64,000 nucleotides of DNA from Myxococcota bacterium (GTDB lineage: Bacteria; Myxococcota; JACRCW01), in the NCBI GenBank assembly GCA_040752415.1, contig JBFMGU010000020.1:1-64000 (forward strand). The letters run 5' to 3'. Made by a program: the position numbers and the translations under genes. The notes beneath the pieces are model-generated. The model made no database searches. It was given only the letters and a program-made list of their open reading frames with translations, and was not told the origin of the DNA. How positions within the stretch are numbered: position 1 is the first letter of the stretch; every line of letters starts with the position of its first letter. This document shows, piece by piece, positions 1 through 64,000 of this stretch.

Positions 1-2
1 CC

Positions 3-1745
3 TCCCCCGCCGTCGCGCCCCCTTCCCTGCTGGCGCACACGGCCACCCGAATCCTGGCAGACCTGACGCGGCAACGTGGCTTGCTGCCCCGCCAGGTCCT
101 TCCTCTCGACGCCAGTGAGGGCGGGCGGAACCATCTCTTCCGCGTCCGCACCGGGAGCGCACGCCTGGTCCTCAAGGTCCGCGCCGACCGCAGCCTGGAC
201 AGCACGCGGGAACGCTGGGCCCTGCCCCGCCTGCCTCGCGGCCTGGGACCGCGCCTGGTGGCCTACGCAACGCCCCATGAGCTGCGTCATCACTGCGCCC
301 GTCGTGGCTGGTGGCGCGAGCTGCACGCGCTGGATGCGCCGGTGGGCCCGCTCCTGTGGCTGGAGGAGCTTCCCGGTGAACCCGCGCAGCACGGTCTTCC
401 CGACGAGGTCGTCCGGGAGACGGGCGCGGTGATCGCGAAACTGCACGGTGTGGTCCCGAGGGAGGGGCCGCGGTTGGCATGTGGCTCCGAGGGAACGTCG
501 ATCCTGCGACTTGCCGAGGAAGGCCTGGCGCAACTGACGACGATGAAGGCGCTCGATCCCACGACGCTGCGGGCGTTGTCGCGGGCGTGCGCGCACGTGG
601 ACCAGCACCTGGAGCGGGCGTGGCGACGCTTCTCGTTCACGCGCGTGCGGACGCTGTGCCACGGTGATCTGCGCTGGCACAACCTGCACGTTCATGACGA
701 CGTCATCCGCCTCGTCGACCTGGAGCACGCGGGCATGGGTGACCCGGCGGTGGACCTGGCGTTGATGGCGTGTCGAACGCCGCTGGATGTGCACGAGGAG
801 CTGTGCCTGTTGGACGGTTACCTCTCCGCGCGCACCGACGCGCAGCTCCTGGACCGCTACATCACGGTGAAACCCGCGGTGGCGCTGCTGGGCGCCGTCG
901 ACGCCGTCATGGACCTGGTGCGCATTGCGCGCGCCGACCAGCGAGTGGTCCGGGATGCGGGCGCACACGTGCAACGTCGACTTCCGCACATCACCGACGA
1001 GCTGCAGCACGCGCTCACCCGCTGCCTGGGCGCTCCGCCGTCACGACCGCGCATCACGACGGGAAAACCGGTGAAAGCGCGTGGTTCGTGGCGGGGCGTG
1101 GTGGCGGTGGATGGCACCGCGGCGTCGGGGAAGTCGGTGGTGGCGCAGGCGGTGGCGACGCGTTTGGGCATTCCCTACTTCAACACCGGAACCGCGTACC
1201 GCTACGTGGCGCTGCACGCGCTGGAGATGGGATGGAGCGCACGGGACGGTGAGGACGTCGCACGCATGGTGGCGCACCTGCGCGGGTGTCGTGTGAAGTT
1301 GACGCCCACCGGCGCGACCGAGGTGAACGGGCGGGAGTACCGCGCGGCGTTGGACGTGATTCCCGTCGAGGAAACCGTGTCGGCGTGGGCGGCGGTGCCT
1401 GCCATCCGTGACGCGTTGGCACTGAAGTTCCGTCCCGCGCTGCGCGCTCCCGCCGCGGTGGTGGAGGGACGCGACGTGGGCAGCGTGTTGTGTCCTGGCA
1501 CCCCGCACAAGCTGTACGTGGACGCGAGTCTCGACGTGCGCGCGGACCGCATGGTCGACCGTTGCGAAGGTGTGGTGACGCGGAAGGAGGCCCGGAAGCT
1601 CCTTGCTCGACGGGACCGCGCGGACACCACCCGTGACGTGGCCCCGTTGCGGCCCGCCCCCGACGCCAAGCTCCTCGACACGACGCGCCTGACCCTGGAC
1701 GACGCCATCACCAAGGCCATGCGACTCCTGGGGGTGCGCGGATGA
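3..1745 (+). CDS. Fusion of APH/choline kinase-like phosphotransferase and cytidylate kinase (probably 5'-truncated by the window edge)
   Basis: N-half has HGDLRWHNL and LVDLEHAGMGDPAVDLA (APH-family motifs). C-half has VAVDGTAASGKS (P-loop), NTGTAYR, VVEGRDVGS and RRDRADTTRDVAPL, typical of Cmk. The frame is open back to position 3. Confidence 0.8.
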   Translation, partial: SPAVAPPSLLAHTATRILADLTRQRGLLPRQVLPLDASEGGRNHLFRVRTGSARLVLKVRADRSLDSTRERWALPRLPRGLGPRLVAYATPHELRHHCARRGWWRELHALDAPVGPLLWLEELPGEPAQHGLPDEVVRETGAVIAKLHGVVPREGPRLACGSEGTSILRLAEEGLAQLTTMKALDPTTLRALSRACAHVDQHLERAWRRFSFTRVRTLCHGDLRWHNLHVHDDVIRLVDLEHAGMGDPAVDLALMACRTPLDVHEELCLLDGYLSARTDAQLLDRYITVKPAVALLGAVDAVMDLVRIARADQRVVRDAGAHVQRRLPHITDELQHALTRCLGAPPSRPRITTGKPVKARGSWRGVVAVDGTAASGKSVVAQAVATRLGIPYFNTGTAYRYVALHALEMGWSARDGEDVARMVAHLRGCRVKLTPTGATEVNGREYRAALDVIPVEETVSAWAAVPAIRDALALKFRPALRAPAAVVEGRDVGSVLCPGTPHKLYVDASLDVRADRMVDRCEGVVTRKEARKLLARRDRADTTRDVAPLRPAPDAKLLDTTRLTLDDAITKAMRLLGVRG

Positions 1746-2431
1746 TTCCGCCCTTTCCCCGCATTCCGCACCTGCCCGGCAGTCACGCCGCCGCGGATGA
1801 TTTGATCCTCGATGACGAGGGCGTGGCGCACCTCTTCACCTCCGACCTGCGCGTGGTGGAGAAGCTGGACGGCATCAACGTGGCGGTGGCGTTGCTCAAC
1901 AAGCGGGTCGTGATCGACGTGAAGCCGCAGTGGCGGAAGGTGCTGGGCGGCGACGTGGGGCGCGCGCTGGGCATCTACCTGCGACAACGCGAGGAAGGCC
2001 TGCGCCGGCTCCTGGAGAAGGGCGGCGTCCTCTACGGGGAATGGCTGTGGCACACCGTGTCCATGCGACATCATGGGCTGCCGGACACCTTCGTCGGATT
2101 CGCGCTGCGGGATGGACGGGGGCGAATGCTGCCGATCGACGAGGCGCGCGGAAGGATCGAGGACGCGGGCTTCACGGCGTCGCTGATGTTCTGGAGTGGG
2201 AAGCTGACGTCGGTGCGGCAGGTGAAGGAGCTGGTACGTCGAAGGGCCAGGCAGGCGGGGCGTGACGTGGAGGGCGTCATCCTCGAGGAGGCCACGCCGA
2301 GAAACGTGCGTTACGCCAAGTGGGTGGAGCCCGCGTACCAACACATGCGCCCGGGAACGCTGCGCGGTGGATGGAATCTCCTCGGGGACGACGCGCGTCG
2401 ACCGGTGGTGTGGTTGCCTACGCGGAAGTGA
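1742..2431 (+). CDS. RNA ligase family protein (ATP-dependent nucleotidyltransferase core only)
   Basis: FPRIPHLPGS N-terminus, motif I EKLDG, LYGEW, VEGVIL and YAKWV. ATGA overlap with the upstream gene. Confidence 0.75.
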   Translation: MIPPFPRIPHLPGSHAAADDLILDDEGVAHLFTSDLRVVEKLDGINVAVALLNKRVVIDVKPQWRKVLGGDVGRALGIYLRQREEGLRRLLEKGGVLYGEWLWHTVSMRHHGLPDTFVGFALRDGRGRMLPIDEARGRIEDAGFTASLMFWSGKLTSVRQVKELVRRRARQAGRDVEGVILEEATPRNVRYAKWVEPAYQHMRPGTLRGGWNLLGDDARRPVVWLPTRK

Positions 2432-3974
2432 GCCGACGACGGAAGCGCCACGCCACGCACAACACAAGCATTCCCGTGGGCGCTCCCGCGCTTGGCGTGG
2501 CGCACGCACAACGTGGCGTGGCCGGACTTCCGCTGTCACCGCCATCCGACGTCAGTGCGACGGAAGCGTCAGGGAGAACGGCACCGGAGTCCGGCGTGGT
2601 CGCAACCGCAGCGTCGGGAGGGATGGCACCGGAATCCGAGGGTGGTGTCCCGGAATCCCGTGGCGTCGACGCATCTGCGGTGGGTCCTCCATCCGGTCCC
2701 GGCGACACGGCGGCATCCATGGGCCCCGCGTCCGGGAGCTCACCGCGAAGCGGCGGAACCAGGGTGTCGCAACTCCCCAGGGAATGCTCCAGCGCGCCCA
2801 GTGTCACCGACGACGACGGACGAGCACGCGCGCAGTAGTCATCCGTCACCAGCGCATGCGCCGGAGCAGCGCCGACGAGCGAGGAGACATCACCCGTGGG
2901 GCGCAGGTCGCCGACGAGCGGCGCGGGGTACCAGGTGGTGAACGTGCTCTCGTCGACCTGCAGGTTGTTGGCGGCAGTGTGGGTGGCGCCGTCGCGGTTG
3001 CGGATCTGACCGGTGTGCACGTTCCCGGCGGCCTCACCGGTGGTGGTGTCAAAGCGGAAGTCCACGCCGCTCGTCGCCACCAGCGTGTTGTGGAGGATGC
3101 GGCTGTTGGCGGCGCGGTTCAGGTAGATACCCACGTCGGAGCAGTTGGCAATGATGTTGTTGCGCATGATGCCGTCGCGGTGCTCCACGTTGCAGGGCAC
3201 CTGGGCGTCAAACGCCGGCGCGCAGTACTGGGGAGCCGTGCCGCCGCCCCCAAACGAGAGGCCAATGCGCGTGCCCCCGGTGTCGACGTCACGCGTGCAC
3301 AGCACGAGGTTGCGCTCGAAGATGCCACGCTGCCCCCCGCTCTTCATGAACGCGCCGTAGCTGATGCCGTTGCCGCCGTCCTTGTGGAAGTCGTGGAGGA
3401 TGTTGGCGCGTACGATCCAGTCGTCGCCGGTGTCGATGTTGAGCTTGGTGACGGGATTGCTGGTGCTGCGCGGGCGCGTGTCACCGAGGTCATTACCCTC
3501 GATCAGCCCGTTGTTGGGGGTGCGCCACGTGCCGTCGACGTTGGCCGCGTTCACCTTGAGCTGCGCGTTGAAGTCCTCGACGCGACTGCCCCGCAGCACA
3601 AAGCCGTCCGCGGCACCGGTGACGTGGAACGCATGCTCGCAGTCGTCGTCGGTGGGGCAGACGCCGGAGATGTGGAGGTCCTCGAAGTGCCAATGCGCAC
3701 CCTGCACGCGAAAGCCCTCCAGGCCCGAGAACCGCACGTGCGCCGCTCGCGCCGGCACCGAGCGAACCACGATGGGCTCCGTGGCCGTTCCCGAAACCGA
3801 GCAGGTCACGTTGCCGAGGTCGTAATCACCCGCGGACAGGAGGATCACGTCGCCGGGCTGGGCGGATTGAACCGCGGCCAGCAGCTCCGTGGCGTTGGTG
3901 ACCGGAACGTCCCGGGCCCACGCCGTCGTCGAGAAGTGCGTTGCGATGAGGATACCGATTCCGCGAATGCGCAT
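2418..3974 (-). CDS. Secreted right-handed beta-helix protein (chondroitinase B/pectate lyase-like fold) with MYXO-CTERM-like tail
   Basis: Signal peptide, ELLAAVQSAQPGDVILLSAGDY start, Asn-ladder repeats, DAG/DSG linker, C-terminal CACA-hydrophobic-RRR. Confidence 0.75.
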   Translation of the reverse strand: MRIRGIGILIATHFSTTAWARDVPVTNATELLAAVQSAQPGDVILLSAGDYDLGNVTCSVSGTATEPIVVRSVPARAAHVRFSGLEGFRVQGAHWHFEDLHISGVCPTDDDCEHAFHVTGAADGFVLRGSRVEDFNAQLKVNAANVDGTWRTPNNGLIEGNDLGDTRPRSTSNPVTKLNIDTGDDWIVRANILHDFHKDGGNGISYGAFMKSGGQRGIFERNLVLCTRDVDTGGTRIGLSFGGGGTAPQYCAPAFDAQVPCNVEHRDGIMRNNIIANCSDVGIYLNRAANSRILHNTLVATSGVDFRFDTTTGEAAGNVHTGQIRNRDGATHTAANNLQVDESTFTTWYPAPLVGDLRPTGDVSSLVGAAPAHALVTDDYCARARPSSSVTLGALEHSLGSCDTLVPPLRGELPDAGPMDAAVSPGPDGGPTADASTPRDSGTPPSDSGAIPPDAAVATTPDSGAVLPDASVALTSDGGDSGSPATPRCACATPSAGAPTGMLVLCVAWRFRRRLTSA

Positions 3975-4153
3975 GGTGGACCCGTCCTTGGCGGCACGTT
4001 ACCCGGAACCGCCGGGGCCCCGGGAACGTCTCAAACCTGCGCGGAGTACCGCCCGCTTCCGCAACGTCTGCGCTGCATGGAGCACCGCGCGGAGACTTCG
4101 ACACGGCACGGTGCGTGAAAGGGGTGGGTGGTGCACCTACGCAAGGAGTCCCC

Positions 4154-5665
4154 GTGAGCACACCCGACGTGATCATCATCGGCGGCGGCCTGGCCGGTCT
4201 TTCCGCGGGAATCTTCGCCCGGGCCAGCGGCTACTCCCCGCTCATCCTGGAGCACCACACCACCGTGGGCGGCGTGTGCACGGCGTGGAAGCGTGAGGAC
4301 TACCTGGTTGACGGGTGCATCCACTGGCTCACCGGCAGTCGCACGGGAGCGCTCCGTGAGCTTTACGAACAGGTGGGCGCGCTCGAGGAGAACCGGCTGC
4401 TTCCCATCTTCCACTTCCTGCGCTTCGTGGAGGAGAGCAGCGGCCGCACGCTCGACGTCACCGCGGACCTGCCCGCGCTGGCGCGCGACCTCAAGGCGCT
4501 CTCCCCGTCGGACGGCGCGGCGGTGGATGAGCTGATGCGCTCCGTCGAGAACATCCGGCACCTGCCCTCCGGTCCCGAGGAGGTGCAACATGACAACCAC
4601 GCGCTGCGGAAACTGTGGGGACTGCGGCACACGTTCCTGGAGGTTTTCCACAACCGCCTCCCCGTCTCCGAGTACGCGCAGCGCTTCTCCGACCCGTTCG
4701 TGCGCACGTGCCTGGAGAACCTCTTCCTGCCAGACATCCCCACCGCAGGCATGATGTACATGCTGGCGCAGCTTGGTGATGACCAGTTCTCCGTCGTGGA
4801 GGGCGGCTCGCTGCGGTTCGCCACCGCCATGGAGCGGAAGTACCTGCGCCTGGGCGGGCGCGTCCTGTTCAACGCCACCGTGGAGGAGATCCTCACCGAG
4901 AACGACCGCGCCGTGGGCGTGCGCCTGGAGGACGGACGAATGATCCGCGCCCGCAACGTGATCTCCGCCGCGGATGGCTACACCACCATCTTCCGCATGC
5001 TGGGCGGCCGCTACGTCGACGACGAGATCCACGAGCGGTACGCGCAGGGACGCCTCTTCGATCCCATCCTGCTCATCACCTGCGGCCTGGAGGCGCTGCC
5101 CCCCGACGGACCCTCGGCGCACCTGCTCCTGCTCCGCGCGCCCCTGCGCATCCACAACCGCGAGGTGAGCCACCTGCACGTGCGGACCTTCAGCCACGAC
5201 CCCACGCTGGCGCCACCAGGCCACAGCGTCATGCAGGTGATGGTGCCCACCGAATTTGACTGGTGGATGGAGCTGCACCACGACGCCAAGCACTACGCGC
5301 AGGAAAAGGACCGCGTGGCGCGACAGGTGGTGGAGGCCGTGGCGCGGGTGCTGCCGCTCCCAACGGACAAGGTCGGAATGCTCGACGTGGCCACGCCGTA
5401 CACCTACTGGCGGTACACGCGGAACCACCGCGGTGCGTTCGAAGGCTGGCTCCCGTCCATGCGCATGTTCACCGGCGGGTACGAGAAGACGCTGCCGGGG
5501 TTGGACAACTTCTTCATGGCCGGGCAGTGGGTGGAGCCGGGCGGCGGGATTCCCACGGTGCTGATGTCGGGGCGGGAGGCGGTGCACCTGATGTGCAAAC
5601 GCGACGGGTTGGCGCTGCGTGCTCCCGACGTCACCGAGACGACGGAGCTGAACGCGCGGACATGA
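4154..5665 (+). CDS. Phytoene desaturase-family NAD(P)/FAD-dependent oxidoreductase
   Basis: IIGGGLAGL dinucleotide-binding motif, GGVCTAWKR..Y.VDG..HWL, ATPYT..RYT, NFFMAGQWVEPGGGIP. GTG start after AAGGAG. Confidence 0.8.
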   Translation: MSTPDVIIIGGGLAGLSAGIFARASGYSPLILEHHTTVGGVCTAWKREDYLVDGCIHWLTGSRTGALRELYEQVGALEENRLLPIFHFLRFVEESSGRTLDVTADLPALARDLKALSPSDGAAVDELMRSVENIRHLPSGPEEVQHDNHALRKLWGLRHTFLEVFHNRLPVSEYAQRFSDPFVRTCLENLFLPDIPTAGMMYMLAQLGDDQFSVVEGGSLRFATAMERKYLRLGGRVLFNATVEEILTENDRAVGVRLEDGRMIRARNVISAADGYTTIFRMLGGRYVDDEIHERYAQGRLFDPILLITCGLEALPPDGPSAHLLLLRAPLRIHNREVSHLHVRTFSHDPTLAPPGHSVMQVMVPTEFDWWMELHHDAKHYAQEKDRVARQVVEAVARVLPLPTDKVGMLDVATPYTYWRYTRNHRGAFEGWLPSMRMFTGGYEKTLPGLDNFFMAGQWVEPGGGIPTVLMSGREAVHLMCKRDGLALRAPDVTETTELNART

Positions 5666-5872
5666 TCGGATTCGCGGCGAGGAGTATTGCGTGAGGCGAC
5701 ATGGCGCCGCGGCCCGACGTCACCTTCCGGCACCGATAGATGGTCCAGACGCCGCGCAGCTCAGCCTTTGCAGGAACTCGACGTCGTGGGCGATGAGTTG
5801 TTCCAACAGTTCGGCGAAGTCCCGATGGCCACGGGAGGCGGTGGACGCAAAACGGATGAGACCGAAGCCGGA

Positions 5873-6493
5873 TCAGCGCGGCGGCTCCGGTTCCTTGCCG
5901 GGCACCGCGCCCGCCCGCGCCACGACGTGGTCGACGAGCCCGTACTCCTTGGCCTGGATGGCGCTGAGGAAACGGTCGCGGTCGGTGTCCTCGATGATGC
6001 GCTCGCGCGGCTGGCCGGTGTGGCGCGCAAGGATGTCGGTGGTGAGCTCCTTCATCTTCAGGATCTCCCGCGCCTGGATCTCGAGGTCACTGGCCTGGCC
6101 CTCACCGCCGCCGAGGGGCTGGTGGATCATGATGCGGGAGTTGGGCAGCGCGTACCGCTTCCCCTTGGTGCCCGCGGTGAGCAACAGCGCACCCATGCTG
6201 GCCGCCATGCCCACGCACACCGTCGAGACGTCGGGGCGGACGTATTGCATGGTGTCGTAGATGGCGAGGCCCGCGCTGATCACGCCGCCGGGACTGTTGA
6301 TGTACATCGTGATGTCGCGGTCGGGGTCCTCGCTCTCCAGGAAGAGGAGCTGCGCCACCACCACGTTGGCAATCCCGTCGTCAATGGGCAGGCCAAGGAA
6401 GATGATGCGGTCCTTGAGCAGGCGCGACCAGATGTCATAGGCGCGCTCGCCACGCGCGGTCTGCTCAATGACGGTGGGTGGGAAGTACGTCAC
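5873..6493 (-). CDS. clpP: ATP-dependent Clp protease proteolytic subunit
   Basis: [30 protein letters not shown] (Ser), MIHQP (His), DTDRD (Asp). GTG start at 6493 after GGAG. Confidence 0.95.
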
Positions 6494-6611
6494 GACGACT
6501 CCACAACGGCCGTTGATGGCCCGGTTTGCGCGCCTCCAGCGCGGCCGGAGACACCTGAGGCAGGCATGTAACGTCATCCGGAGCGTTCGTCATCCGACGA
6601 GGCGCCCCGGC

Positions 6612-7385
6612 TCAGGTGCCGGGCGGCTTGGGTCCCAGGTGCGCGCCGTGGATGAGCCCACTCTGGGCCACGTACTGCGGCAGCCCGTCGGTGAACCAGG
6701 TCTGCTCCTGCAGCGCCATGGCCACCTTGGCGGACTGCGTGGGCGAGAGATGACCGCCCAGCCCCTCGATGGCCGACTTCAACGCCACCAATCCGTGGTT
6801 GGCAAAGGGGTTGTTGGGATCCTGCACCTCCATCTCATCCAGCGCGCGGTGGAGCGCGGGAAGCGCGCGTGCGTCGCCGTAGCGCAACAGGTTCTGGGCT
6901 GCGGCCTCCACGTTGCGCGCCAGCTGCTGCAGGAGGAGCGGGAACACCTTCTCGTCGACCACGGTGCGTGAGAGCAGGTCGCAGAGGTGGTTGCGGAACT
7001 CGTCGTCCTGCGTGTTGGCGTAGGCGGCAAGCGCGGGCTCCCGCACCTGCTGGCCATAATGGGTCAGCGCCTCGATGAGGGCGTCGTACACCCCGTCGCT
7101 GGGCTCGGTGCAGCACAACGCGTTGACCAGCGGCTCCAGCGCTTCCGGCGGGCACAGCCGACCGAGCAGGCGCGCGGCGTGGATGGGAGCGAAGGCGTGG
7201 TCTTCCACGTCGGTGGCGAGCAGCTCGGGGTTTGTGGCCACACGGATGAGGGCGGGGAGCGTGGCACGGTTGGCCAGGATGGCCTGCTCCAACCTGGGCG
7301 GAAGGTGCTCGCCCACGCGCATCAGGAGGTCCACGAGCGCCTGTGGCTGCTGCGCCTGGTCGATCTCGAGGTCAATGTTGTGCAT
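6612..7385 (-). CDS. HEAT-repeat-like alpha-helical protein (DUF1186-like)
   Basis: APIHAARLLGRL..EALEPL and YGDARALPAL resemble HEAT/PBS-lyase repeats. ATG at 7385 after GGAG. The longer ORF extension overlaps the amylase gene. Confidence 0.55.
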   Translation of the reverse strand: MHNIDLEIDQAQQPQALVDLLMRVGEHLPPRLEQAILANRATLPALIRVATNPELLATDVEDHAFAPIHAARLLGRLCPPEALEPLVNALCCTEPSDGVYDALIEALTHYGQQVREPALAAYANTQDDEFRNHLCDLLSRTVVDEKVFPLLLQQLARNVEAAAQNLLRYGDARALPALHRALDEMEVQDPNNPFANHGLVALKSAIEGLGGHLSPTQSAKVAMALQEQTWFTDGLPQYVAQSGLIHGAHLGPKPPGT

Positions 7386-7575
7386 GACGGCTCCCGCGCT
7401 CCGTGCTGTTGCGTGATGTAACCACCGCACCCGACGGCGCAGAGCCCCAGGCCCACGTCCGTGCCCGAGGTTTCCCTCGTCGAGAAGACGGCGGTGGCGA
7501 CGTGTTGAGGGTTTCCGCGAGCGCGGGCTACAACGACGCGGCGTTTCCCCGCTGCCCCGGCTGGAGCCCACGACC

Positions 7576-9780
7576 ATGCCACCCGTCACGCTGCCCCCCG
7601 CGCCCGGCATCCGCCCCACGCCCACCACCGCGCCCGCCGTCACCCCGCGCGAGGTCGGCTCCGGCACGTCCGCCCCCAGCACGCCGCGCCCACCGCCGCC
7701 GCCCACCACGACGAGCAACGCCGGCTGGCGCAACTTCACCGACGGGACGCCACGTCCGGAGGCGCGCATCCACGGACTGCACACGCCGCTGATGAACGCG
7801 AGCGGGCTCGTCGACTTCGAGTGGGAGAAGCCGGGCGACAGCATTCCCTTCGAGATGACGGTGGAGGTGCGCGGGGATCCCAACGCGGTGCGCGCCGAAG
7901 TGTGGTCCAACGTCAACCACAACGACGACCCCACGCGCTACGAGGGGCTGCCCATGAAGGTGGCGCGCGTGGAGGGCAGCCGCGTGACCTACCGCGTGGA
8001 CATCCCGGTGGAGAAGCTGGGGAACTACCGCGCCACCGCGCGCGTCTCCGTCGACGGTGGGACCAGCTGGCAGTGGGCCGGGCAGCACGGCATTGGGGAC
8101 CTCCGCTTCCGCCCGCGCAGCGAGGCGCACGACGACCTCAACATGATGGAGGTCAACGTGGGCAACGTGAACCATGATCCCACGACGGGGAAGTACGGCA
8201 CGTTCGCGGACATGATGGAGAGCGGGAGCCCGCAGACCAATGGCAAGTACACCCTGGAACACCTGGCGGCGCAGGGGAAGAACGCCATCTGGCTCATGCC
8301 GCCGTTCGAGATCTCCAAGTGGGACCAGCGGCATCCCCTCGACGACGCGGGCAGCCCGTACGCGGTGAAGGACTTCTTCAGTGTGCGCACGGAGCTCAGC
8401 CGCGCGGCGCAAGGTCTCACCGGGGAGGCCGCGCGCGACGCCGCGATGAAGGAGTTCAAGGACTTCGTGGCCAAGGCGCACAGCCTGGGCATCAAGGTCA
8501 TGCTCGACGTGCCGCTGAACCACGTGGGGCACAACTACGAGTTCCGCGACCTGTTCACCCGCTACGACCAGGCCGGACGCGAAGTGCGCGAGGTGCGCAA
8601 GAACGACTTCTCCAACTTCAAGATCGACCCCGAGCAGCTGCGCGTCATCGAGCGTCGCCTCGCCGACCCGAACCTGCCCAAGTACATGGAGTACCTGGCG
8701 CCGTGGATGTACGGGAGCCGCACCGGGAATCCCGCCGGCGCAAGCAACGCCAACGACAAGGCACCCGGCGGGTGGTTCGAGTGGGCGGATACCGCGCAGC
8801 TCAACCACGGTCGCATGCGGTGGGGTTATCACTGGTGGGACGTCAACCCCGACGCGCAACAGAAGGCCACGCAGGACTGGCTCACGCGCATCCTGCGCTT
8901 CTGGGCCGTGGACATGGACGTGGACGGGTTCCGCCTGGACCACCTCACCGGCCTGCCGCTGCAGATGCTGGAGCACGGCGCCAACCTGGTGCAGGCCGAC
9001 GTGGACAAGCACCAACCCGGCAAGGCGCTGTTCCTGATGGGTGAGGACTTCCACACCAGCAATGACACGCGGCACTACCTGGACGCCGGACAGGCCGGGT
9101 GGTTCCACGAATTCCTGCGCGCGCGCTCCCCCGCCGACCTGCAGCGCATCATGGAGAATCCCTGGTTCCATGACCTGCTCAACCTGGACAGTCACGACGA
9201 GGAACGCCTCATGGCGCACTTTGGCGATGACTACCGCGCCGCCGCGCGACTGGCGGGATTGCTACAGTTGCTGGGAGGGCCGGTGACCGAGGTGGCGGGC
9301 GACGAGCTGGGCGAGAAGGAGAAGCTGCTCTTCAAGCAGTACAAGGGCGTGCACGCGCTGCGACACCAGAGCGACGCGCAGCGGGAGATGGCGCGCACGT
9401 TCGGGAAGCTGGGCGCGGCGCGGAAACAGCTGGCGGCGCTCAAGGATGACAATCGCGCGTGGTTGCGGCCGCGGGACGGAGGGAGTGATCCGGACCTGGT
9501 GGCGCTCAGCCGCGTCACCGACCGCGGGAAGGACGGCGCGCCGGTGCTGGTGTTCGGGAACATGAGCAATGAGCGGACGCGGGAGAATGTCTTCGCGCTC
9601 GACGAGGAGACGCGGGCGCGGATTGATCCGGAGAAGAGCTACCAGGTCCGGGACCTCATGGGTCAGGACGTGCCGTTGTGGAATCCGCCCATCAAGGGGA
9701 AGGAGCTCATGGAGCGCGGCGTGTTCGCGCGGCTGCTGCCGTACCAGCTGCAGGTGCTCAAACTTGAACCGGTGGGATGA
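7576..9780 (+). CDS. Alpha-amylase family (GH13) glycoside hydrolase with Pro/Thr-rich N-terminus
   Basis: GH13 regions DVPLNH, GFRLDH (nucleophile), GEDF and SHDEER, plus GSPYAVKDF. Confidence 0.85.
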   Translation: MPPVTLPPAPGIRPTPTTAPAVTPREVGSGTSAPSTPRPPPPPTTTSNAGWRNFTDGTPRPEARIHGLHTPLMNASGLVDFEWEKPGDSIPFEMTVEVRGDPNAVRAEVWSNVNHNDDPTRYEGLPMKVARVEGSRVTYRVDIPVEKLGNYRATARVSVDGGTSWQWAGQHGIGDLRFRPRSEAHDDLNMMEVNVGNVNHDPTTGKYGTFADMMESGSPQTNGKYTLEHLAAQGKNAIWLMPPFEISKWDQRHPLDDAGSPYAVKDFFSVRTELSRAAQGLTGEAARDAAMKEFKDFVAKAHSLGIKVMLDVPLNHVGHNYEFRDLFTRYDQAGREVREVRKNDFSNFKIDPEQLRVIERRLADPNLPKYMEYLAPWMYGSRTGNPAGASNANDKAPGGWFEWADTAQLNHGRMRWGYHWWDVNPDAQQKATQDWLTRILRFWAVDMDVDGFRLDHLTGLPLQMLEHGANLVQADVDKHQPGKALFLMGEDFHTSNDTRHYLDAGQAGWFHEFLRARSPADLQRIMENPWFHDLLNLDSHDEERLMAHFGDDYRAAARLAGLLQLLGGPVTEVAGDELGEKEKLLFKQYKGVHALRHQSDAQREMARTFGKLGAARKQLAALKDDNRAWLRPRDGGSDPDLVALSRVTDRGKDGAPVLVFGNMSNERTRENVFALDEETRARIDPEKSYQVRDLMGQDVPLWNPPIKGKELMERGVFARLLPYQLQVLKLEPVG

Positions 9781-9806
9781 GGTGACCCCGGGTGGTGGCG
9801 GGTTGG

Positions 9807-9882
9807 CCCCCCCACCCGGCCGCCTCGCGATGTCACCGAATTCACGTCGTGGCGGCCGGCCTCCCCCACGGCGTGGGGAGGC
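9807..9882. repeat. Double-hairpin intergenic palindromic element between convergent genes
   Basis: CCGGCCGCC..GGCGGCCGG stem followed by GCCTCCCC..GGGGAGGC stem. Confidence 0.5.
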
Positions 9883-9941
9883 GTAGATGTGCCGCGACCG
9901 GTGAGCTCGAGGGGCCGGGCGCGGCACAAGGCCTCGTTGGG

Positions 9942-10238
9942 CTACTTCTGCTTCTTCGCGGGGGATTTCTTCGGGGCGGAGTCCAGCTCGCCACGCATCA
10001 GGTAGGCCAGCACCATCAGGTGCACCTTGCGCGCCGTCTCCTGGCGGTCGTCGTCCGGGCCCATGGCCCTGGCCATCGCCGCGAACACGCCGAGCAGCGA
10101 TTGACCGATCTCGTCGGTGACAAGCTGGTCCAGGTCCTTGGCCGGTATGGACTGGACCGTCTTCAGCGCCTCGAGCGCGCGCGCTTCATCGGGTGCGGAC
10201 ACGGTGGCCTCCGAGCAGGACCACACCATCCCCACCAC
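9942..10238 (-). CDS. Small hypothetical protein
   Basis: Good codon usage, helical sequence, Lys-rich tail. The true start may be the GTG of SAPDEARAL. Confidence 0.6.
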   Translation of the reverse strand: MVGMVWSCSEATVSAPDEARALEALKTVQSIPAKDLDQLVTDEIGQSLLGVFAAMARAMGPDDDRQETARKVHLMVLAYLMRGELDSAPKKSPAKKQK

Positions 10239-10329
10239 GAGCTCACCGTGTCAATCCGCAGCCGACCAAAACAGCTGCGGCGCACGAACCGGGTTGGCTC
10301 GCACGCCGCACGTCGGGTTGCTCCAGGCT

Positions 10330-10677
10330 TCAGTTGGCGTGCGCCTTCACCTTGTGGTGCAGCCGCTGGTTGTACTCCTTCAGCTGCCGCTCGGCGGCAC
10401 CGAATGCGTCGCGAATGGCAATGTAGACGTCCTCGTGGCTCTGGTCGCTGCCATGGTCGCGGTTCACCACCAGCTCACCGCCCGGAAGCACGAGGTCAAT
10501 GTTGATCTGATAGGTGCGGCCCTTGTGTTGATGCCGGTGCGGCGCGGAAACCACCACACGGCAGCTCGTGATGTCGTTGTGATGGCGAATCAGCTTCTCG
10601 TAGCTCTCGCGAATGCGCTCCTCGACGGCAGGGGAAGATGGAATGTCGCGGAAGGTGATGTGCATTGCCGAGTCCAT
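10330..10677 (-). CDS. hpf: HPF/RaiA-family ribosome-associated (hibernation) protein
   Basis: MHITFRDIPSSPAVEERI, SCRVVV, HEDVYIAIRDAF..AERQL. AGGAGG RBS. Confidence 0.85.
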   Translation of the reverse strand: MDSAMHITFRDIPSSPAVEERIRESYEKLIRHHNDITSCRVVVSAPHRHQHKGRTYQINIDLVLPGGELVVNRDHGSDQSHEDVYIAIRDAFGAAERQLKEYNQRLHHKVKAHAN

Positions 10678-10711
10678 GGATGGAGCTCCTCCTTTGGCGC
10701 CACGAAGCAGT

Positions 10712-10726
10712 GCAGTGGACATGCCA
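10712..10726 (-). promoter_or_regulatory. Putative sigma54 promoter of the HPF gene
   Basis: Minus strand reads TGGCAT-GTCCA-CTGC (-24/-12 spacing), about 35 nt upstream of the ATG. Confidence 0.55.
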
Positions 10727-10826
10727 GCGCCCCCCCACCCGGAGGAACCCGGTGCGGATGAGCCAGGGAGGCAATTCCTGCCGGATGGGAACGGGAGTGT
10801 ACGCAGGATGTGCGGAGGCGAACGGA

Positions 10827-11570
10827 TTACTTCGCTTGCCAGGTGCCGCCCCGCAGCGCCCAGGTCTGCTGGTAGTTCTCGTCGTCACCCGGGGCCACCT
10901 CGCGCTCCACGCTGCCGTCCTCGCGGATGGTCCACTTCTCGTCCCACTTCTCGTCGCGGTCCAGGTCCACCTTGGCGCGATTGAAGCGTTTTCCGTCGTC
11001 ACTGTAGAGGTTCACCTTGAACGCGGTCTTGCCGGTGGCGTCCTTCACCTTGTCCTTCACCGGCTGCTTCAACGCCGCCAGGACCGCGTTGTCCACGTCA
11101 CGCAACCCCGGCGCGGGCGCAGCCGCGGGCGCGGAAGGGGCGGCGGGAGCTTGGGCCGCGGGAGGAGCACCGTCACCCTGCCAGGCGCCGTCGCGGAAGG
11201 TGAGCGCGCGGTTGTAGGTCTCGTCGTCGGCGGAAGAAACCTCGCGCTTCACCACGCCGTCCTTCAGCTCCCACTTCTCGTCCCACTTCTCGTCGCGGTC
11301 CAGGTCCACCTTGGCGCGGTACCAGCGACCACCCTCCGCGTAGAGGTTCACCTTGGCGCCGCTCCCCAGCGCGTCCTTGAGCTTGTCATCCTGCGCGGGC
11401 GTCCCAAGGCGTTGCAGCAGGAATTCCACGTGACCGGTCCCCGGCGCCACCGGCGGAAGGTTGGCGGACTTCTTCGGCGCGTCGGGGCGCGTGGCCACGT
11501 ACGTGATGGCGCCGCCGGCGACGAGGAGACCCGAGCCCAGCACGATGTTGCGGAATGTCCTGTATTTCAT
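10827..11570 (-). CDS. Membrane-anchored/secreted protein with two tandem copies of an uncharacterised domain
   Basis: N-terminal hydrophobic helix. KVNLY..RAKVDLDRDEKWDEKW..REV..DDE.Y occurs twice, separated by an Ala/Pro linker. Confidence 0.8.
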   Translation of the reverse strand: MKYRTFRNIVLGSGLLVAGGAITYVATRPDAPKKSANLPPVAPGTGHVEFLLQRLGTPAQDDKLKDALGSGAKVNLYAEGGRWYRAKVDLDRDEKWDEKWELKDGVVKREVSSADDETYNRALTFRDGAWQGDGAPPAAQAPAAPSAPAAAPAPGLRDVDNAVLAALKQPVKDKVKDATGKTAFKVNLYSDDGKRFNRAKVDLDRDEKWDEKWTIREDGSVEREVAPGDDENYQQTWALRGGTWQAK

Positions 11571-12508
11571 GCGTCATCCTCCGCGCGGGCACGTCGGACG
11601 GCGTCCTGCGCGCCCTCGGTGGGCATCATCCCCCGGGAGATGGGGACGGTACAGTTGCAGTAGCGGTACAGGCAGGGCGTGGCCGCCTCGCGCAGGCGGA
11701 AGGTGCCGTCCAGCATGTTGCCCAGGCTCTCGGTGCGGTAGCGACGGGCGGGATAACAGCGGTACGCGTTCCCGCGATCGTCGAGGATGAAGTAGCGCGC
11801 ACCGGACCAGCACGGACGACCGCCGAAGTCGGGAGCCACGTAGCCCGTCAGGTTGTGCCCGCCCAGCTGCACGAGCTGCGCGAGCTGGCCCTCCGAATAC
11901 GCCACGACGTCACGCCCCTGCTTCTCCGGCTGGACCTTGAAGGTGAGACCCGCGGACGCCATCCGTTCCTTCAACGCGGAAAGGCGCAGAAGGTTCGTTT
12001 CCGTCGCCACGCAGGTCACACACAGGGACGCGCCCCTTGGGAGACGCTCCTTCACAAAGCGGGCGTGCGTGATGAACCGCTCCAGCGCCTCCTCGGTGTC
12101 GACGTACTCCAAGTGCAACGAGCAGCTCATGACACCGAGCTGATCACCCGCCGCCTCGAGGAACCCGAGCAGGGTCTCCTGGGAGGCGCTGAAGTTGGTG
12201 ACCACGCTGATGAGGAAACCCAGCTCACGCAGGCCGCGCACCACGACGAGAAAATCCGGGTGGACGAACGGCTCCCCGCCGGAGAGCTTGATCTCCCAGC
12301 GGCCCGGCAGCCTCGCGAACGCTTCCAGGAAGCGCGGGACGTCGCGGGCCCAGCGGCCGCGGTCGTCGAGGAAGCGCTGGGTGCAATACGAACACCGGTA
12401 GTTGCACGTGGTGTTCATGTTCCAGCTGATGACACCGCGCGCGGGCTCCGGCGTGGGAGCGAGGCTGGGCAGGTTCCCAGGAAGCGGCGGGAGCGGCTCA
12501 GGCTTCAT
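11567..12508 (-). CDS. Radical SAM protein with C-terminal Cys-rich (twitch/SPASM-like) domain
   Basis: CNYRCSYC, SGGEPF, VVTN. C-terminus CWSGARY..G..YRC..LGN..CLYRYCNC. Confidence 0.9.
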   Translation of the reverse strand: MKPEPLPPLPGNLPSLAPTPEPARGVISWNMNTTCNYRCSYCTQRFLDDRGRWARDVPRFLEAFARLPGRWEIKLSGGEPFVHPDFLVVVRGLRELGFLISVVTNFSASQETLLGFLEAAGDQLGVMSCSLHLEYVDTEEALERFITHARFVKERLPRGASLCVTCVATETNLLRLSALKERMASAGLTFKVQPEKQGRDVVAYSEGQLAQLVQLGGHNLTGYVAPDFGGRPCWSGARYFILDDRGNAYRCYPARRYRTESLGNMLDGTFRLREAATPCLYRYCNCTVPISRGMMPTEGAQDAVRRARAEDDA

Positions 12509-13448
12509 CCGGCTCCTCGCGGGTCACGTGCGCGGCCACACCCTCGATCATTCCGCGATTGGCCGGCACGCTGCACGGGCAGATGGTGTACGGGCACAAC
12601 ACCGGACCATGGCGCAGGCGGATGCCGGTGCGCAGGTTGCCCAGGAATCCCTCGCCGTGGCGTCGTGCGGACCGACAGGACCAGGCGTCTCCATCCTGCA
12701 GCAGCACGAAGTAGCGCGCGCCGGTGAAACAACGACGACCGGTGTACGCGGGAGCCATGTTGGCGCTGCGCGTCTCCTCCGCCAGCCGCAAGTCCCCGAC
12801 GATGGCGCGCACCTGCTCCATCTGCTCGCGCGTGTACGCGTGCACGCCCTTCTTCACCTTCATGAGCTGGGGAAAGAACCGGAAACCCGCGGCGCGGACC
12901 TTCTCCGACGCCACCTGGACCTCCGCGAGTCGCTCCGGCACCAGCACGGAGTTCACCACCATGCGCGTGTCCGCGTGCACCATGTCCCGCACGCGTTGCA
13001 GCTTGGCCAGGAACTCGTCGGGAGTGGTGAACTCGAGGTGGAGGCTGGCGGAGATGATGTTGAGCCGCCCGTGGGTGAGCCGTGCAAAGCGTTCCAGCAC
13101 GGACAGCGGCGCGGAGAGGTTGGTGAGGACGGAGATGCGGTGGGGCAGCGCGCACAACCCGGGGATGATCCGCTCGACGAACCCCCTGAACGCGAAGGGC
13201 TCGCCGCCGGTCATCTTGATTTCCCAGATTCCCTCGAGATTCGCGAAGAGCTGGAGCGCGCGCGTGATCGTCTCGTCGTCGGGATGGCCCACGCGGGAGG
13301 CCTTGGACTGGATGCAGTAGCTGCAGTCGTAGTTGCAGACGCCACACACCTGCCATTCCACGGTGGGCTGGTGGGGCCACGGTGGCGCGGATGGCCCGTC
13401 GAGCACGGTGCCCTCGTCCGCGGTGACGACGGGAAGTCGCGTGCTCAC
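12498..13448 (-). CDS. Radical SAM protein, paralog of the downstream gene
   Basis: CNYDCSYC, TGGEPF, VLTN. C-terminus CFTGARY..GDAWSC..LGN..CPYTICPC. Confidence 0.9.
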   Translation of the reverse strand: MSTRLPVVTADEGTVLDGPSAPPWPHQPTVEWQVCGVCNYDCSYCIQSKASRVGHPDDETITRALQLFANLEGIWEIKMTGGEPFAFRGFVERIIPGLCALPHRISVLTNLSAPLSVLERFARLTHGRLNIISASLHLEFTTPDEFLAKLQRVRDMVHADTRMVVNSVLVPERLAEVQVASEKVRAAGFRFFPQLMKVKKGVHAYTREQMEQVRAIVGDLRLAEETRSANMAPAYTGRRCFTGARYFVLLQDGDAWSCRSARRHGEGFLGNLRTGIRLRHGPVLCPYTICPCSVPANRGMIEGVAAHVTREEPDEA

Positions 13449-14575
13449 GGCAAGACCCTCAGCGCGTGCGTTGCCAATTTGGGACGTGCTCCCGCACCAC
13501 GACCGGTGACTTCACGCCAACGCTCCTCGCCGTACACGGCACGGAACCGCTCGCTGAGCTTCACGTTCTGATTGAACTTCCCGCACTGCTCGCATCCCGG
13601 GAAATACTCGCCGCGCCGCATGCGATCCCGCAGGGCATCCCAAGCCTCGCTGCGCCACAACGTCGAGAAACGGCCATCCACGTGGAGCTGGCCCACCTGC
13701 ACCTCGGTGTTGCAGCAGTACAGCACCTCCCCGTCGACGGTGACGCGGCTGTAGTGATACCCGAGGAAGCAACCGACCTCGGCGATGGGCGCGGTGGCCT
13801 CTCCGCCCGCCTCGAGCTGCAAGCGCAACACGTCCAGGTTGGTCTCCACCCCCAATGCCGCGGCGCGGGCCTCCGCTCGGGAGACCCCCTCGGTCATCAT
13901 CTGCGCGCGCTGCTGGTCGGTGATGCGGGCACGCTCGGTGCCGCGCGCCAGGGAGGCGAGCTTGAAGTTGACCTGCTGGGCACCGTAGCGGTGGGCCTGC
14001 TCCACCATCTCCGTGAGCTCGTGCGCGTTGCAGCGGGCGATGACCTGGACGTGCTTGAAGCGTCGTCCCGCGTCGTGGAAACGCCCCAGCGCGGTGTGCA
14101 GGCGCTGCCAGTGCGCGCTGGTGAAGGAGGGATGGAAGTCCAGGTACGCGCGCTCGCTGGCGCCGTGGACTCCAATGAGCAACTGGTCCACGCCGAGAGA
14201 GAGGACCTGCTCCGCATCCGCGGCGACGAGGTTGGTGATGATGGTGAGATGCAGGCCACGACGTTTGACGTCGGCGATCATCCGGTAGATGTCCGGGTGC
14301 GTGAACGGCTCTCCCATCCCGGAGAGGATCACCGACTCGAGCCCGCCCAGCGTCTGCACGTCGTCAAGGAGCTGCGTGACGTCGTCCGCGGTGACCCGCC
14401 GCCGCTTCCACTCGCCGTCGCGCGGCTGGTCCAGCAGCGGGCTGTGGTCCCAGCAGGTGATGCAGTCGGTATTGCAGGAATTGGTGATGTCCAGGTGGAC
14501 CGTCTGCGGACCCAGGCGATTCACGCCGTCGTGGAGGCTGGCGAGGCGCTGCGCGGTGGGAGACGGGCGCTTCAC
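13445..14575 (-). CDS. Radical SAM/SPASM-domain protein
   Basis: CNTDCITC, SGMGEPF, IITN. CFLGY..VDGEVLYCC..G.L..W..CEQC. GTG start overlaps the glycosyltransferase TGA. Confidence 0.88.
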   Translation of the reverse strand: MKRPSPTAQRLASLHDGVNRLGPQTVHLDITNSCNTDCITCWDHSPLLDQPRDGEWKRRRVTADDVTQLLDDVQTLGGLESVILSGMGEPFTHPDIYRMIADVKRRGLHLTIITNLVAADAEQVLSLGVDQLLIGVHGASERAYLDFHPSFTSAHWQRLHTALGRFHDAGRRFKHVQVIARCNAHELTEMVEQAHRYGAQQVNFKLASLARGTERARITDQQRAQMMTEGVSRAEARAAALGVETNLDVLRLQLEAGGEATAPIAEVGCFLGYHYSRVTVDGEVLYCCNTEVQVGQLHVDGRFSTLWRSEAWDALRDRMRRGEYFPGCEQCGKFNQNVKLSERFRAVYGEERWREVTGRGAGARPKLATHALRVLP

Positions 14576-16242
14576 TTGGCCAGCTCCGACGTCGTCAGAC
14601 GGGCGCGCGTGCGCTCCAGCAGAACGCGGTTGGGAACCTCCTGGGTGCCATCCCACTGCGCCTCGGTCATGGCGCGCGCCACACCAAAGAGGTCCGTTCC
14701 GCCTTGCGCTCCCAACTCAACCACCTGACACAATTGTTCCACCAGCGCCGCCGCCGGCAGCTCACGCTCGCTTCCCAGCGTCCTGGCCAGGGTGACCAAC
14801 GCGGACCACTGCCCGCGCACGCCGGGGTGCTCCAACAACGCGCCAATGGCCTGCGCCACGTCGGAAGGACTCCCTCCACTGCCCCGCAGCTTGCGGCCGA
14901 GCAGCGAAACCAGCCGCGTGGTCACCGACGTGGAAGCACCACACCCCTGCGCGGTCTCCAGGAGCTCCATGGCGGGCTCGGGGTCCAGGGCCGCGCGATC
15001 CACGTCGTCACCCGCCAGCGCAAGCGCCACGTCGACCAGCTCCCCCAGCGCCACACCGGTCGCTCCGCAGCGGACCAGCAGCTCCTCGTCGACGACACGC
15101 ACGGCATGGCGCACCACGCTCGGCGGAAGGACCAGCTCCAACAGCTGCGCGGCGGCGTCACGCGCGTGGTTGGTGGGAACCAGCTTGCGCGCGGCCTGGG
15201 ACAACGCACGAGCCTTGGCGGGGTCCTGCAACGTCGCCATCGCGGCGCGCAGGGCGTCGTCGTCGTTCTCGTTGACGCGCAGGGCGGCACCGGCGGCCAC
15301 CAGCGCGTCGACGCGACCTTCCTGGTCATCCGCGATCTTCTCCTGCGGCATCAGCACCGTGGGCACGCCCAGGAACATCAGCTCATGAACGGTGTTGAAG
15401 CCCGCGGCGCACACCGCCCCGTCGACACCGTGCAGGTACGTGGACAGGCCCGGCTCGGTCCACCAGGTGATGCGCGGTCCGCGGAGGGGCCTGCCGCGAT
15501 ACAGCGGGCCGGCGGCCAGCACCACGTGCACGTCGTCACGGCTGCCCACAAGAGCACAGATGCGCTCCAGCCGCGCTTGCACCGTCGCATCACCGCCACC
15601 ACCCGCGGACACCAGCAGACAGAAGCGCTCACCTTCCACGCCCAGCGTGCGTCGTGCTTCGTCGCGCGGCACAAGGTCGAGCCGCTCGGGCACCATGATC
15701 GGTCCGACGTGGCGGAGGGTTCCCTTCGGCAGGTCCAGCAGCTCCGCCATCCCCGGCGCATTGTCCTCGTGCTCGGGGACGAGGATGCGGTCATACAACG
15801 CCGCCACCGCCTTGAACGCCGCGCGCCGCGCGAGGTCCTCCTTCACCGGCCGCAGCACCAGCGCCTTGTGCCGACACAGGTCCAGCACGCCCAGCAGCTC
15901 CTGGAAGGAACCGTTGGGAAAAGTGTCGACGAGGAAGAGGTCCGGCCGCAGCAATGCCACCGAGTGCCACACCCACTGCTTGGCCAGCGCCAGGTAGGTC
16001 TGCTTGTGGATGCCCGCCTCCTCCACCACGGACTTGCTGGGCATCTTGAACGCGGCGAATCCCTCCGCGAACAGCATGGTGTCCGCTTCCGACGTCGTCA
16101 GGAACCAGTGCTGCGTGCGCACACCGGCAAACGCCGCATAACGACGCATCCAGCGGTTGATGGCCATGAGCCGGGAGAGATGCCCCAGGCCGGAGCCGTT
16201 CACCGCATAGCTGACCAGGCTGAGCGTGCGCGGCAGTTCCAT
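14572..16242 (-). CDS. GT-B glycosyltransferase (GT28/MurG-like C-terminal domain) with extra helical C-terminal extension
   Basis: NGSGLGHLSR, LVSAGGGG, CAAGFNTVHE..GVP, DDQ..R motifs. Confidence 0.85.
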   Translation of the reverse strand: MELPRTLSLVSYAVNGSGLGHLSRLMAINRWMRRYAAFAGVRTQHWFLTTSEADTMLFAEGFAAFKMPSKSVVEEAGIHKQTYLALAKQWVWHSVALLRPDLFLVDTFPNGSFQELLGVLDLCRHKALVLRPVKEDLARRAAFKAVAALYDRILVPEHEDNAPGMAELLDLPKGTLRHVGPIMVPERLDLVPRDEARRTLGVEGERFCLLVSAGGGGDATVQARLERICALVGSRDDVHVVLAAGPLYRGRPLRGPRITWWTEPGLSTYLHGVDGAVCAAGFNTVHELMFLGVPTVLMPQEKIADDQEGRVDALVAAGAALRVNENDDDALRAAMATLQDPAKARALSQAARKLVPTNHARDAAAQLLELVLPPSVVRHAVRVVDEELLVRCGATGVALGELVDVALALAGDDVDRAALDPEPAMELLETAQGCGASTSVTTRLVSLLGRKLRGSGGSPSDVAQAIGALLEHPGVRGQWSALVTLARTLGSERELPAAALVEQLCQVVELGAQGGTDLFGVARAMTEAQWDGTQEVPNRVLLERTRARLTTSELAK

Positions 16243-16245
16243 GGG

Positions 16246-17538
16246 TCAGCTCGCGTCGTGGAAATGGTCGTCGTGGTGGGCGTGGTGGTCATGCGCCAGC
16301 GCAGCCACGGCGTGATCATCATGGTGATGGTGGTGATGCCAGTCCGGGTGGTGATGGTGGAACTCCGCCACCTCCGGGATGAAGTTCCCGTCGAGGTGAC
16401 CGTCGGTCATCACGTCCCACCAGAGAAACTCGGTGAGCGGGTCGTAGCGGTAGTAGCTGTCAAACACCACGATCTGGTGGCACGCGTTGTGATAGCGGTT
16501 CCAGCGCTTGTCCCACGACGAGCGGCGGCTGCGGTAGCGACGATCGAAATCAGCCTGGCGGATGCGCACCCCGGCGTTCTTGGGTCGTTGGAACTTGATG
16601 ATGTCCTTCTCATTCCTGGCGATGGCCTGCTTGAGGTCGTCGCGCGGCTTGAGGACCATCTCGCGCAGCAGTTGATCGAGGTAGCGCTGCTTGGCCTCCA
16701 CGCCGGCAATGCGCTTGACCGCGAGTGTGGCGCCCTCGTTGCCCGCCACCAGATTGAGCTTCTCGTCGTCACCCAGCGACTGCAGGTGCTCCCGGACCAG
16801 CGCACGGGCGCGGGCCAGGTAGGTCTGCGGAAGGCCCTGCAGCGCGCGCTGCGCGTCGTCAAACTTCTTCACCAGGCTGTCGACGCGGTGCTTCTCCTGG
16901 CGGAGGCTTGCGCACGCGGATTCCAGGCTGCGCAGCGTGTTGCGCTCCTCCAGGAACTTGAGGCGCAGCTGCCCAAACTCGGTGATCTTCAGCGCGGGAC
17001 CGTATTTCTCGACGAGGAGATCGCCGTGCTTCCAGTGCCGGTAGTAGCTCGCCGTCCACCAGCCCTGCTGGTACGCCTCGGTGCCGTAGCCGCTCTGGAG
17101 CAGCTCGTCGAACATCGGCTCCTGCTGTAGCCCTTCCACCGTCTCCTTCAGCGGGCCCATGAACTCCTCGAGCTCGCGCATGCGCACGGAGATCTCGGTG
17201 AGCTTACCCTCGCGGTGTTTGAACAGCGGGTCGGCCTGCACGGTGGCGAGCACCTGCTCGAGCCGGTTCTTCTCGGCCTGCGCCTCGCCGAGCAACGTGC
17301 GCGCGGAGACGGCGGGAAGACGGAGCGCCTGGGCGGCGGCGTCGAGGTGCGCGGCGTCCACCGAGGGGACCAGCTGCTCCGTCAGGTTCCGCCACGCGCT
17401 CTCCTGCTCGGCGGCCACCTGCTTCTGCAGCTCGCGGTTCTCGCGCTCCGCGCTCTCCATGCGCGCCAGCTCCGCCCGCAGCTCCGCGTTCTGGGCCTGC
17501 GCCGCCCGGACCACCTGCGCAGCGGACACGTCGGTCAT
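16246..17538 (-). CDS. Coiled-coil hypothetical protein with His-rich C-terminal tail
   Basis: Long E/Q/L/R heptad stretches, aromatic-rich motifs, 18 His in the last 37 residues. ATGA overlap with the upstream gene. Confidence 0.85.
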   Translation of the reverse strand: MTDVSAAQVVRAAQAQNAELRAELARMESAERENRELQKQVAAEQESAWRNLTEQLVPSVDAAHLDAAAQALRLPAVSARTLLGEAQAEKNRLEQVLATVQADPLFKHREGKLTEISVRMRELEEFMGPLKETVEGLQQEPMFDELLQSGYGTEAYQQGWWTASYYRHWKHGDLLVEKYGPALKITEFGQLRLKFLEERNTLRSLESACASLRQEKHRVDSLVKKFDDAQRALQGLPQTYLARARALVREHLQSLGDDEKLNLVAGNEGATLAVKRIAGVEAKQRYLDQLLREMVLKPRDDLKQAIARNEKDIIKFQRPKNAGVRIRQADFDRRYRSRRSSWDKRWNRYHNACHQIVVFDSYYRYDPLTEFLWWDVMTDGHLDGNFIPEVAEFHHHHPDWHHHHHHDDHAVAALAHDHHAHHDDHFHDAS

Positions 17539-17876
17539 GCACCCCCCTTGGCGGCGCGACGGCGCTCCACCTCGTCGAGAAAACGCGAGGCACCCCACTC
17601 CAGCTCATAGGCTTCCATGGCCTGGTCGATGATGAAGAAGAACAGCTCTCCCTTCTTCATGCGCTCCACCAGCTCATTCATCTCGTCGCCGTCGAGGTCT
17701 TCGTAGTCGCCGGCGCCGTGGGTCATGTACTCGAACCCCACGCGCTTCACCGGGTCCCACCCGTCGGCGTTGAAGGAGACGTTGCCCTCCTGGAAGTGGA
17801 CGTTCTCCTGGATGGAATACCCACGAGCCTCGAAGATCTTCTTGAGGATGGCGCAGCCTTCTGCTTCCGTCAGCAT
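17535..17876 (-). CDS. Small hypothetical protein, possibly PD-(D/E)XK nuclease-like fold
   Basis: 113 aa with good codon usage. E(helix)..FNADGWD..RVGFEY pattern. Confidence 0.7.
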   Translation of the reverse strand: MLTEAEGCAILKKIFEARGYSIQENVHFQEGNVSFNADGWDPVKRVGFEYMTHGAGDYEDLDGDEMNELVERMKKGELFFFIIDQAMEAYELEWGASRFLDEVERRRAAKGGA

Positions 17877-18013
17877 GACGCAACACCTAGCCAGCCGCGC
17901 GCCGCTGTGTCCACCCGACGGCACGCGGTGGATGCCGCGCCTCCCGGTGACGACGTGATCGACGCCATCACCGCGCGCCTGGTGGTCCGACGGACGTCCT
18001 GCAACGCTGACGC

Positions 18014-18043
18014 TTGACACCTCCCGAAGCGCAAGCCTCTAGT
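18014..18043 (+). promoter_or_regulatory. Putative sigma70-type promoter for the DUF4139 genes
   Basis: TTGACA-N18-TCTAGT in the divergent intergenic region. The -35 is perfect and the -10 is a partial match. Confidence 0.4.
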
Positions 18044-18075
18044 CGTCGAGGAAGACATTCCGCCCGAGGAGCCGC

Positions 18076-20307
18076 ATGACGCTGGTGCCAAGCCGGTTGG
18101 AAGCCGTCAAGATCTACCACAGCGGTGCCACCATCCAGCGCGTCGTCGAGTGGCGGCCGGAGGCGGGCAGCTGGCCGCGCGAGATCGAGATTGCGCCGCT
18201 GCCCCTCGCGTTGGTGGATTCCACGGTGCGCCTCCGCGTGGAGTCGGTGGATGCACCGGGCGCGGAGCTGGAAGCCCACGAGCTGCGCGTGGGTCTGTAT
18301 GCGCCGCCGCGAGAGCTCGTCGTGGAGCCACCCGAGGAGAAGGAGCTGCTCGAGGTGGAGCGCGCGTTGCGGCTCAAGCGCGAGATGCTGGATCACGTGG
18401 TGATGGAGATGGACATGCTGGGCGCCATCCCCGTGCCGGAACGTCCCCACGGCGAGGAGGGCAAGCCGCCACCGCCCTCTCCCATGGCCGCGCGCGTGGC
18501 GTTGGAGCAGTTCACCGAGCAGGCCGTCGACAAGCGCACCGCGGAGCGGAAGGCCCTGCGCGCGGAGATCGACGTGCTGGAGAAGCAGGCGGCCGAGCTG
18601 CGTGACCGTCAAACCCGCGCCTCCAGCGCCCGACAGGTGTCGGCGCAGGAGATCTCCAAGACGGTGATTGCGCGGCTGCATCACCACGGCGCGCCGTTCC
18701 AGAGTGCGCGACTCGTCCTCGAGTACTTCATCCCCGGTGCGCGTTGGGCGCCGGCGTACCAGGTGCGTCTCACGCGCGATTGCCAGCAGGCGGAAGTGCA
18801 GTTGCGCGCGCTCATCTGTCAGCGCTCCGGCGAGGATTGGAAGGGCGTGAAGGTGACGCTCTCGACGGCAGCGCCCATGCGCTGGACGGAGATTCCCGAG
18901 CTGGCCAGTGTGCGCGTGGGTCGAGCGCAGCCGGCTCCGTCGAGGAAGACGGGGTTCCGGGCGCCGCCGCAAGGCGCAGGCGCGTTGTTCCAGGACTTCG
19001 ACCGCGACCGCGAGCTGCTGCTCCACACACTTCCCCGACGAGCGACGTGGTCGTTGCGTGCCGCGGATGGCATGGAGAGGGAGAGACACGGAGCGTTTGG
19101 CGGCGTCACGCAGGTGGCCATGGCACCGCCGCCTCCACCGCCTCCGCCGCCTCGTTCGCCCGCTCCCACGAAGGCGGCGATGATGAAGACCGCGGCGCTG
19201 GACATGCGGGCGGAGCAGGCCCGGGACGTCGGTGAGGCGGCCGTTGACGACGAGTTCACCGCTCTCGCGGAGCCTTCCTACGATGCCTTCGAGGAAGACA
19301 CCACGCCGCCGCAGGGCGCTCCCGTCGCCAAGCCCGCCCCCGCACCTGCCGCCGCGCGCGCGCCCGTGGCCCGTGCCAGGGGTGGTGGACCGGGCGCACC
19401 GCCCCCGCAAGCACCGCAGTCGCTGGATGACTTCACCCTGCTGCGGCTCAGCAATCCCGACGACGCGAGCGGTCGCGCCCGGCTGCGCGCGTTGGACTCC
19501 CGCACCGCGTACCTGGAGACGCTGGAGCGGGCCAAGGGGGAGATCGTGGTCGACGTGGCCACGCTGGTGAACAGCGCGCAGGAGCTGGCCGCGCAGATTG
19601 CCGCGCTGCCCCTGCCCCGGGGCGCGGTGAACGTGCGCAGCGCCGCGGGCGAGGCGTTTGACTTCGCGTATCACGCGGACGGCGTCGTCGACGTGCCCTC
19701 CGACGGGGTCTTCCACTCCGTGGCGCTGGGGAACCGCACCGCGGAGGCGCAGGTGCAGTACGTGGTGGTGCCGCGCGAGGACTCCAACGTCTACCGCGTC
19801 TCCGTCATCAAGAACCCCACCGACGCGCCGCTGCTCTCCGGTCCCGCGGAGATCTACGTGGGCGGCGAATACGTGCTCACCACCAACCTGCCCACGGTCC
19901 GTCCTCGAGGCCAGATCACGCTCGGCCTGGGCGTGGAGCAGGCCATCAAGTGCGCGCGCAACACCCAGTTCCGCGAGGCGCGCAGCGGCAGCAAGGTGGT
20001 GGCCATGACGGAGCTCTGGCACGACATCACCATCCAGATCGTCAACGGGCTGGAGCGCAACATCGACTGCGAGGTGCGCGAGCGCATTCCACAGCCGGCC
20101 AAGGGCGCGGAGGTTGTCGTCGAGGAGGGCGAGGTCAGCCCGGCCTGGAGCACCTATCCGCAGGTGGAACGCGGGGCGCCGCTGGAAGGTGGTCGGCGTT
20201 GGATGATCATGGTGCCCGCGCGCGGCGAGAAGACCCTGAAGGCGCAGTACGTCGTCAAGATCTACGCCAACAACGAGATTGTGGGCGGCAACCGGCGGGA
20301 GGCCTGA
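18076..20307 (+). CDS. DUF4140/DUF4139 domain protein (MuiA-like) with Pro/Ala-rich insert
   Basis: V.IY..GATI.R start, LEYFIPGARWAPAY, QRSGEDWKGVKVTLSTA, VPSDG..HSV, LLSGPAEIY, VRERIP. Confidence 0.85.
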   Translation: MTLVPSRLEAVKIYHSGATIQRVVEWRPEAGSWPREIEIAPLPLALVDSTVRLRVESVDAPGAELEAHELRVGLYAPPRELVVEPPEEKELLEVERALRLKREMLDHVVMEMDMLGAIPVPERPHGEEGKPPPPSPMAARVALEQFTEQAVDKRTAERKALRAEIDVLEKQAAELRDRQTRASSARQVSAQEISKTVIARLHHHGAPFQSARLVLEYFIPGARWAPAYQVRLTRDCQQAEVQLRALICQRSGEDWKGVKVTLSTAAPMRWTEIPELASVRVGRAQPAPSRKTGFRAPPQGAGALFQDFDRDRELLLHTLPRRATWSLRAADGMERERHGAFGGVTQVAMAPPPPPPPPPRSPAPTKAAMMKTAALDMRAEQARDVGEAAVDDEFTALAEPSYDAFEEDTTPPQGAPVAKPAPAPAAARAPVARARGGGPGAPPPQAPQSLDDFTLLRLSNPDDASGRARLRALDSRTAYLETLERAKGEIVVDVATLVNSAQELAAQIAALPLPRGAVNVRSAAGEAFDFAYHADGVVDVPSDGVFHSVALGNRTAEAQVQYVVVPREDSNVYRVSVIKNPTDAPLLSGPAEIYVGGEYVLTTNLPTVRPRGQITLGLGVEQAIKCARNTQFREARSGSKVVAMTELWHDITIQIVNGLERNIDCEVRERIPQPAKGAEVVVEEGEVSPAWSTYPQVERGAPLEGGRRWMIMVPARGEKTLKAQYVVKIYANNEIVGGNRREA

Positions 20308-20310
20308 GCC

Positions 20311-21942
20311 ATGACCACCACAATGGCAACCACGCAACGCTCGGAGCGCCTGTTCCCGCCCGTCGATCCCGAGCGGCGCGCGGTGGACTGTCCCGTCGTG
20401 AAGGTGACCCTCCTGGAGGACCGTGCCCAGGTGCAGCGCAGTGCGCGCATCACGGTCAAGAAGGGGCACAACACGCTGCGCATCATGGAAGTGGCGCCCG
20501 TGCTGCAGGACGTGAGCCTGCGCGCGGAGAGCGGGGCCGGCGGGACCGTGCTGGACGTGCGGGTCCGTCGGGCGCTGCGCATCCTCGAGGTGGACAAGCC
20601 GGAGGAAGCGCGTCGGCTGGAGGCGGAGATTGAGCGGCTCACGCGGGAGCTGCGCGATCTCGACGAGGAGCGGGACCGGCTGGACCAGCGCCACCGCATC
20701 ACGTTGGAGATCGTCTCCAAGGGCGCGGGCGAGGTTCCCGACGACGCGGGATGGGGCCTGGTCAATCCGCAGGTCTGGCACGACACCTTCGAGTCGCTGT
20801 TCAAGAAGGCGCGCACGCTGCGGGAGCAGGTCATGCACCTGGGCGCGCGTCACGAGGATCTCACGCGCGAATTGGACCGGCTCATCCGCGAGCGCAAGGC
20901 CATGGACCGTGTGGACCATCATCACGTGGCGTGGCTGGAGGTGGACGTGCAGGCCGCTTCCGACGGGGAGGTCGATCTCAGCGTGGGTTACGTGGTCCCC
21001 AATGCGCTATGGCGGCCGTGGCACTCCGCGCGCCTTTCCGGGACGGGGAGCCTGCGGTTCCAGTCGTTCGCCGCGGTCTGGCAGAACACCGGCGAGGATT
21101 GGCGTGACGTGGAGCTGGTGTTCTCGACGGCGCGCTCGTCGCTGGGAACCAATCCGCCCACGCTCACCGACGACCTGCTCACCGCGCAGCGCAAGAGTCC
21201 CGAGGTGGTGATCCAGGCGCGCGAGGTGGCGATCCAGAAGGCGAGCGTACCGGGTGGGCCCGCGGGTGGCGGCGGCGCGCCCGCGATGCCAGCGACGGTG
21301 GACCTGCCTGGCGTCGACGACGGTGGCGACGTGCAGAACCTGAAGGCGCCCCAGCGCGCCACCGTGCCGTCCGACGGGAGACCGAACCTGGTGCCGCTCA
21401 GCACCTTCGAGACGCCCGCGCAGGTCAGCCTGGTGTGCATGCCGGAGCTGGAACCGGTGGTGTTCCTGCGCAGCATCCAGGAGAACGCGGGACGTCATCC
21501 CATCCTCGCCGGACCGGTGGAGCTGGTGCGGGACAGCGGCGCCGTGGGTTGGACGCGGGTGCTGTTCGTGGCGCCCAAGGAGCGCTTCCAGCTGGGCTTT
21601 GGGCCGGATGATGACCTGCGTGTGACCCGACAGGTGGACAAGGAATCCGAGGTCGACGACGTGGGCAAGTGGAACATCACGGTCACCCAGGTGCAGGACT
21701 TCATCAGCAACCTGGGCGGCACGGACAAGGAGCTGGAGCTGGTGGAGCGCATCCCGGTGTCCGAGATCGAACACGTGAAGATCACGCTGCTGGCCGACAA
21801 GACCGATGGGCAGCCCACCGTCGACGACAACGGGCTGGTGACCTTCAAGGTGAAGGTGGGTGCACACAAGCATGAACGTGTGCGAATGTTCTGGCGCGCC
21901 GCGGTGGCCCCGGGCGTGAACGTTCCGCGACTGCGCGGTTAG
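20311..21942 (+). CDS. DUF4140/DUF4139 domain protein (MuiA family)
   Basis: VTLLEDRAQVQR, YVVPNALWRP, QNTGEDWRDVELVFSTA, VPSDG, ILAGPV, ERIPVSE. Confidence 0.88.
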   Translation: MTTTMATTQRSERLFPPVDPERRAVDCPVVKVTLLEDRAQVQRSARITVKKGHNTLRIMEVAPVLQDVSLRAESGAGGTVLDVRVRRALRILEVDKPEEARRLEAEIERLTRELRDLDEERDRLDQRHRITLEIVSKGAGEVPDDAGWGLVNPQVWHDTFESLFKKARTLREQVMHLGARHEDLTRELDRLIRERKAMDRVDHHHVAWLEVDVQAASDGEVDLSVGYVVPNALWRPWHSARLSGTGSLRFQSFAAVWQNTGEDWRDVELVFSTARSSLGTNPPTLTDDLLTAQRKSPEVVIQAREVAIQKASVPGGPAGGGGAPAMPATVDLPGVDDGGDVQNLKAPQRATVPSDGRPNLVPLSTFETPAQVSLVCMPELEPVVFLRSIQENAGRHPILAGPVELVRDSGAVGWTRVLFVAPKERFQLGFGPDDDLRVTRQVDKESEVDDVGKWNITVTQVQDFISNLGGTDKELELVERIPVSEIEHVKITLLADKTDGQPTVDDNGLVTFKVKVGAHKHERVRMFWRAAVAPGVNVPRLRG

Positions 21943-21946
21943 GTGG

Positions 21947-22423
21947 ATGACGATGTTGACTTCATTGCTGGTTTCCCTGGTCCTCATGCAGAGCCCCGCG
22001 CCGGAGCAGCCGGCGCAAGAAACCCCCGCAGCGTCGACGGAGAACGTGCCGGATGCCACCGCGGTGGAGACCGCCAAGCCGGCCGGGGTGCGACGACTCG
22101 ACCTGGTGCTCATTCGTGCGTCGGGTGTGGGTTCGCTGGTTGCCGGAGTGGTGGTGTTCGTGGGCTCGGGGCTGGTGGCGTTGGGGAGCGCCGTCATCCT
22201 GGGCGCGCTGATGGCCGAGTACATGAAGTGGGATGAAGGCCTGTTGAAGCTCGAGGGCGAGGAGTGGGACTGGGAGAACCCGGACGTCTGGAAAGATGCC
22301 CTGCCGCGGTTTGCCTGGGACGTCGGGCGGTACGGCGTGGTGCTTTCGTTTGGTACCGCGTTGTTCGGGATGCTGCTCACCGGCGTGGGCGCTGCGATGC
22401 TCGCGGGCACCGCGGTGGAGTGA
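21947..22423 (+). CDS. Hypothetical membrane protein
   Basis: Signal-like N-terminus and two long hydrophobic segments. Directly downstream of the DUF4139 gene. Confidence 0.65.
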   Translation: MTMLTSLLVSLVLMQSPAPEQPAQETPAASTENVPDATAVETAKPAGVRRLDLVLIRASGVGSLVAGVVVFVGSGLVALGSAVILGALMAEYMKWDEGLLKLEGEEWDWENPDVWKDALPRFAWDVGRYGVVLSFGTALFGMLLTGVGAAMLAGTAVE

Positions 22424-22438
22424 ACCGTGAAGACGGAT

Positions 22439-22494
22439 CCAGGGCGGTGCTGCACGACGGTGCGCGGTCAGACGTGATTGCACCGCACTCCAGG
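22439..22494 (-). repeat. Single REP-like hairpin (GGAGTGCGG family)
   Basis: Minus strand CCTGGAGTGCGGTGC..GCACCGCCCTGG has the same ends as the 40.8 kb element. Lies between convergent genes. Confidence 0.6.
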
Positions 22495-22591
22495 GCGCCA
22501 CTGCCACATTCAACCCACTTCGTGACCTTTAGGGACCAGCTGGTGAGGACGTTGTGGGCGGCGAACACCCACCCCCCCACGGACCGCACGC

Positions 22592-23842
22592 TCAGTTCTT
22601 CTGGAGGATGACGCCGCCGCTGCCCACCACCCACACGCGCGCGGGCGGCGGACCACCGTCGGGCGTCTGGCGCGGGCCACCGTCGTAGTCCAGGCGGGCG
22701 CCGCCCACCGCGCGCAGGTGGTTGTCGACGTGGATGTCCTCGTCATACCAGCCCGCGTCGCGGCCGACGCCGAAGCCATCATAACGCAGCACCACCCCGG
22801 AGAAGCCCACCGCGTAGATGTCGCGACGTCCCGTGCCCCACAGCCCCTGCACGTACACCGGCGTGGGAATGCTGCGCGGCACCCAGTCACCACCCTCACG
22901 ACGCATCAGCCGTCCGTCCTGGCCCGCGCAGTACACGTTGTCCTGGCTGGTGCCCCACGCCGTCACAAGGCTGTCGCGCGTGAAGGGAACCCCCTCGGCG
23001 AGCTGCATCTCGTACCAGGCGTAGCCGCGGTCACCGTCGCGCCACTCATAGATGGCACCACCACCGCCGCACGCCACCGCGAAGTTCCCCGAAGCCCACC
23101 CCGACTTCAGGTCCGCGTCGAGACGCACCGAGCCGATGAGCGGTCCACCGTCGGGATCACAACGCTGGCCGTAGCAACACGTGCCACCGGGATTGACGCA
23201 GCACTCCTCGGGCGCGCCGCACAGCGGGTAGCGCACGCCGGGCTCTCCGGGAATCTCGTAGGTGGTGCAGATGCCGCCATTCTGCGCGGGGTTCTCGATG
23301 CGCGTCTCACACACCGGGAAGGAGCGCAGCGTGACCTCGTCGGTCATGACCCGCACGCCGCCGTCGGCGTCGGGAGTGAGGATGGCGCCCTCCGCGCCCA
23401 CCATGAAGACCACGTCGTTGGAGCCGAACACCGAGAACAGGTGCGAGGTGATCCCCGTCGGCATCACGGTGAAGTCCCCGCCCGTGCTGTGCAGCACCGT
23501 GCCGTTCCAGCCCACGGCCCAGATGTCGTTGACGTCACGGCCCCACACGCTTTCCAGGTTCTCCTCGGTGCCCGAGGCCACGCGGGTCCAGTTCCCGTTC
23601 TCGTACCGTGCAATGGCGCCCCGGTCACCGACGACGTAGGCCAGGTCCGCGTGGGCCACCCACAGTCCGCGCCAGTTCTCGACGGACGGGTCCGGGGTGG
23701 TGACCTTCCAGGTGTCATTGGCGTCGGGACGCGAGGTGTTGGTGCCGGGCAGTGGCAGGCCACCGGGCAGACCGGCCCCGCAGTCCTGCGTGCATGCCCA
23801 CACCCCCAGCGACATCCCCATCGCCACGACCAGACGCTTCAT
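22592..23842 (-). CDS. Putative lipoprotein with beta-propeller-type repeats
   Basis: Signal ending VWAC, repeated L..VWG....++AVG..G.+L.Y.G.W units, Cys-rich insert. Confidence 0.75.
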   Translation of the reverse strand: MKRLVVAMGMSLGVWACTQDCGAGLPGGLPLPGTNTSRPDANDTWKVTTPDPSVENWRGLWVAHADLAYVVGDRGAIARYENGNWTRVASGTEENLESVWGRDVNDIWAVGWNGTVLHSTGGDFTVMPTGITSHLFSVFGSNDVVFMVGAEGAILTPDADGGVRVMTDEVTLRSFPVCETRIENPAQNGGICTTYEIPGEPGVRYPLCGAPEECCVNPGGTCCYGQRCDPDGGPLIGSVRLDADLKSGWASGNFAVACGGGGAIYEWRDGDRGYAWYEMQLAEGVPFTRDSLVTAWGTSQDNVYCAGQDGRLMRREGGDWVPRSIPTPVYVQGLWGTGRRDIYAVGFSGVVLRYDGFGVGRDAGWYDEDIHVDNHLRAVGGARLDYDGGPRQTPDGGPPPARVWVVGSGGVILQKN

Positions 23843-23945
23843 GGTCGCGCAGCGTACCACGGGCCGGCGGGGGAGGCGCCAGGCAGCCGTGGCGACGTCC
23901 CGGGGAGCGTTCGCCCGGGTCGCGTGGCCCCGCTAGAGTCGGCGC

Positions 23946-26900
23946 ATGTTCCACACCGTGCTCGTCACCGTGGCCCTGGCTGCTGCTCCCGCGTGGGAAC
24001 GCGACGCGGATGCCCTGCGTCGGATGTTGGAGACGCTGCGCCAGCATGGCCCGGACTCTCCCTACGGCGGCCCGCTCTTTCCCGCGGACCTGCGTGTCGA
24101 CGACGTGCAGCCGCAAGCGCACCACCTCGTGGCCCGGGTGTCCGGTCACTGGAATGTTCCCGAGCGGCAGCTGGAGGTCACCGACGAGCTCCGTCGGGAA
24201 ACGCTGCTGGGCGCGGCGCACGCCCACGGTCTGTCCACCGGATTCGTCGTGATGGTGCGTGGTGACGACGGCATCTACCGCGCCCTCGGCATGCGCGGTC
24301 AGCCCGTGGGGCGCGCGCCTTCCGAGGATCCGCGTCCAACGCAGGGGCCGCTTCCCGTCGGTACGCCGGTCCCCAAGAGCGCGCGGTTTCCCTTTGGTGC
24401 GCCGCTCCTGGGTCGTCGCATTGCGCTCTCCGCGGGACATGGTTGGCTCGAGAACGGTGGTGGCTGGGCCACGCAGCGCTCACGGTGGGCGTTCGAGGGT
24501 TGTGCAAACTGTCGCGGCATCACCGAGGACTTCTTCACCGCCGAGGTGATGACCACCTACGTCATCCCGCTGCTCGAGAACATGGGCGCGCAGGTCATCC
24601 TGGTGCGAGAGCCGGATCACTCGCTCCCCGACGGTGTCCTGCTTGACGACGGAGATGTGGCCTACAGCGAGGTGGGCTCCTGGGGTCAGGGCGCCAATGC
24701 GGGCGGCTTCCTCGACGACTACCGGACCAACGCGGACACCGACCAGGGCTATGCGCAGTACCAGGTCGACGTCGGTGCGCCCGGCCCGCGACGGGTCTCC
24801 ATGCGCTACCTGCAGGGCAGCAACCGCACCACGTCCGCCGTTGTCACCATTGCGCACGCAGGCGGTCAGCAGGTGTTCAACCTGGACCAGACGCTGATGG
24901 GTCAGCATTGGCTCGACCTCGGGTCGTACTGGTTCGAGCCCGGAGCGGGACTCATCTCGCTGAGCCACGGTGTCGCCGAGGGCTACCTCATCGCGGACGC
25001 GGTGAAGGTGGGCGGAGGCGTCTTCGCCACGTCGGGAAAGCCGTTCTGGGAGATGGGCGCGGAGAGCTACGTCCCGTGGGCCGGCGCCTCCACCGACGTC
25101 ACCTCCCGTGGCGACGTCACCATCCGCCCCGCCTACGCCGAATACCTGGGCCCGGACCTCTACATCTCCATCCACGCCAACGCGTCCGGCGTCGAGGGCG
25201 GGTCTTCCGCCAATGGCATCAGCACCTACCGCTACTCGTGCATGATCTACGGCGACCACGGCTCCAGCGACTCCGCCCAGGACTGCGACGATCCCCCCGG
25301 CTCCAAGCTCCTCATCGACACGGTGCACGCCGCCATCGTCGAGCGGCTGCACGCGGACTGGGATCCCAACTACGGTGACCGCGGCAAGCGCGTGGCGAAC
25401 TTTGGCGAAGTGCGCGAGCTCATTGACGCACCGGGCATCCTCATCGAGACCGGGTTCTTCGACAACATCGTGGCGCCGACGGGGGCGGGCGCACCGCGCT
25501 ACGCCGACAACCGCTCCCTGCATGACCCGCGCTGGCGTGAAGCGTTCGCGTACGGACTCACCGAGGGAATCGCCGCGTATCTCGCCCCCGGCTCCGGCGC
25601 GCCGCCGGTTCGTCCGGGTGGATTGCGCGCGCTCAACAAGCCCGACGGCACGCTCGTGGTGGCGTGGAACGGCGTGGCCAATGCGGACGCGTACCGCCTC
25701 TACGTCGCCAGCACGGAGCGCGCGTGGGATGCGGGGCAAATCGTCACGGGCACGCAGACCACGGTGACCGGGTTGCAGCCGGGCGCGGTCTACGCCTTCC
25801 GGGTGGCGGCGCTGGGGAACAATGGCGAGGGTCTCCCGTCGCAGGCGGTGGCGGCGCGCTTCCGGGGTGCGGTGCTGAACAATGGCAACGCGGGCAACGC
25901 CCTGTTCATCAATGCGTATGATCGTCGTGACGCGTGGGTGCAGGACCGCGACAACGACTTCTCCTACGCCGTGGAGCACGGTCACGCGCTGGGCGCGGTG
26001 AGTGGTCGGGACATCTACTTCGACGGCGCCCTCGACGAGGTGGTGGAGGACGCCACGGTGCCGCTGGGGGGCTACGCGCTGGTGGATTACGCCGCGGGCA
26101 AGGACTCCACGCGCGATGTGTCGGTGAGCAAGACGATGCAGGGGATCCTGGCCGGTTACGTCGACGGCGGCGGCGCGTTGCTCATCTCCGGCGAGGAGAT
26201 TGGCTATCATCTCGCGGAGACGTCGGTGGACCCGGAGGACCAGGCGTTCCTGGAGGAGGTGTTGGGCGCGGTCTATGTCGCCGACGACGCGGAGACTTTC
26301 CAGCTCGACGGTGTTGGCGGTGGACCGTTCGCGGACCTCAGCGACATCGCGTTCGACGACGGGACCGGCGGTGTCTACGAGGTGGTGTATCCCGACGTCT
26401 TCTCCGCCGCCGCCGGCGCCAGCGTGGTGCTGCTGTATCCCGACGCGACCGGGGCGGCGGTGGCCAGGGAGCGCGTGATCTTCGTCGGGACGCCGCTGGA
26501 GACAATCGTACCGGCCTCCGCTCGACGCGAGGTGTTCCAGCGCGCCGTGGCGTACCTGGTGCCCACCGGCCCCTACCAGGACGCGGACCTCGACGGCGCC
26601 TCCGACGAATGCGAGGCCACCTATGGTCTCAACCCGCTCAACTTCGAGGATGGCGCGCAGGACGACGACAACGACGGTCGGAGCAACGCGGTGGAGTGCC
26701 AGGAGGGAACCCATCCGCGTGATGGCGCGGTGGTGGACGCGGGTGTCACGACGGATGCGGCGGTGGTGGTCACCCCTGACGCCGGAAGCAGGGACGCGAC
26801 CGTTGCGCAGGATGCCGCGAGCCCACCGCGAGCTGACGCCGCAACAGGGACAACCGATGCCGCCACGACGACGCCGGATGCGGGCGAGGACCGTGATGCC

Positions 26901-27104
26901 GGCACCAGCGGAGGACGCGACGCGCGGTTTGTCACCCGGCCACCCGAGGGCGAGGAGCCGCCCGCAATCGATGAGCCGGCGGGCAGCAGTGGCTGTGGGT
27001 GCGCAACCGGGGAGCCGAATGACGCAATGATGCTGGTGGCGCTCGTTGCGATGTGGCGTCGTCGTCGCGTTCCAGCGGCTCCGATGGGAGTTCGCACTGC
27101 TTGA
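23946..27104 (+). CDS. N-acetylmuramoyl-L-alanine amidase (Amidase_3) with golvesin-like/CBM insert, FN3 domain and MYXO-CTERM tail
   Basis: IALSAGHG, ITED, ISIHANA, ILIETGF. YLIADAVK module. FN3 with VTGLQPGAVYAFRVAA. DADLDG/DDDNDG repeats. GCGC..hydrophobic..RRRR. Confidence 0.85.
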   Translation: MFHTVLVTVALAAAPAWERDADALRRMLETLRQHGPDSPYGGPLFPADLRVDDVQPQAHHLVARVSGHWNVPERQLEVTDELRRETLLGAAHAHGLSTGFVVMVRGDDGIYRALGMRGQPVGRAPSEDPRPTQGPLPVGTPVPKSARFPFGAPLLGRRIALSAGHGWLENGGGWATQRSRWAFEGCANCRGITEDFFTAEVMTTYVIPLLENMGAQVILVREPDHSLPDGVLLDDGDVAYSEVGSWGQGANAGGFLDDYRTNADTDQGYAQYQVDVGAPGPRRVSMRYLQGSNRTTSAVVTIAHAGGQQVFNLDQTLMGQHWLDLGSYWFEPGAGLISLSHGVAEGYLIADAVKVGGGVFATSGKPFWEMGAESYVPWAGASTDVTSRGDVTIRPAYAEYLGPDLYISIHANASGVEGGSSANGISTYRYSCMIYGDHGSSDSAQDCDDPPGSKLLIDTVHAAIVERLHADWDPNYGDRGKRVANFGEVRELIDAPGILIETGFFDNIVAPTGAGAPRYADNRSLHDPRWREAFAYGLTEGIAAYLAPGSGAPPVRPGGLRALNKPDGTLVVAWNGVANADAYRLYVASTERAWDAGQIVTGTQTTVTGLQPGAVYAFRVAALGNNGEGLPSQAVAARFRGAVLNNGNAGNALFINAYDRRDAWVQDRDNDFSYAVEHGHALGAVSGRDIYFDGALDEVVEDATVPLGGYALVDYAAGKDSTRDVSVSKTMQGILAGYVDGGGALLISGEEIGYHLAETSVDPEDQAFLEEVLGAVYVADDAETFQLDGVGGGPFADLSDIAFDDGTGGVYEVVYPDVFSAAAGASVVLLYPDATGAAVARERVIFVGTPLETIVPASARREVFQRAVAYLVPTGPYQDADLDGASDECEATYGLNPLNFEDGAQDDDNDGRSNAVECQEGTHPRDGAVVDAGVTTDAAVVVTPDAGSRDATVAQDAASPPRADAATGTTDAATTTPDAGEDRDAGTSGGRDARFVTRPPEGEEPPAIDEPAGSSGCGCATGEPNDAMMLVALVAMWRRRRVPAAPMGVRTA

Positions 27105-27346
27105 ATCATCTCGGTGTGAGTGTGCCGCATTGACCCGAGGGAAAGCGGCACTTCATGCCGCAGTCCGAGAGTGCCGGCCACGTTCATCGCGGCAGACAAG
27201 ATCGCCGGCACGTGCCGAGACCTCGGGGTGCGGGCGTTCGCAGCGGGAGGAGTTGCTCGGTGCCCGCACCTTTCGGACTGCGGCATGAAGTGCCGCTTTC
27301 GCTCGGATCATTGCGGCACACTCACACCGAGAGGAATCAAGCAGTG
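27095..27346. repeat. REPIN/MITE-like element: about 85-bp imperfect inverted arms (27095-27180, 27261-27346)
   Basis: Arms include GAAAGCGGCACTTCATGCCGCAGTCCGA and its exact reverse complement. Lies between convergent genes. Confidence 0.85.
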
Positions 27347-27376
27347 CCCATCTCAACGAGAACCGCATTGCAGCCC

Positions 27377-28627
27377 TCAGGTGCATTGCATCACGACGGC
27401 GAAGAATCCGTCCGTGCCGTGAATGTGCGGGAGACTGAGGAACGCACCATCGCGGATGAATGACGAGTCCAACCATCCCTGGCCGGGTGGGATCATGCGG
27501 AATTCCGGGTGCTGCGCGAGAAAGGCGCTCACCACGTCCTGGTTCTCCTCCCGACGCAGCGTGCACGTGGCATAGACCAGCCTGCCACCGGGACGCACGA
27601 GTGCGCTCGCTTCGTCGAGAATGCACCGTTGGAGCGGCGGAAAGCGGTCCAACTCTGTCGCGGTGAGACGAAACCGCAGGTCCGGACCACGACGGAGCGC
27701 GCCAATCTCGGAGCACGGGGCATCCACGAACACACGGTCCGCGGCGACCGTTCCCTTCAGGCGCTCCACACATGTCACGCCAGCACGACGCGCACGGTGG
27801 CCAAGCCGCTGCAGCTTCTCCTCGTCGACATCGTGGACCAACAGATGACCGCGGCCCTCCATGTCCGCCGCCAATTGCAGCGTCTTCCCGCCCGCGCCAG
27901 CGCAATAATCCACCACGGTCTCCCCGGGGCGCGCCTCCACCAACGCCCCCAGCAGCTGGCTCCCTTCATCCTGCACCTCGAAGAGACCCTGTTGATGCTC
28001 CGCGAGGCCCAGCACGTTCGGCCGCTCCCCCACGACGAGGAGACCGTCCTTGGCATGGAGGCATGGTCGCGTCTGCACACCTGCTTCGCGCAGCAGCGTG
28101 GCCAGCGCATCCGGATTGATCTTGAGGCGATTGGCGCGGAAGGTGATGGGGCCCGGCAGATTCAACGCACTGGCCAGCTGCTCCGCCTCCGCGCCCAGCT
28201 CACGCTGGAAGAGGGCCATGAGCTCGTCGGGGAAGGAGTGGTAGACCGCGGGGGATTCCGGCGCGGGCCTCTCCCGTGGTGCCTGCTGGGCGTCGAGGCC
28301 AAGCAGCTCCGCGGCGTTGGAGGCTGGCCATCCGAGGAGGTCGCGCAGCAGGACGAAGAGCAGCCACGCCGGCTCCGCGCGTTCCGCGTGATGCAGCAAA
28401 CGACGTCGCCACACCGCCACCGCGTACACCGCCTCCACGGCACCCTTGCGCTGCTCCGGGGTCCAGTGCTTGTTCCTCCGCAACAACCCGTCGACGCTGC
28501 GCTCCGCGGCCCGCCCCGCCAGCACCTCCGCGACGGCCTGGCACACCAGTGGCACGACGCCACGCAGCGACGTGAAATCGACCGCGTGGAGGCGGTGGTC
28601 CGAGGGAAGACGCACGTCACGAGTCAT
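27377..28627 (-). CDS. RsmB/NOP2-family RNA m5C methyltransferase
   Basis: FEVQDEGSQL, DYCAGAGGKT, VDAPCS, LVYATCT..EEN, TDGFF. Confidence 0.92.
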   Translation of the reverse strand: MTRDVRLPSDHRLHAVDFTSLRGVVPLVCQAVAEVLAGRAAERSVDGLLRRNKHWTPEQRKGAVEAVYAVAVWRRRLLHHAERAEPAWLLFVLLRDLLGWPASNAAELLGLDAQQAPRERPAPESPAVYHSFPDELMALFQRELGAEAEQLASALNLPGPITFRANRLKINPDALATLLREAGVQTRPCLHAKDGLLVVGERPNVLGLAEHQQGLFEVQDEGSQLLGALVEARPGETVVDYCAGAGGKTLQLAADMEGRGHLLVHDVDEEKLQRLGHRARRAGVTCVERLKGTVAADRVFVDAPCSEIGALRRGPDLRFRLTATELDRFPPLQRCILDEASALVRPGGRLVYATCTLRREENQDVVSAFLAQHPEFRMIPPGQGWLDSSFIRDGAFLSLPHIHGTDGFFAVVMQCT

Positions 28628-29316
28628 CACCACGCCTCACCACACTGCACGTCCACCGCGGGCAACAGCGCATCACCGAATATCCGATGCCACGACGTCA
28701 CGAGCTCCGCCGGCAAGGGCGCCACGAGGTTCAGCCGCTGTCCGCTCGTCGGGTGCGTCACTTGCAGGCGCAGGGCGTGCAATTGCAACCGGGTGCAACC
28801 AAAGCGCGCGGCCATGTCGCGGTTGAGAGGACCCTTGCCGTAGTTCGCGTCGCCGATCACGGGGTGGGAGAGGTGATGCAGATGTCGACGCACCTGGTGC
28901 GTGCGACCGGTATGCAACCGCACCGCCACAACGGAGCACCGCGGCTCGACGGAGGTGAGCACTGGGCGCACGTCGCTGATGGCGGGATGCAGGACACCGT
29001 CCTCGTCCTTGAGCGGATGATCCACGTGGACGGGCGCGCGCAGCTGACCACGCACCAGCGCCAGGTAGACCTTGACCGTGTTCTCGTCGACGAGCGCGCG
29101 CTGCCAGGCCGCGGCGTGTTCCGGGCTGCGCGCCAGGACCAGCACCCCGCTGGTACCCCGATCCAAGCGATGCACCGCGTACGCCGCCGCCCCCATGCGC
29201 TGAACCACCGAGACCTCGCGCGGACCAGCCCAGGCGGAGTTGTGCACCAGCATTCCCGCGGGCTTGGCCACCACCCACGCCGTCTCATCCTCCCAGAGGA
29301 TCCGGATTTCCTGCAC
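28627..29316 (-). CDS. RluA-family pseudouridine synthase (TruC-like)
   Basis: KPAGMLVH, HRLDRGTSG (catalytic Asp), TGRTHQVRRH, PVIGDANYG, LQLHA. Confidence 0.92.
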   Translation of the reverse strand: MQEIRILWEDETAWVVAKPAGMLVHNSAWAGPREVSVVQRMGAAAYAVHRLDRGTSGVLVLARSPEHAAAWQRALVDENTVKVYLALVRGQLRAPVHVDHPLKDEDGVLHPAISDVRPVLTSVEPRCSVVAVRLHTGRTHQVRRHLHHLSHPVIGDANYGKGPLNRDMAARFGCTRLQLHALRLQVTHPTSGQRLNLVAPLPAELVTSWHRIFGDALLPAVDVQCGEAW

Positions 29317-29352
29317 CGCGCTATCCTCCCGCCAGCCACCCTGGAGCTCCGG

Positions 29353-31851
29353 ATGAACCGCTGCGTCCTTGTTGCTCTACCCCTGCTGACCGCGCTGCTC
29401 CACCCGTCGCTGGCGTCGGCGCAGACGCTGGTCCGTCAGCCCTACCTGCAACAGGGCACGCCCAATTCCATCGTGATCGTCTGGCGCACCAACGTGGCCA
29501 CGGATTCCCGCGTGCAATACGGCACCGCGCCGGACAGCCTGACGCAAACGGCGAGCAACCCCGCCCAGGTCACGCAGCATGAGGTCACCATCACCGGCCT
29601 CACGCCAGGCACGCGCTACTACTACAACGTGGGCACCACCTCGACGGTGCTCGCCGGCGACGCCACGCACTACTTCGAGACCTCGCCGACGCCCGGCACG
29701 AAGAAGAAGACCCGCCTGTGGGTGGTGGGTGACTCCGGCACCGGCGGAACACGTCAGGCCCAGGTGCGCGACGCCATGCTCGCCGCCGTCGGAAGTGACC
29801 GGCCACACCTCTACCTGCACATGGGTGACATGGCGTACAACGACGGCACCGACAGCGAGTTCACCGACAACTTCTTCGCACCCTACGCCTCCGTCATGCG
29901 CAACACCGTGGTGTGGCCCACCCTTGGCAACCACGAGGGCCACTCGTCGGACTCCGGCACGCAGAGCGGTCCCTACTACCAGGCCTACGTGCTTCCCACC
30001 GGCGGGCAGGCGGGCGGTGTGCCGTCGGGGACGGAGGCGTATTACTCCTTCGACTACGCCAACGTGCACTTCATCGTCCTGGACAGCTACGACTCGCCGC
30101 GCAACGTCGGGGGCGCCATGCTGACGTGGTTGCAGTCGGACCTGGCGGCCACGCAGCAGGACTGGATCGTGGCGTACTGGCATCACCCCGCGTACACCAA
30201 GGGCAGCCACAACTCCGACACCGAGGGCGCGCTCATCGACATGCGCGAGAACGCGCTGCCCATCCTCGAAGCTGCCGGCGTGGACCTGGTGCTGGCCGGC
30301 CACTCGCACATCTATGAGCGGTCCTATCTCATCGACGGAGCGTACGGGACGCCCACCACCGCCACCGGCCACATCCTGGACAACGGCGACGGCAAGCCAG
30401 GCGGCACCGGTCCCTACCGCAAGCAGACCGGACAGAACGCGCACAATGGCGCGGTCTACGTCGTGGCGGGGCATGGCGGCACGGGTGTCTCCGGCGCGGG
30501 CAACCATCCCGTGATGTACTTTTCCGAGGTGGCGCACGGCTCCTGCATCCTGGACGTGCAGGAGAACCGTCTCAGCCTGCTCAACATCCGCTACGACGGC
30601 GTGCAGACCGACCAGTTCACCATCCTCAAGGGCGACGGCCTCGTGGTCGACGCGCCCAACGGCGGCGAGACCTACAACCCCGGCGACAACGTCACCATCC
30701 GCTGGGCCACGGTGGGCGCGGTGTCCAACGTGAACCTGGAGCTCTCGACGGACGGCGGCGCCAACTGGTCCGCCATTGCCAGCAACGTGCAGAACACCGG
30801 TCAGTACGCGTGGACGGTGCCCACCGTGAGCAGCACGCGGGCGCTGGTGCGCGTGGTGAACGCCGCGAATCCGACCATGCGCGACGAGAGCAACGGCACT
30901 TTCCGCATCCAGGGCGGTGGCGGCGGCGGCACGGTGATTCCCTACGGCGCCACGTGGGCCTACCACGACCAGGACGTCGACCACGGCACGGCATGGCTGG
31001 GCGCGGGCTTCAATGACAGCGCGTGGGCCACCGGGCCGGCGCAGCTGGGTTACGGCGAGGGCGACGAGGCCACGGTCCTCAACGACGAGATCATCAACAT
31101 CCCCTCCTACTACTTCCGCAAGAGCATCACGCTGGCCGCGCCGGTGGAGGCCGCCACCCTCAAGGTCATCCACGACGACGGCGTCATCGTGTGGATCAAC
31201 GGCCAGGAGGTCTTCTCGAGATACGCGGGCAACGGCACCGGCCACGCGGCGTACGCGGACAGCACCGCCGACGACAACGAGCTGAGCACCACCACGCTGG
31301 ACCTGACCATCAATCCGTTCACGCTCGGCAGCAACGTGGTGGCGGTGATGGTGAAGCAGGTGAGCGTCTCCTCGTCGGACCTGTCCTTTGACCTGGAGCT
31401 GCAGGTCACGCTCGGCACGCCACCCGCTCCCGACGCCGGTGTTGCCGACGCATCCGCGCCCCGCCCCGACGCCGCCACGCCTGCTCCCGACGGAGGGACG
31501 CCCCGCCCGGATGCCGCGGTGACGCCGGACGCTTCCCCCACTCCGCCGCGCGACGCGGGGGCCCGCTCCGACGCCGCGCCCACCCGCACCGACGCAGCGA
31601 TGGGGCGCGACGTCTTGACGGATGGCCCGGGTGACGACGCGGGGAATGTGGTGGTGGAGAAGGACGGTGGTATCACCGGCGCGGGCGGAGATGAGGCGCC
31701 CGGGGAGGGCACGTCGGCGGGCAACTGCGCGTGCGCCACCACGTCCCGCTGGCCTGCGGGAGCGGTGTGGTCGTTGGCGCTGCTGGTGCGTCGTTCACGC
31801 CGTGCGTCGCGTACGCCGTCCGCAGCGAGCTCCGCCGCCCCTGCGCCCTGA
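29353..31851 (+). CDS. Secreted purple acid phosphatase-like metallophosphoesterase with FN3/Ig domains and MYXO-CTERM-like tail
   Basis: GDSG, GDMAY, GNHE, HHP, GHSH motifs. RQPYLQ start. DAG-rich linker and NCAC..hydrophobic..RR. Confidence 0.88.
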   Translation: MNRCVLVALPLLTALLHPSLASAQTLVRQPYLQQGTPNSIVIVWRTNVATDSRVQYGTAPDSLTQTASNPAQVTQHEVTITGLTPGTRYYYNVGTTSTVLAGDATHYFETSPTPGTKKKTRLWVVGDSGTGGTRQAQVRDAMLAAVGSDRPHLYLHMGDMAYNDGTDSEFTDNFFAPYASVMRNTVVWPTLGNHEGHSSDSGTQSGPYYQAYVLPTGGQAGGVPSGTEAYYSFDYANVHFIVLDSYDSPRNVGGAMLTWLQSDLAATQQDWIVAYWHHPAYTKGSHNSDTEGALIDMRENALPILEAAGVDLVLAGHSHIYERSYLIDGAYGTPTTATGHILDNGDGKPGGTGPYRKQTGQNAHNGAVYVVAGHGGTGVSGAGNHPVMYFSEVAHGSCILDVQENRLSLLNIRYDGVQTDQFTILKGDGLVVDAPNGGETYNPGDNVTIRWATVGAVSNVNLELSTDGGANWSAIASNVQNTGQYAWTVPTVSSTRALVRVVNAANPTMRDESNGTFRIQGGGGGGTVIPYGATWAYHDQDVDHGTAWLGAGFNDSAWATGPAQLGYGEGDEATVLNDEIINIPSYYFRKSITLAAPVEAATLKVIHDDGVIVWINGQEVFSRYAGNGTGHAAYADSTADDNELSTTTLDLTINPFTLGSNVVAVMVKQVSVSSSDLSFDLELQVTLGTPPAPDAGVADASAPRPDAATPAPDGGTPRPDAAVTPDASPTPPRDAGARSDAAPTRTDAAMGRDVLTDGPGDDAGNVVVEKDGGITGAGGDEAPGEGTSAGNCACATTSRWPAGAVWSLALLVRRSRRASRTPSAASSAAPAP

Positions 31852-32162
31852 CGCCGCCACCCTTCGTTGCGCTTCGGCTTCCTTCAACACGTCCCTCAGC
31901 TCCTTGCGACGGGTCGCGGGATGGAGCGCCACTGGCCACGTGACCAGGCCCAAGCTGATGCTGCCTTTCCACACCGCGCGCAGGCTTCCGCTCCCGTGAT
32001 GGCGTCCCCGTCGCTGACCGCGCTCCGCCCGGGGGCAACAGATCCACGTGGCAACCCTTCGGAATCCAAATCCCGCGGGGATCATCCAAGGCTCTTTTGA
32101 CCGTTGTTGCCGGCGCGCCGTGCCACGCGATACCTGCTCGTGGGGGGCCATGAGGGACCTGC

Positions 32163-33440
32163 TTGGCTGACCATCCTGCTCCACCCCTGAAGATCTCCGA
32201 GCGCGCCGTGGTGTTCCTCGTCGCGGCGGTGCAGTTCACCAACATCCTGGACTTCATGATGGTGATGCCGCTGGGGCCGGACTTCGCCGTGGCGCTGGGC
32301 ATCCCCGCCTCCAAGCTCGGCATGATCGGCGGCAGCTACACGCTCGCGGCGGCGGTCTCCGGCGTGGTGTGCTCGTTCTTCCTGGACCGGTTTGATCGTC
32401 GCAAGGCGTTGGCGGTGACCATGCTGGGCCTGGCGGTGGGGACCGCGGCGGGTGGTCTGGCGCAGGGATTGGGCAGCCTGATGCTGGCGCGCGTGGTGGC
32501 GGGCGCGTTTGGGGGACCGGCCACGTCGCTGGCGTTGTCCATTGTGGCGGACGTGGTCCCGCCGCAACGTCGCGGGAAGGCCATGGGGGCGGTGATGGGC
32601 GCGTTCAGCGTGGCCAGCGTGCTGGGAGTACCCGCGGGCCTCAAGCTGGCGACCATGGGAACCTGGCGCACGCCGTTCTTCGTGGTGGCGGCGGTGGGGC
32701 TCTTGATCACGCTGCTGGGCGTGTTCCTGCTCCCGCCGCTGCGACTGCACCTGGAGGCACGCGCGCGTGCGGGCACGGTGAAGGACCTGCCGCTGCGGGA
32801 GCTGCTGTCCCGTCCGTTGGTGCAACTGAGCTACCTGACCGGAGCGCTGACGATGATGAGCGGATTCATCCTCATCCCCAACATCAGCGCGTACGTGCAG
32901 TTCAACCTGGGCTACCCGCGCGACCACCTCGACGAGCTGTACATGTACGGCGGCATCATCAGCTTCCTGACCATGCGCATGGCGGGGAGCCTGGTGGACC
33001 GTTTCGGTTCCGCGCGGGTGATGGCGGGGGCCACGGTTCCGTACGTGGCGGTGGTGTACGCGGGCTTCATGACGACGACACAGGCGGTGCCCGTGCTGGC
33101 GGTGTTCATCCTGTTCATGGGCGTGATGAGCTTCCGGAATGTCAGCTACAACACGCTGGCCTCCCGCGTGCCCAACCCCGCCGAGCGCGCGCGGTTCATG
33201 TCCATCCAGTCCGCGGTGCAGCACCTGGCGTCGGCCACGGGGGCTTTTGCGTCGGCACAGATGCTGGTGGAGAACCCGGACCACACGCTGAACGGGATGC
33301 ACGCGGTGGCACTGACGTCGGTGGCCATGTCGTTGGCGTTGGCGCCGATGCAGTACCTGGTGGAGAACCGCGTGCGCACGCGGGATGCCAAGGCGGTTCT
33401 GTCCGCCCCGGTGGCGACGGCGGAGTCGGCGCACGCGTGA
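32163..33440 (+). CDS. MFS transporter
   Basis: About 12 hydrophobic helices, DRFDRRK and DRFGS loop motifs, NILDFMMVMPLGP. Confidence 0.9.
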   Translation: MADHPAPPLKISERAVVFLVAAVQFTNILDFMMVMPLGPDFAVALGIPASKLGMIGGSYTLAAAVSGVVCSFFLDRFDRRKALAVTMLGLAVGTAAGGLAQGLGSLMLARVVAGAFGGPATSLALSIVADVVPPQRRGKAMGAVMGAFSVASVLGVPAGLKLATMGTWRTPFFVVAAVGLLITLLGVFLLPPLRLHLEARARAGTVKDLPLRELLSRPLVQLSYLTGALTMMSGFILIPNISAYVQFNLGYPRDHLDELYMYGGIISFLTMRMAGSLVDRFGSARVMAGATVPYVAVVYAGFMTTTQAVPVLAVFILFMGVMSFRNVSYNTLASRVPNPAERARFMSIQSAVQHLASATGAFASAQMLVENPDHTLNGMHAVALTSVAMSLALAPMQYLVENRVRTRDAKAVLSAPVATAESAHA

Positions 33441-33623
33441 GGGCGTGGTGACGGGCTCCGAGGTCAACCGCGCAAAGGACCGCGAGGGGTTCGCGGTGGG
33501 GGTTGGTGGTCCGCATTCTGGACGCGGTGCCCTGACCGTCGCGCTCTCGACGACGCCTTGCGTCCGCGCGAAGCGGCCCTATGCTGCCGCGCGCCATTCC
33601 CGACCTTCCACAGGAGCGTTTCC

Positions 33624-34262
33624 ATGATGCGTCACGTTTCGTCGTTTGCGGTTGTTGTCATGCTGGCCAGCACCGGACTTGCCTGGGCCCAGGAGAAGCG
33701 GCCAGCCAGTCCGCAGGGAACCGCGGCGGCCGTCGTCGGGGGCAAGTGGAGTGAGCCGGACAAGAGCGGGGAGCGCTCCTACTCGGGCGGCAAATGGATC
33801 GAGGTCACCTATGGCCGTCCCATCCTGCGGGGCCGCGCCAACATCTTTGGCAGCGGCGCCGACTACGGGAAGACGGTGCTGGCCGGCGCTAAGGTGTGGC
33901 GCGCGGGAGCCAACGCCACCACGCGGCTGACCACGGAAGCGCCGCTCATGATCGGCGGCAAGCGGGTGGAGCCCGGGACCTACAGCGTCTTCGTCGAGCT
34001 CAAGGAAGGCGCGTGGACGCTGATTGTCTCCACGCAGCCCGCCGCGGAGCGCTACGACCCGAACGACAAGACGAAGATCTGGGGCTCCTACGGTTATGAC
34101 CCCAAGTTCGACGTCGTGCGCGTGCCCATGCAGATGGAGACGCTGCCGCACGCCGTGGAGCAGTTCACCATCTCCTTCGTGGATATGACCGAGGGCGGCG
34201 GGAAGCTGATGCTGGCGTGGGAGAAGACCGGCGCCACCGTGCCCTTCACGCTGGCGAAGTAG
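33624..34262 (+). CDS. DUF2911 domain protein (secreted)
   Basis: Signal peptide, ASP, IEVTYGRP..RGR.IFG, VWRAGANATT, PGTYS+F, LAWEKT. Confidence 0.85.
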   Translation: MMRHVSSFAVVVMLASTGLAWAQEKRPASPQGTAAAVVGGKWSEPDKSGERSYSGGKWIEVTYGRPILRGRANIFGSGADYGKTVLAGAKVWRAGANATTRLTTEAPLMIGGKRVEPGTYSVFVELKEGAWTLIVSTQPAAERYDPNDKTKIWGSYGYDPKFDVVRVPMQMETLPHAVEQFTISFVDMTEGGGKLMLAWEKTGATVPFTLAK

Positions 34263-34333
34263 CTGCAGTCCTCGAGGGGGGGACGCCGGGCAACCCGGGG
34301 GTCACACCGCACGGTCACGACGAGGCGACGCCG

Positions 34334-35026
34334 TCAGCGGCAGTTCAGTCGCGCTCCGAACACCAGCTTCTGGCCATTGCCCTGCACGCGGAAGGTGTAG
34401 GAGCCGGCGCCGCCGTTTCCGTCGTTGGGATTCCAGTTGTAGTGGTAGTTGCAGCTCTGTCCCGCGTGGTTCATCGCCGCCTGGTGCACGAACCCGTTCG
34501 GTCCCTGGATCTCCAGCGTGGCGTCGTCACCGAAGTCACCGCGCACGCTCACCGGGATGTGGCCGTTGGCCTTGCACAGGTTGTTGTTCCCCACGATGTT
34601 CCCGAAAGGCCGCGCGCCCGCACACACGTTGCACTGCACCTCCACGGACACCGGCGTGGCGCACACGCTCTTGGGCAGCCGCCCCTGGGCCCCGCTCTGC
34701 TCGAAGCACACCTGCACCACGTGGCTTCCGTTGGCGAGCGAGAGCTCCAAGGCGTAGTTGGCGGTCTTGATCCGCCCGTTGTGCACGAAGTCCTGCGGCT
34801 GGATGGTGCCCATCTGCACCGGGCTTCCACCGTCCACCGCAACCCGGATCACCGCCGAGTCCGCGGACCCGGTGGTCTCCAGGATCCCGGAGATTCCCAC
34901 CACGCCTGACTGCAGGCTGGTGCACTCCACCGGGGACGCCTCCGCCGTGGCGGTCAGTCGCGTCCCCAGGTCGCCGCTGCCAAGGCTCGCGCCCATGCAT
35001 AGCGACGCGGCCACCAGAACCCCCAC
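34334..35026 (-). CDS. Hypothetical secreted Cys-containing protein
   Basis: Good codon usage, N-terminal hydrophobic stretch, paired Cys, Ig-like beta composition. Start uncertain. Confidence 0.65.
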   Translation of the reverse strand: MGVLVAASLCMGASLGSGDLGTRLTATAEASPVECTSLQSGVVGISGILETTGSADSAVIRVAVDGGSPVQMGTIQPQDFVHNGRIKTANYALELSLANGSHVVQVCFEQSGAQGRLPKSVCATPVSVEVQCNVCAGARPFGNIVGNNNLCKANGHIPVSVRGDFGDDATLEIQGPNGFVHQAAMNHAGQSCNYHYNWNPNDGNGGAGSYTFRVQGNGQKLVFGARLNCR

Positions 35027-35424
35027 CTCTGTCTCCCGTTCCCGTTCATCCTTCCTCCCGAAGCTGTAGCCTCAGCACCTTGACCGATGTCGCTTCCGCC
35101 GCGCAATGAAGTTGTTTGGCTCCCGACGTGGTGGGAGGTGGGTGCGCCGGCTTGCCTACATGCCGCCCGAGGCACCGCGCGGCCGACGTTCCACGACGGG
35201 TGGGGGCGTCCGGAGAAGGCTTGCGGTCGTACTCCGTCGGGACCCGAGAGGGGCCTGCTCGTCCTTAGCCTGGCTTAGGGGAACACCGAGGCGGCGACTA
35301 CCTCACGCCGCGCCGCTTGCGGTTGTCATGGTGCGGGTGTCTCAGCGCCCGAGATTTCACTCTCCGCCGTCGTCGTGGAAACACCCTCCATCGCTGTCAG
35401 GCGTCGCGGGACGGACGCGCCGAC

Positions 35425-35751
35425 TCACTCCGGTTCCATGGTGCAGCGCAGCGGGTAGCCGTTGGCCTGCGCGAAATCGCTGACCTGCATGACCTTGGCC
35501 TCCGCCACCTCGTAGGTGAACACGCCGCACACGCCGGAGCCGCGGTGGTGCACCTCCAGCATGATCTGCGTGGCCTCAGTCTGCGTCTTGCGGAAGAACT
35601 TCACCAGCACCAGGACCACGAAGTCCATGGCGGTGTAGTCGTCATTGTGCAGGATGACCTTGTACTTCCGCGGCTTCTTCAGCCGGGTCCGTTCCTCGAC
35701 GACAAGGTCGCCTGCCGGGTTGCCCTTGGTTTCATCCGGAGCTTTGGCCAT
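35425..35751 (-). CDS. clpS: ATP-dependent Clp protease adaptor ClpS
   Basis: YKVILHNDDYTAMDFVV, IMLEVHHRG..VCGVFTYEVAE, YPLRCTMEPE. Confidence 0.95.
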   Translation of the reverse strand: MAKAPDETKGNPAGDLVVEERTRLKKPRKYKVILHNDDYTAMDFVVLVLVKFFRKTQTEATQIMLEVHHRGSGVCGVFTYEVAEAKVMQVSDFAQANGYPLRCTMEPE

Positions 35752-35960
35752 GGCTGCTGCGAGACCTTCCCCGAAGGGGTCCGGGGACTCTACACCACAG
35801 GGTGCGGCGCCGGTCATCTCCGACGCTGCCTGACCTGGCAAGTCGCGCGGACCTGACCACGGACATGGCGGGCGGGGTTCCCCGTCGAGGAATTGATGGA
35901 CCCACGACGTGGCGGTTGTGCCCTGGCGCGCGCCACCCCCCTTGTGGGGCTCATCAGGCC

Positions 35961-36150
35961 ATGCGTCGAAACGCTCACGCTCTCTTCGTGCTCGCCGCGC
36001 TGTGGCGGGCTGCAACAACAAGACCCCGGCCCCGGCAACGCCCGCGCCCCAGGCCGCTCCTGCTCCTGCGTCCGTCGTGGTGGACCCGGCCGAGCTCGCG
36101 CTCTTCCAGCCGCGGCCGGACGCCATGCCCGACACCGCCTACCCGTCTCA
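35961..36150 (+). pseudogene. Frameshifted, truncated lipoprotein 5' fragment, possibly a cytochrome c peroxidase remnant
   Basis: MRRNAHALFVLAAL in one frame continues as VAGCNNKTPAP..VDPAELALFQPRPDAMPD in another. It ends at the convergent patatin stop. Confidence 0.4.
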
Positions 36151-37308
36151 CCCCGCCGCGCGCACCTCGCGCAGGTGGGGACGCCCGTGCAGGAACTGCA
36201 AGAGCTCGCGCCGGCGCCGCATGGTGTCGTCGTAACCCAGCGCCAGCAGGCGCATGGTGTAGCGCGGCTCGAACGCCAGGTAGCTGATCAGCTCCCAGCC
36301 CTTCTCCGCCTCCGCGCCAATCCCCTTGAGCAGGTGGCGCAGCATGGCGGGGAAGCGGCGGAACGCGTCGCGCGCCAACGTGCCCAGGTCCTGGCTCGGT
36401 CGCAGGTAGAGCACCGGGACGCGACGCAGCGGATGACGCAGGCGCGTGCGCTGCTCCGCCGTCATGATCGAGAGCGTCCCGTTGATGCGCTCCATGCGCT
36501 CCACGTCGGACTCCAGCGCGTCCAGGAAGACCGCGTTGAGCAGCACGCCGGCAATGTCCGCCGGGGAGGCCACGGCTTCCAACGTGGGACCCACGATGGT
36601 GCGACGCGCGTGACGGATGCCCACCGCCAGCACGCGGTCCGCGCCGAGGTGGATGGCCGGGCTGAGCGGCGCGGTGAGACGAACGCAACCATCCCCCAGC
36701 CACGCGCCGTCCACGCGCACCGGCGGGAAGAAGAGCGGAATGGCCGACGACGCCATGAGGTGGTCCACGGTGAGCGCGGCGCGTGTGCCGTGGCGACCGC
36801 TGCGTCGCCAGCCGGGAATGTCCGCGGCTCCGTCGTAGAACGTGATGGCTTCGCCGGTGGCGTAGTCCGTGGCGGAGACCGCGGCGCCGCGCAACACGCC
36901 GCTGCGCAGGTTCTCCGCGAGCGCGTCCGGGTGGAACTCCTCCTGCACCAGCTTCCGCAGCGGCGCGGTGTCCAGGAGGTGGTTGATCTGTCCGCCGCCC
37001 CACAGCCCGCCCAGGCTCAGGTCGCGCATCCAGCGCGTGCCAATGGAGGCCAGGCTGGCCACGTCGGTGCGGTAGACGTGGTCCGGCTCAATGGTCTGCC
37101 ACCGTCGCCACAGGCGCTCCACGCCCGCCGGGAAGTTGTTGGCCTGCGTCCCCATGAAGATGGCGTTCAGCGCGCCGGCCGAGACGCCGGTGACCACGTT
37201 GAACGGGCTCACCGCGGCGCCGGTCAGCTCCGCCACCGCCTTCAACACACCCGCCTGGTACGCGCCCCGCGCTCCGCCACCGCTCAGCACCAGCCCCAGG
37301 TTGGTCAT
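36148..37308 (-). CDS. Patatin-like phospholipase
   Basis: LSGGGARGAYQ, GVSAG nucleophile elbow, ASSAIP, DGC. Confidence 0.92.
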   Translation of the reverse strand: MTNLGLVLSGGGARGAYQAGVLKAVAELTGAAVSPFNVVTGVSAGALNAIFMGTQANNFPAGVERLWRRWQTIEPDHVYRTDVASLASIGTRWMRDLSLGGLWGGGQINHLLDTAPLRKLVQEEFHPDALAENLRSGVLRGAAVSATDYATGEAITFYDGAADIPGWRRSGRHGTRAALTVDHLMASSAIPLFFPPVRVDGAWLGDGCVRLTAPLSPAIHLGADRVLAVGIRHARRTIVGPTLEAVASPADIAGVLLNAVFLDALESDVERMERINGTLSIMTAEQRTRLRHPLRRVPVLYLRPSQDLGTLARDAFRRFPAMLRHLLKGIGAEAEKGWELISYLAFEPRYTMRLLALGYDDTMRRRRELLQFLHGRPHLREVRAAG

Positions 37309-38522
37309 GGTCCGCCTCCGTCGCGGTGGGAGTCGCAAGCCGCGTTCCACGTCGAGGAACGGACACCGTCGTCGTCACCGTCAACGCGCGTCTCCGCAAA
37401 CGTTGCCGCGCCTGCGCGGCCTCCCGGCATGCGCTGCGCGCGGTTCTCCCGACGTCACGGCTCCCCCGAGGAGAAGGGGCCTGGCACGCGGATGGCAATG
37501 GTGCTCCGCAGCAACGGCGGCTCATGGTGGGCCGTCGGACGACGCGGGCCTCGTCGCCGTCATCGCGGTTGGGTGACGGCGGCAGGCAGGAACCTTGGAC
37601 GGGTCGGGTGCCGGCAAGGAGGCAACCACTTCACACGCGGAAGGTACGTCGGGAGCCAGGTGAGGGTGGCCAAGGCTGAGGACGGCACGGGGCGCGAAAA
37701 TCGTCCCGTCCGCGGCGAAGCAGACCCGAAGGAGGACGAAGCCCACGAGGGACACGGCCATCATGACGTCGGAGAATGGGAGACGGCATGACCCGGCCCA
37801 TCACGCGGAGCAAGGCCCTGGAGGCGGACACGAGCCAACGTCACGCGGGTGGATGCCCAGGACGTTGACACGCGGAAACGACAGGAGGGCAACGGCGGTC
37901 GACGAGACCGCACGGCTGCGGAATGGGTGACATCCCTGGCGGGCGGTCAGGAGGAAGCAGCGGAAGGAGCAACGGCAGCGGTGATCGTGGGCCAACGTTG
38001 TCCTGCAGGATGATCGAGGCCGCGGCGCCCACGCCCGACGAGGGCGGGCCGCCAGAAGCTGCGGAAGGCCTGGCCAGGGTCCGGACCACACGGTGTGGCC
38101 ACGGACCACGGAAGCGCTGGAGGAGACGGACCGACGGGACAGAAGGCAGGAACAGGCCGCATGCCAACAGCGTTGCCCGGCGCAAGTCCAAGAGGACGGC
38201 CGGGCGGTACGGTCGCTGCCGTCCCGCGCAGGAACGCCGGTCCCCTTCAACAACGCTTCCGGAACCGCGTCCGTCGGACGGCCCACCATGAGCCGCCGGG
38301 CGTCTTCCTTGCGCCCCACGGCAATGTCCGCGGCCACTCCCGGCAATCACTGCACATTCCGGAGGATCCACGAAACGGCTTCGGCCCCGGTACCGCCAGG
38401 GCGCGTGACGACGTTGGCGCGGCAGCATCACCGTGCCGGCGACACCCGGAGCGGGGGCGGGTCGACAGCAAGGGTTGCGCGGGATGCGCGCCTGGGCGCG
38501 GGCTTTTCCGACGGGACGGCGC

Positions 38523-38537
38523 TGGCACCGTCGTTGC
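38523..38537 (+). promoter_or_regulatory. Sigma54 promoter
   Basis: TGGCAC-CGTCG-TTGC matches the -24/-12 consensus, 30 nt upstream of the ATG at 38568 (GGAGG RBS). Confidence 0.7.
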
Positions 38538-38567
38538 GTGATGCGTTCATCCCGGAGGGAGGCCAGC

Positions 38568-39212
38568 ATGTTCCCATCGGTGCGTTGTCCCCTGCTCACC
38601 ACCGCGCTGCGTGACCCCACGGGCCAGCCGCGCACGGTGATGGAGGTGGTCTGTCCACGTCACGCTCGACCGGTACCCCTGGCCCAAGCCGCGTTGTGCC
38701 CCGTGTTCGAGCGCGTGTCCGTGGATGCGCACGGCGGTGCGGTCCTGGTGTGTCGCCCCGGTGAGTTGGGGCCCCTGCCGACCGAAGCCGACCATCCGCC
38801 CTCCACGCACGACACCGCCGAGGCGCTGCTCCGCCCGGCGGTGTGCATCCCGCCCGGCTCACGCCCCTCGGAGATCGAGGCGTTGCTGCGCGACCACGGC
38901 GTGCACGAGGCGCTGGTGGTGAACCGTGAGGGCCGCGTGCTGGGCGTGGTGGGCTTGATGGAGGTGGCGCGCGCGCAGATGTCGGGCGGCGGGGCGTGGA
39001 GCGACCTGGCGCGACCGCTGCAGGTCTCGGTCTCGCCCACCACGGAGCTGACGCGGATCAGCGAGGTGTTGCACCGCACGGGGAGGAGCTGGGTGGCGGT
39101 GCTGCGCGACGGCCTGGTGCAGGGCGCGGTGTGGCGGCAGGACCTGGTGCGCTGGATGGGGTGCCTCACGCCGGCACGCACGCTGCACGATCATCCCGCC
39201 TCAGGGAGGTGA
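38568..39212 (+). CDS. CBS domain protein with Cys-rich N-terminal region
   Basis: ALVVNREGRVLGVV and VAVLRDGLVQGAV..DL CBS-like pair. N-terminal CP..CP..C. Confidence 0.65.
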   Translation: MFPSVRCPLLTTALRDPTGQPRTVMEVVCPRHARPVPLAQAALCPVFERVSVDAHGGAVLVCRPGELGPLPTEADHPPSTHDTAEALLRPAVCIPPGSRPSEIEALLRDHGVHEALVVNREGRVLGVVGLMEVARAQMSGGGAWSDLARPLQVSVSPTTELTRISEVLHRTGRSWVAVLRDGLVQGAVWRQDLVRWMGCLTPARTLHDHPASGR

Positions 39213-39215
39213 GAG

Positions 39216-39722
39216 ATGCTCGAGCAGCTGAAGAAGGAGCACCAGCTCCTGCGGGAGTGCCTGGCGGAGCTGCAGTGCGCCGCGGAGGACGCCGCGCACG
39301 ACGACGGAACGGGGCACCTGGCGGGACAGGTGGGACGGCTGGCCTGGCTGTGGCGCATGGTCCACAACCCCAAGGAGGACGGGCTGGTGCTGCCCTGTCT
39401 CATGGAGTCCGGCGCGCTCAAGGACCCGGAGGTGCTGGGGGTGGTGCTGCGTCGACAGCAGGCGGACCCGGCCATCAGCGCCACGCACCTGGGCCTCATG
39501 TCCTGGGATGCGCGCACGCGCCAGCGGGCCCGCGACGAGATCCTCACGTTGGTGGAGGAGCTCACGGTGATCCTGGAGGAGGAGGAGACGGTGGTGCACC
39601 CGCACCTGCTGCGCTGTCTGGGACCTGACCGGGCGCAGCGGCTGGAGGAGGCGCTGCAGCACGCGTGGGAGATGGGCGTGCGCGACCGACGCGGCGTCAC
39701 GGCGGGCGCGACGGTGCGCTGA
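39216..39722 (+). CDS. Hemerythrin-like domain protein (degenerate)
   Basis: LKKEHQLL, HNPKEDGLVLP and LEEEETVVHP follow the HHE pattern, but some His ligands appear missing. Confidence 0.6.
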   Translation: MLEQLKKEHQLLRECLAELQCAAEDAAHDDGTGHLAGQVGRLAWLWRMVHNPKEDGLVLPCLMESGALKDPEVLGVVLRRQQADPAISATHLGLMSWDARTRQRARDEILTLVEELTVILEEEETVVHPHLLRCLGPDRAQRLEEALQHAWEMGVRDRRGVTAGATVR

Positions 39723-39797
39723 GGGACCACCAGCACGTGACAGCCCGTTGCCACGCGGCCTAGGGTGCCCCGCCAGAGATTGCCGGACGGAGACACC

Positions 39798-40208
39798 GTG
39801 GTGACCACGCGGATCGTGACGGGACCCTCGTTGGACTTTGACCGTTTCTGGCGGTGGCTCAAGAACCATCCCAACTGCATCCTGGAGGCCGGCACCCCGG
39901 ACTGCATGATGCATGACCACGACAGCCTGCACTGGCACCTCACCGAGGACGAGGAGCGCAACCCGGTGGTGCAGCTCATCCTGGGCAAGATGCTGGTGGG
40001 AGAAATGGTGCTGGACGTGCACGACGCGCTGTTCGTGCAGTCCACGCTGGCGGAAGCGAGCGCGGAGGACACCGAGGATGAGGAACCGGGTCATTGCCTG
40101 TTCGAGGTGATGACCGGCTCCAGCGACGAGCCCGTCTCGCGCTACCACTTCGTCCTGGCCCACGGTTACGACGAGGAGATGATCCACCACATCCGCATGG
40201 CGCAGTGA
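39798..40208 (+). CDS. Acidic hypothetical protein
   Basis: Good codon usage. FDRFWRWLKNHPNCILEAGT..DHD.LHW. GTG after GGAG. Confidence 0.7.
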   Translation: MVTTRIVTGPSLDFDRFWRWLKNHPNCILEAGTPDCMMHDHDSLHWHLTEDEERNPVVQLILGKMLVGEMVLDVHDALFVQSTLAEASAEDTEDEEPGHCLFEVMTGSSDEPVSRYHFVLAHGYDEEMIHHIRMAQ

Positions 40209-40225
40209 CGTGTCCGCGGTGGCGC

Positions 40226-40612
40226 TCAGGAGGTCATGGCTCCGCCCACGCTGACGTCCGCGCGGCTCACCACGCCAATGCAGCGGCCGGCTTCATCCAC
40301 CACCGGCACGCGCTGGACCTGGCACACCTCCATGGTCTCTTCCACGGTCTCCACGTCGTCGTCGGGGGAGCAGAAGGGGACGTCGGTGGTCATCACCTCC
40401 CCGCCGGGCGTGTCGCCGTCCAGGGCGGGGTCATGGCTGTGCTCCCCCAGCTCACGTCGGGTGATCATGCCCACCAGCGCCCGGTTCTCCAGGCTGTCCA
40501 CGATGGGCAGACCGTTCCACCCGTTCTCCTCCATCAACTGCGCCACCAACGCCAACGGCGTGTCTGGGGTGCAGCACACCGGGTCTGGTGTCATGAGCTC
40601 ACGGACCTTCAT
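40226..40612 (-). CDS. CBS domain protein
   Basis: MKVRELMTPDP, LPIVD..LVGMIT, QRVPVVDEAGRCIGVVSRADV. Confidence 0.9.
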   Translation of the reverse strand: MKVRELMTPDPVCCTPDTPLALVAQLMEENGWNGLPIVDSLENRALVGMITRRELGEHSHDPALDGDTPGGEVMTTDVPFCSPDDDVETVEETMEVCQVQRVPVVDEAGRCIGVVSRADVSVGGAMTS

Positions 40613-40824
40613 GGTGTTCCCCGGGCCAGCAGCGTGGATGTCCGGCAGCCGCCTTCGCGAAGCCCCCGGAATGTAACGCCCTCCCCCACCCGCGCCCGAG
40701 ATGGGTTGCTGGGGAACGCGGATCGCATTCCTCCGGTGGTCCTCCCTGGCGTCGTCGTGGCCGTGATCGGGGACGGCGGGGTCGAGCGCGGATGTCCATG
40801 AGGGGTGCGCCAGGACACGTTGCC

Positions 40825-41054
40825 CATGGGGTCCGTGACACTCTCAAGCGGACCACAACCTGGAGTGCGGCGGGCCCTCGCCGCCCTGGTCAGCGCCGAG
40901 CGGTGGCGCTCTCGTCAGCGGTCGGCGGTCGCGGAGACCTCGACGCCGCGTCGGGGACCGTTCCACACGTGGACCACACACTCGGCTCTGACCAGGGCGG
41001 CGAGGGCCCGCCGCACTCCAGGTTGTGGTCCGCTGGGAGTGTCACGCACCCATG
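40825..41054. repeat. REPIN-like element: about 75-bp inverted arms (40825-40900, 40981-41054)
   Basis: GCGGACCACAACCTGGAGTGCGGCGGGCCCTCGCCGCCCTGGTCAG and its reverse complement flank an 80-bp spacer. Confidence 0.88.
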
Positions 41055-41110
41055 AGCAACGTGTCCTGGCGCAACCCCGAGGACGTCCGCGCCTCCCCTC
41101 GACGACGTCC

Positions 41111-41443
41111 TCAGCTCCAGCTCCGCTCCTGGTTGCGTGCGTTCTTCTCGCGGAACGCCTGCTCCAGGTCCACGCCCACGCGATTGGCGATCGCCAGCAG
41201 GTAGTTGAAGACGTCCACCAGCTCCTCGGCCAGGTTGGCCCGCACCACCTCCGACGGAGCTCCCGCACCCTCGTCGAACAGCTTCTGGTACCGCCGCACC
41301 GCCTTGAACAGCTCCCCCATCTCCTCGCCCATGAGGAAGCAGTTGTGCACCAGGTCCACCTTGAGCCAGCCGTGCTTGGCCTCCAGCTCATGGATGTAGC
41401 GCTGGTAGTCCTGCATGGTGGCGCGCTCGGGGAGCTTGATCAT
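41111..41443 (-). CDS. MazG-like nucleotide pyrophosphohydrolase
   Basis: LMGEEMGELFKAVR, AEELVDVFNYL..AN..GVDLEQAF.EK..N..R. Confidence 0.88.
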   Translation of the reverse strand: MIKLPERATMQDYQRYIHELEAKHGWLKVDLVHNCFLMGEEMGELFKAVRRYQKLFDEGAGAPSEVVRANLAEELVDVFNYLLAIANRVGVDLEQAFREKNARNQERSWS

Positions 41444-41487
41444 CACCTTCTCCGCTATGGTCGCCGCAAAGGACGGTGTCGACGACC

Positions 41488-42042
41488 ATGGAACCCATGC
41501 TACGCGTCCCCAAGCTCCCGGTCACCGTGGAAATCACGCTGGAGGGTGGCCTGCGTCGTCGGGGCGCCATCCACATGCTGCCCATGCTCGCCGACGGTCG
41601 CGGCGCGGAGCGCGTGGTGGACCTCCTGGAATCACCCGAGCCCTTCCTCCCGCTCACCGACGGCGCCGCGGTCACGCTGCTCAACAAGCACCGCATGGTG
41701 ACCGTGCGCGTGGAGAGCGCGCGCCACGTGGGCCTGCAGTCCGAGACCCCGCTTCCCGGCGAGGAGACCGAGCAACCCGTGCTGCTGACCCTGGCCACCC
41801 TCCCCGCGCGCGAGCGGCAGGTCCACGGCAGCCTCCGCGTCCCGGTCCTCCCCACCGGGCGCCGCCTGCTGGACCACGTCAACCAGGCCCCCGCGTTCCT
41901 GCCCCTCCGCCTCACCGAGGGCTGGCTGCTCGTGGCCACGCGCTACGTCGTGGAATGCGCCCCGCGCGACGGCCATCCCACGGCCCGGGCCCCTCGTCCC
42001 ACCCGTGCACAAGGCGCCCGGGCCCGTCGTCGCGCGCGTTGA
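41488..42042 (+). CDS. Hypothetical protein
   Basis: Internal two-fold repeat (RVVDLLESPEPFLPL / RLLDHVNQAPAFLPL) and good codon usage. Confidence 0.7.
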   Translation: MEPMLRVPKLPVTVEITLEGGLRRRGAIHMLPMLADGRGAERVVDLLESPEPFLPLTDGAAVTLLNKHRMVTVRVESARHVGLQSETPLPGEETEQPVLLTLATLPARERQVHGSLRVPVLPTGRRLLDHVNQAPAFLPLRLTEGWLLVATRYVVECAPRDGHPTARAPRPTRAQGARARRRAR

Positions 42043-42377
42043 GCACTGCCGGCACGGCCGCAAGCGTCTCCGTCGTCGTGAGGCACCGGGCGGCGCCACC
42101 AGGAGCGGCTTTGGCACGCGCGCGCGGCATCCTGGAACGGCATCCCCGGGTGGGCGCGCCAGCCTGGCCGTGGTCCCGCGGCGCGCGCGCGCTGGCCGCG
42201 AACCGCACTCTCTCCCCGCCCCGTGACGACGGAGCCAGCCCCTCTCCAACCACTCGGTTTGACCGCGAGGGTGGGCGTGCTGTGGTGAACTTGGAGGTGA
42301 CAGCGTGGCGGTCTGCCGATAGTGTGCCCGCGCTTCGACGGCAGAACTCTTCACCCATCACGGAAGCAGCCGACCGC

Positions 42378-42584
42378 ATGACGACAACCGACAAGCGCAA
42401 GCAAAGCCTGTACTTCCCCGAGGAGATGCTCAAGGACATCCAGCACCAGGCGCACCGCCTGGACCGCTCGATGTCGTGGGTGGTGCAGAAGGCGTGGCGC
42501 ATTGCCCGCCAGGAGATTGCCAAGTACCCCAGCGTCAACGACCTGGCCGACGACGCCGACGACGTCCGCGGCAAGACCGAGTGA
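42378..42584 (+). CDS. Myxobacterial small protein (TIGR04563 / MXAN_4361-like, RHH-like)
   Basis: DKRKQSLYFPEEML.+I...A.RLDRS.SWVVQ.AW signature. Confidence 0.85.
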   Translation: MTTTDKRKQSLYFPEEMLKDIQHQAHRLDRSMSWVVQKAWRIARQEIAKYPSVNDLADDADDVRGKTE

Positions 42585-42718
42585 CCAGCGCGCTTGGCGC
42601 GTGAATCCGGAGACCGACCGCGCCCCGTCCTGTGGTTGTGCGGGCGTGGTCGTCTCCCTGGAACCTGACAGCGTGAGCCCGTGAGCCGCCCGGACGCCCC
42701 TGGAGCGTGCGTCACGGG

Positions 42719-43525
42719 CTATTTGCGTCGTGGCGCCGCGCTGGCCAGCTGGCGTGCCACCGGCGTCTGCTTGGGATCCATGATCGGCGTGAGCAGGATC
42801 TCGATGCGCCGGTTGCGCGCGCGACCTTCCGCGTTGGCGTTGTTTCCCACCGGCTGGAACTGCCCATGTCCCGACGCCACCAGGCGCCTGCCGGGGATGT
42901 CGGCCTGCTCGTGGAGGAAGCGCACCACGGTCACCGCGCGCGCGGTGGAGAGCTCCCAGTTGCTGGGGAAGCGGTCCTTGAGCTTGTCGGTGGGGGGCGC
43001 GTCGTCGGTGTGGCCGGAGACCTGGAGCTGACGGTTCTCCACCTTGGCCAGCACGGCGCCCAGGCGCAGCAGCACCTCCTGGCCCCGACGCGTCAGCTCG
43101 GCCTGGCCGGAGTCGAACAGGATCTTGTCCACCAGGTCCACCTGGATGCGCTCCCCGTTCTGGGTCAGCCGGATGTCGCCGTGGCGGATCTCCTCCTTCA
43201 GCTTGTCCTGCAGCGTGTCATAGGTCTCCCGCAGCTTGGCAATCTCCGCCTCACGCTCCTTGACCTTCTGGCTGAGCGTCTCGTTGGCGTCCTGGAGCGC
43301 GCGCTTCTCGGCCTCCGCCGACAGCAACCGCTCCTCGGCGTCCTGCTCCGCTGCCCGCGCTTCCTGCGTCCGCGCCTCCTCCTGGGCCAGCAGCTCCGCC
43401 GCCACCAGCGAGCCGCCGCCAATGCCCAGCGCCAGCAGCGCGCACAACACCCACGGTCCCTTGGAGGGTAGGGGAGGAAGATGGTCGTACGGGTTCTCAC
43501 GGGTGGGGATGTGGATGTCCGGCAT
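42719..43525 (-). CDS. OmpA/MotB family protein with coiled coil
   Basis: TM helix, coiled coil, LFDSG, GHTDD, NWELSTARA, GRARNRRIEI. Confidence 0.92.
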   Translation of the reverse strand: MPDIHIPTRENPYDHLPPLPSKGPWVLCALLALGIGGGSLVAAELLAQEEARTQEARAAEQDAEERLLSAEAEKRALQDANETLSQKVKEREAEIAKLRETYDTLQDKLKEEIRHGDIRLTQNGERIQVDLVDKILFDSGQAELTRRGQEVLLRLGAVLAKVENRQLQVSGHTDDAPPTDKLKDRFPSNWELSTARAVTVVRFLHEQADIPGRRLVASGHGQFQPVGNNANAEGRARNRRIEILLTPIMDPKQTPVARQLASAAPRRK

Positions 43526-43811
43526 GCGCGCCTCCGTCGGGGAAGGAGATGCCCGTCATCTCGCCACGGGCCCACCCGCCGCACGTCCGCGACCTGGCTG
43601 AAGCGCGGATGTGTTCAAGCCTGCGCCCAACGCCGCGGCCACGCGTTTTCTCGTCGGAGATTCCGCCGGTGCGGCGCTGCCGCGTGGCCCTCCGTGCCGT
43701 GACGGATGCGACCCGTGGCGGCGCCAATTCCGGGCGAGCGCCACCTTCCCTCCCCACGGTGGCGACGTTGCGCTATCCCCCGTGGGTGGCGTCCCACCGT
43801 TGAGCGTCCGC

Positions 43812-44261
43812 ATGCCCCTTGTTCCCCTTCCCACCGCTCCCGCCGAGACCCACCACTGGCAGACGCCGCACTCGGAATTGTGGGCCTGGTCGCCAACCGA
43901 GGGGATGCTGGCCACGCGGGCGCGCGGTCGCTTTGACGTGGACCTGGTGCAGAAGGCCATCCAGTGCTTCGAGGAGCTGGGCGTATCCACCCGCCACGTC
44001 GACGCGTTCCACGACTGGGAAGGCGTGGAGGCCTACACCCCGGAGGCGCGACTGCTCTACACCGAGTGGAGCAAGGAACGGCGCGCGCGCATCACTGGCA
44101 GCGTGCACATCCTGCTGGCCTCCAAGCTCCTGGCCATGGGTGTGGCGGTGGCCAACGTGGTCCTCAAGAACACGCTGAACTCGTACATGACGCGCGCCAG
44201 TTTCGAGCGTGAGCGCGCACGCTACGCGTCGCTGCCGCTCCCGGAACGCGTGCCGCGCTGA
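43812..44261 (+). CDS. Hypothetical protein (STAS/SEC14-like)
   Basis: FHDWEGVEAYTPEAR..W, VHIL..SKL+AMGV pattern. Good codon usage. Confidence 0.6.
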   Translation: MPLVPLPTAPAETHHWQTPHSELWAWSPTEGMLATRARGRFDVDLVQKAIQCFEELGVSTRHVDAFHDWEGVEAYTPEARLLYTEWSKERRARITGSVHILLASKLLAMGVAVANVVLKNTLNSYMTRASFERERARYASLPLPERVPR

Positions 44262-44282
44262 CGACGAAGCTCACCGGGTGGC

Positions 44283-44483
44283 TCACCGACCGCGCAGCAA
44301 CATGGCCACGGCCGCCGCGCTCTTCGCCAGCTCGTCGGCGAGCTCGAGCTGCTCGGACAGGGCGTGCAGGCGGGCCATGTCCGGGAGCACCTCCTGCATC
44401 GTCTGCGCGGGCTGTTGGCGACCCCGAGGCTGTCGGCCTTTGCGCGTGGCGTTGCCGGTGCGGCGCTTGGTGTTGGTGACCAT
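44283..44483 (-). CDS. Small hypothetical protein
   Basis: 66 aa with basic N-terminus and helical C-terminus. Weak support. Confidence 0.4.
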   Translation of the reverse strand: MVTNTKRRTGNATRKGRQPRGRQQPAQTMQEVLPDMARLHALSEQLELADELAKSAAAVAMLLRGR

Positions 44484-44526
44484 GGCGCTGGCTTAGAGGT
44501 GGGTGGGCTGACCTGCAAGTGGGTGC

Positions 44527-45009
44527 GTGACAAGGCTGGGCACCAGGGAGATGCTGCGCGACCTCCACATGGTCGGTCCCACTCCCGCCGCGCGGGGCTC
44601 AACGCGTCGCCTGCTCGGGCATGGCGCAGTGCTGCTCGTTGCCATGCTGGTCGCCGAGGTGGGCATCTACGGGCAGCTCATCGTGCCGCGCCTTCCGTCG
44701 GTGGCGCGGGTTCCCCTGGGTTGGTGGGCGGGGATGTACCTGCCGGTGTTGCTTGCGTGTGTCGTCGTGGGCGTGCGGTTGCGCTCGGGATGGGACGTGG
44801 TGGTGCACGCACTCCTGGCCGGGGCCATCACGCAGGTGCTCAAGCAGGTGCTGGCCGTGCTGCAGGCGCCGGGACACCTCAAGAGCATGGCGGTGGAGGA
44901 CCCGCTGGCGTTCTGGACCGTGATGTCGGCGCGAATCACGTTCGGCTTCCTCGTGCTGTTCGCCATCATCCACGGTACTGCCCGTTGGGCGCGCGCCAGG
45001 ACGAGGTGA
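44527..45009 (+). CDS. Hypothetical membrane protein (about 4 TM)
   Basis: Four hydrophobic segments. Start uncertain. Confidence 0.6.
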   Translation: MTRLGTREMLRDLHMVGPTPAARGSTRRLLGHGAVLLVAMLVAEVGIYGQLIVPRLPSVARVPLGWWAGMYLPVLLACVVVGVRLRSGWDVVVHALLAGAITQVLKQVLAVLQAPGHLKSMAVEDPLAFWTVMSARITFGFLVLFAIIHGTARWARARTR

Positions 45010-45085
45010 CGGACGAGGACCCGACGTGAGGGCTGCGTCGGAACAGGTTGGCCAATTCGGTCCGATGCCCTCGAACACCTAACCC

Positions 45086-45251
45086 CCCACGTTCATGCCG
45101 TTCTGCACGCTCGCCCCCCTTCCCCAGTACCGATTTTCCGTCGTTACCGAGCCGGGGAAGGGGGGCACTCGTTTGAGGCCAACGCGATTTGTCGTCGGAA
45201 AGAGGTCAACCGTTGACCGATTGCCCCCGTGCAGAACGGCATGAACGTGGG
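45086..45251. repeat. MITE-like element with perfect 24-bp terminal inverted repeats
   Basis: CCCACGTTCATGCCGTTCTGCACG (45086-45109) and CGTGCAGAACGGCATGAACGTGGG (45228-45251). Confidence 0.75.
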
Positions 45252-45309
45252 CAGCCTTGCCTGCCGCAATCTCTCCCCGCCGCTCCCACCGCAAGTCCGA
45301 TGGTCTCGT

Positions 45310-45487
45310 CGTCCCAAGGCGTTGGGAAGGTGAAGTCGGTGGGGCTCGCTGAAGTGGCCGCTCGTCGGCGGCTGCAGATGGCTCCTGGACGGGCGGGGTC
45401 TTCTCCCGTCAACGGGCCGCGCGCCAAACGTTCCGGCGAGCGGCGCTTCAATGGCCCAGCCGCTCCCCTCCCAACGCCTTTGGGACG
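45310..45487. repeat. Nested inverted-repeat structure upstream of metG
   Basis: CGTCCCAAGGCGTTGGGAAGG pairs with CCCTCCCAACGCCTTTGGGACG. An inner stem pairs about 45350-45368 with about 45433-45450. Confidence 0.6.
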
Positions 45488-45559
45488 CAACACGCCGTGG
45501 GCGCGACGTGGGGAAGGAGGGTTGTCGCCGTGGGCCGCGGTGTGCTTGGTTCCCCACCC

Positions 45560-47497
45560 ATGACAACGCACCCTGGTCCCCCCACCGACGTCGCCGCCGT
45601 CCTCCGCGAGCTCAAGCGCCCCAAGAAGGCCGTGGTGACGGCGGGAATGCCCTACGCCAACGGTCCGCTGCACCTGGGCCACCTTGCCGGCGCCCACGTC
45701 CCCGCCGACATCTACGCGCGCTTCCTTGGCATGCTCATCGGACGCGACAACGTGCTGTACGTCTGCGGCACCGACGAGCACGGCTCCACCAGCGAGCTTG
45801 CCGCCATGGCCGCCGGTCAGCCCGTCCGCCAGTTCATCGACTCGGTGCATGACCGGCAGCGCACCACGCTCGAGCGCTACGCCATTGGCCTGGACGTGTA
45901 CACGGGCACGTCACGACCGGAGTGCTTCCCCATCCACAAGGAGCTGTCCCAAGAATTCCTGCGACGGCTCTACAAGAACGGTCTCCTCTACAAGAAGAGC
46001 AGCCGCCAGTGGTTTGACCCCAAGATGCAGCGGTTCCTCCCGGACCGCTACGTGCGCGGCAAGTGCCCCAACCCCAAGTGTGGCGACGAGGACGCGTACA
46101 GCGACGAGTGCCCCCGCTGCGGCCACCAGCACCAGCCCGAGGAGCTGCTGAACCCGCGCAGCACCATCAGCGACGCCACGCCCGAGATGCGCGAGACCGT
46201 GCACCTGTGGCTGGACATGTGGGCGGTGGCGGAGACGTTGCGCGTGTGGATCCAGGGCAAGGAGAAGACCTGGCGCTCCGCGGTGCTCTCCGACGTGCTG
46301 GACAAGGTGCTCCCCTCGCTCAAGTTCCCCAACGAGCACGAGGCCGCGTACAAGGAGCTCAAGGCCACGCTGCCCAAGCACAAGAGCAAGTACGCGCCCG
46401 GCAAGAAGGTGGTGCTGCAGTTTGGCAACCGCGCCGACATGGACTCCGCGCGTGCCACGCTGAAGGCGCGCGGCATCGAGACCGAGCTCGTCGACGAGTG
46501 GGCGCACCGCTCCATCACACGGGACATTGCCTGGGGCATCCCCGTCCCCGAGGAGCTGGGCGAGGACCTGAAGGGCAAGACGCTCTACGTGTGGCCCGAC
46601 TCGCTCATTGCGCCCATCTCCTTCTCGCAGGTGGCGCTCAAGCAGAAGGGCCAGGACCCCGCCCGCTACGCCGAGTTCTGGAAAGACCCGGAAGCGCGCG
46701 TGGTGCAGTTCCTGGGACAGGACAACGTCTTCTTCTACGTGCTCATGCAGGGCGCCATGTGGCTGGGTACGCAGGAGGACCCGCACCGTCTGCCCAAGGC
46801 CGGGGAACTCCAGCTCACCGACATCATGGGCTGCTTCCACCTGCTGGTGAGCGGGGAGAAGATGAGCAAGAGCCGCGGCAACTTCTACACCGGGGACCAG
46901 CTCCTCGACGAGAAGGGCTACACCGCGGACCAGATCCGCTACTACCTGGCGCTGCTGGGGCTCTCCGAGAAGTCGTCGGACTTTGACTTCAACACGCTGG
47001 ACGCGCGCAACAAGTTCCTGGCCGGTCCCATGAACGCCGCGTTCGAGCGGCCTATCTCCGCCGTGCACTCCAAGTTCGGCGGCAAGGTGCCCGAGGGCGT
47101 GCTGCTGGAGAAGGTGGTGGCGGACACGGTGAAGATCGTGCGTCGTTACGTGAAGGCCATGGAGCGCGCCGACTACCACAGCATGCTGTTTGACGTGGAG
47201 AACTACGCCCGCACCATCAACAGCCTCTTCACGCAGTACAAGCCCCACGACGACCGCCACCCGGAAGAGCAGCGTCGTCACGCGCTGTACTCGGCGTTCT
47301 ACGTGCTGAAGAACCTGATGATCATGCTCTATCCCTTCGCCCCCACGACCATGGAGCGCCTGCGGGAGTCGTTGAACCTGCCGCCCGCGGTCTTCCGCCT
47401 GGACGAGCTGGGTGTGCCCATCCCCGCGGGACACGTCATCGGCCAGAAGCAGCAGTATTTCCCGGCGGTGGCGGGCGCGGACAAAGCGGAAGGGTAG
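45560..47497 (+). CDS. metG: Methionine--tRNA ligase homolog (atypical; no C-terminal OB domain)
   Basis: MPYANGPLHLGH (HIGH), GTDEHG, FLPDRYVRGKCP..C..C..C zinc knuckle, ITRD..WGIPVP, YVW, KMSKS. Confidence 0.85.
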   Translation: MTTHPGPPTDVAAVLRELKRPKKAVVTAGMPYANGPLHLGHLAGAHVPADIYARFLGMLIGRDNVLYVCGTDEHGSTSELAAMAAGQPVRQFIDSVHDRQRTTLERYAIGLDVYTGTSRPECFPIHKELSQEFLRRLYKNGLLYKKSSRQWFDPKMQRFLPDRYVRGKCPNPKCGDEDAYSDECPRCGHQHQPEELLNPRSTISDATPEMRETVHLWLDMWAVAETLRVWIQGKEKTWRSAVLSDVLDKVLPSLKFPNEHEAAYKELKATLPKHKSKYAPGKKVVLQFGNRADMDSARATLKARGIETELVDEWAHRSITRDIAWGIPVPEELGEDLKGKTLYVWPDSLIAPISFSQVALKQKGQDPARYAEFWKDPEARVVQFLGQDNVFFYVLMQGAMWLGTQEDPHRLPKAGELQLTDIMGCFHLLVSGEKMSKSRGNFYTGDQLLDEKGYTADQIRYYLALLGLSEKSSDFDFNTLDARNKFLAGPMNAAFERPISAVHSKFGGKVPEGVLLEKVVADTVKIVRRYVKAMERADYHSMLFDVENYARTINSLFTQYKPHDDRHPEEQRRHALYSAFYVLKNLMIMLYPFAPTTMERLRESLNLPPAVFRLDELGVPIPAGHVIGQKQQYFPAVAGADKAEG

Positions 47498-47757
47498 GAA
47501 ACCCGCGAGCGGAGTCTCCCCGCAGTCCGCGTCCAAAAAGCGCGGCGTGGCCGCGGCGCCGACGGCGGTCTGGGCTGACGACGTCCCGAACTCCCCACCG
47601 AACTCATTGGCCGCGGCCAGGAGCGTCCCGGCGTCCGAAAGTCCCGCGTGGGGTAGAGCCAGATTGCCGCGTCATCCACGGACGGTATGACCCCGGGGAG
47701 TGGTTGGCCCCGGAGTCATGCTGTTGACGAACGCGGGTCACTCCACTCTCACCGCGC

Positions 47758-48732
47758 CTACGTTGCGGGAACCGGCAGGACCGGACGTGCCACGTTGCCC
47801 AACAGGTCCGCAAGCGCGGCGTCCACGTCGGGAAACCGGAAAGTGAAGCCCGCTTCGAGCAACCGCCGTGGAACCACCCGACGGCTCTTGATGACCAGCT
47901 CGGTCTCGGTCCGGAGGAAGAACGCACCCACCTCCAGCATCCACCGCGGCGCTGGCAATCCCACGCGGACGCCACACCGTGCGCGCATGCGTCGCATCAG
48001 ATCCGCATTGGTGACCGGATGCGGCGCGCAGACATTCACGGGGCCCGCCAGCGCGTCGTTCGAGATGAGCCAGTCCACGGCGCGACAGAAGTCCTCCTCG
48101 TGAATCCAGGAAACGAACTGCGCGCCGCCTGCCATGGTGCCACCCAGTCCAAGCCGGGTCAGACGACGGAGCACGCGCAGCACGCCGCCGTGTTCACGAC
48201 CGAGCACCATGGCGGTGCGCAGGGCCACCTTGCGGATATGCGGCGTCCGTGCCTGCTCAAACACGCCCTCCCACGCCAGTGCGACCGCAACGGAGAAGGC
48301 GTCCTTCGCCTCCGGGGTCGCGCCGATGAGACCGTCGACGTCGTCACGAGACGCATCCAGGCTGTGCTTGTAGATGGTGGCAGTGCTGGAGTTCAGCCAG
48401 ACGCGCGGCGGGCGAGCACACGCCGCAATGGCCTCACCCAGCACGCGCGTCGACTGCAGGCGCGAATCCAGGATCTGTCTCCGGTTCCTCTCGGTGTAGC
48501 GGCAATCCACGGAGCGGCCGGCGAGGTTCACCACCGCGTCCGCGCCTTCGAGCGTTTCACACCAGGGTCCGCGCGTCTCACCGTCCCAGTGCAATTCCTG
48601 CCACGGCCTGCCGGTCCGGACCGGGCCGCGGGTGAGAACCACGACGTCAACGTCGCGCTCGCCGAGCCACCGCGCCAGCAGCGTGCCGAGGAACCCGCTC
48701 CCACCGGGAATCACCACCCTGCGCCTCTCCAT
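47758..48732 (-). CDS. TIGR01777-family NAD-dependent epimerase/oxidoreductase
   Basis: GGSGFLG, VVNLAGRSV, SRLQST, GAQFVSWIH, SRRVVPRRL..GF.F. Confidence 0.9.
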   Translation of the reverse strand: MERRRVVIPGGSGFLGTLLARWLGERDVDVVVLTRGPVRTGRPWQELHWDGETRGPWCETLEGADAVVNLAGRSVDCRYTERNRRQILDSRLQSTRVLGEAIAACARPPRVWLNSSTATIYKHSLDASRDDVDGLIGATPEAKDAFSVAVALAWEGVFEQARTPHIRKVALRTAMVLGREHGGVLRVLRRLTRLGLGGTMAGGAQFVSWIHEEDFCRAVDWLISNDALAGPVNVCAPHPVTNADLMRRMRARCGVRVGLPAPRWMLEVGAFFLRTETELVIKSRRVVPRRLLEAGFTFRFPDVDAALADLLGNVARPVLPVPAT

Positions 48733-49442
48733 CACGTGCCTCCTCGGTGCGTGCGGCCCATTGCGGGAAAGGCCTTCTCCACCAGGCCATCCAGCTCGCG
48801 CACGACGGAGCGGGTGGACGGAAGCAGCCACAGGACATCCGCGCCCGGCGCCCACCGCTCCAACATCGCCACCAGGGCCGCGGTGGCGCGCTGGCCCTTG
48901 CTCTCGTCGAGGAGCCACCAGAGGATCACGGCCAGGTGCAACAGGTAGAGCACCCGCCCCAGGGCCAGCGTGTCGTCGGTGGGCGCCCCCTTCCCGGTGG
49001 CGGCGCGCTCGAATGCGCCCTGCACGCGTTGCCGCGAGAAGGCCGTTCCCGGGCCCATCAGCCCGTTGTCCCCCCGCGACACCACCACGGGAATGAGTGC
49101 CTGGAGCACGTCGCGGTGCGGCCCCAACACGGCGAGGCTCTCACGCAGCACGAACAACGCGCGCCGCGACCAGGGTCCTGCCGGGAGCCGTTCCACGCGC
49201 GCGGCCAGCTCGTGGGAGAGCTCGTCATAGAGCGCGAGAACGACAGCGTGCTTGCTGGGGAAGTACCGGTAGAGCAGCCCCGTGCTCACTCGCGCGGCGG
49301 CGCTGATGTCGCGCAGCGTTGTCTCCTCGAAACCGCGCCGGGCGAAGAGCTTGAGCGCCGTCCTGTACAGCCGCCCACGCATCGCCTCGCCCTTGGCGGA
49401 CCGGCCGGGGGGACGCCCACGTCGGAGAGGAGCCTGGGACAT
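48732..49442 (-). CDS. TetR/AcrR family transcriptional regulator
   Basis: ALKLFARRGFEETTLRDISAAARVSTGLLYRYFPSK HTH. Confidence 0.92.
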   Translation of the reverse strand: MSQAPLRRGRPPGRSAKGEAMRGRLYRTALKLFARRGFEETTLRDISAAARVSTGLLYRYFPSKHAVVLALYDELSHELAARVERLPAGPWSRRALFVLRESLAVLGPHRDVLQALIPVVVSRGDNGLMGPGTAFSRQRVQGAFERAATGKGAPTDDTLALGRVLYLLHLAVILWWLLDESKGQRATAALVAMLERWAPGADVLWLLPSTRSVVRELDGLVEKAFPAMGRTHRGGT

Positions 49443-49448
49443 GCCATA

Positions 49449-49468
49449 TAAGTAATCATGTTTACTTA
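49449..49468. promoter_or_regulatory. Putative TetR operator
   Basis: AT-rich palindrome TAAGTAATCA-TGTTTACTTA (9/10 symmetric), 6 nt upstream of the TetR start. Confidence 0.7.
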
Positions 49469-49607
49469 AAAGAGCAACCCGTGCGGTGCGTGCCTCGTCA
49501 CGGCTCTGGGGCTTCCCCGCGGCCCAGGATCTCGCGGGCCGCGCGCAACAACCTCTGGGCCGCGGTGCGTGGTCTCTTCCCGCTCACGCTCTGGTAGCGT
49601 TCCCCGC

Positions 49608-51620
49608 ATGAAGCGCCTCCTGTGCGTCCTTCTCGCGCTGTACGCGCCTCCGCTGCTGGCCGACGGGCTCATTCCCGGTCCCACGCAATCCGGGCATGAC
49701 CCCACGCTCGCCGCGCTGGCGCGCCTGGTCGACCGGCAGTTCCACACCTTCAACGCCTCACCGTTCGGCCTGTCCCTGGACGCGTTCATTCCCGACCCGG
49801 AGGACCGCGCCGCGGTGGCCGCCTTCCTGGCGCAGGAGCAGGAGAACGACTTCCTGGCGTTCACCACCGCGGCAGGGCGCCCGCGCAGCGTCGACGACAT
49901 CATCGTCTTCTACGACGAGTACGGCGACCTGGGCATGTTCGGCGGCGTGCCCGCGGCGGGAGAAGCGTTCCGCTACATGGTGCTGCGCGACGAGGGCGCG
50001 CCCGCTGCCGAGGTGGACCAGGCGCGCGCCGACCTGCTGGACGCCATTGCCGCGTTCCACGTCTACGGCACCATCACCGGCACGCCCGGCACCATTGCGC
50101 GCGGCATCCGCCCCACCGGCCTGGACGAGACGGAGCTGGTGCCCTTCCCCTCGTCGTGCCCCAATTCCTGGGACCGCGGCGACACCTGGCGCGAGGATCC
50201 TTCCGGCCTCCATCCGCAGTGGCGCCTGCGCGACAACACGAGCAAGGACCAGATGCTGGGCTACGTCATGGCGCTGGGCGCGTTCTGGGACGCCATTGCC
50301 ACGGACCCCACCATCCCCTCCGACGTGAAGACCACGCTGCAGGAGGACGCCGCGGCGCTGGGTCGCTCGCTGATGGAGCCGGTGGAGGTGCGCCCGGGCA
50401 CCATGATCGACCTCGTCATCCGCGACATCAACAACTGCATGACGAAGCACCATGACCTCAACCCGCGGGAGGTCCCCAGCGACAACGGTCCGCCCACCGT
50501 GCTCGCCGCCGACAGCGGCACGCAGAACGGCTTCAACGCGGTGGCCGCGCTGGGCATCATCCGCACGCTCTACCACGTGAGTGGCGACGAGGAGCTGGGT
50601 CGCTACTACTACGACGAGCTGGTGGGCGCGCGCGGCTATCCCACGCTCATCACCACCGGGCTCGGCCGGCTGTCGACGATGTTCGCGAACTTCTGCCTGC
50701 TGGGGAACTGCCTGGTCACCAACTTCTCCAACGTGAACATGGCGTTCGTGGGCATCTACGGCCTGCTCCGCTACGAGACCGACCCCGCGCTGCTGGCCAG
50801 CTACCGCCAGGCCCTGCACGACGAGCTGTGGGACAACAACAAGCCGCACGTGGGTGTCAAGATCCAGCAGGCGTTCTTCAACTTCATCTACGCGGGCTTC
50901 CGCTCCGGTGGCACCGACGACGCCGCGGAGCAGGGCGCATTGGCCCAGCTGCTCGAGTGGCCCGCGCCGCCGTTCTTTGAGTACGCGGTCGAGAACTGCG
51001 ACAGCGCGGAGATCAGCAACAACAGCTGCGTGGGAGTGGACGGCACCCCGCTCCCGCTCGACGACGTGGCCACCCGCGGCGGCGGCGTGGCGGCGGTGGA
51101 CCCGGTGCCCATCCGCATCCGTCCCGGCAGCAACTTCATGTGGCGCTCCGACCCGCGCGAGGTGAACGGCGGCGGTGACGGCGTGCGCCTCAATCCCGGT
51201 GGCGACTATCGCGCGGCGTTCTGGCTCGGTCGCATGCTGAAGCGCAGCGCGGACAACAATGACAACCTCTCGCCGGTGGCGCGGGGGCGACCCGGGACCA
51301 ACACCAACGACGCCGGGACGGTCGCAACTCCCGACGCCGCCACTGCCGCCGACGCTGCCACCCGCGACGCAACGCTTCCCGATGCTGCCACGTTGCCCGA
51401 CGCGCAGGCGGCCACCTCCGATGCCGCGGTGGTGACGCGTGACGGCGGAACGGGCCAGCGGGTGGACGCGGGAGGCACCTCGGGCGTGGGCGGTGAGGAT
51501 GCGGCAACGTCGACACCGCCGTCGGGCACGGGTTGCGCGTGCCAGGCGGGTACCGCGGAGACAGGATGGTTGTGGTGGGTGGCGGGATTGCTGCTGGGAG
51601 CGCGACGCATGAAGCGCTGA
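49608..51620 (+). CDS. Uncharacterised secreted protein with MYXO-CTERM tail
   Basis: Signal peptide, helical domain with DNTSKDQ, DAA/DAG linker, GCAC..WLWWVAGLLLGARR. Confidence 0.8.
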   Translation: MKRLLCVLLALYAPPLLADGLIPGPTQSGHDPTLAALARLVDRQFHTFNASPFGLSLDAFIPDPEDRAAVAAFLAQEQENDFLAFTTAAGRPRSVDDIIVFYDEYGDLGMFGGVPAAGEAFRYMVLRDEGAPAAEVDQARADLLDAIAAFHVYGTITGTPGTIARGIRPTGLDETELVPFPSSCPNSWDRGDTWREDPSGLHPQWRLRDNTSKDQMLGYVMALGAFWDAIATDPTIPSDVKTTLQEDAAALGRSLMEPVEVRPGTMIDLVIRDINNCMTKHHDLNPREVPSDNGPPTVLAADSGTQNGFNAVAALGIIRTLYHVSGDEELGRYYYDELVGARGYPTLITTGLGRLSTMFANFCLLGNCLVTNFSNVNMAFVGIYGLLRYETDPALLASYRQALHDELWDNNKPHVGVKIQQAFFNFIYAGFRSGGTDDAAEQGALAQLLEWPAPPFFEYAVENCDSAEISNNSCVGVDGTPLPLDDVATRGGGVAAVDPVPIRIRPGSNFMWRSDPREVNGGGDGVRLNPGGDYRAAFWLGRMLKRSADNNDNLSPVARGRPGTNTNDAGTVATPDAATAADAATRDATLPDAATLPDAQAATSDAAVVTRDGGTGQRVDAGGTSGVGGEDAATSTPPSGTGCACQAGTAETGWLWWVAGLLLGARRMKR

Positions 51621-51628
51621 ACACGTCG

Positions 51629-52153
51629 TCAGGACGGCGTGATGGACGCCGGCGTGGACGGCTTCTTCTCCTTCTTGAACACGCCCGCCTCCGTGGCGGT
51701 GTCTTGGATGAAAGCGCTCCAGAACGTCATGTAGTCCGCCAGCTCCGTCGCGGTGATGCCACCCTCCGGCAACAGGGTGGAGGTGAAGAAGCGCAGCGAG
51801 GTGTCTCCGTCGTCGTGGGTGATGCACGAGAGCTGCGTGGGATACTCCTTGTTGTACTGCGTGATGGACGCTTCCAGCTCGTCGCACTTCCGCCCGTCGG
51901 TGCCGAACCACGCGTACAGCAGCAGGCGCGCGGGCTGCTGCCGGTAGGCAATCACGATGCGGTAGGTCTGGTCCGCCTCACACGCCAGGTCCTCGCCGTC
52001 CTGGCTGGTGCGACAGTCGAAGCCGCGCCCGGTGAGGTGATCCTGGATGGAGCCAATGACCGCCTTGGTGGATGACGACGGCTTCACCGCGGCGGACGAA
52101 GAGGCGCACGCGCTCAGCGCGCAGGCCAGAAGCACGAGGAGGGGACGGGTCAT
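51629..52153 (-). CDS. Lipoprotein, YbjN-like
   Basis: Lipobox LSAC. I..YN..Y..S....DGD..L....L..GG+T..EL..Y+..W pattern. Confidence 0.6.
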   Translation of the reverse strand: MTRPLLVLLACALSACASSSAAVKPSSSTKAVIGSIQDHLTGRGFDCRTSQDGEDLACEADQTYRIVIAYRQQPARLLLYAWFGTDGRKCDELEASITQYNKEYPTQLSCITHDDGDTSLRFFTSTLLPEGGITATELADYMTFWSAFIQDTATEAGVFKKEKKPSTPASITPS

Positions 52154-52246
52154 GTGCACCACGTGTACTCAACGAAACGGTCATGCCTCAAGCCACCAGC
52201 GCCCCGTCGTGACTCGCCCGGGTGGGAGGTTCCCCCACGGCGTCAA

Positions 52247-54079
52247 TCATCCGCTCAGCAGCTGCACCGGTCCCAGGGTGAGCGCCGGCACGTAGGTCAC
52301 CACCAGCACCACCACGAGGATGATGAGCACGAAGGGCACCGTGGCGCGGAACACGTCGACGAGCGGCCTGCCGAACCGGTACGCGGAGAGGAACAGGTTC
52401 TCTCCCACCGGCGGCATCAGGTAGCCGAGCTGCAGGTTGGACAGGAAGATGATGCCCAGGTGCACGGGATCCACGCCGAACGCCTGGCCCATGGGGAGGA
52501 TCAGCGGCACCACCACGAGGATGGCGGAGAAGATGTCCATGGCCGCGCCCACGACGATGAGCGCCAGGTTCAGCATGAGGAGGAAGAGCGCGCGCGAGTG
52601 CACGTGCAGCTCCATCCACGCCACGGCGCGGTCCGGGATCTGCGCATCCAGGAGGTAGTTGGTCAGCCCCAGCGCCACGCCCAGGATGATCAGCACGCCG
52701 CCCACCAGCGACGCACAATCCTCCAATGCCTTGCCAATCTGCTCGTCAAAACACGTGTCGCGTTGGATGAACCTCTCCACGACGAGCGCGTAGAGACAAC
52801 ACAACGCCGCCGCCTCCACCAGCGTGGCCCAGCCGCCGAGCAACCCGGTCATCACCACCACCGGCAGCAGCAGCTCCCACTTGCTCTCCCACAACGCGGC
52901 GCGCGCCTCCCGCCAGTTGAACGGCGTCCGTCCCGACGGGGAGCGGCGACCCTCATACACGCCCAGCGCCGCCACCGCGCCCACCATGATCACGCCGGGC
53001 AGCGCGCCACCCACGAAGAGCTTGTCGATTCCCACCTGCGCGTAGACACCGTAGAGGATGACCGGGAGACTGGGCGGGAACAGCAGACCAATGGAGCCCG
53101 ACGCCGTCACCAGGCCCAGCGAGAAACGCTCGCCATAACCGGTGCGCAGGAGCACGGGCAGCAGCAGGCCACCCAGCGAGAGGATGGTGACGCCGGAAGC
53201 GCCGGTGAACGACGTGAAGAACGCGAACACCAGCGCGGTCACCACCGCGGTGCCGCCGCTCATCCAGCCGAACCACGCGGTGAACAGGCGGACCAGGCGC
53301 TGACTGGCCGCACCGGCGGAGAGGATGTAGCCGCACAGGGTGAAGAGCGGGATGGCGGGAAAGAGCGGCTGCGTGGCCAGACGGTAGGTCTCGACGGGAA
53401 CCGCGGCGGTGGGCGTGCCGTCCTTCCAGAAGAGCAACAGGGCCAGCCCGCCCAGCGTGGCCATCATGGGCATGCCCAGCGACGTGGCCACCAGGATCAC
53501 CACCGCGCCGGTCCACACCATCCACGAAGCCGGCGTGATGACCAGCCACTCCCGCGCGTCGGCCACCACGAGCAGCACCGTCACCACCGCCGGCGCCGCA
53601 GCCAGCACCTGGTGGAGCACGCGCGTGCCCGCGTGTCGCAGCAGCCGCCAGCCCACCACGACGTAACACACCGGCATCACCAGCAGCGCCACCCACACCG
53701 GGATGCCCAGCGCCACCGTCTCCGCGCCGCCGCGCTCCGCCTGCACCAACTGCACGCTGGCCGTCGCCAACAGCACGCACACCACGCCCGCCACCGACGA
53801 GGTGAAGACCTTCACGCGCGCCTTGACACCGTCGGGCAGGAACGACGCCGTGGACAGCGCCAGCATCTCGTCCCGACGGGAGGCCACCAGCGCGCCCACG
53901 AACGCAATCCACAGCGTGAAATGCTGCACCAGTGGACCCGCGCCCGGCACTCCGCCACCCGTCACCTGGCGCACCGCGGCCTCCAGCAACGGAAGCGCGG
54001 CCATCAGGGCCAGGATCACCGTCGCCAACGCACCATCCAGGTGGAGACGACGGGTGTCGGTGCGCGCGGGCACGTCCAT
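52247..54079 (-). CDS. TRAP transporter fused small+large permease (DctQM)
   Basis: Many TM helices, AIPLFTLCGY, FTGASGVTI, GSIGLLFPPS, DPVHLGIIF..N..GY..PPVG. Confidence 0.9.
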   Translation of the reverse strand: MDVPARTDTRRLHLDGALATVILALMAALPLLEAAVRQVTGGGVPGAGPLVQHFTLWIAFVGALVASRRDEMLALSTASFLPDGVKARVKVFTSSVAGVVCVLLATASVQLVQAERGGAETVALGIPVWVALLVMPVCYVVVGWRLLRHAGTRVLHQVLAAAPAVVTVLLVVADAREWLVITPASWMVWTGAVVILVATSLGMPMMATLGGLALLLFWKDGTPTAAVPVETYRLATQPLFPAIPLFTLCGYILSAGAASQRLVRLFTAWFGWMSGGTAVVTALVFAFFTSFTGASGVTILSLGGLLLPVLLRTGYGERFSLGLVTASGSIGLLFPPSLPVILYGVYAQVGIDKLFVGGALPGVIMVGAVAALGVYEGRRSPSGRTPFNWREARAALWESKWELLLPVVVMTGLLGGWATLVEAAALCCLYALVVERFIQRDTCFDEQIGKALEDCASLVGGVLIILGVALGLTNYLLDAQIPDRAVAWMELHVHSRALFLLMLNLALIVVGAAMDIFSAILVVVPLILPMGQAFGVDPVHLGIIFLSNLQLGYLMPPVGENLFLSAYRFGRPLVDVFRATVPFVLIILVVVLVVTYVPALTLGPVQLLSG

Positions 54080-54082
54080 GGC

Positions 54083-55084
54083 CTACCTCGCCGTGCCGGC
54101 CGCGCGGACCTCGTTGCGCAGGCGGAGCACGTCGTCGAAGAACTCCGCGGGACAGGTCTTGTCGCGCAGCTTGGGGTAGACCGCTTCCGCTTCCCGCTGC
54201 CACACCGCGCGTTCCTGCGCCGTCAGCTCGTGCACCTTGAGCCCGCGCTTGCGCATGGCCTCAATGGCCTCGTCATTCATGTTGCGGATGCGCTCCCGGA
54301 AACGATCCCCGGCGGCCTGGGCGGCGGCCAACATGCGGGGACGCTGGTCCTCCGGGAACTTCTCCCAGACCTTGCGCGTGATGACCGTGGCGCCGATCAA
54401 CGGGGCCCACTTCAGGTCGATCATGTTGTCGGCGAGCGCGAACCACTGGTTCAGCAGCGCCAGCAGCGGGGGCACGTCGTACGCGTCGATCATGCCGGTC
54501 TGCAGCGCGGTCAGCATGTCCGTGACGGCGAGCGGGACGGGACGGAAGCCCGCGGCCTTGTAGAGCTCCAGGGTGCGCGGGTCGCCGGTGTTGGTGAAGA
54601 GTTTCATGCGCCGCACGTCGTCAGGAAGGCGCGCGGGGGTCTTGGAGAAGAAGTGCACCCAACCGGCATCACCCCAGTTGAGGACCACATAGCCGTTCTT
54701 CGCCAGGCGCTCCTCCAGCATGGGGGCAATGCGCGCGCGCACGGCGTCCAGCTCCGCGTAGGAGTTGAACATCAGCGGGAGCTGCAGGCACGCGGTGGCA
54801 GGCTCCAGGTGCTCCAGCCCCGCGCCCGAGAGCGCCACGGCGTGGAGCTGGCCAATGCGCAGCTTCTTGACCATGTCCAGCTCGTCGCCCAGCACGCCGC
54901 CGGCGTAGATGCGCAGCGACGCCTTGCCGCCGGAGATGCGGGACCACTCCTCGCCCGTCTCCTGCAGCAGGCGATGCCACGGCGAGCCCTCCGGCGCCAC
55001 GGTGCCCATCTTCACATTGACCGGCGCGTCGCCCACCAGCACGGGCACCGCCACCAGAAGCATCACCGCCATCCCGGCTCTCAT
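54083..55084 (-). CDS. dctP: TRAP transporter substrate-binding protein DctP
   Basis: KMGTVAPEGSPW, IYAGGVLGDE.DMVKKLRIGQL, LQTGMIDA. Confidence 0.88.
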   Translation of the reverse strand: MRAGMAVMLLVAVPVLVGDAPVNVKMGTVAPEGSPWHRLLQETGEEWSRISGGKASLRIYAGGVLGDELDMVKKLRIGQLHAVALSGAGLEHLEPATACLQLPLMFNSYAELDAVRARIAPMLEERLAKNGYVVLNWGDAGWVHFFSKTPARLPDDVRRMKLFTNTGDPRTLELYKAAGFRPVPLAVTDMLTALQTGMIDAYDVPPLLALLNQWFALADNMIDLKWAPLIGATVITRKVWEKFPEDQRPRMLAAAQAAGDRFRERIRNMNDEAIEAMRKRGLKVHELTAQERAVWQREAEAVYPKLRDKTCPAEFFDDVLRLRNEVRAAGTAR

Positions 55085-55269
55085 GTGGCACCATTTCGCG
55101 CCGTTGCGGCGCCGGGACACCGGACTGCAAGGCACGGTCCACCGCCGGGGCGTCACGCTCACGACGGAGCGCCGCAACCATTGCGTCCCTGTTCAAGCGT
55201 TGGAATCCCTTGCGGCGCCAGCACGTGCTCGGGCGCGGCGCGACGGGAAGATGTGCCGAGAATGATCGA

Positions 55270-56085
55270 TCAGGACTTCGCCGGGTCGAGCAGCAGTTGG
55301 AGATCCTGCTGCAACGCGCGCAGCGCGGCACGCTCGACCTCGACGTCACCACCGGCACCGTCTTGCAGCGCATCCAGCCGCGCGGCAATCGCGGGAAGCC
55401 CGCCTTGCATGGCGCGCAAGACCTCGACGCCAACACCATCCGCCACGGCCAGGCGCGCATGCAGCTGGGAGTAGCCCTGCAGCAGCGCGGTCAGCGCGTT
55501 GCGTTCCAGCTCCAGCGCGGCGCGTCCCTCACTGGACTGCGGCCGCTTCACCTGGCGATCAATCTCCGCCGAGCGCTCCTGCAACCGCGTCATCTTCTGG
55601 TGCAGCGAAATGAGCCCCGCCTTCTCCAGCACCATCTCCGCGTGGCTTCCCGGGCCCACCAGCCCGGCGGCCAGCAGGTGCTCGACGCTGCGCAGTCTCT
55701 GCTCCACCGCACTGAGCCCTTCCTTCGCGCTTTCCCGCAGCCGCGACTGCAGCCAGGCCGAGAACAGCGCGTCGATGTCCGCACCGACGAGCGCGCCCTC
55801 TCCCTGCGCCAACAACCCCGCCGTGGCCACGCCCACCCGCCACGCTTCCTGCAGCTCCGCCTTCCCCACGCGGTCCAGCTGGACCTGCAGTGCGCTCCCG
55901 TGCAGCGGCACGGAGGCCTTGGTGCTGCGAGCGCTGGCGGGGCGGTCCGCGGACTCGCGGGTGACCTGGTACTGCGTCATGCTCGTCGTCACCGCGGGCG
56001 TCGGTTCCACCCCGGAGCGCTGCACCGGAACCACCTCCACGCTCGCCTGCGTGGCCTGGGTGTGCTGACGCGGAAGCACCTTCAT
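55270..56085 (-). CDS. Hypothetical alpha-helical protein
   Basis: ATG after GGAGGGG, low-complexity N-terminus, coiled-coil C-half. Confidence 0.55.
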   Translation of the reverse strand: MKVLPRQHTQATQASVEVVPVQRSGVEPTPAVTTSMTQYQVTRESADRPASARSTKASVPLHGSALQVQLDRVGKAELQEAWRVGVATAGLLAQGEGALVGADIDALFSAWLQSRLRESAKEGLSAVEQRLRSVEHLLAAGLVGPGSHAEMVLEKAGLISLHQKMTRLQERSAEIDRQVKRPQSSEGRAALELERNALTALLQGYSQLHARLAVADGVGVEVLRAMQGGLPAIAARLDALQDGAGGDVEVERAALRALQQDLQLLLDPAKS

Positions 56086-56316
56086 GGAGACCCCTCCGGC
56101 CTGGACTGTCCGACTCTGCCAACGCTCCCGCACGCTGTCCATTCCCGCCCACGTCACCGCGCGGGTTTTGCGCACCGCGCAACGGATTCGCATCCACGTC
56201 GGGAAAGGCGTCACTCCGCGCTCGAATCTCTCGAGGAAAATCCGTCTCCAACCCTGCGGTGCGCCCGGAACACGCCCGGGCACGGTCGATGCTGAGGGAG
56301 TGCGAAGGAGGTTCGC

Positions 56317-57978
56317 ATGAAGGTGGTGATCGTCGGTGGGGTGGCGGGTGGAGCTTCAGCCGCGGCGCGGTTGCGCAGGTTGGATGAGCGCGCGGAGATC
56401 GTGGTGTACGAGCGTGGCGAGCACGTCTCCTTTGCCAACTGCGGCCTGCCGTACCACGTGGGCGGCGTCATCCCTCGACGGGACGCGCTGCTGCTCCAGA
56501 CTCCGCACTCGCTCAAGGCGCGCTTCAACCTGGACGTGCGGGTCCGCCACGAGGTGGTGGGCATCCACCCGCAGGCCCGTCGCATCACCGTGCGCAACCT
56601 GGCTACCGGCGAAATCCTCGACGACACCTACGACGCGCTCATCCTCTCCCCCGGCGCGCGTCCCATCATCCCGCCGCTCCCGGGCGTGCAGGACTCCCGC
56701 GTGCACACACTCCGCTCCATCGCCGACATGGACCGCATCATGGCCGCGGTGGACGCGGGTGCAACTCGCGCCGCGGTGCTGGGTGGTGGCTACATTGGCG
56801 TGGAGATGGCGGAGAACCTGGCCGCGCGCGGGCTGCAGGTGAGCCTGGTGGAACAGGCGCCGCAGGTGCTGACGTTCCTGGACCCGGACATGGCGGCGTT
56901 CGCGCACCACGCGCTGCGCGCCCACGGGGTCGAGCTGCGGCTGGGTGAGCGCGCCGCGGAGCTCCAGCCCATGGACACCGGTCTGCGCGTGGTGCTGGCC
57001 AACGGGACTTCCCTCGAGGTGGACCTGCTGGTGCTGGCGGTGGGCGTGACGCCGGAGACGCAGCTGGCGCGCGACGCAGGGCTGAAGATCGGGAAGACCG
57101 GTGGCATTGTTGTCGACGAGCGGATGCGCACCTCCGACCCGTTCATCTTCGCCGTGGGGGACGCGGTGGAGGTCTATCACCTGGTGGCGCGCAACCGGAC
57201 GCGCATCCCGCTGGCGGGGCCGGCCAATCGACAAGGCCGCATTGCCGCCAATGTCATCTGTGGCGTGGATTCACGCTACGGCGACACGCAGGGCACCGGC
57301 ATCATCAAGGTGTTCGACACGGTGTGCGCCGCCACCGGCGCCCCGTCCTTCATGCTGCGCGCCCTGGGCATTCCGTTCCGCACCGTGACCATCCACGCCG
57401 AGAGCCACGCCAGCTACTACCCGGACTCGCACCCGGTGCATCTCAAGCTGCTCTACTCCACCAAGGACGGGACACTGCTTGGCGCGCAGGCGTGCGGGAA
57501 GGACGGCGTGGACAAGCGCATTGACGTGCTGGCCACCGCCATCCGGCACAACGCGAACGTCTACGACCTCGAGGACTATGAGCTGGCGTACGCGCCGCCG
57601 TTCGGCTCGGCCAAGGACCCGGTGAACCTTGCGGCGTTCGTGGCGGTCAATGACCTGCGTGGCCTGGCTCCCGTTGTCGACGTGGACGGCCTGGACGCGG
57701 AGCTGGCCAGGGGCGCGTTGGTGCTGGACGTGCGCACGGACAAGGAACGCGCCAAGGGCGCCATGGGGGGCGCGGTGGGCATTCCCGTGGACGAGCTGCG
57801 GGGACGGCTGGGTGAGCTGCCCAGGGACCGCACCATCGTGGTGTGTTGCGCGGTGGGGAAGCGGGCCCACGTGGCGCAGCGCATCCTGCTGCAGAACGGT
57901 TTCCGCGCGCTGAACCTCACCGGCGGCTACACAAGCTACGCGATGGCGAAGGCGCCAACCATGGCCTCGTCTCTCTGA
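56317..57978 (+). CDS. CoA-disulfide reductase / persulfide reductase with C-terminal rhodanese domain
   Basis: GGVAGGASAAARLRR, SFANCGLPY, GGGYIG, YAPPF, rhodanese DVR..E..CCAVGKR. Confidence 0.92.
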   Translation: MKVVIVGGVAGGASAAARLRRLDERAEIVVYERGEHVSFANCGLPYHVGGVIPRRDALLLQTPHSLKARFNLDVRVRHEVVGIHPQARRITVRNLATGEILDDTYDALILSPGARPIIPPLPGVQDSRVHTLRSIADMDRIMAAVDAGATRAAVLGGGYIGVEMAENLAARGLQVSLVEQAPQVLTFLDPDMAAFAHHALRAHGVELRLGERAAELQPMDTGLRVVLANGTSLEVDLLVLAVGVTPETQLARDAGLKIGKTGGIVVDERMRTSDPFIFAVGDAVEVYHLVARNRTRIPLAGPANRQGRIAANVICGVDSRYGDTQGTGIIKVFDTVCAATGAPSFMLRALGIPFRTVTIHAESHASYYPDSHPVHLKLLYSTKDGTLLGAQACGKDGVDKRIDVLATAIRHNANVYDLEDYELAYAPPFGSAKDPVNLAAFVAVNDLRGLAPVVDVDGLDAELARGALVLDVRTDKERAKGAMGGAVGIPVDELRGRLGELPRDRTIVVCCAVGKRAHVAQRILLQNGFRALNLTGGYTSYAMAKAPTMASSL

Positions 57979-58005
57979 GCCACCGCAAGCGCACGCACAC
58001 CTGGA

Positions 58006-59022
58006 CTACCGACGGGTAGCCAGCAGCATCGTGCCCTTCTCCTGCGGGTGGAGCTCCTTGCGGTTGACGTCGTGGAAGCCCGCCACGCTCAGCCAGTCCC
58101 GCACGTCCTCCTCGCCATGGATGGTGGCGCCCACCTCCAGCATCAGGGTGAGGGCCAGCGCGGAGAGGTGGGGCTGCGGCGTGGCGGGACGCAGGTAGTC
58201 GTGGATGACGAGGAGGCCGCCCGGTTTCAGCGCGGATGCCAGGCGCGTCAGCAGCGCGCGGTTCTCCTGCGGCGTGTGGTTGTGCATGACGGAGAACAGG
58301 AGCACCACGTCGTAGCCCGTGCCCAGGTCGTCGACGAGGCTGTTGCCCGCGCGGGTGGAGATGCGGTCGGAGAGGCCGTGGCGCGCCGCGACGTCCGCGG
58401 TGTTGGCCAGCGACTCGCGCAGGTCGAACACGGTGGCGTGCAGCTCCGGGTAGCGCGTGCAGAAGGCCACGCTGTGCAGCCCGTGGGAGCCGCCCACGTC
58501 GAGCATCCGGCGTGCATCCCGAGGAAGCGACACCGCGTCCTGCACGTCCGGGACGATGTAGGCCGCGTAGGCTTCCATGTAACGCGAGAACAACGCCGCG
58601 GTGGCGGGACGCTGCTTCATCTCCTCCCACATGGAAACCCGCGGTCCGCCTCGTTGGACGGCGCCGTCCAGGTCCTCCAGCATGCGCCACGCTTCCGCGG
58701 TCCACAGCAGACCCGGCGTGAAGTCCACGGTGCCCTTGCTGGTGAAGTACGCCTCGACGAATGCGCTGTTGGCGTAGCGACCGTCCTCCAGACGCAGGTA
58801 TCCGAATGCCACCAACGCATCCAGGAGAGAACGCATGCCGCGCTCATGGCATTGCAGTCGCGTCGCGGCCTCGGTGACGTCGAGCGCACCGTTCTCCAGG
58901 AGCTTGAAGACGCCCAGGCGCGCAGCGTGGACCACCGCCGCGGAGCGCATCATGGAGAGATACACGTCGGACATCGGAAGGGGCAGCTCCGGCGTTCCGG
59001 GGCTTGTCAGCTCACGCACCAT
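58006..59022 (-). CDS. SAM-dependent O-methyltransferase family 2 with dimerisation domain
   Basis: AARLGVF..L, LDVGGSHG, TVFDL, VMHN, LKPGG. Confidence 0.88.
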   Translation of the reverse strand: MVRELTSPGTPELPLPMSDVYLSMMRSAAVVHAARLGVFKLLENGALDVTEAATRLQCHERGMRSLLDALVAFGYLRLEDGRYANSAFVEAYFTSKGTVDFTPGLLWTAEAWRMLEDLDGAVQRGGPRVSMWEEMKQRPATAALFSRYMEAYAAYIVPDVQDAVSLPRDARRMLDVGGSHGLHSVAFCTRYPELHATVFDLRESLANTADVAARHGLSDRISTRAGNSLVDDLGTGYDVVLLFSVMHNHTPQENRALLTRLASALKPGGLLVIHDYLRPATPQPHLSALALTLMLEVGATIHGEEDVRDWLSVAGFHDVNRKELHPQEKGTMLLATRR

Positions 59023-59103
59023 GCACGCTCCACCGTTGGCGACGAACGATATGCCCCATCCCGAGCCTGCTCACCACCTCCGCGGGACAACGCCCCACGG
59101 GTA

Positions 59104-59925
59104 TCACGAGGCTCCTGCGGCGCTGCTGTCACCACGACGACGCAGGACGTCGAACAACACCACGCCGGCAGCCACGCCAACATTCAATGAGTCCGCCCGT
59201 CCCGCCATGGGAATGCGCGCGGTGTGCGTGCAGAGGCGCTGTTCCGCGTCGGTGAGGCCGCGTCGCTCCTCGCCAAGGACCAGCACCAGCGGCGCATCCA
59301 CCGGTGCATCCGAGTAGAGCACCTCCCCCGCGGGCGCCGTCCCCACGACGACACAACCGTGTTCCCGCGCCCAACGCGCGAGCCTGGCGGGGGACGTCCG
59401 CACCAGTTGCAGGTTGAAGATGCCGCCCATGGAGGCGCGGACCACGTCGGGATCGAAGGGGTCCACCGGGTGCGCGAGCATGATGGTGCCCGCCGCGCCG
59501 GCAGCCTCCGCGGTCCGGAGCACGGTCCCCAGGTTGCCCGGCGACCGCAACGCCCCGACGGCAATCCAGCACAATCCACGACGTGGGTCCGCGTTCTCCA
59601 GGGCGGTCCAATGCTGGTGGACAATGGCTCCCAGGCCGGACGCGCGCGCGGTGCCACTGACGCTGCGGAACTCCTCGGGCGTCACCCGGACCACGCGTGT
59701 GCCCGCGCGCTTGGCCAGGCGGACCCGTTTCTGCGCGTAGGGGTTCTGGAGCAGGACTTCAGACAGCACCAGCGTGTCGACGTGGAGACCGGCATCCAGA
59801 GCGGACAGCACGGCGCGAATGCCTTCGATGTAGTGGAGCCCGGTCTGGTCACGCGTGGTGCGTTCGCGAAGTTGAAGGATGCGTTCCAGCAGCGCCTGCT
59901 GCGTGCGGTGATTCGCAGTGTTCAT
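59104..59925 (-). CDS. TrmH/SpoU family RNA methyltransferase
   Basis: PGNLGTVLRTA, RASMG, LGEERRGL, IPMAGRADSLNVGVA. Confidence 0.93.
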   Translation of the reverse strand: MNTANHRTQQALLERILQLRERTTRDQTGLHYIEGIRAVLSALDAGLHVDTLVLSEVLLQNPYAQKRVRLAKRAGTRVVRVTPEEFRSVSGTARASGLGAIVHQHWTALENADPRRGLCWIAVGALRSPGNLGTVLRTAEAAGAAGTIMLAHPVDPFDPDVVRASMGGIFNLQLVRTSPARLARWAREHGCVVVGTAPAGEVLYSDAPVDAPLVLVLGEERRGLTDAEQRLCTHTARIPMAGRADSLNVGVAAGVVLFDVLRRRGDSSAAGAS

Positions 59926-60053
59926 CCTTGGGCCGGCCGTGCCGGCGTGGCGTCCTCATCCCGTCGGGAAGGGCCGCGTGAAGGGTTGATGCCGACGTTG
60001 AGAGACAACGCGGCGCGAGGATGGTGGCGGCCGCGAACCGGGACGTCAAGCGC

Positions 60054-63000
60054 TCAGGGCGTGCGCGGGCTCTCCGGCGGACCATCTCCCGTCGGGACAA
60101 ACGCGGTGTCCTTGGCCAGGAGCACGCGGTCCACGTACGCCCCGTCCTCCTTCATCCAGACGTTGATCACGTTCACTCCCGACGCGGGAATGGTCACGTT
60201 CACCTTCTTCCACGTCCAGGAGCTGCTGCGGAATGTGGTGGTCTGGGTGAGCTTGCCGTTGATCCCCACACCCACCGAGTCGTCCGTCTTGGTCGGCCCC
60301 AGCACGCGCAACCACATGACGTACGACCCGGTAAGGGTGAACGTGGCGCGGAAGTCCAGCTGCGGGCTCGTGGTGGCAATGCTGGAGCGGAAGACTGTCC
60401 CCGAGTTGGGCCCCGCGAACATCGAGCCGCCGCCCACATACCCCGTCTGGTTCGTCGCCAACGTCCACGCGTGCGCGTTGCGGTCGGTCTTGAGCGCGAA
60501 GTCCTCCGCCTCCATCACCAGGAGCCCGTTCTGCTCGATGAAGACGCCACTGTCGACGGGCGGGTTCACCACGTCGACGCCCACGCCCTCGGACACCGTG
60601 GTTGCGCCGAAGTTGTCGGTTGCCGTCGCCGTGAGGGAATGGTGCCCCACGGTGGGCGTCCAGGAGCATTGATAGGGCGTCGTGGTGTCGGTGCAGCCGG
60701 GCACGGGAGTCCCGTTGTCCGCAAACACCACCTGCGCCACCTGGCCATCGACGTCGCCGGCGGTCGCGGAGATGGTGACAGGTATCCCCGCGGTCAGCGA
60801 CGCGCCTTCGGTCGGCGAGGTGATCGTCACGCTCGGCGGAGTGTTCGGTGCTCCACTCGAAGAGCTGCTGCTGGACGAACTGCTCGATGAACTGCTGGAC
60901 GAGCTCGAGGAGCTGCTGCTGGATGAACTGCTCGACGAGCTGGATGAACTGCTCGACGAGCTGGACGAACTGCTCGACGAGCTGGAGCTGCTGGGTCCGC
61001 CGGGCGTGTCCTCCTCCAGGTTGATGACGAGGTCTCCTCCCCGTGAGAGCTGCAGTTCGACGAAGCCACCGCTGTTGGTGACCGGCAACCCGTTGCCATC
61101 CAGGGTCGCGCTCGAGGCCGTCCACCCGGACGGGGCACGGATGCGCAAGGTGGAGCTGGATGAGATGGCGGCGACCTCACCCTTGAGCTGCGCAGGATTG
61201 CTGACGTCCATGGCCAGCGTGATGCGTCGGGAGGCGGTGAAGACTTCCTGGTTGGCATGTGTCCCGGTGGTGGCCTGCCGGAAGGCCCAGGCGCGGAGCG
61301 CGCCGTTGACCCGCGTCCACGCAAAGTCGCCATCCGTTTCCACCGCGCCCAGCCCCACGCTGGTGGTTCCCTGCTGCACGAGGAAGGTGTCCAGGTTGCC
61401 GTCCTTGAGCACGGTGCCACCCACGCGCACCGCGTCGCTCAGCTCGGTGACGACGGGAACCGGACCGCTTGCGGCCAGCGGCACCAGCACCTGCATGAAG
61501 TTGGCATTGCGCGCGTGGGTCCTGGCCGACACGTAGGGGAAGGCCGCAAAGTCGTTGCGGATGTACGTCAGCTCCCCGCTCTGGTCGGAGAGCTGCGCGC
61601 CGTTGGAGAAGATCCACGCGGCCATCCGCGCCGCCGAGCCGTAGCGGTCACTGCTGTAGCTCCACGTGCGCTGGTTGCCATTCCCACTCATGCTGCCCCG
61701 TCCCCCGTGGAGGTAGAGCTCATGATCACGCAACGTTCCATCCTTGCTGGTGAGCTGGTCCACGACGACAAAATAGTCCTGGCCGGGAAACGCCACCGCG
61801 CGGCGGAGGTATCCCAGGCTCTGCGAATCCGGGGGAAACAGCAGTGGGTTTTCGCTCAGCGTGGGGTCGTTGTCCTGGTCGATGTAGCGCGCCTGTTTCT
61901 CCTGGAAGTCGAAGAAGTCCGTGTCCAGCGCGTGGCGCGATACCGGCGTGACATTCTCCGCCACGTCGACCGGCCAGCTGCCATCCAACGTCACCGTGTT
62001 CTGCGCGGGCGCGGTGCGGTACCAGCTGCGTCGGATGGCGTCGCTGTAGCTGTCGCGCGTGTGACCGGCCGCGCTGGCCATCATCTGGTCCTGGGCGTGG
62101 ATGTAGAACGAGAGCGTGTCGTGGTGGTTGTGGTTGTCCGCCTCCGCCACGCCGTGGAACACCAGGAAACGGCTGCTCGGGTCATTGAAGGCCCAGTTGT
62201 TGCGGAACATGGACTGGCCGCCAGCGTCGAGGAACACGGTGCCGGAGGCGGTGGGCGCAACCGGCGCCACGGACGGGTCGTAGGTGAGGAACTTGTCCAG
62301 GTCCATGGTGTCGTCGCGGCTGGCGCCGGTGTTGTTGCCGAACTCACCGCCCCAGGGCTCGGTGTCGGTGTTGCGGTAGCGCCACTGGAAGAGGTTGCCC
62401 CAGCGCGCCGTGGGATGAAGCGGCGTGCTGTCCGCCGGGGTCATGTACCGACCGGCCACCATGCCCAGGAAGTTGTGACGGAGGAAACTGTCCTCGAACG
62501 TGGGCATCCACCCGTTGTTGTTGGAGACGTAGAACTCCCAGATGAATCCCGGCCGCCACGTCGGAAACAGGTCCACGCCGGACACGTTCTTGTAGTGGAA
62601 GAGGAACGGCAGGAAGTTGAGGTGGTTGTAGATGAAGTACTGCGCACCCTCCCGGTAGATGCCGTCCTCACTGAAGAAGTACTTCGTGTTCTGGTTGAGG
62701 CCCGTCAGCGCCGAGGCGAGCCAGCTGGCCGCGTCGGGATGGCTGGAGAGCGTCAGTGCCAGCGTGCCCAGCGCCGCGGCGGGCTTGGAGAGATGGTTGT
62801 GCGGACGCGGCGCCCAGAAGAAGAGGTTGGTGTTCAACGTCGCGGCTTCGCGGACCAGGCGGCCGCGGATGTCCACGTCGTCGGCGTTGCTCAGCTGGGG
62901 CTGCACCCAGTCATAGGCGGCGGCGAAGTTCTGCGCCCACATGGCGCGCAGCGTCTCATCCGCGGGGCTGCCACTCGCCTTGGGGTCACACTCATAGATG

Positions 63001-63467
63001 GGACCGTCATAGGCACGCTTGAGCGCGGCAATGGCGCGGTCACGGTTGCTGGCGTTTCCCGTCGTCACGAACATGAACGCGTTGTATTTGGCAATCCGCG
63101 CCATGGTCCCGTAGTACGAGTGGACCGTGTCGTCGCAATTCCGGGGAGCGGTAGGAAAGGTTGCGGTCAGATAGCGGTTGGTGGAGATGCCCGTCCACAA
63201 CGTGGCGGCATAGTTGTCGGCGTTGCGTCGCGCGTAGATCGCCGCGGCTTCCGCGCTGCTGAACCACAGGCTCGGGTGGCGCTCCTGGGCGGGGAGCACC
63301 GGCTCCTCGGAGAACGTGAAGCCGCTGTAGGAATCATAGTTGACGGTCTGTTTGCGATTGGAGCGCGCCCCCATCTCGGGAGTCCACTGGGCCGTCGGCT
63401 CCAGGGCCGGACACGCGCTGGTCACCATCACGACGAATACGAACCCGACACCGAATCGTCCGCGCAT
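60054..63467 (-). CDS. Heparinase II/III-like polysaccharide lyase (lipoprotein) with poly-Ser linker, Ig-like and CBM-like domains
   Basis: Lipobox TSAC, HPSLWF, HNH, YREG..Y, HNHHDTLSF, AQNTV. NTPPSVTITSP Ig domain. MEAED module. Confidence 0.8.
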   Translation of the reverse strand: MRGRFGVGFVFVVMVTSACPALEPTAQWTPEMGARSNRKQTVNYDSYSGFTFSEEPVLPAQERHPSLWFSSAEAAAIYARRNADNYAATLWTGISTNRYLTATFPTAPRNCDDTVHSYYGTMARIAKYNAFMFVTTGNASNRDRAIAALKRAYDGPIYECDPKASGSPADETLRAMWAQNFAAAYDWVQPQLSNADDVDIRGRLVREAATLNTNLFFWAPRPHNHLSKPAAALGTLALTLSSHPDAASWLASALTGLNQNTKYFFSEDGIYREGAQYFIYNHLNFLPFLFHYKNVSGVDLFPTWRPGFIWEFYVSNNNGWMPTFEDSFLRHNFLGMVAGRYMTPADSTPLHPTARWGNLFQWRYRNTDTEPWGGEFGNNTGASRDDTMDLDKFLTYDPSVAPVAPTASGTVFLDAGGQSMFRNNWAFNDPSSRFLVFHGVAEADNHNHHDTLSFYIHAQDQMMASAAGHTRDSYSDAIRRSWYRTAPAQNTVTLDGSWPVDVAENVTPVSRHALDTDFFDFQEKQARYIDQDNDPTLSENPLLFPPDSQSLGYLRRAVAFPGQDYFVVVDQLTSKDGTLRDHELYLHGGRGSMSGNGNQRTWSYSSDRYGSAARMAAWIFSNGAQLSDQSGELTYIRNDFAAFPYVSARTHARNANFMQVLVPLAASGPVPVVTELSDAVRVGGTVLKDGNLDTFLVQQGTTSVGLGAVETDGDFAWTRVNGALRAWAFRQATTGTHANQEVFTASRRITLAMDVSNPAQLKGEVAAISSSSTLRIRAPSGWTASSATLDGNGLPVTNSGGFVELQLSRGGDLVINLEEDTPGGPSSSSSSSSSSSSSSSSSSSSSSSSSSSSSSSSSSSSSSSSSSSSSSGAPNTPPSVTITSPTEGASLTAGIPVTISATAGDVDGQVAQVVFADNGTPVPGCTDTTTPYQCSWTPTVGHHSLTATATDNFGATTVSEGVGVDVVNPPVDSGVFIEQNGLLVMEAEDFALKTDRNAHAWTLATNQTGYVGGGSMFAGPNSGTVFRSSIATTSPQLDFRATFTLTGSYVMWLRVLGPTKTDDSVGVGINGKLTQTTTFRSSSWTWKKVNVTIPASGVNVINVWMKEDGAYVDRVLLAKDTAFVPTGDGPPESPRTP
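60855..60992 (-). repeat. 46-codon poly-Ser tract including three tandem 21-nt units (60919-60981)
   Basis: CTGGA(T/C)GAACTGCTCGACGAG x3 on the + strand. Confidence 0.9.
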
Positions 63468-63792
63468 GCGTGGGCTCCTTCCCATCCACGTGCTCGTGCC
63501 CGCGAGAAAGTGCTTCCGGGAGGGCTGGAACGTGGTGCGCCGTTTCGCCAGCCGATGCGCGGGGCTCCCCGACGCCACGGCTGCGGTTGCGTTGGCCTTC
63601 CGTGAACCGGGGAACGCCCCTTCGGACGAGAAGTGCGCCCGCGTGTGACGAACGCGAAACGTCCCCCGAATAAGTGGCACCAGAAGCCCAAGTGCTCTAT
63701 GCGCTGAGCACCCGCGCGCGATCAGGTGATGATCGTCGACAAAGAGGTCGCCGGGCTGTGCGGTTGCAGGGACGGGGTTGGAACCCGGACGT

Positions 63793-64000
63793 TCACCACC
63801 ACTCCCAGCGCCACCGCAGACGCGTACCGCACCCGGAGTGCCCCCAGGAAAGCTGCAGGTCCACCACGCGCACGGCCCGGCCGGCCACGTCCCGCTCCGT
63901 GCCCACCGCGAGACTTCCGTTGAACCCGGAGCGCGTCTGCGGCGGCGTGGCGACGAGCGTGACGTCGTGGTCGCCGGGTGTCACGGCAGGCTCATAGACC
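63793..64000 (-). CDS. Possible 3' end of a gene entering from beyond the window
   Basis: Open frame VYEPAVTPGDHDVTLV..WW* reaches the window edge. No motif recognised. Confidence 0.35.
   Translation of the reverse strand, partial: VYEPAVTPGDHDVTLVATPPQTRSGFNGSLAVGTERDVAGRAVRVVDLQLSWGHSGCGTRLRWRWEWW

Follow-up and report, generated by a model that had tools for sequence, protein, structure and literature searches.

A bacterial gene cassette in which a glycosyltransferase and radical SAM enzymes accompany large proteins ending in [D/E]-x-Ser

What do a glycosyltransferase and three radical SAM enzymes act upon when they are packed into a single operon with three proteins of no recognized family? 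The question is raised by a stretch of 64,000 nucleotides (the window) from a Myxococcota bacterium, in which ORF calling places seven genes, g1–g7, all on the minus strand between positions 10827 and 17876. The initial annotation had described seven coupled minus-strand genes with overlapping or near-abutting ends, and both the ORFs and every junction are reproduced from the sequence: ATGA at g1/g2, TGAcccATG with a 3-nt gap at g2/g3, GTGA at g3/g4 and again at g4/g5, an 11-nt overlap at g5/g6 and ATGA at g6/g7. The features are as follows.

17535..17876, minus strand: g1, 113 aa from ATG; accessory, with a fold resembling restriction endonucleases (Vsr/DUF559-like), from the ORF and its structure neighbours
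16246..17538, minus strand: g2, 430 aa, all-helical elongated bundle; core component and proposed target
16249..16368, minus strand: C-terminal tail of g2, residues ~391–430; variable His/Ala/acidic linker with the end D-A-S (codons 16249–16257)
14572..16242, minus strand: g3, 556-aa GT-B glycosyltransferase; core component (Glyco_tran_28_C)
13445..14575, minus strand: g4, radical SAM with a SPASM/twitch-type C-terminal domain (Pfam Radical_SAM and SPASM)
12498..13448, minus strand: g5, radical SAM, paralogue of g6 (Pfam Radical_SAM)
11567..12508, minus strand: g6, radical SAM, paralogue of g5 (Pfam Radical_SAM)
10827..11570, minus strand: g7, bitopic membrane protein; a conserved heptapeptide at the N-terminus is followed by a TM helix, a linker and two beta-meander domains
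11553..11570, minus strand: N-terminus of g7, M-K-Y-R-T-F, a conserved short segment ahead of the TM helix and assumed to lie on the cytoplasmic side

Two questions need to be addressed: (i) do these genes form a dedicated set and (ii) which component, if any, is the substrate of the enzymes. For the first question we compared 68 loci seeded on g2 and drawn from about ten phyla. A glycosyltransferase gene follows g2 directly in 64 of them, with a contig end cutting three of the other four, and the full order g2-g3-g4-g5-g6-g7 recurs in 29. Recurrence of this gene order across many phyla is far beyond chance. The dedicated system proposed in the initial annotation thus stands: synteny is conserved, rather than homologues being scattered, and no curated family covers the set. 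The notion of seven genes as one obligate unit does not survive the same comparison. The core is g2 plus the glycosyltransferase; the remaining five genes are accessory, with g4 present in 46 of the loci, g7 in 43 and g1 in 26. Six loci (L041, L050, L053, L057, L068 and L069) have the glycosyltransferase and no radical SAMs, and because they too keep the tail motif described below, the glycosyltransferase is the universal partner of the tail. No further conserved neighbour ORF family was found beyond the seven genes in the g2-seeded loci.

None of the seven proteins matches an NCBIfam family at its curated cutoff; Pfam returns only the generic domains Radical_SAM, SPASM and Glyco_tran_28_C, PADLOC returns weak pVip matches on the radical SAM cores and nothing else, and the cassette is described in no paper that we found. 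In PMC7159879, as far as the accessible text goes, the subject is vWA–MoxR systems, which are unrelated to the cassette. The gene set is widespread in bacteria and apparently undescribed, in agreement with the initial annotation, which had recognized no known pathway.

A role in conflict had also been suggested, and here the accessory g1 is relevant. Its homologues begin at the same Met, no Pfam, NCBIfam or PADLOC family covers it, and its structure neighbours in the ESM Atlas have the Vsr/DUF559 restriction-endonuclease fold, at a TM score of only 0.61. Residues E4, D38, G39, D41, E49, T52, D57 and D84 are invariant in 24 homologues; on our own reading of the sequence, E4, D38, E49 and D84 may provide the acidic positions of a PD-(D/E)xK motif, with Thr at the usual place of Lys. 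A defence system that directs this nuclease fold and viperin-like radical SAMs against phages or competitors would suit the patchy, multi-phylum spread of the cassette (g2 is carried by 18 of the 401 genomes in the phylum sample) and the weak PADLOC pVip matches that g4, g5 and g6 each give. Those matches are limited to the generic N-terminal core, however, and fall below the NCBIfam cutoffs (best 49.5 bits, for g6 over residues 26–132 only, against 180 for NF038283). Moreover, g1 lies immediately upstream of g2 each time it occurs but is missing from 42 of the 68 loci, and the cassette enzymes are 50–65% identical between phyla, unlike fast-evolving defence genes. Relatives of g2 were found neither in viral contigs nor in plasmids, and the flanking genes inspected are kinases, cyclases and metabolic genes. 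We regard a defence function as very improbable, and the suggested conflict role gains no support from these comparisons.

The second question turns on g2. Its AF2 model has a mean pLDDT of 93.7 and is helical throughout, with the final 10 residues disordered. The family comprises 690 representative clusters at E<=1e-3 among 1.84 billion, and a Pfam scan of 32 members returned coiled-coil noise only and no family. A head motif, WWD...DG.FIPEV, is invariant. After FIPEV comes a tail of 22–76 aa, in which a variable linker leads to the C-terminus, which reads [D/E]-x-S in all 64 complete g2 ORFs (58 D, 6 E) and in 131 of 134 additional representatives (50% identity). Among 1875 control ORFs from the same loci, by comparison, 188 (10%) end in Ser and 18 (1%) in [D/E]xS. 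An orphan g2 paralogue with no glycosyltransferase nearby has lost the motif and ends in KKT, and a divergent subgroup ends in P-P-E-S. This invariant end went unmentioned in the initial annotation, which had called the protein a His-tailed coiled coil; a His-rich tail is indeed present in this g2 but is not conserved across the family.

All six Ser codons are in use at the last position of g2, three different stop codons follow it, and the spacing from g2 to the glycosyltransferase gene ranges from -10 to 754 nt. The constraint therefore acts on the residue and not on the DNA. Given the codon use and the varied spacing, D-x-S as a by-product of the ribosome-binding site of the glycosyltransferase gene was rejected. 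The predicted disorder of the tail and its range of lengths are as expected for an arm that reaches active sites. We consider it somewhat probable that the cassette enzymes act on the C-terminal [D/E]-x-Ser tail of g2. The initial annotation had offered either the coiled coil or the membrane protein as the target, and the comparative evidence points to the [D/E]-x-Ser of the coiled coil, the modification itself being predicted from genomic patterns. It is equally possible that an invariant end of this kind signals docking or degradation.

Coupling of the glycosyltransferase to a serine tail is also observed with an unrelated tail protein. Among 172 genomes of one myxobacterial family, 24 carry a glycosyltransferase 40% identical to g3, followed by radical SAMs of which the first is 42% identical to g4 and the next 38% identical to g5. 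In these class-2 loci the enzymes are placed behind a TPR/TM protein instead of g2. An hhalign comparison of g2 with the TPR tail family gives a probability of 0.2%, indicating that the two are unrelated, and a W..DG..P..H.P.Y module shared by both was rejected as homologous on this result. The TPR/TM protein ends in D-x-S in all 34 sequences and at 19 of 20 loci, and a 603-aa tail-protein variant accompanied by the glycosyltransferase only ends in D-R-S. The first class-2 radical SAM scores 46.3 bits against MftC and the second 49.2 bits against the STM4011 family, both below cutoff. When a metagenome sample was seeded on the glycosyltransferase, 72 of 77 assessable upstream ORFs had a Ser end, compared with 10% of the control ORFs; 60 of them had [D/E]xS, and in 12 of the 77 the end was instead G-Y-[LI]-S or L-L-S. 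Of the five lacking a terminal Ser, two are unexplained, and the others trace to a frameshift in g2, a spaced gene and a short contig.

What g3 contributes can be described in part. It consists of a GT1/GT28-like catalytic part of ~380 aa and a helical C-terminal extension, with N15, G16, G18, G20, H21, R24, D106, E287 and Q307 invariant. Glyco_tran_28_C scores 26.7 bits against a cutoff of 22, identifying a GT1/GT28-type GT-B nucleotide-sugar C-domain, and the g3 profile matches YjiC, MurG and OleD in the PDB over residues ~255–368, the nucleotide-sugar domain only. The protein does not qualify as MurG (TIGR01133, 37.4 bits through the C-terminal domain only, against a cutoff of 250), and the likeness of its N-domain to lipid- or aglycone-acting GT1/GT28 enzymes is general only.

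A MurG/GT28-like donor domain would also be in place if the enzymes built a membrane glycolipid or other glycoside, with g2 as a BAR-like scaffold whose Ser-tail docks or regulates the glycosyltransferase and g7 handling the product in the periplasm. F-BAR, BAR and arfaptin chains (FES, Imp2, CIP4 and arfaptin, Z 8.5–9.3) are among the top rows for g2 in VIA-align (best Z 9.3), but these values lie under the helical-bundle noise bar of ~13 and serve as leads only, and Foldseek with g2 against the PDB returned nothing at E<=1e-3. Such a pathway would be consistent with radical SAMs that lack an RRE and weakly match sugar- or nucleotide-acting enzymes (BlsE, MoaA and viperin), and with the accessory set at the genus-g26 loci and five metagenome loci, which is another radical SAM plus proteins with a DxD-like motif. 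Against this, conserved genes for lipid carriers, flippases or nucleotide sugars are absent from the vicinity of the cassette, and it is left unexplained why the terminal D-x-S should be the sole feature common to two unrelated proteins. We consider a glycoside pathway of this kind unlikely.

The initial annotation listed three radical SAMs, with reference to the twitch/SPASM type. Radical_SAM is above the Pfam cutoff for all three, and SPASM is above it for g4; g5 and g6, which are ~33–35% identical to one another, have no Pfam SPASM match, yet each has five conserved C-terminal Cys. The motif CxxxCxxC is kept together with C269, C287, C288, C328 and C331 in 46/46 sequences of g4, with C240, C258, C285, C290 and C292 in 32/32 of g5, and with C233, C251, C279, C284 and C286 in 30/30 of g6. 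With these Cys conserved in every member, g4, g5 and g6 are likely active enzymes. CxxxCxxC starts at residue 34 in g4, 38 in g5 and 35 in g6, which leaves no space for an RRE-type peptide-recognition domain of ~80 aa, and the Pfam and NCBIfam output for the seven genes contains no RRE/PqqD family. Phmmer and profile searches of the PDB with g3, g4 and g6 gave generic domain matches only. Cofactor maturases, MoaA, viperin and BlsE are the curated models nearest to the radical SAMs, a mixed set in which every score lies far under its cutoff, and a small-molecule substrate is therefore possible. For g4 these include the MftC model TIGR03962 (full-length, 44.3 bits against a cutoff of 265, E 1.3e-11); PqqE reaches 39 bits against 381 and HxsC 16.7 bits against 268.

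The match to a mycofactocin maturase, though weak, deserves comment. Mycofactocin (MftA-F) and PQQ (PqqA/PqqE) arise from peptides, by conversion of fixed residues that lie at the C-terminus or close to it. The cassette resembles these systems in that one operon encodes an invariant extreme C-terminus, a radical SAM/SPASM enzyme and a glycosyltransferase. The tail could therefore be a built-in core peptide, its D-x-S converted to a small glycosylated compound, either cofactor or signal, and then cleaved off, with the large protein serving as leader and scaffold; a fixed end on a variable linker would suit such a swinging arm. The systems differ in several respects, however. In mycofactocin, the MftA precursor is short and has Val-Tyr at its end, and the operon includes an MftB RRE protein and an MftE peptidase. 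No MftA-, MftB- or MftE-like protein is found among the seven genes, and the C-terminus here is [D/E]-x-S on 430 aa. The cassette tail is borne by structured proteins of 430–600 aa rather than a peptide of ~30 aa, the cassette has no RRE chaperone or flavoenzyme and no conserved peptidase or hydrolase, and its glycosyltransferase is a GT-B enzyme (GT1/GT28-like), whereas that of mycofactocin is GT2. A highly conserved, well-folded g2 would be a costly single-use precursor, the existence of GT-only loci is hard to accommodate, and the MftC score remains far from its cutoff. We judge a cleaved precursor to be distinctly unlikely.

The membrane protein g7 has an N-terminal TM helix (residues 3–27 in the AF2 model) and two copies of a beta domain of ~90 aa, the second with a pLDDT of ~96, and belongs to no Pfam family. 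It had been described as a duplicated-domain membrane protein, which is accurate for this g7, but the duplication is lineage-specific and most homologues have one domain. In an alignment of 34 sequences the beta-meander domains carry a DLDRDxKWDEKW loop; residue F6 never varies, and M1 and T5 rarely do. The motif M[KRN][YF]xxF lies immediately ahead of the TM helix in 35 of 43 g7-family ORFs (positions 4–5 unconstrained), and it is retained whether or not the locus has radical SAMs. In every printed match position 5 is T or S, being S in L055 and L060, and it is possible that the g7 N-terminus is a second acceptor besides the g2 tail. Foldseek against the PDB returned nothing for g7 at E<=1e-3, and the best VIA-align hit (Z 6.6) is below noise level and likewise a lead only, with the beta-domains of GtfA, SdgB and TarM at Z 5.2–5.7. 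Weak EF-hand, FG-GAP and dockerin leads were also seen.

Returning to the tail as the favoured target, a working model can be outlined. The glycosyltransferase g3 would recognize the flexible g2 tail ending in [D/E]-x-Ser-COOH and glycosylate it, most likely at the terminal serine hydroxyl, after which the SPASM-type g4 and the paralogous pair g5/g6 would tailor the sugar or tail residues. g7 would act as the membrane partner, contributing a calcium-loop-like domain on the periplasmic side as well as its short conserved N-terminal segment, and may supply in trans a function that class-2 tail proteins have in cis; g1 would be an optional partner. From sequence we infer that the tail is a substrate and not a docking motif, and which residue is modified, which sugar is used, in what order the enzymes act and to what purpose are likewise inferred. 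A fuller version, which we put forward tentatively and with some doubt, is an unrecognized C-terminal modification in which a free Ser, displayed on the flexible tails of unrelated scaffolds, is glycosylated by a dedicated GT-B enzyme and rebuilt by up to three radical SAMs into a new covalent end group. That group might serve for anchoring, redox chemistry, metal binding or signalling, and would link a helical scaffold in the cytoplasm to a sensor domain in the periplasm, in roughly ten phyla, culturable myxobacteria included.

Other known systems share single elements of this model. In class IIb microcins such as MccE492, the C-terminal Ser carries a glycosylated siderophore and the locus has a GT1-family glycosyltransferase. 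Compared by description only, the cassette is alike in its conserved C-terminal Ser and GT1-family enzyme, but it has no enterobactin/siderophore, MceIJ-type attachment, export or immunity genes, its targets would be large cytoplasmic or membrane proteins, and radical SAMs are present. Among GT-B protein O-glycosyltransferases, GtfA/GtfB act on serine-rich adhesins and EarP on EF-P. These are also encoded beside a specific protein substrate, the role proposed here for g2, but they belong to other GT families (the g3 sequence match is limited to the generic donor domain), have no known radical SAM partners and use internal Ser or Arg sites rather than a C-terminal residue. Haft-type cassettes (HxsABCD and STM4011/STM4012) similarly place a SPASM radical SAM and one or more non-SPASM paralogues beside a short Ser-motif protein. 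Most of the STM4011 model (NF038073) is covered by its alignments with g5 and g6, at 49.1 and 43.2 bits against a cutoff of 200. We know of no glycosyltransferase or g2-like protein in either system, and of no function for them. The single paper retrieved that contains the name 'STM4011' deals, judging by its listing, with a Salmonella regulator.

If the tail is modified, the cassette would represent a new enzyme–substrate logic in bacterial post-translational chemistry, in which a terminal [D/E]-x-Ser is the sole mark of full-size proteins destined for a glycosyltransferase and SPASM-type radical SAMs, the latter usually associated with small peptides. It would also provide a testable substrate for three uncharacterized radical SAM families and one glycosyltransferase family, as well as for at least two families of 'hypothetical' proteins. 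Restriction of the cassette to MAGs was rejected, as homologues of the glycosyltransferase and TPR proteins bear NCBI names of named species. The class-2 proteins are named from Stigmatella, Cystobacter, Hyalangium and other myxobacteria, and a glycosyltransferase homologue from Enhygromyxa. These four genera are culturable, and genetics should therefore be feasible.

All seven minus-strand ORFs proposed in the initial annotation were recovered by ORF calling, and the junctions it described are confirmed on re-reading the sequence: ATGA between g1 (a 113-aa protein with a nuclease-like fold) and g2 (a 430-aa helical coiled-coil protein), TGAcccATG between g2 and g3 (the GT-B glycosyltransferase, or GT), GTGA at both g3/g4 and g4/g5, an 11-nt overlap at g5/g6 and ATGA at g6/g7. 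Short starts for g1 (ATG at 17876) and g4 (GTG at 14575) are backed by homologues. Pfam assigns Glyco_tran_28_C to g3, Radical_SAM and SPASM to g4 and Radical_SAM to the paralogous g5 and g6; g1, g2 and the membrane protein g7 have no Pfam match, and none of the seven proteins reaches any curated NCBIfam cutoff. The host genome comprises 11 Mb in 520 contigs. The operon is flanked by the following features:

10276-10722 region, minus strand: HPF/YfiA ribosome-hibernation gene (Pfam, NCBIfam), downstream of g7 after a 104-nt gap
10310-10276: strong terminator-like hairpin of 15 pairs, after the HPF gene
9942-10238, minus strand: 98-aa ORF downstream of the HPF gene, with no Pfam or NCBIfam family
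18076-21942, plus strand: two tandem DUF4140/DUF4139 proteins of 743 and 543 aa, divergent from the operon

The HPF gene, which lies outside the conserved gene set, may share a transcript with the operon in the window genome only. The DUF4140/DUF4139 pair is not conserved beside the cassette in other loci.

A word-based search seeded with g2 returned 34 proteins of ~420-440 aa, none with a Pfam domain, and a g2 pattern scan of one genome per species yielded 68 loci, all in assemblies labelled as MAGs or uncultured isolates. By their titles, these span Myxococcota, Acidobacteriota, Armatimonadota, Bacteroidota/Ignavibacteria/Kapabacteria, Chlorobiota, Spirochaetes, Gloeobacterales, Planctomycetota, Ozemobacteraceae/Riflebacteria, Actinomycetota and Clostridia. 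With all seven proteins as tblastn queries, the GT lies directly after g2 in 64/68 loci; of the remaining four, three are truncated by a contig end and one (L054) has no GT within 1.5 kb. The order g2-g3-g4-g5-g6-g7 is found in 29 loci, 18 of which also carry g1. Reduced forms consist of g2-g3 (seven complete loci), g2-g3-g7 (six) or g2-g3-g7-g4 (five), and in three loci of an Armatimonas type g4 and g7 are divergent and lie upstream of g2-g3. Overall, g4 is present in 46/68 loci by tblastn, and profile searches place g7 in 43/68 and g1 in 26/68. Clustering of every ORF from the 68 loci revealed no additional conserved neighbour; the next-largest clusters (histidine kinases, Ser/Thr kinases, cyclases and ABC ATPases) vary in position. 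It follows from this survey that g2 and the GT form the core and the other genes are accessory modules, and the notion of an obligate seven-gene unit is not borne out. An exhaustive profile search of 1.84 billion representatives assigns 690 clusters to the g2 family at E ≤ 1e-3, of which 327 pass E ≤ 1e-30. In a 401-genome phylum sample, 18 genomes have g2 and 39 have the GT family (E ≤ 1e-30).

Three of the loci (L041, L050 and L068) form a g2-g3-only subgroup with the head motif I-N-E-V. Upstream of g2 they encode a multihaem cytochrome, accompanied in L041 and L068 by a TerB/DUF533-domain protein, and in L068 the GT is followed by a second TerB/DUF697 protein.

The main result concerns the extreme C-terminus of g2. 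All 64 complete ORFs from the 68 loci terminate in [D/E]-x-Ser (58 D, 6 E), preceded by a linker that varies in sequence and extends 22-76 residues past the FIPEV motif. The exhaustive search supplied another 134 representatives, of which 131 end in [D/E]-x-S and one other ends in Ser; one of the two that lack a terminal Ser is a truncated protein. For control ORFs of at least 150 aa in the same loci, the corresponding frequencies are 188/1875 for any terminal Ser and 18/1875 for [D/E]xS. Since all six Ser codons are used at this position (TCG 22, TCC 16, TCA 15, AGC 8, TCT 2, AGT 1), all three stop codons follow it and the distance to the GT gene varies between -10 and 754 nt, the constraint acts on the protein. 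The same variety rules out a ribosome-binding site as the cause of the conserved tail. A single orphan g2 paralogue (L006, G001:C86, 3515-4807) lies among unrelated metabolic genes and lacks a neighbouring GT; its head motifs are degenerate, and its sequence finishes in ...DDDDDKKT, with no D-x-S.

The same ending recurs in proteins unrelated to g2. In a phylum search seeded with P0073, a GT homologue attributed by NCBI to Enhygromyxa salina, a shorter GT of ~360-375 aa was found in 24/172 genomes of one myxobacterial family. At one such locus (L133) the GT shares 40% identity with the catalytic part of g3 and is followed by a radical SAM/SPASM enzyme with 42% full-length identity to g4, a radical SAM enzyme 38% identical to g5 and 36% to g6, a GT2 and a DUF1206 protein; two other loci of this second class are reduced to the GT with both radical SAM enzymes or with the first alone. 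The product of the gene directly upstream of the GT carries a signal peptide, TPR repeats, a TM helix, a coiled coil and a Cys4 motif, and hhalign detects no relation between it and g2 (probability 0.2%). Nevertheless, this TPR protein ends in W-[RK]-D-H-S in 19/20 loci, and all 34 aligned sequences of its family end in D-x-S. NCBI attributes members of the family to Stigmatella aurantiaca, S. erecta, S. hybrida, Cystobacter fuscus, C. ferrugineus, Hyalangium minutum and H. versicolor, which are culturable species. A 603-aa tail-protein variant in another family ends in D-R-S, with the GT as the sole cassette gene alongside, and in genus g26 the g2-like protein is divergent, ends in P-P-E-S and adjoins the GT, a different radical SAM enzyme and two paralogues with a DxD-like motif.

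An alternative accessory set, on the opposite strand beside g2 and the GT, replaces g4-g7 in L101, L148, L151, L153, L157 and L158. In L101 (G070, 10600-14005) it consists of a different radical SAM enzyme of 379-479 aa and two paralogues of 325-419 aa with the DxD-like motif; each of the other five loci, from metagenomes, has one DxD-like match, with the radical SAM enzyme only in L151 and L153.

A metagenome scan seeded solely on the GT catalytic domain retained 80 loci, 77 of them with an assessable upstream ORF. This ORF ends in [D/E]xS in 60/77 cases and in another Ser-terminal sequence, mostly G-Y-[LI]-S, in 12/77; the five without a terminal Ser comprise a frameshifted g2, a spaced Armatimonas-type locus, a short contig and two unexplained cases. 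The G-Y-[LI]-S or L-L-S ends belong to g2-type proteins (L169, L171, L176, L190, L191, L197, L209, L210 and L216-L219), where the GT is kept throughout and g4 is present in all except L209.

The GT is the sole partner found in all cassette forms, and a terminal [D/E]-x-Ser on a flexible tail is the sole feature common to the unrelated proteins encoded upstream of it. On this sequence evidence we lean, by a little, toward the tail being the target of the enzymes. In the most economical mechanism suggested by comparative genomics, the GT would recognize and modify the [D/E]-x-Ser tail, probably at the Ser hydroxyl, and the radical SAM enzymes, where encoded, would tailor its product. In the form seen in the window, g7 would supply in trans the membrane and periplasmic functions that the class with TPR proteins holds in cis; the conserved peptide at the g7 N-terminus could serve as a contact or as a second acceptor. 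Of the two targets originally suggested, the coiled coil or the membrane protein, g2 is thus the better candidate and g7 a possible second acceptor.

In its high-confidence predicted structure, g2 is an all-helical, elongated bundle that bears a small conserved head (motifs GYGTxxY, W..SYY.DW and FLWWDVMTDG.LDGNFIPEV; mean pLDDT 93.7), and its final ten residues are disordered in the prediction. Foldseek returned no significant match for g2, and the F-BAR, BAR and arfaptin chains aligned by VIA-align (Z 8.5-9.3) are under the noise bar for helical proteins. The likeness of g3 to solved GT1/GT28 enzymes (YjiC, MurG, OleD) is limited to the nucleotide-sugar domain. Its invariant residues include an N-terminal loop, NGxGxGH..R, and D106; this His and D106 resemble the catalytic His-Asp pair with which GT1 enzymes activate the hydroxyl of the acceptor. 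Such an enzyme could also serve a glycolipid or glycoside pathway with g2 merely as a scaffold, a reading we consider unlikely beside the terminal Ser shared by unrelated proteins.

The nearest known concepts are mycofactocin and PQQ maturation, GT-B protein O-glycosyltransferases, Haft-type paired radical-SAM cassettes and the C-terminal-Ser glyco-siderophore of class IIb microcins. A small molecule derived from the tail and cleaved off, as in mycofactocin, is another route, which we regard as rather improbable. The seven proteins fall far short of the NCBIfam cutoffs for MftC (44/265), PqqE (39/381), MurG (37/250), STM4011 (49/200), HxsC (17/268) and pVip (49.5/180). A defence system seems very improbable: PADLOC found nothing in the seven genes beyond weak pVip matches, confined to the N-terminal radical-SAM cores, and neither the defence nor the stress role first envisaged is supported. 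No curated family fits the proteins of the TPR class either. A description of the cassette was not found in the full-text literature searched, beyond which other papers could contain one; the recurring match, PMC7159879, deals with other systems. The proposal of an undescribed dedicated system is thereby supported, in that the cassette is conserved and has neither a curated family nor a literature description found. We class it as a putative case of a gene-encoded C-terminus being matured by radical SAM/SPASM enzymes and a GT, and there is a real chance that this way of modifying a protein end is of a new kind.

Every sequence examined from the three radical SAM families (46 for g4, 32 for g5 and 30 for g6) retains CxxxCxxC together with five additional Cys. 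With radical-SAM motifs that begin at residues 34-38, these enzymes lack an N-terminal RRE domain. The g5 orthologue of the closest relative (L008/L005, G001:C35) is matched in two overlapping segments (query residues 1-186 and 185-304) whose frames differ, which suggests a frameshift or assembly error. The almost invariant N-terminus of g7, M-[KRN]-[YF]-x-[TS]-F, precedes a TM helix, after which come a linker of low complexity and a single beta-meander domain (two in the g7 of the window) with a DLDRDxKWDEKW loop; its neighbours are weak, with DUF3836 at Z 6.6 by structure and EF-hand, FG-GAP and dockerin leads scoring <0.9 by language model. Finally, g1 has a fold that resembles Vsr/DUF559 at TM 0.61 only, with an invariant set of acidic residues.
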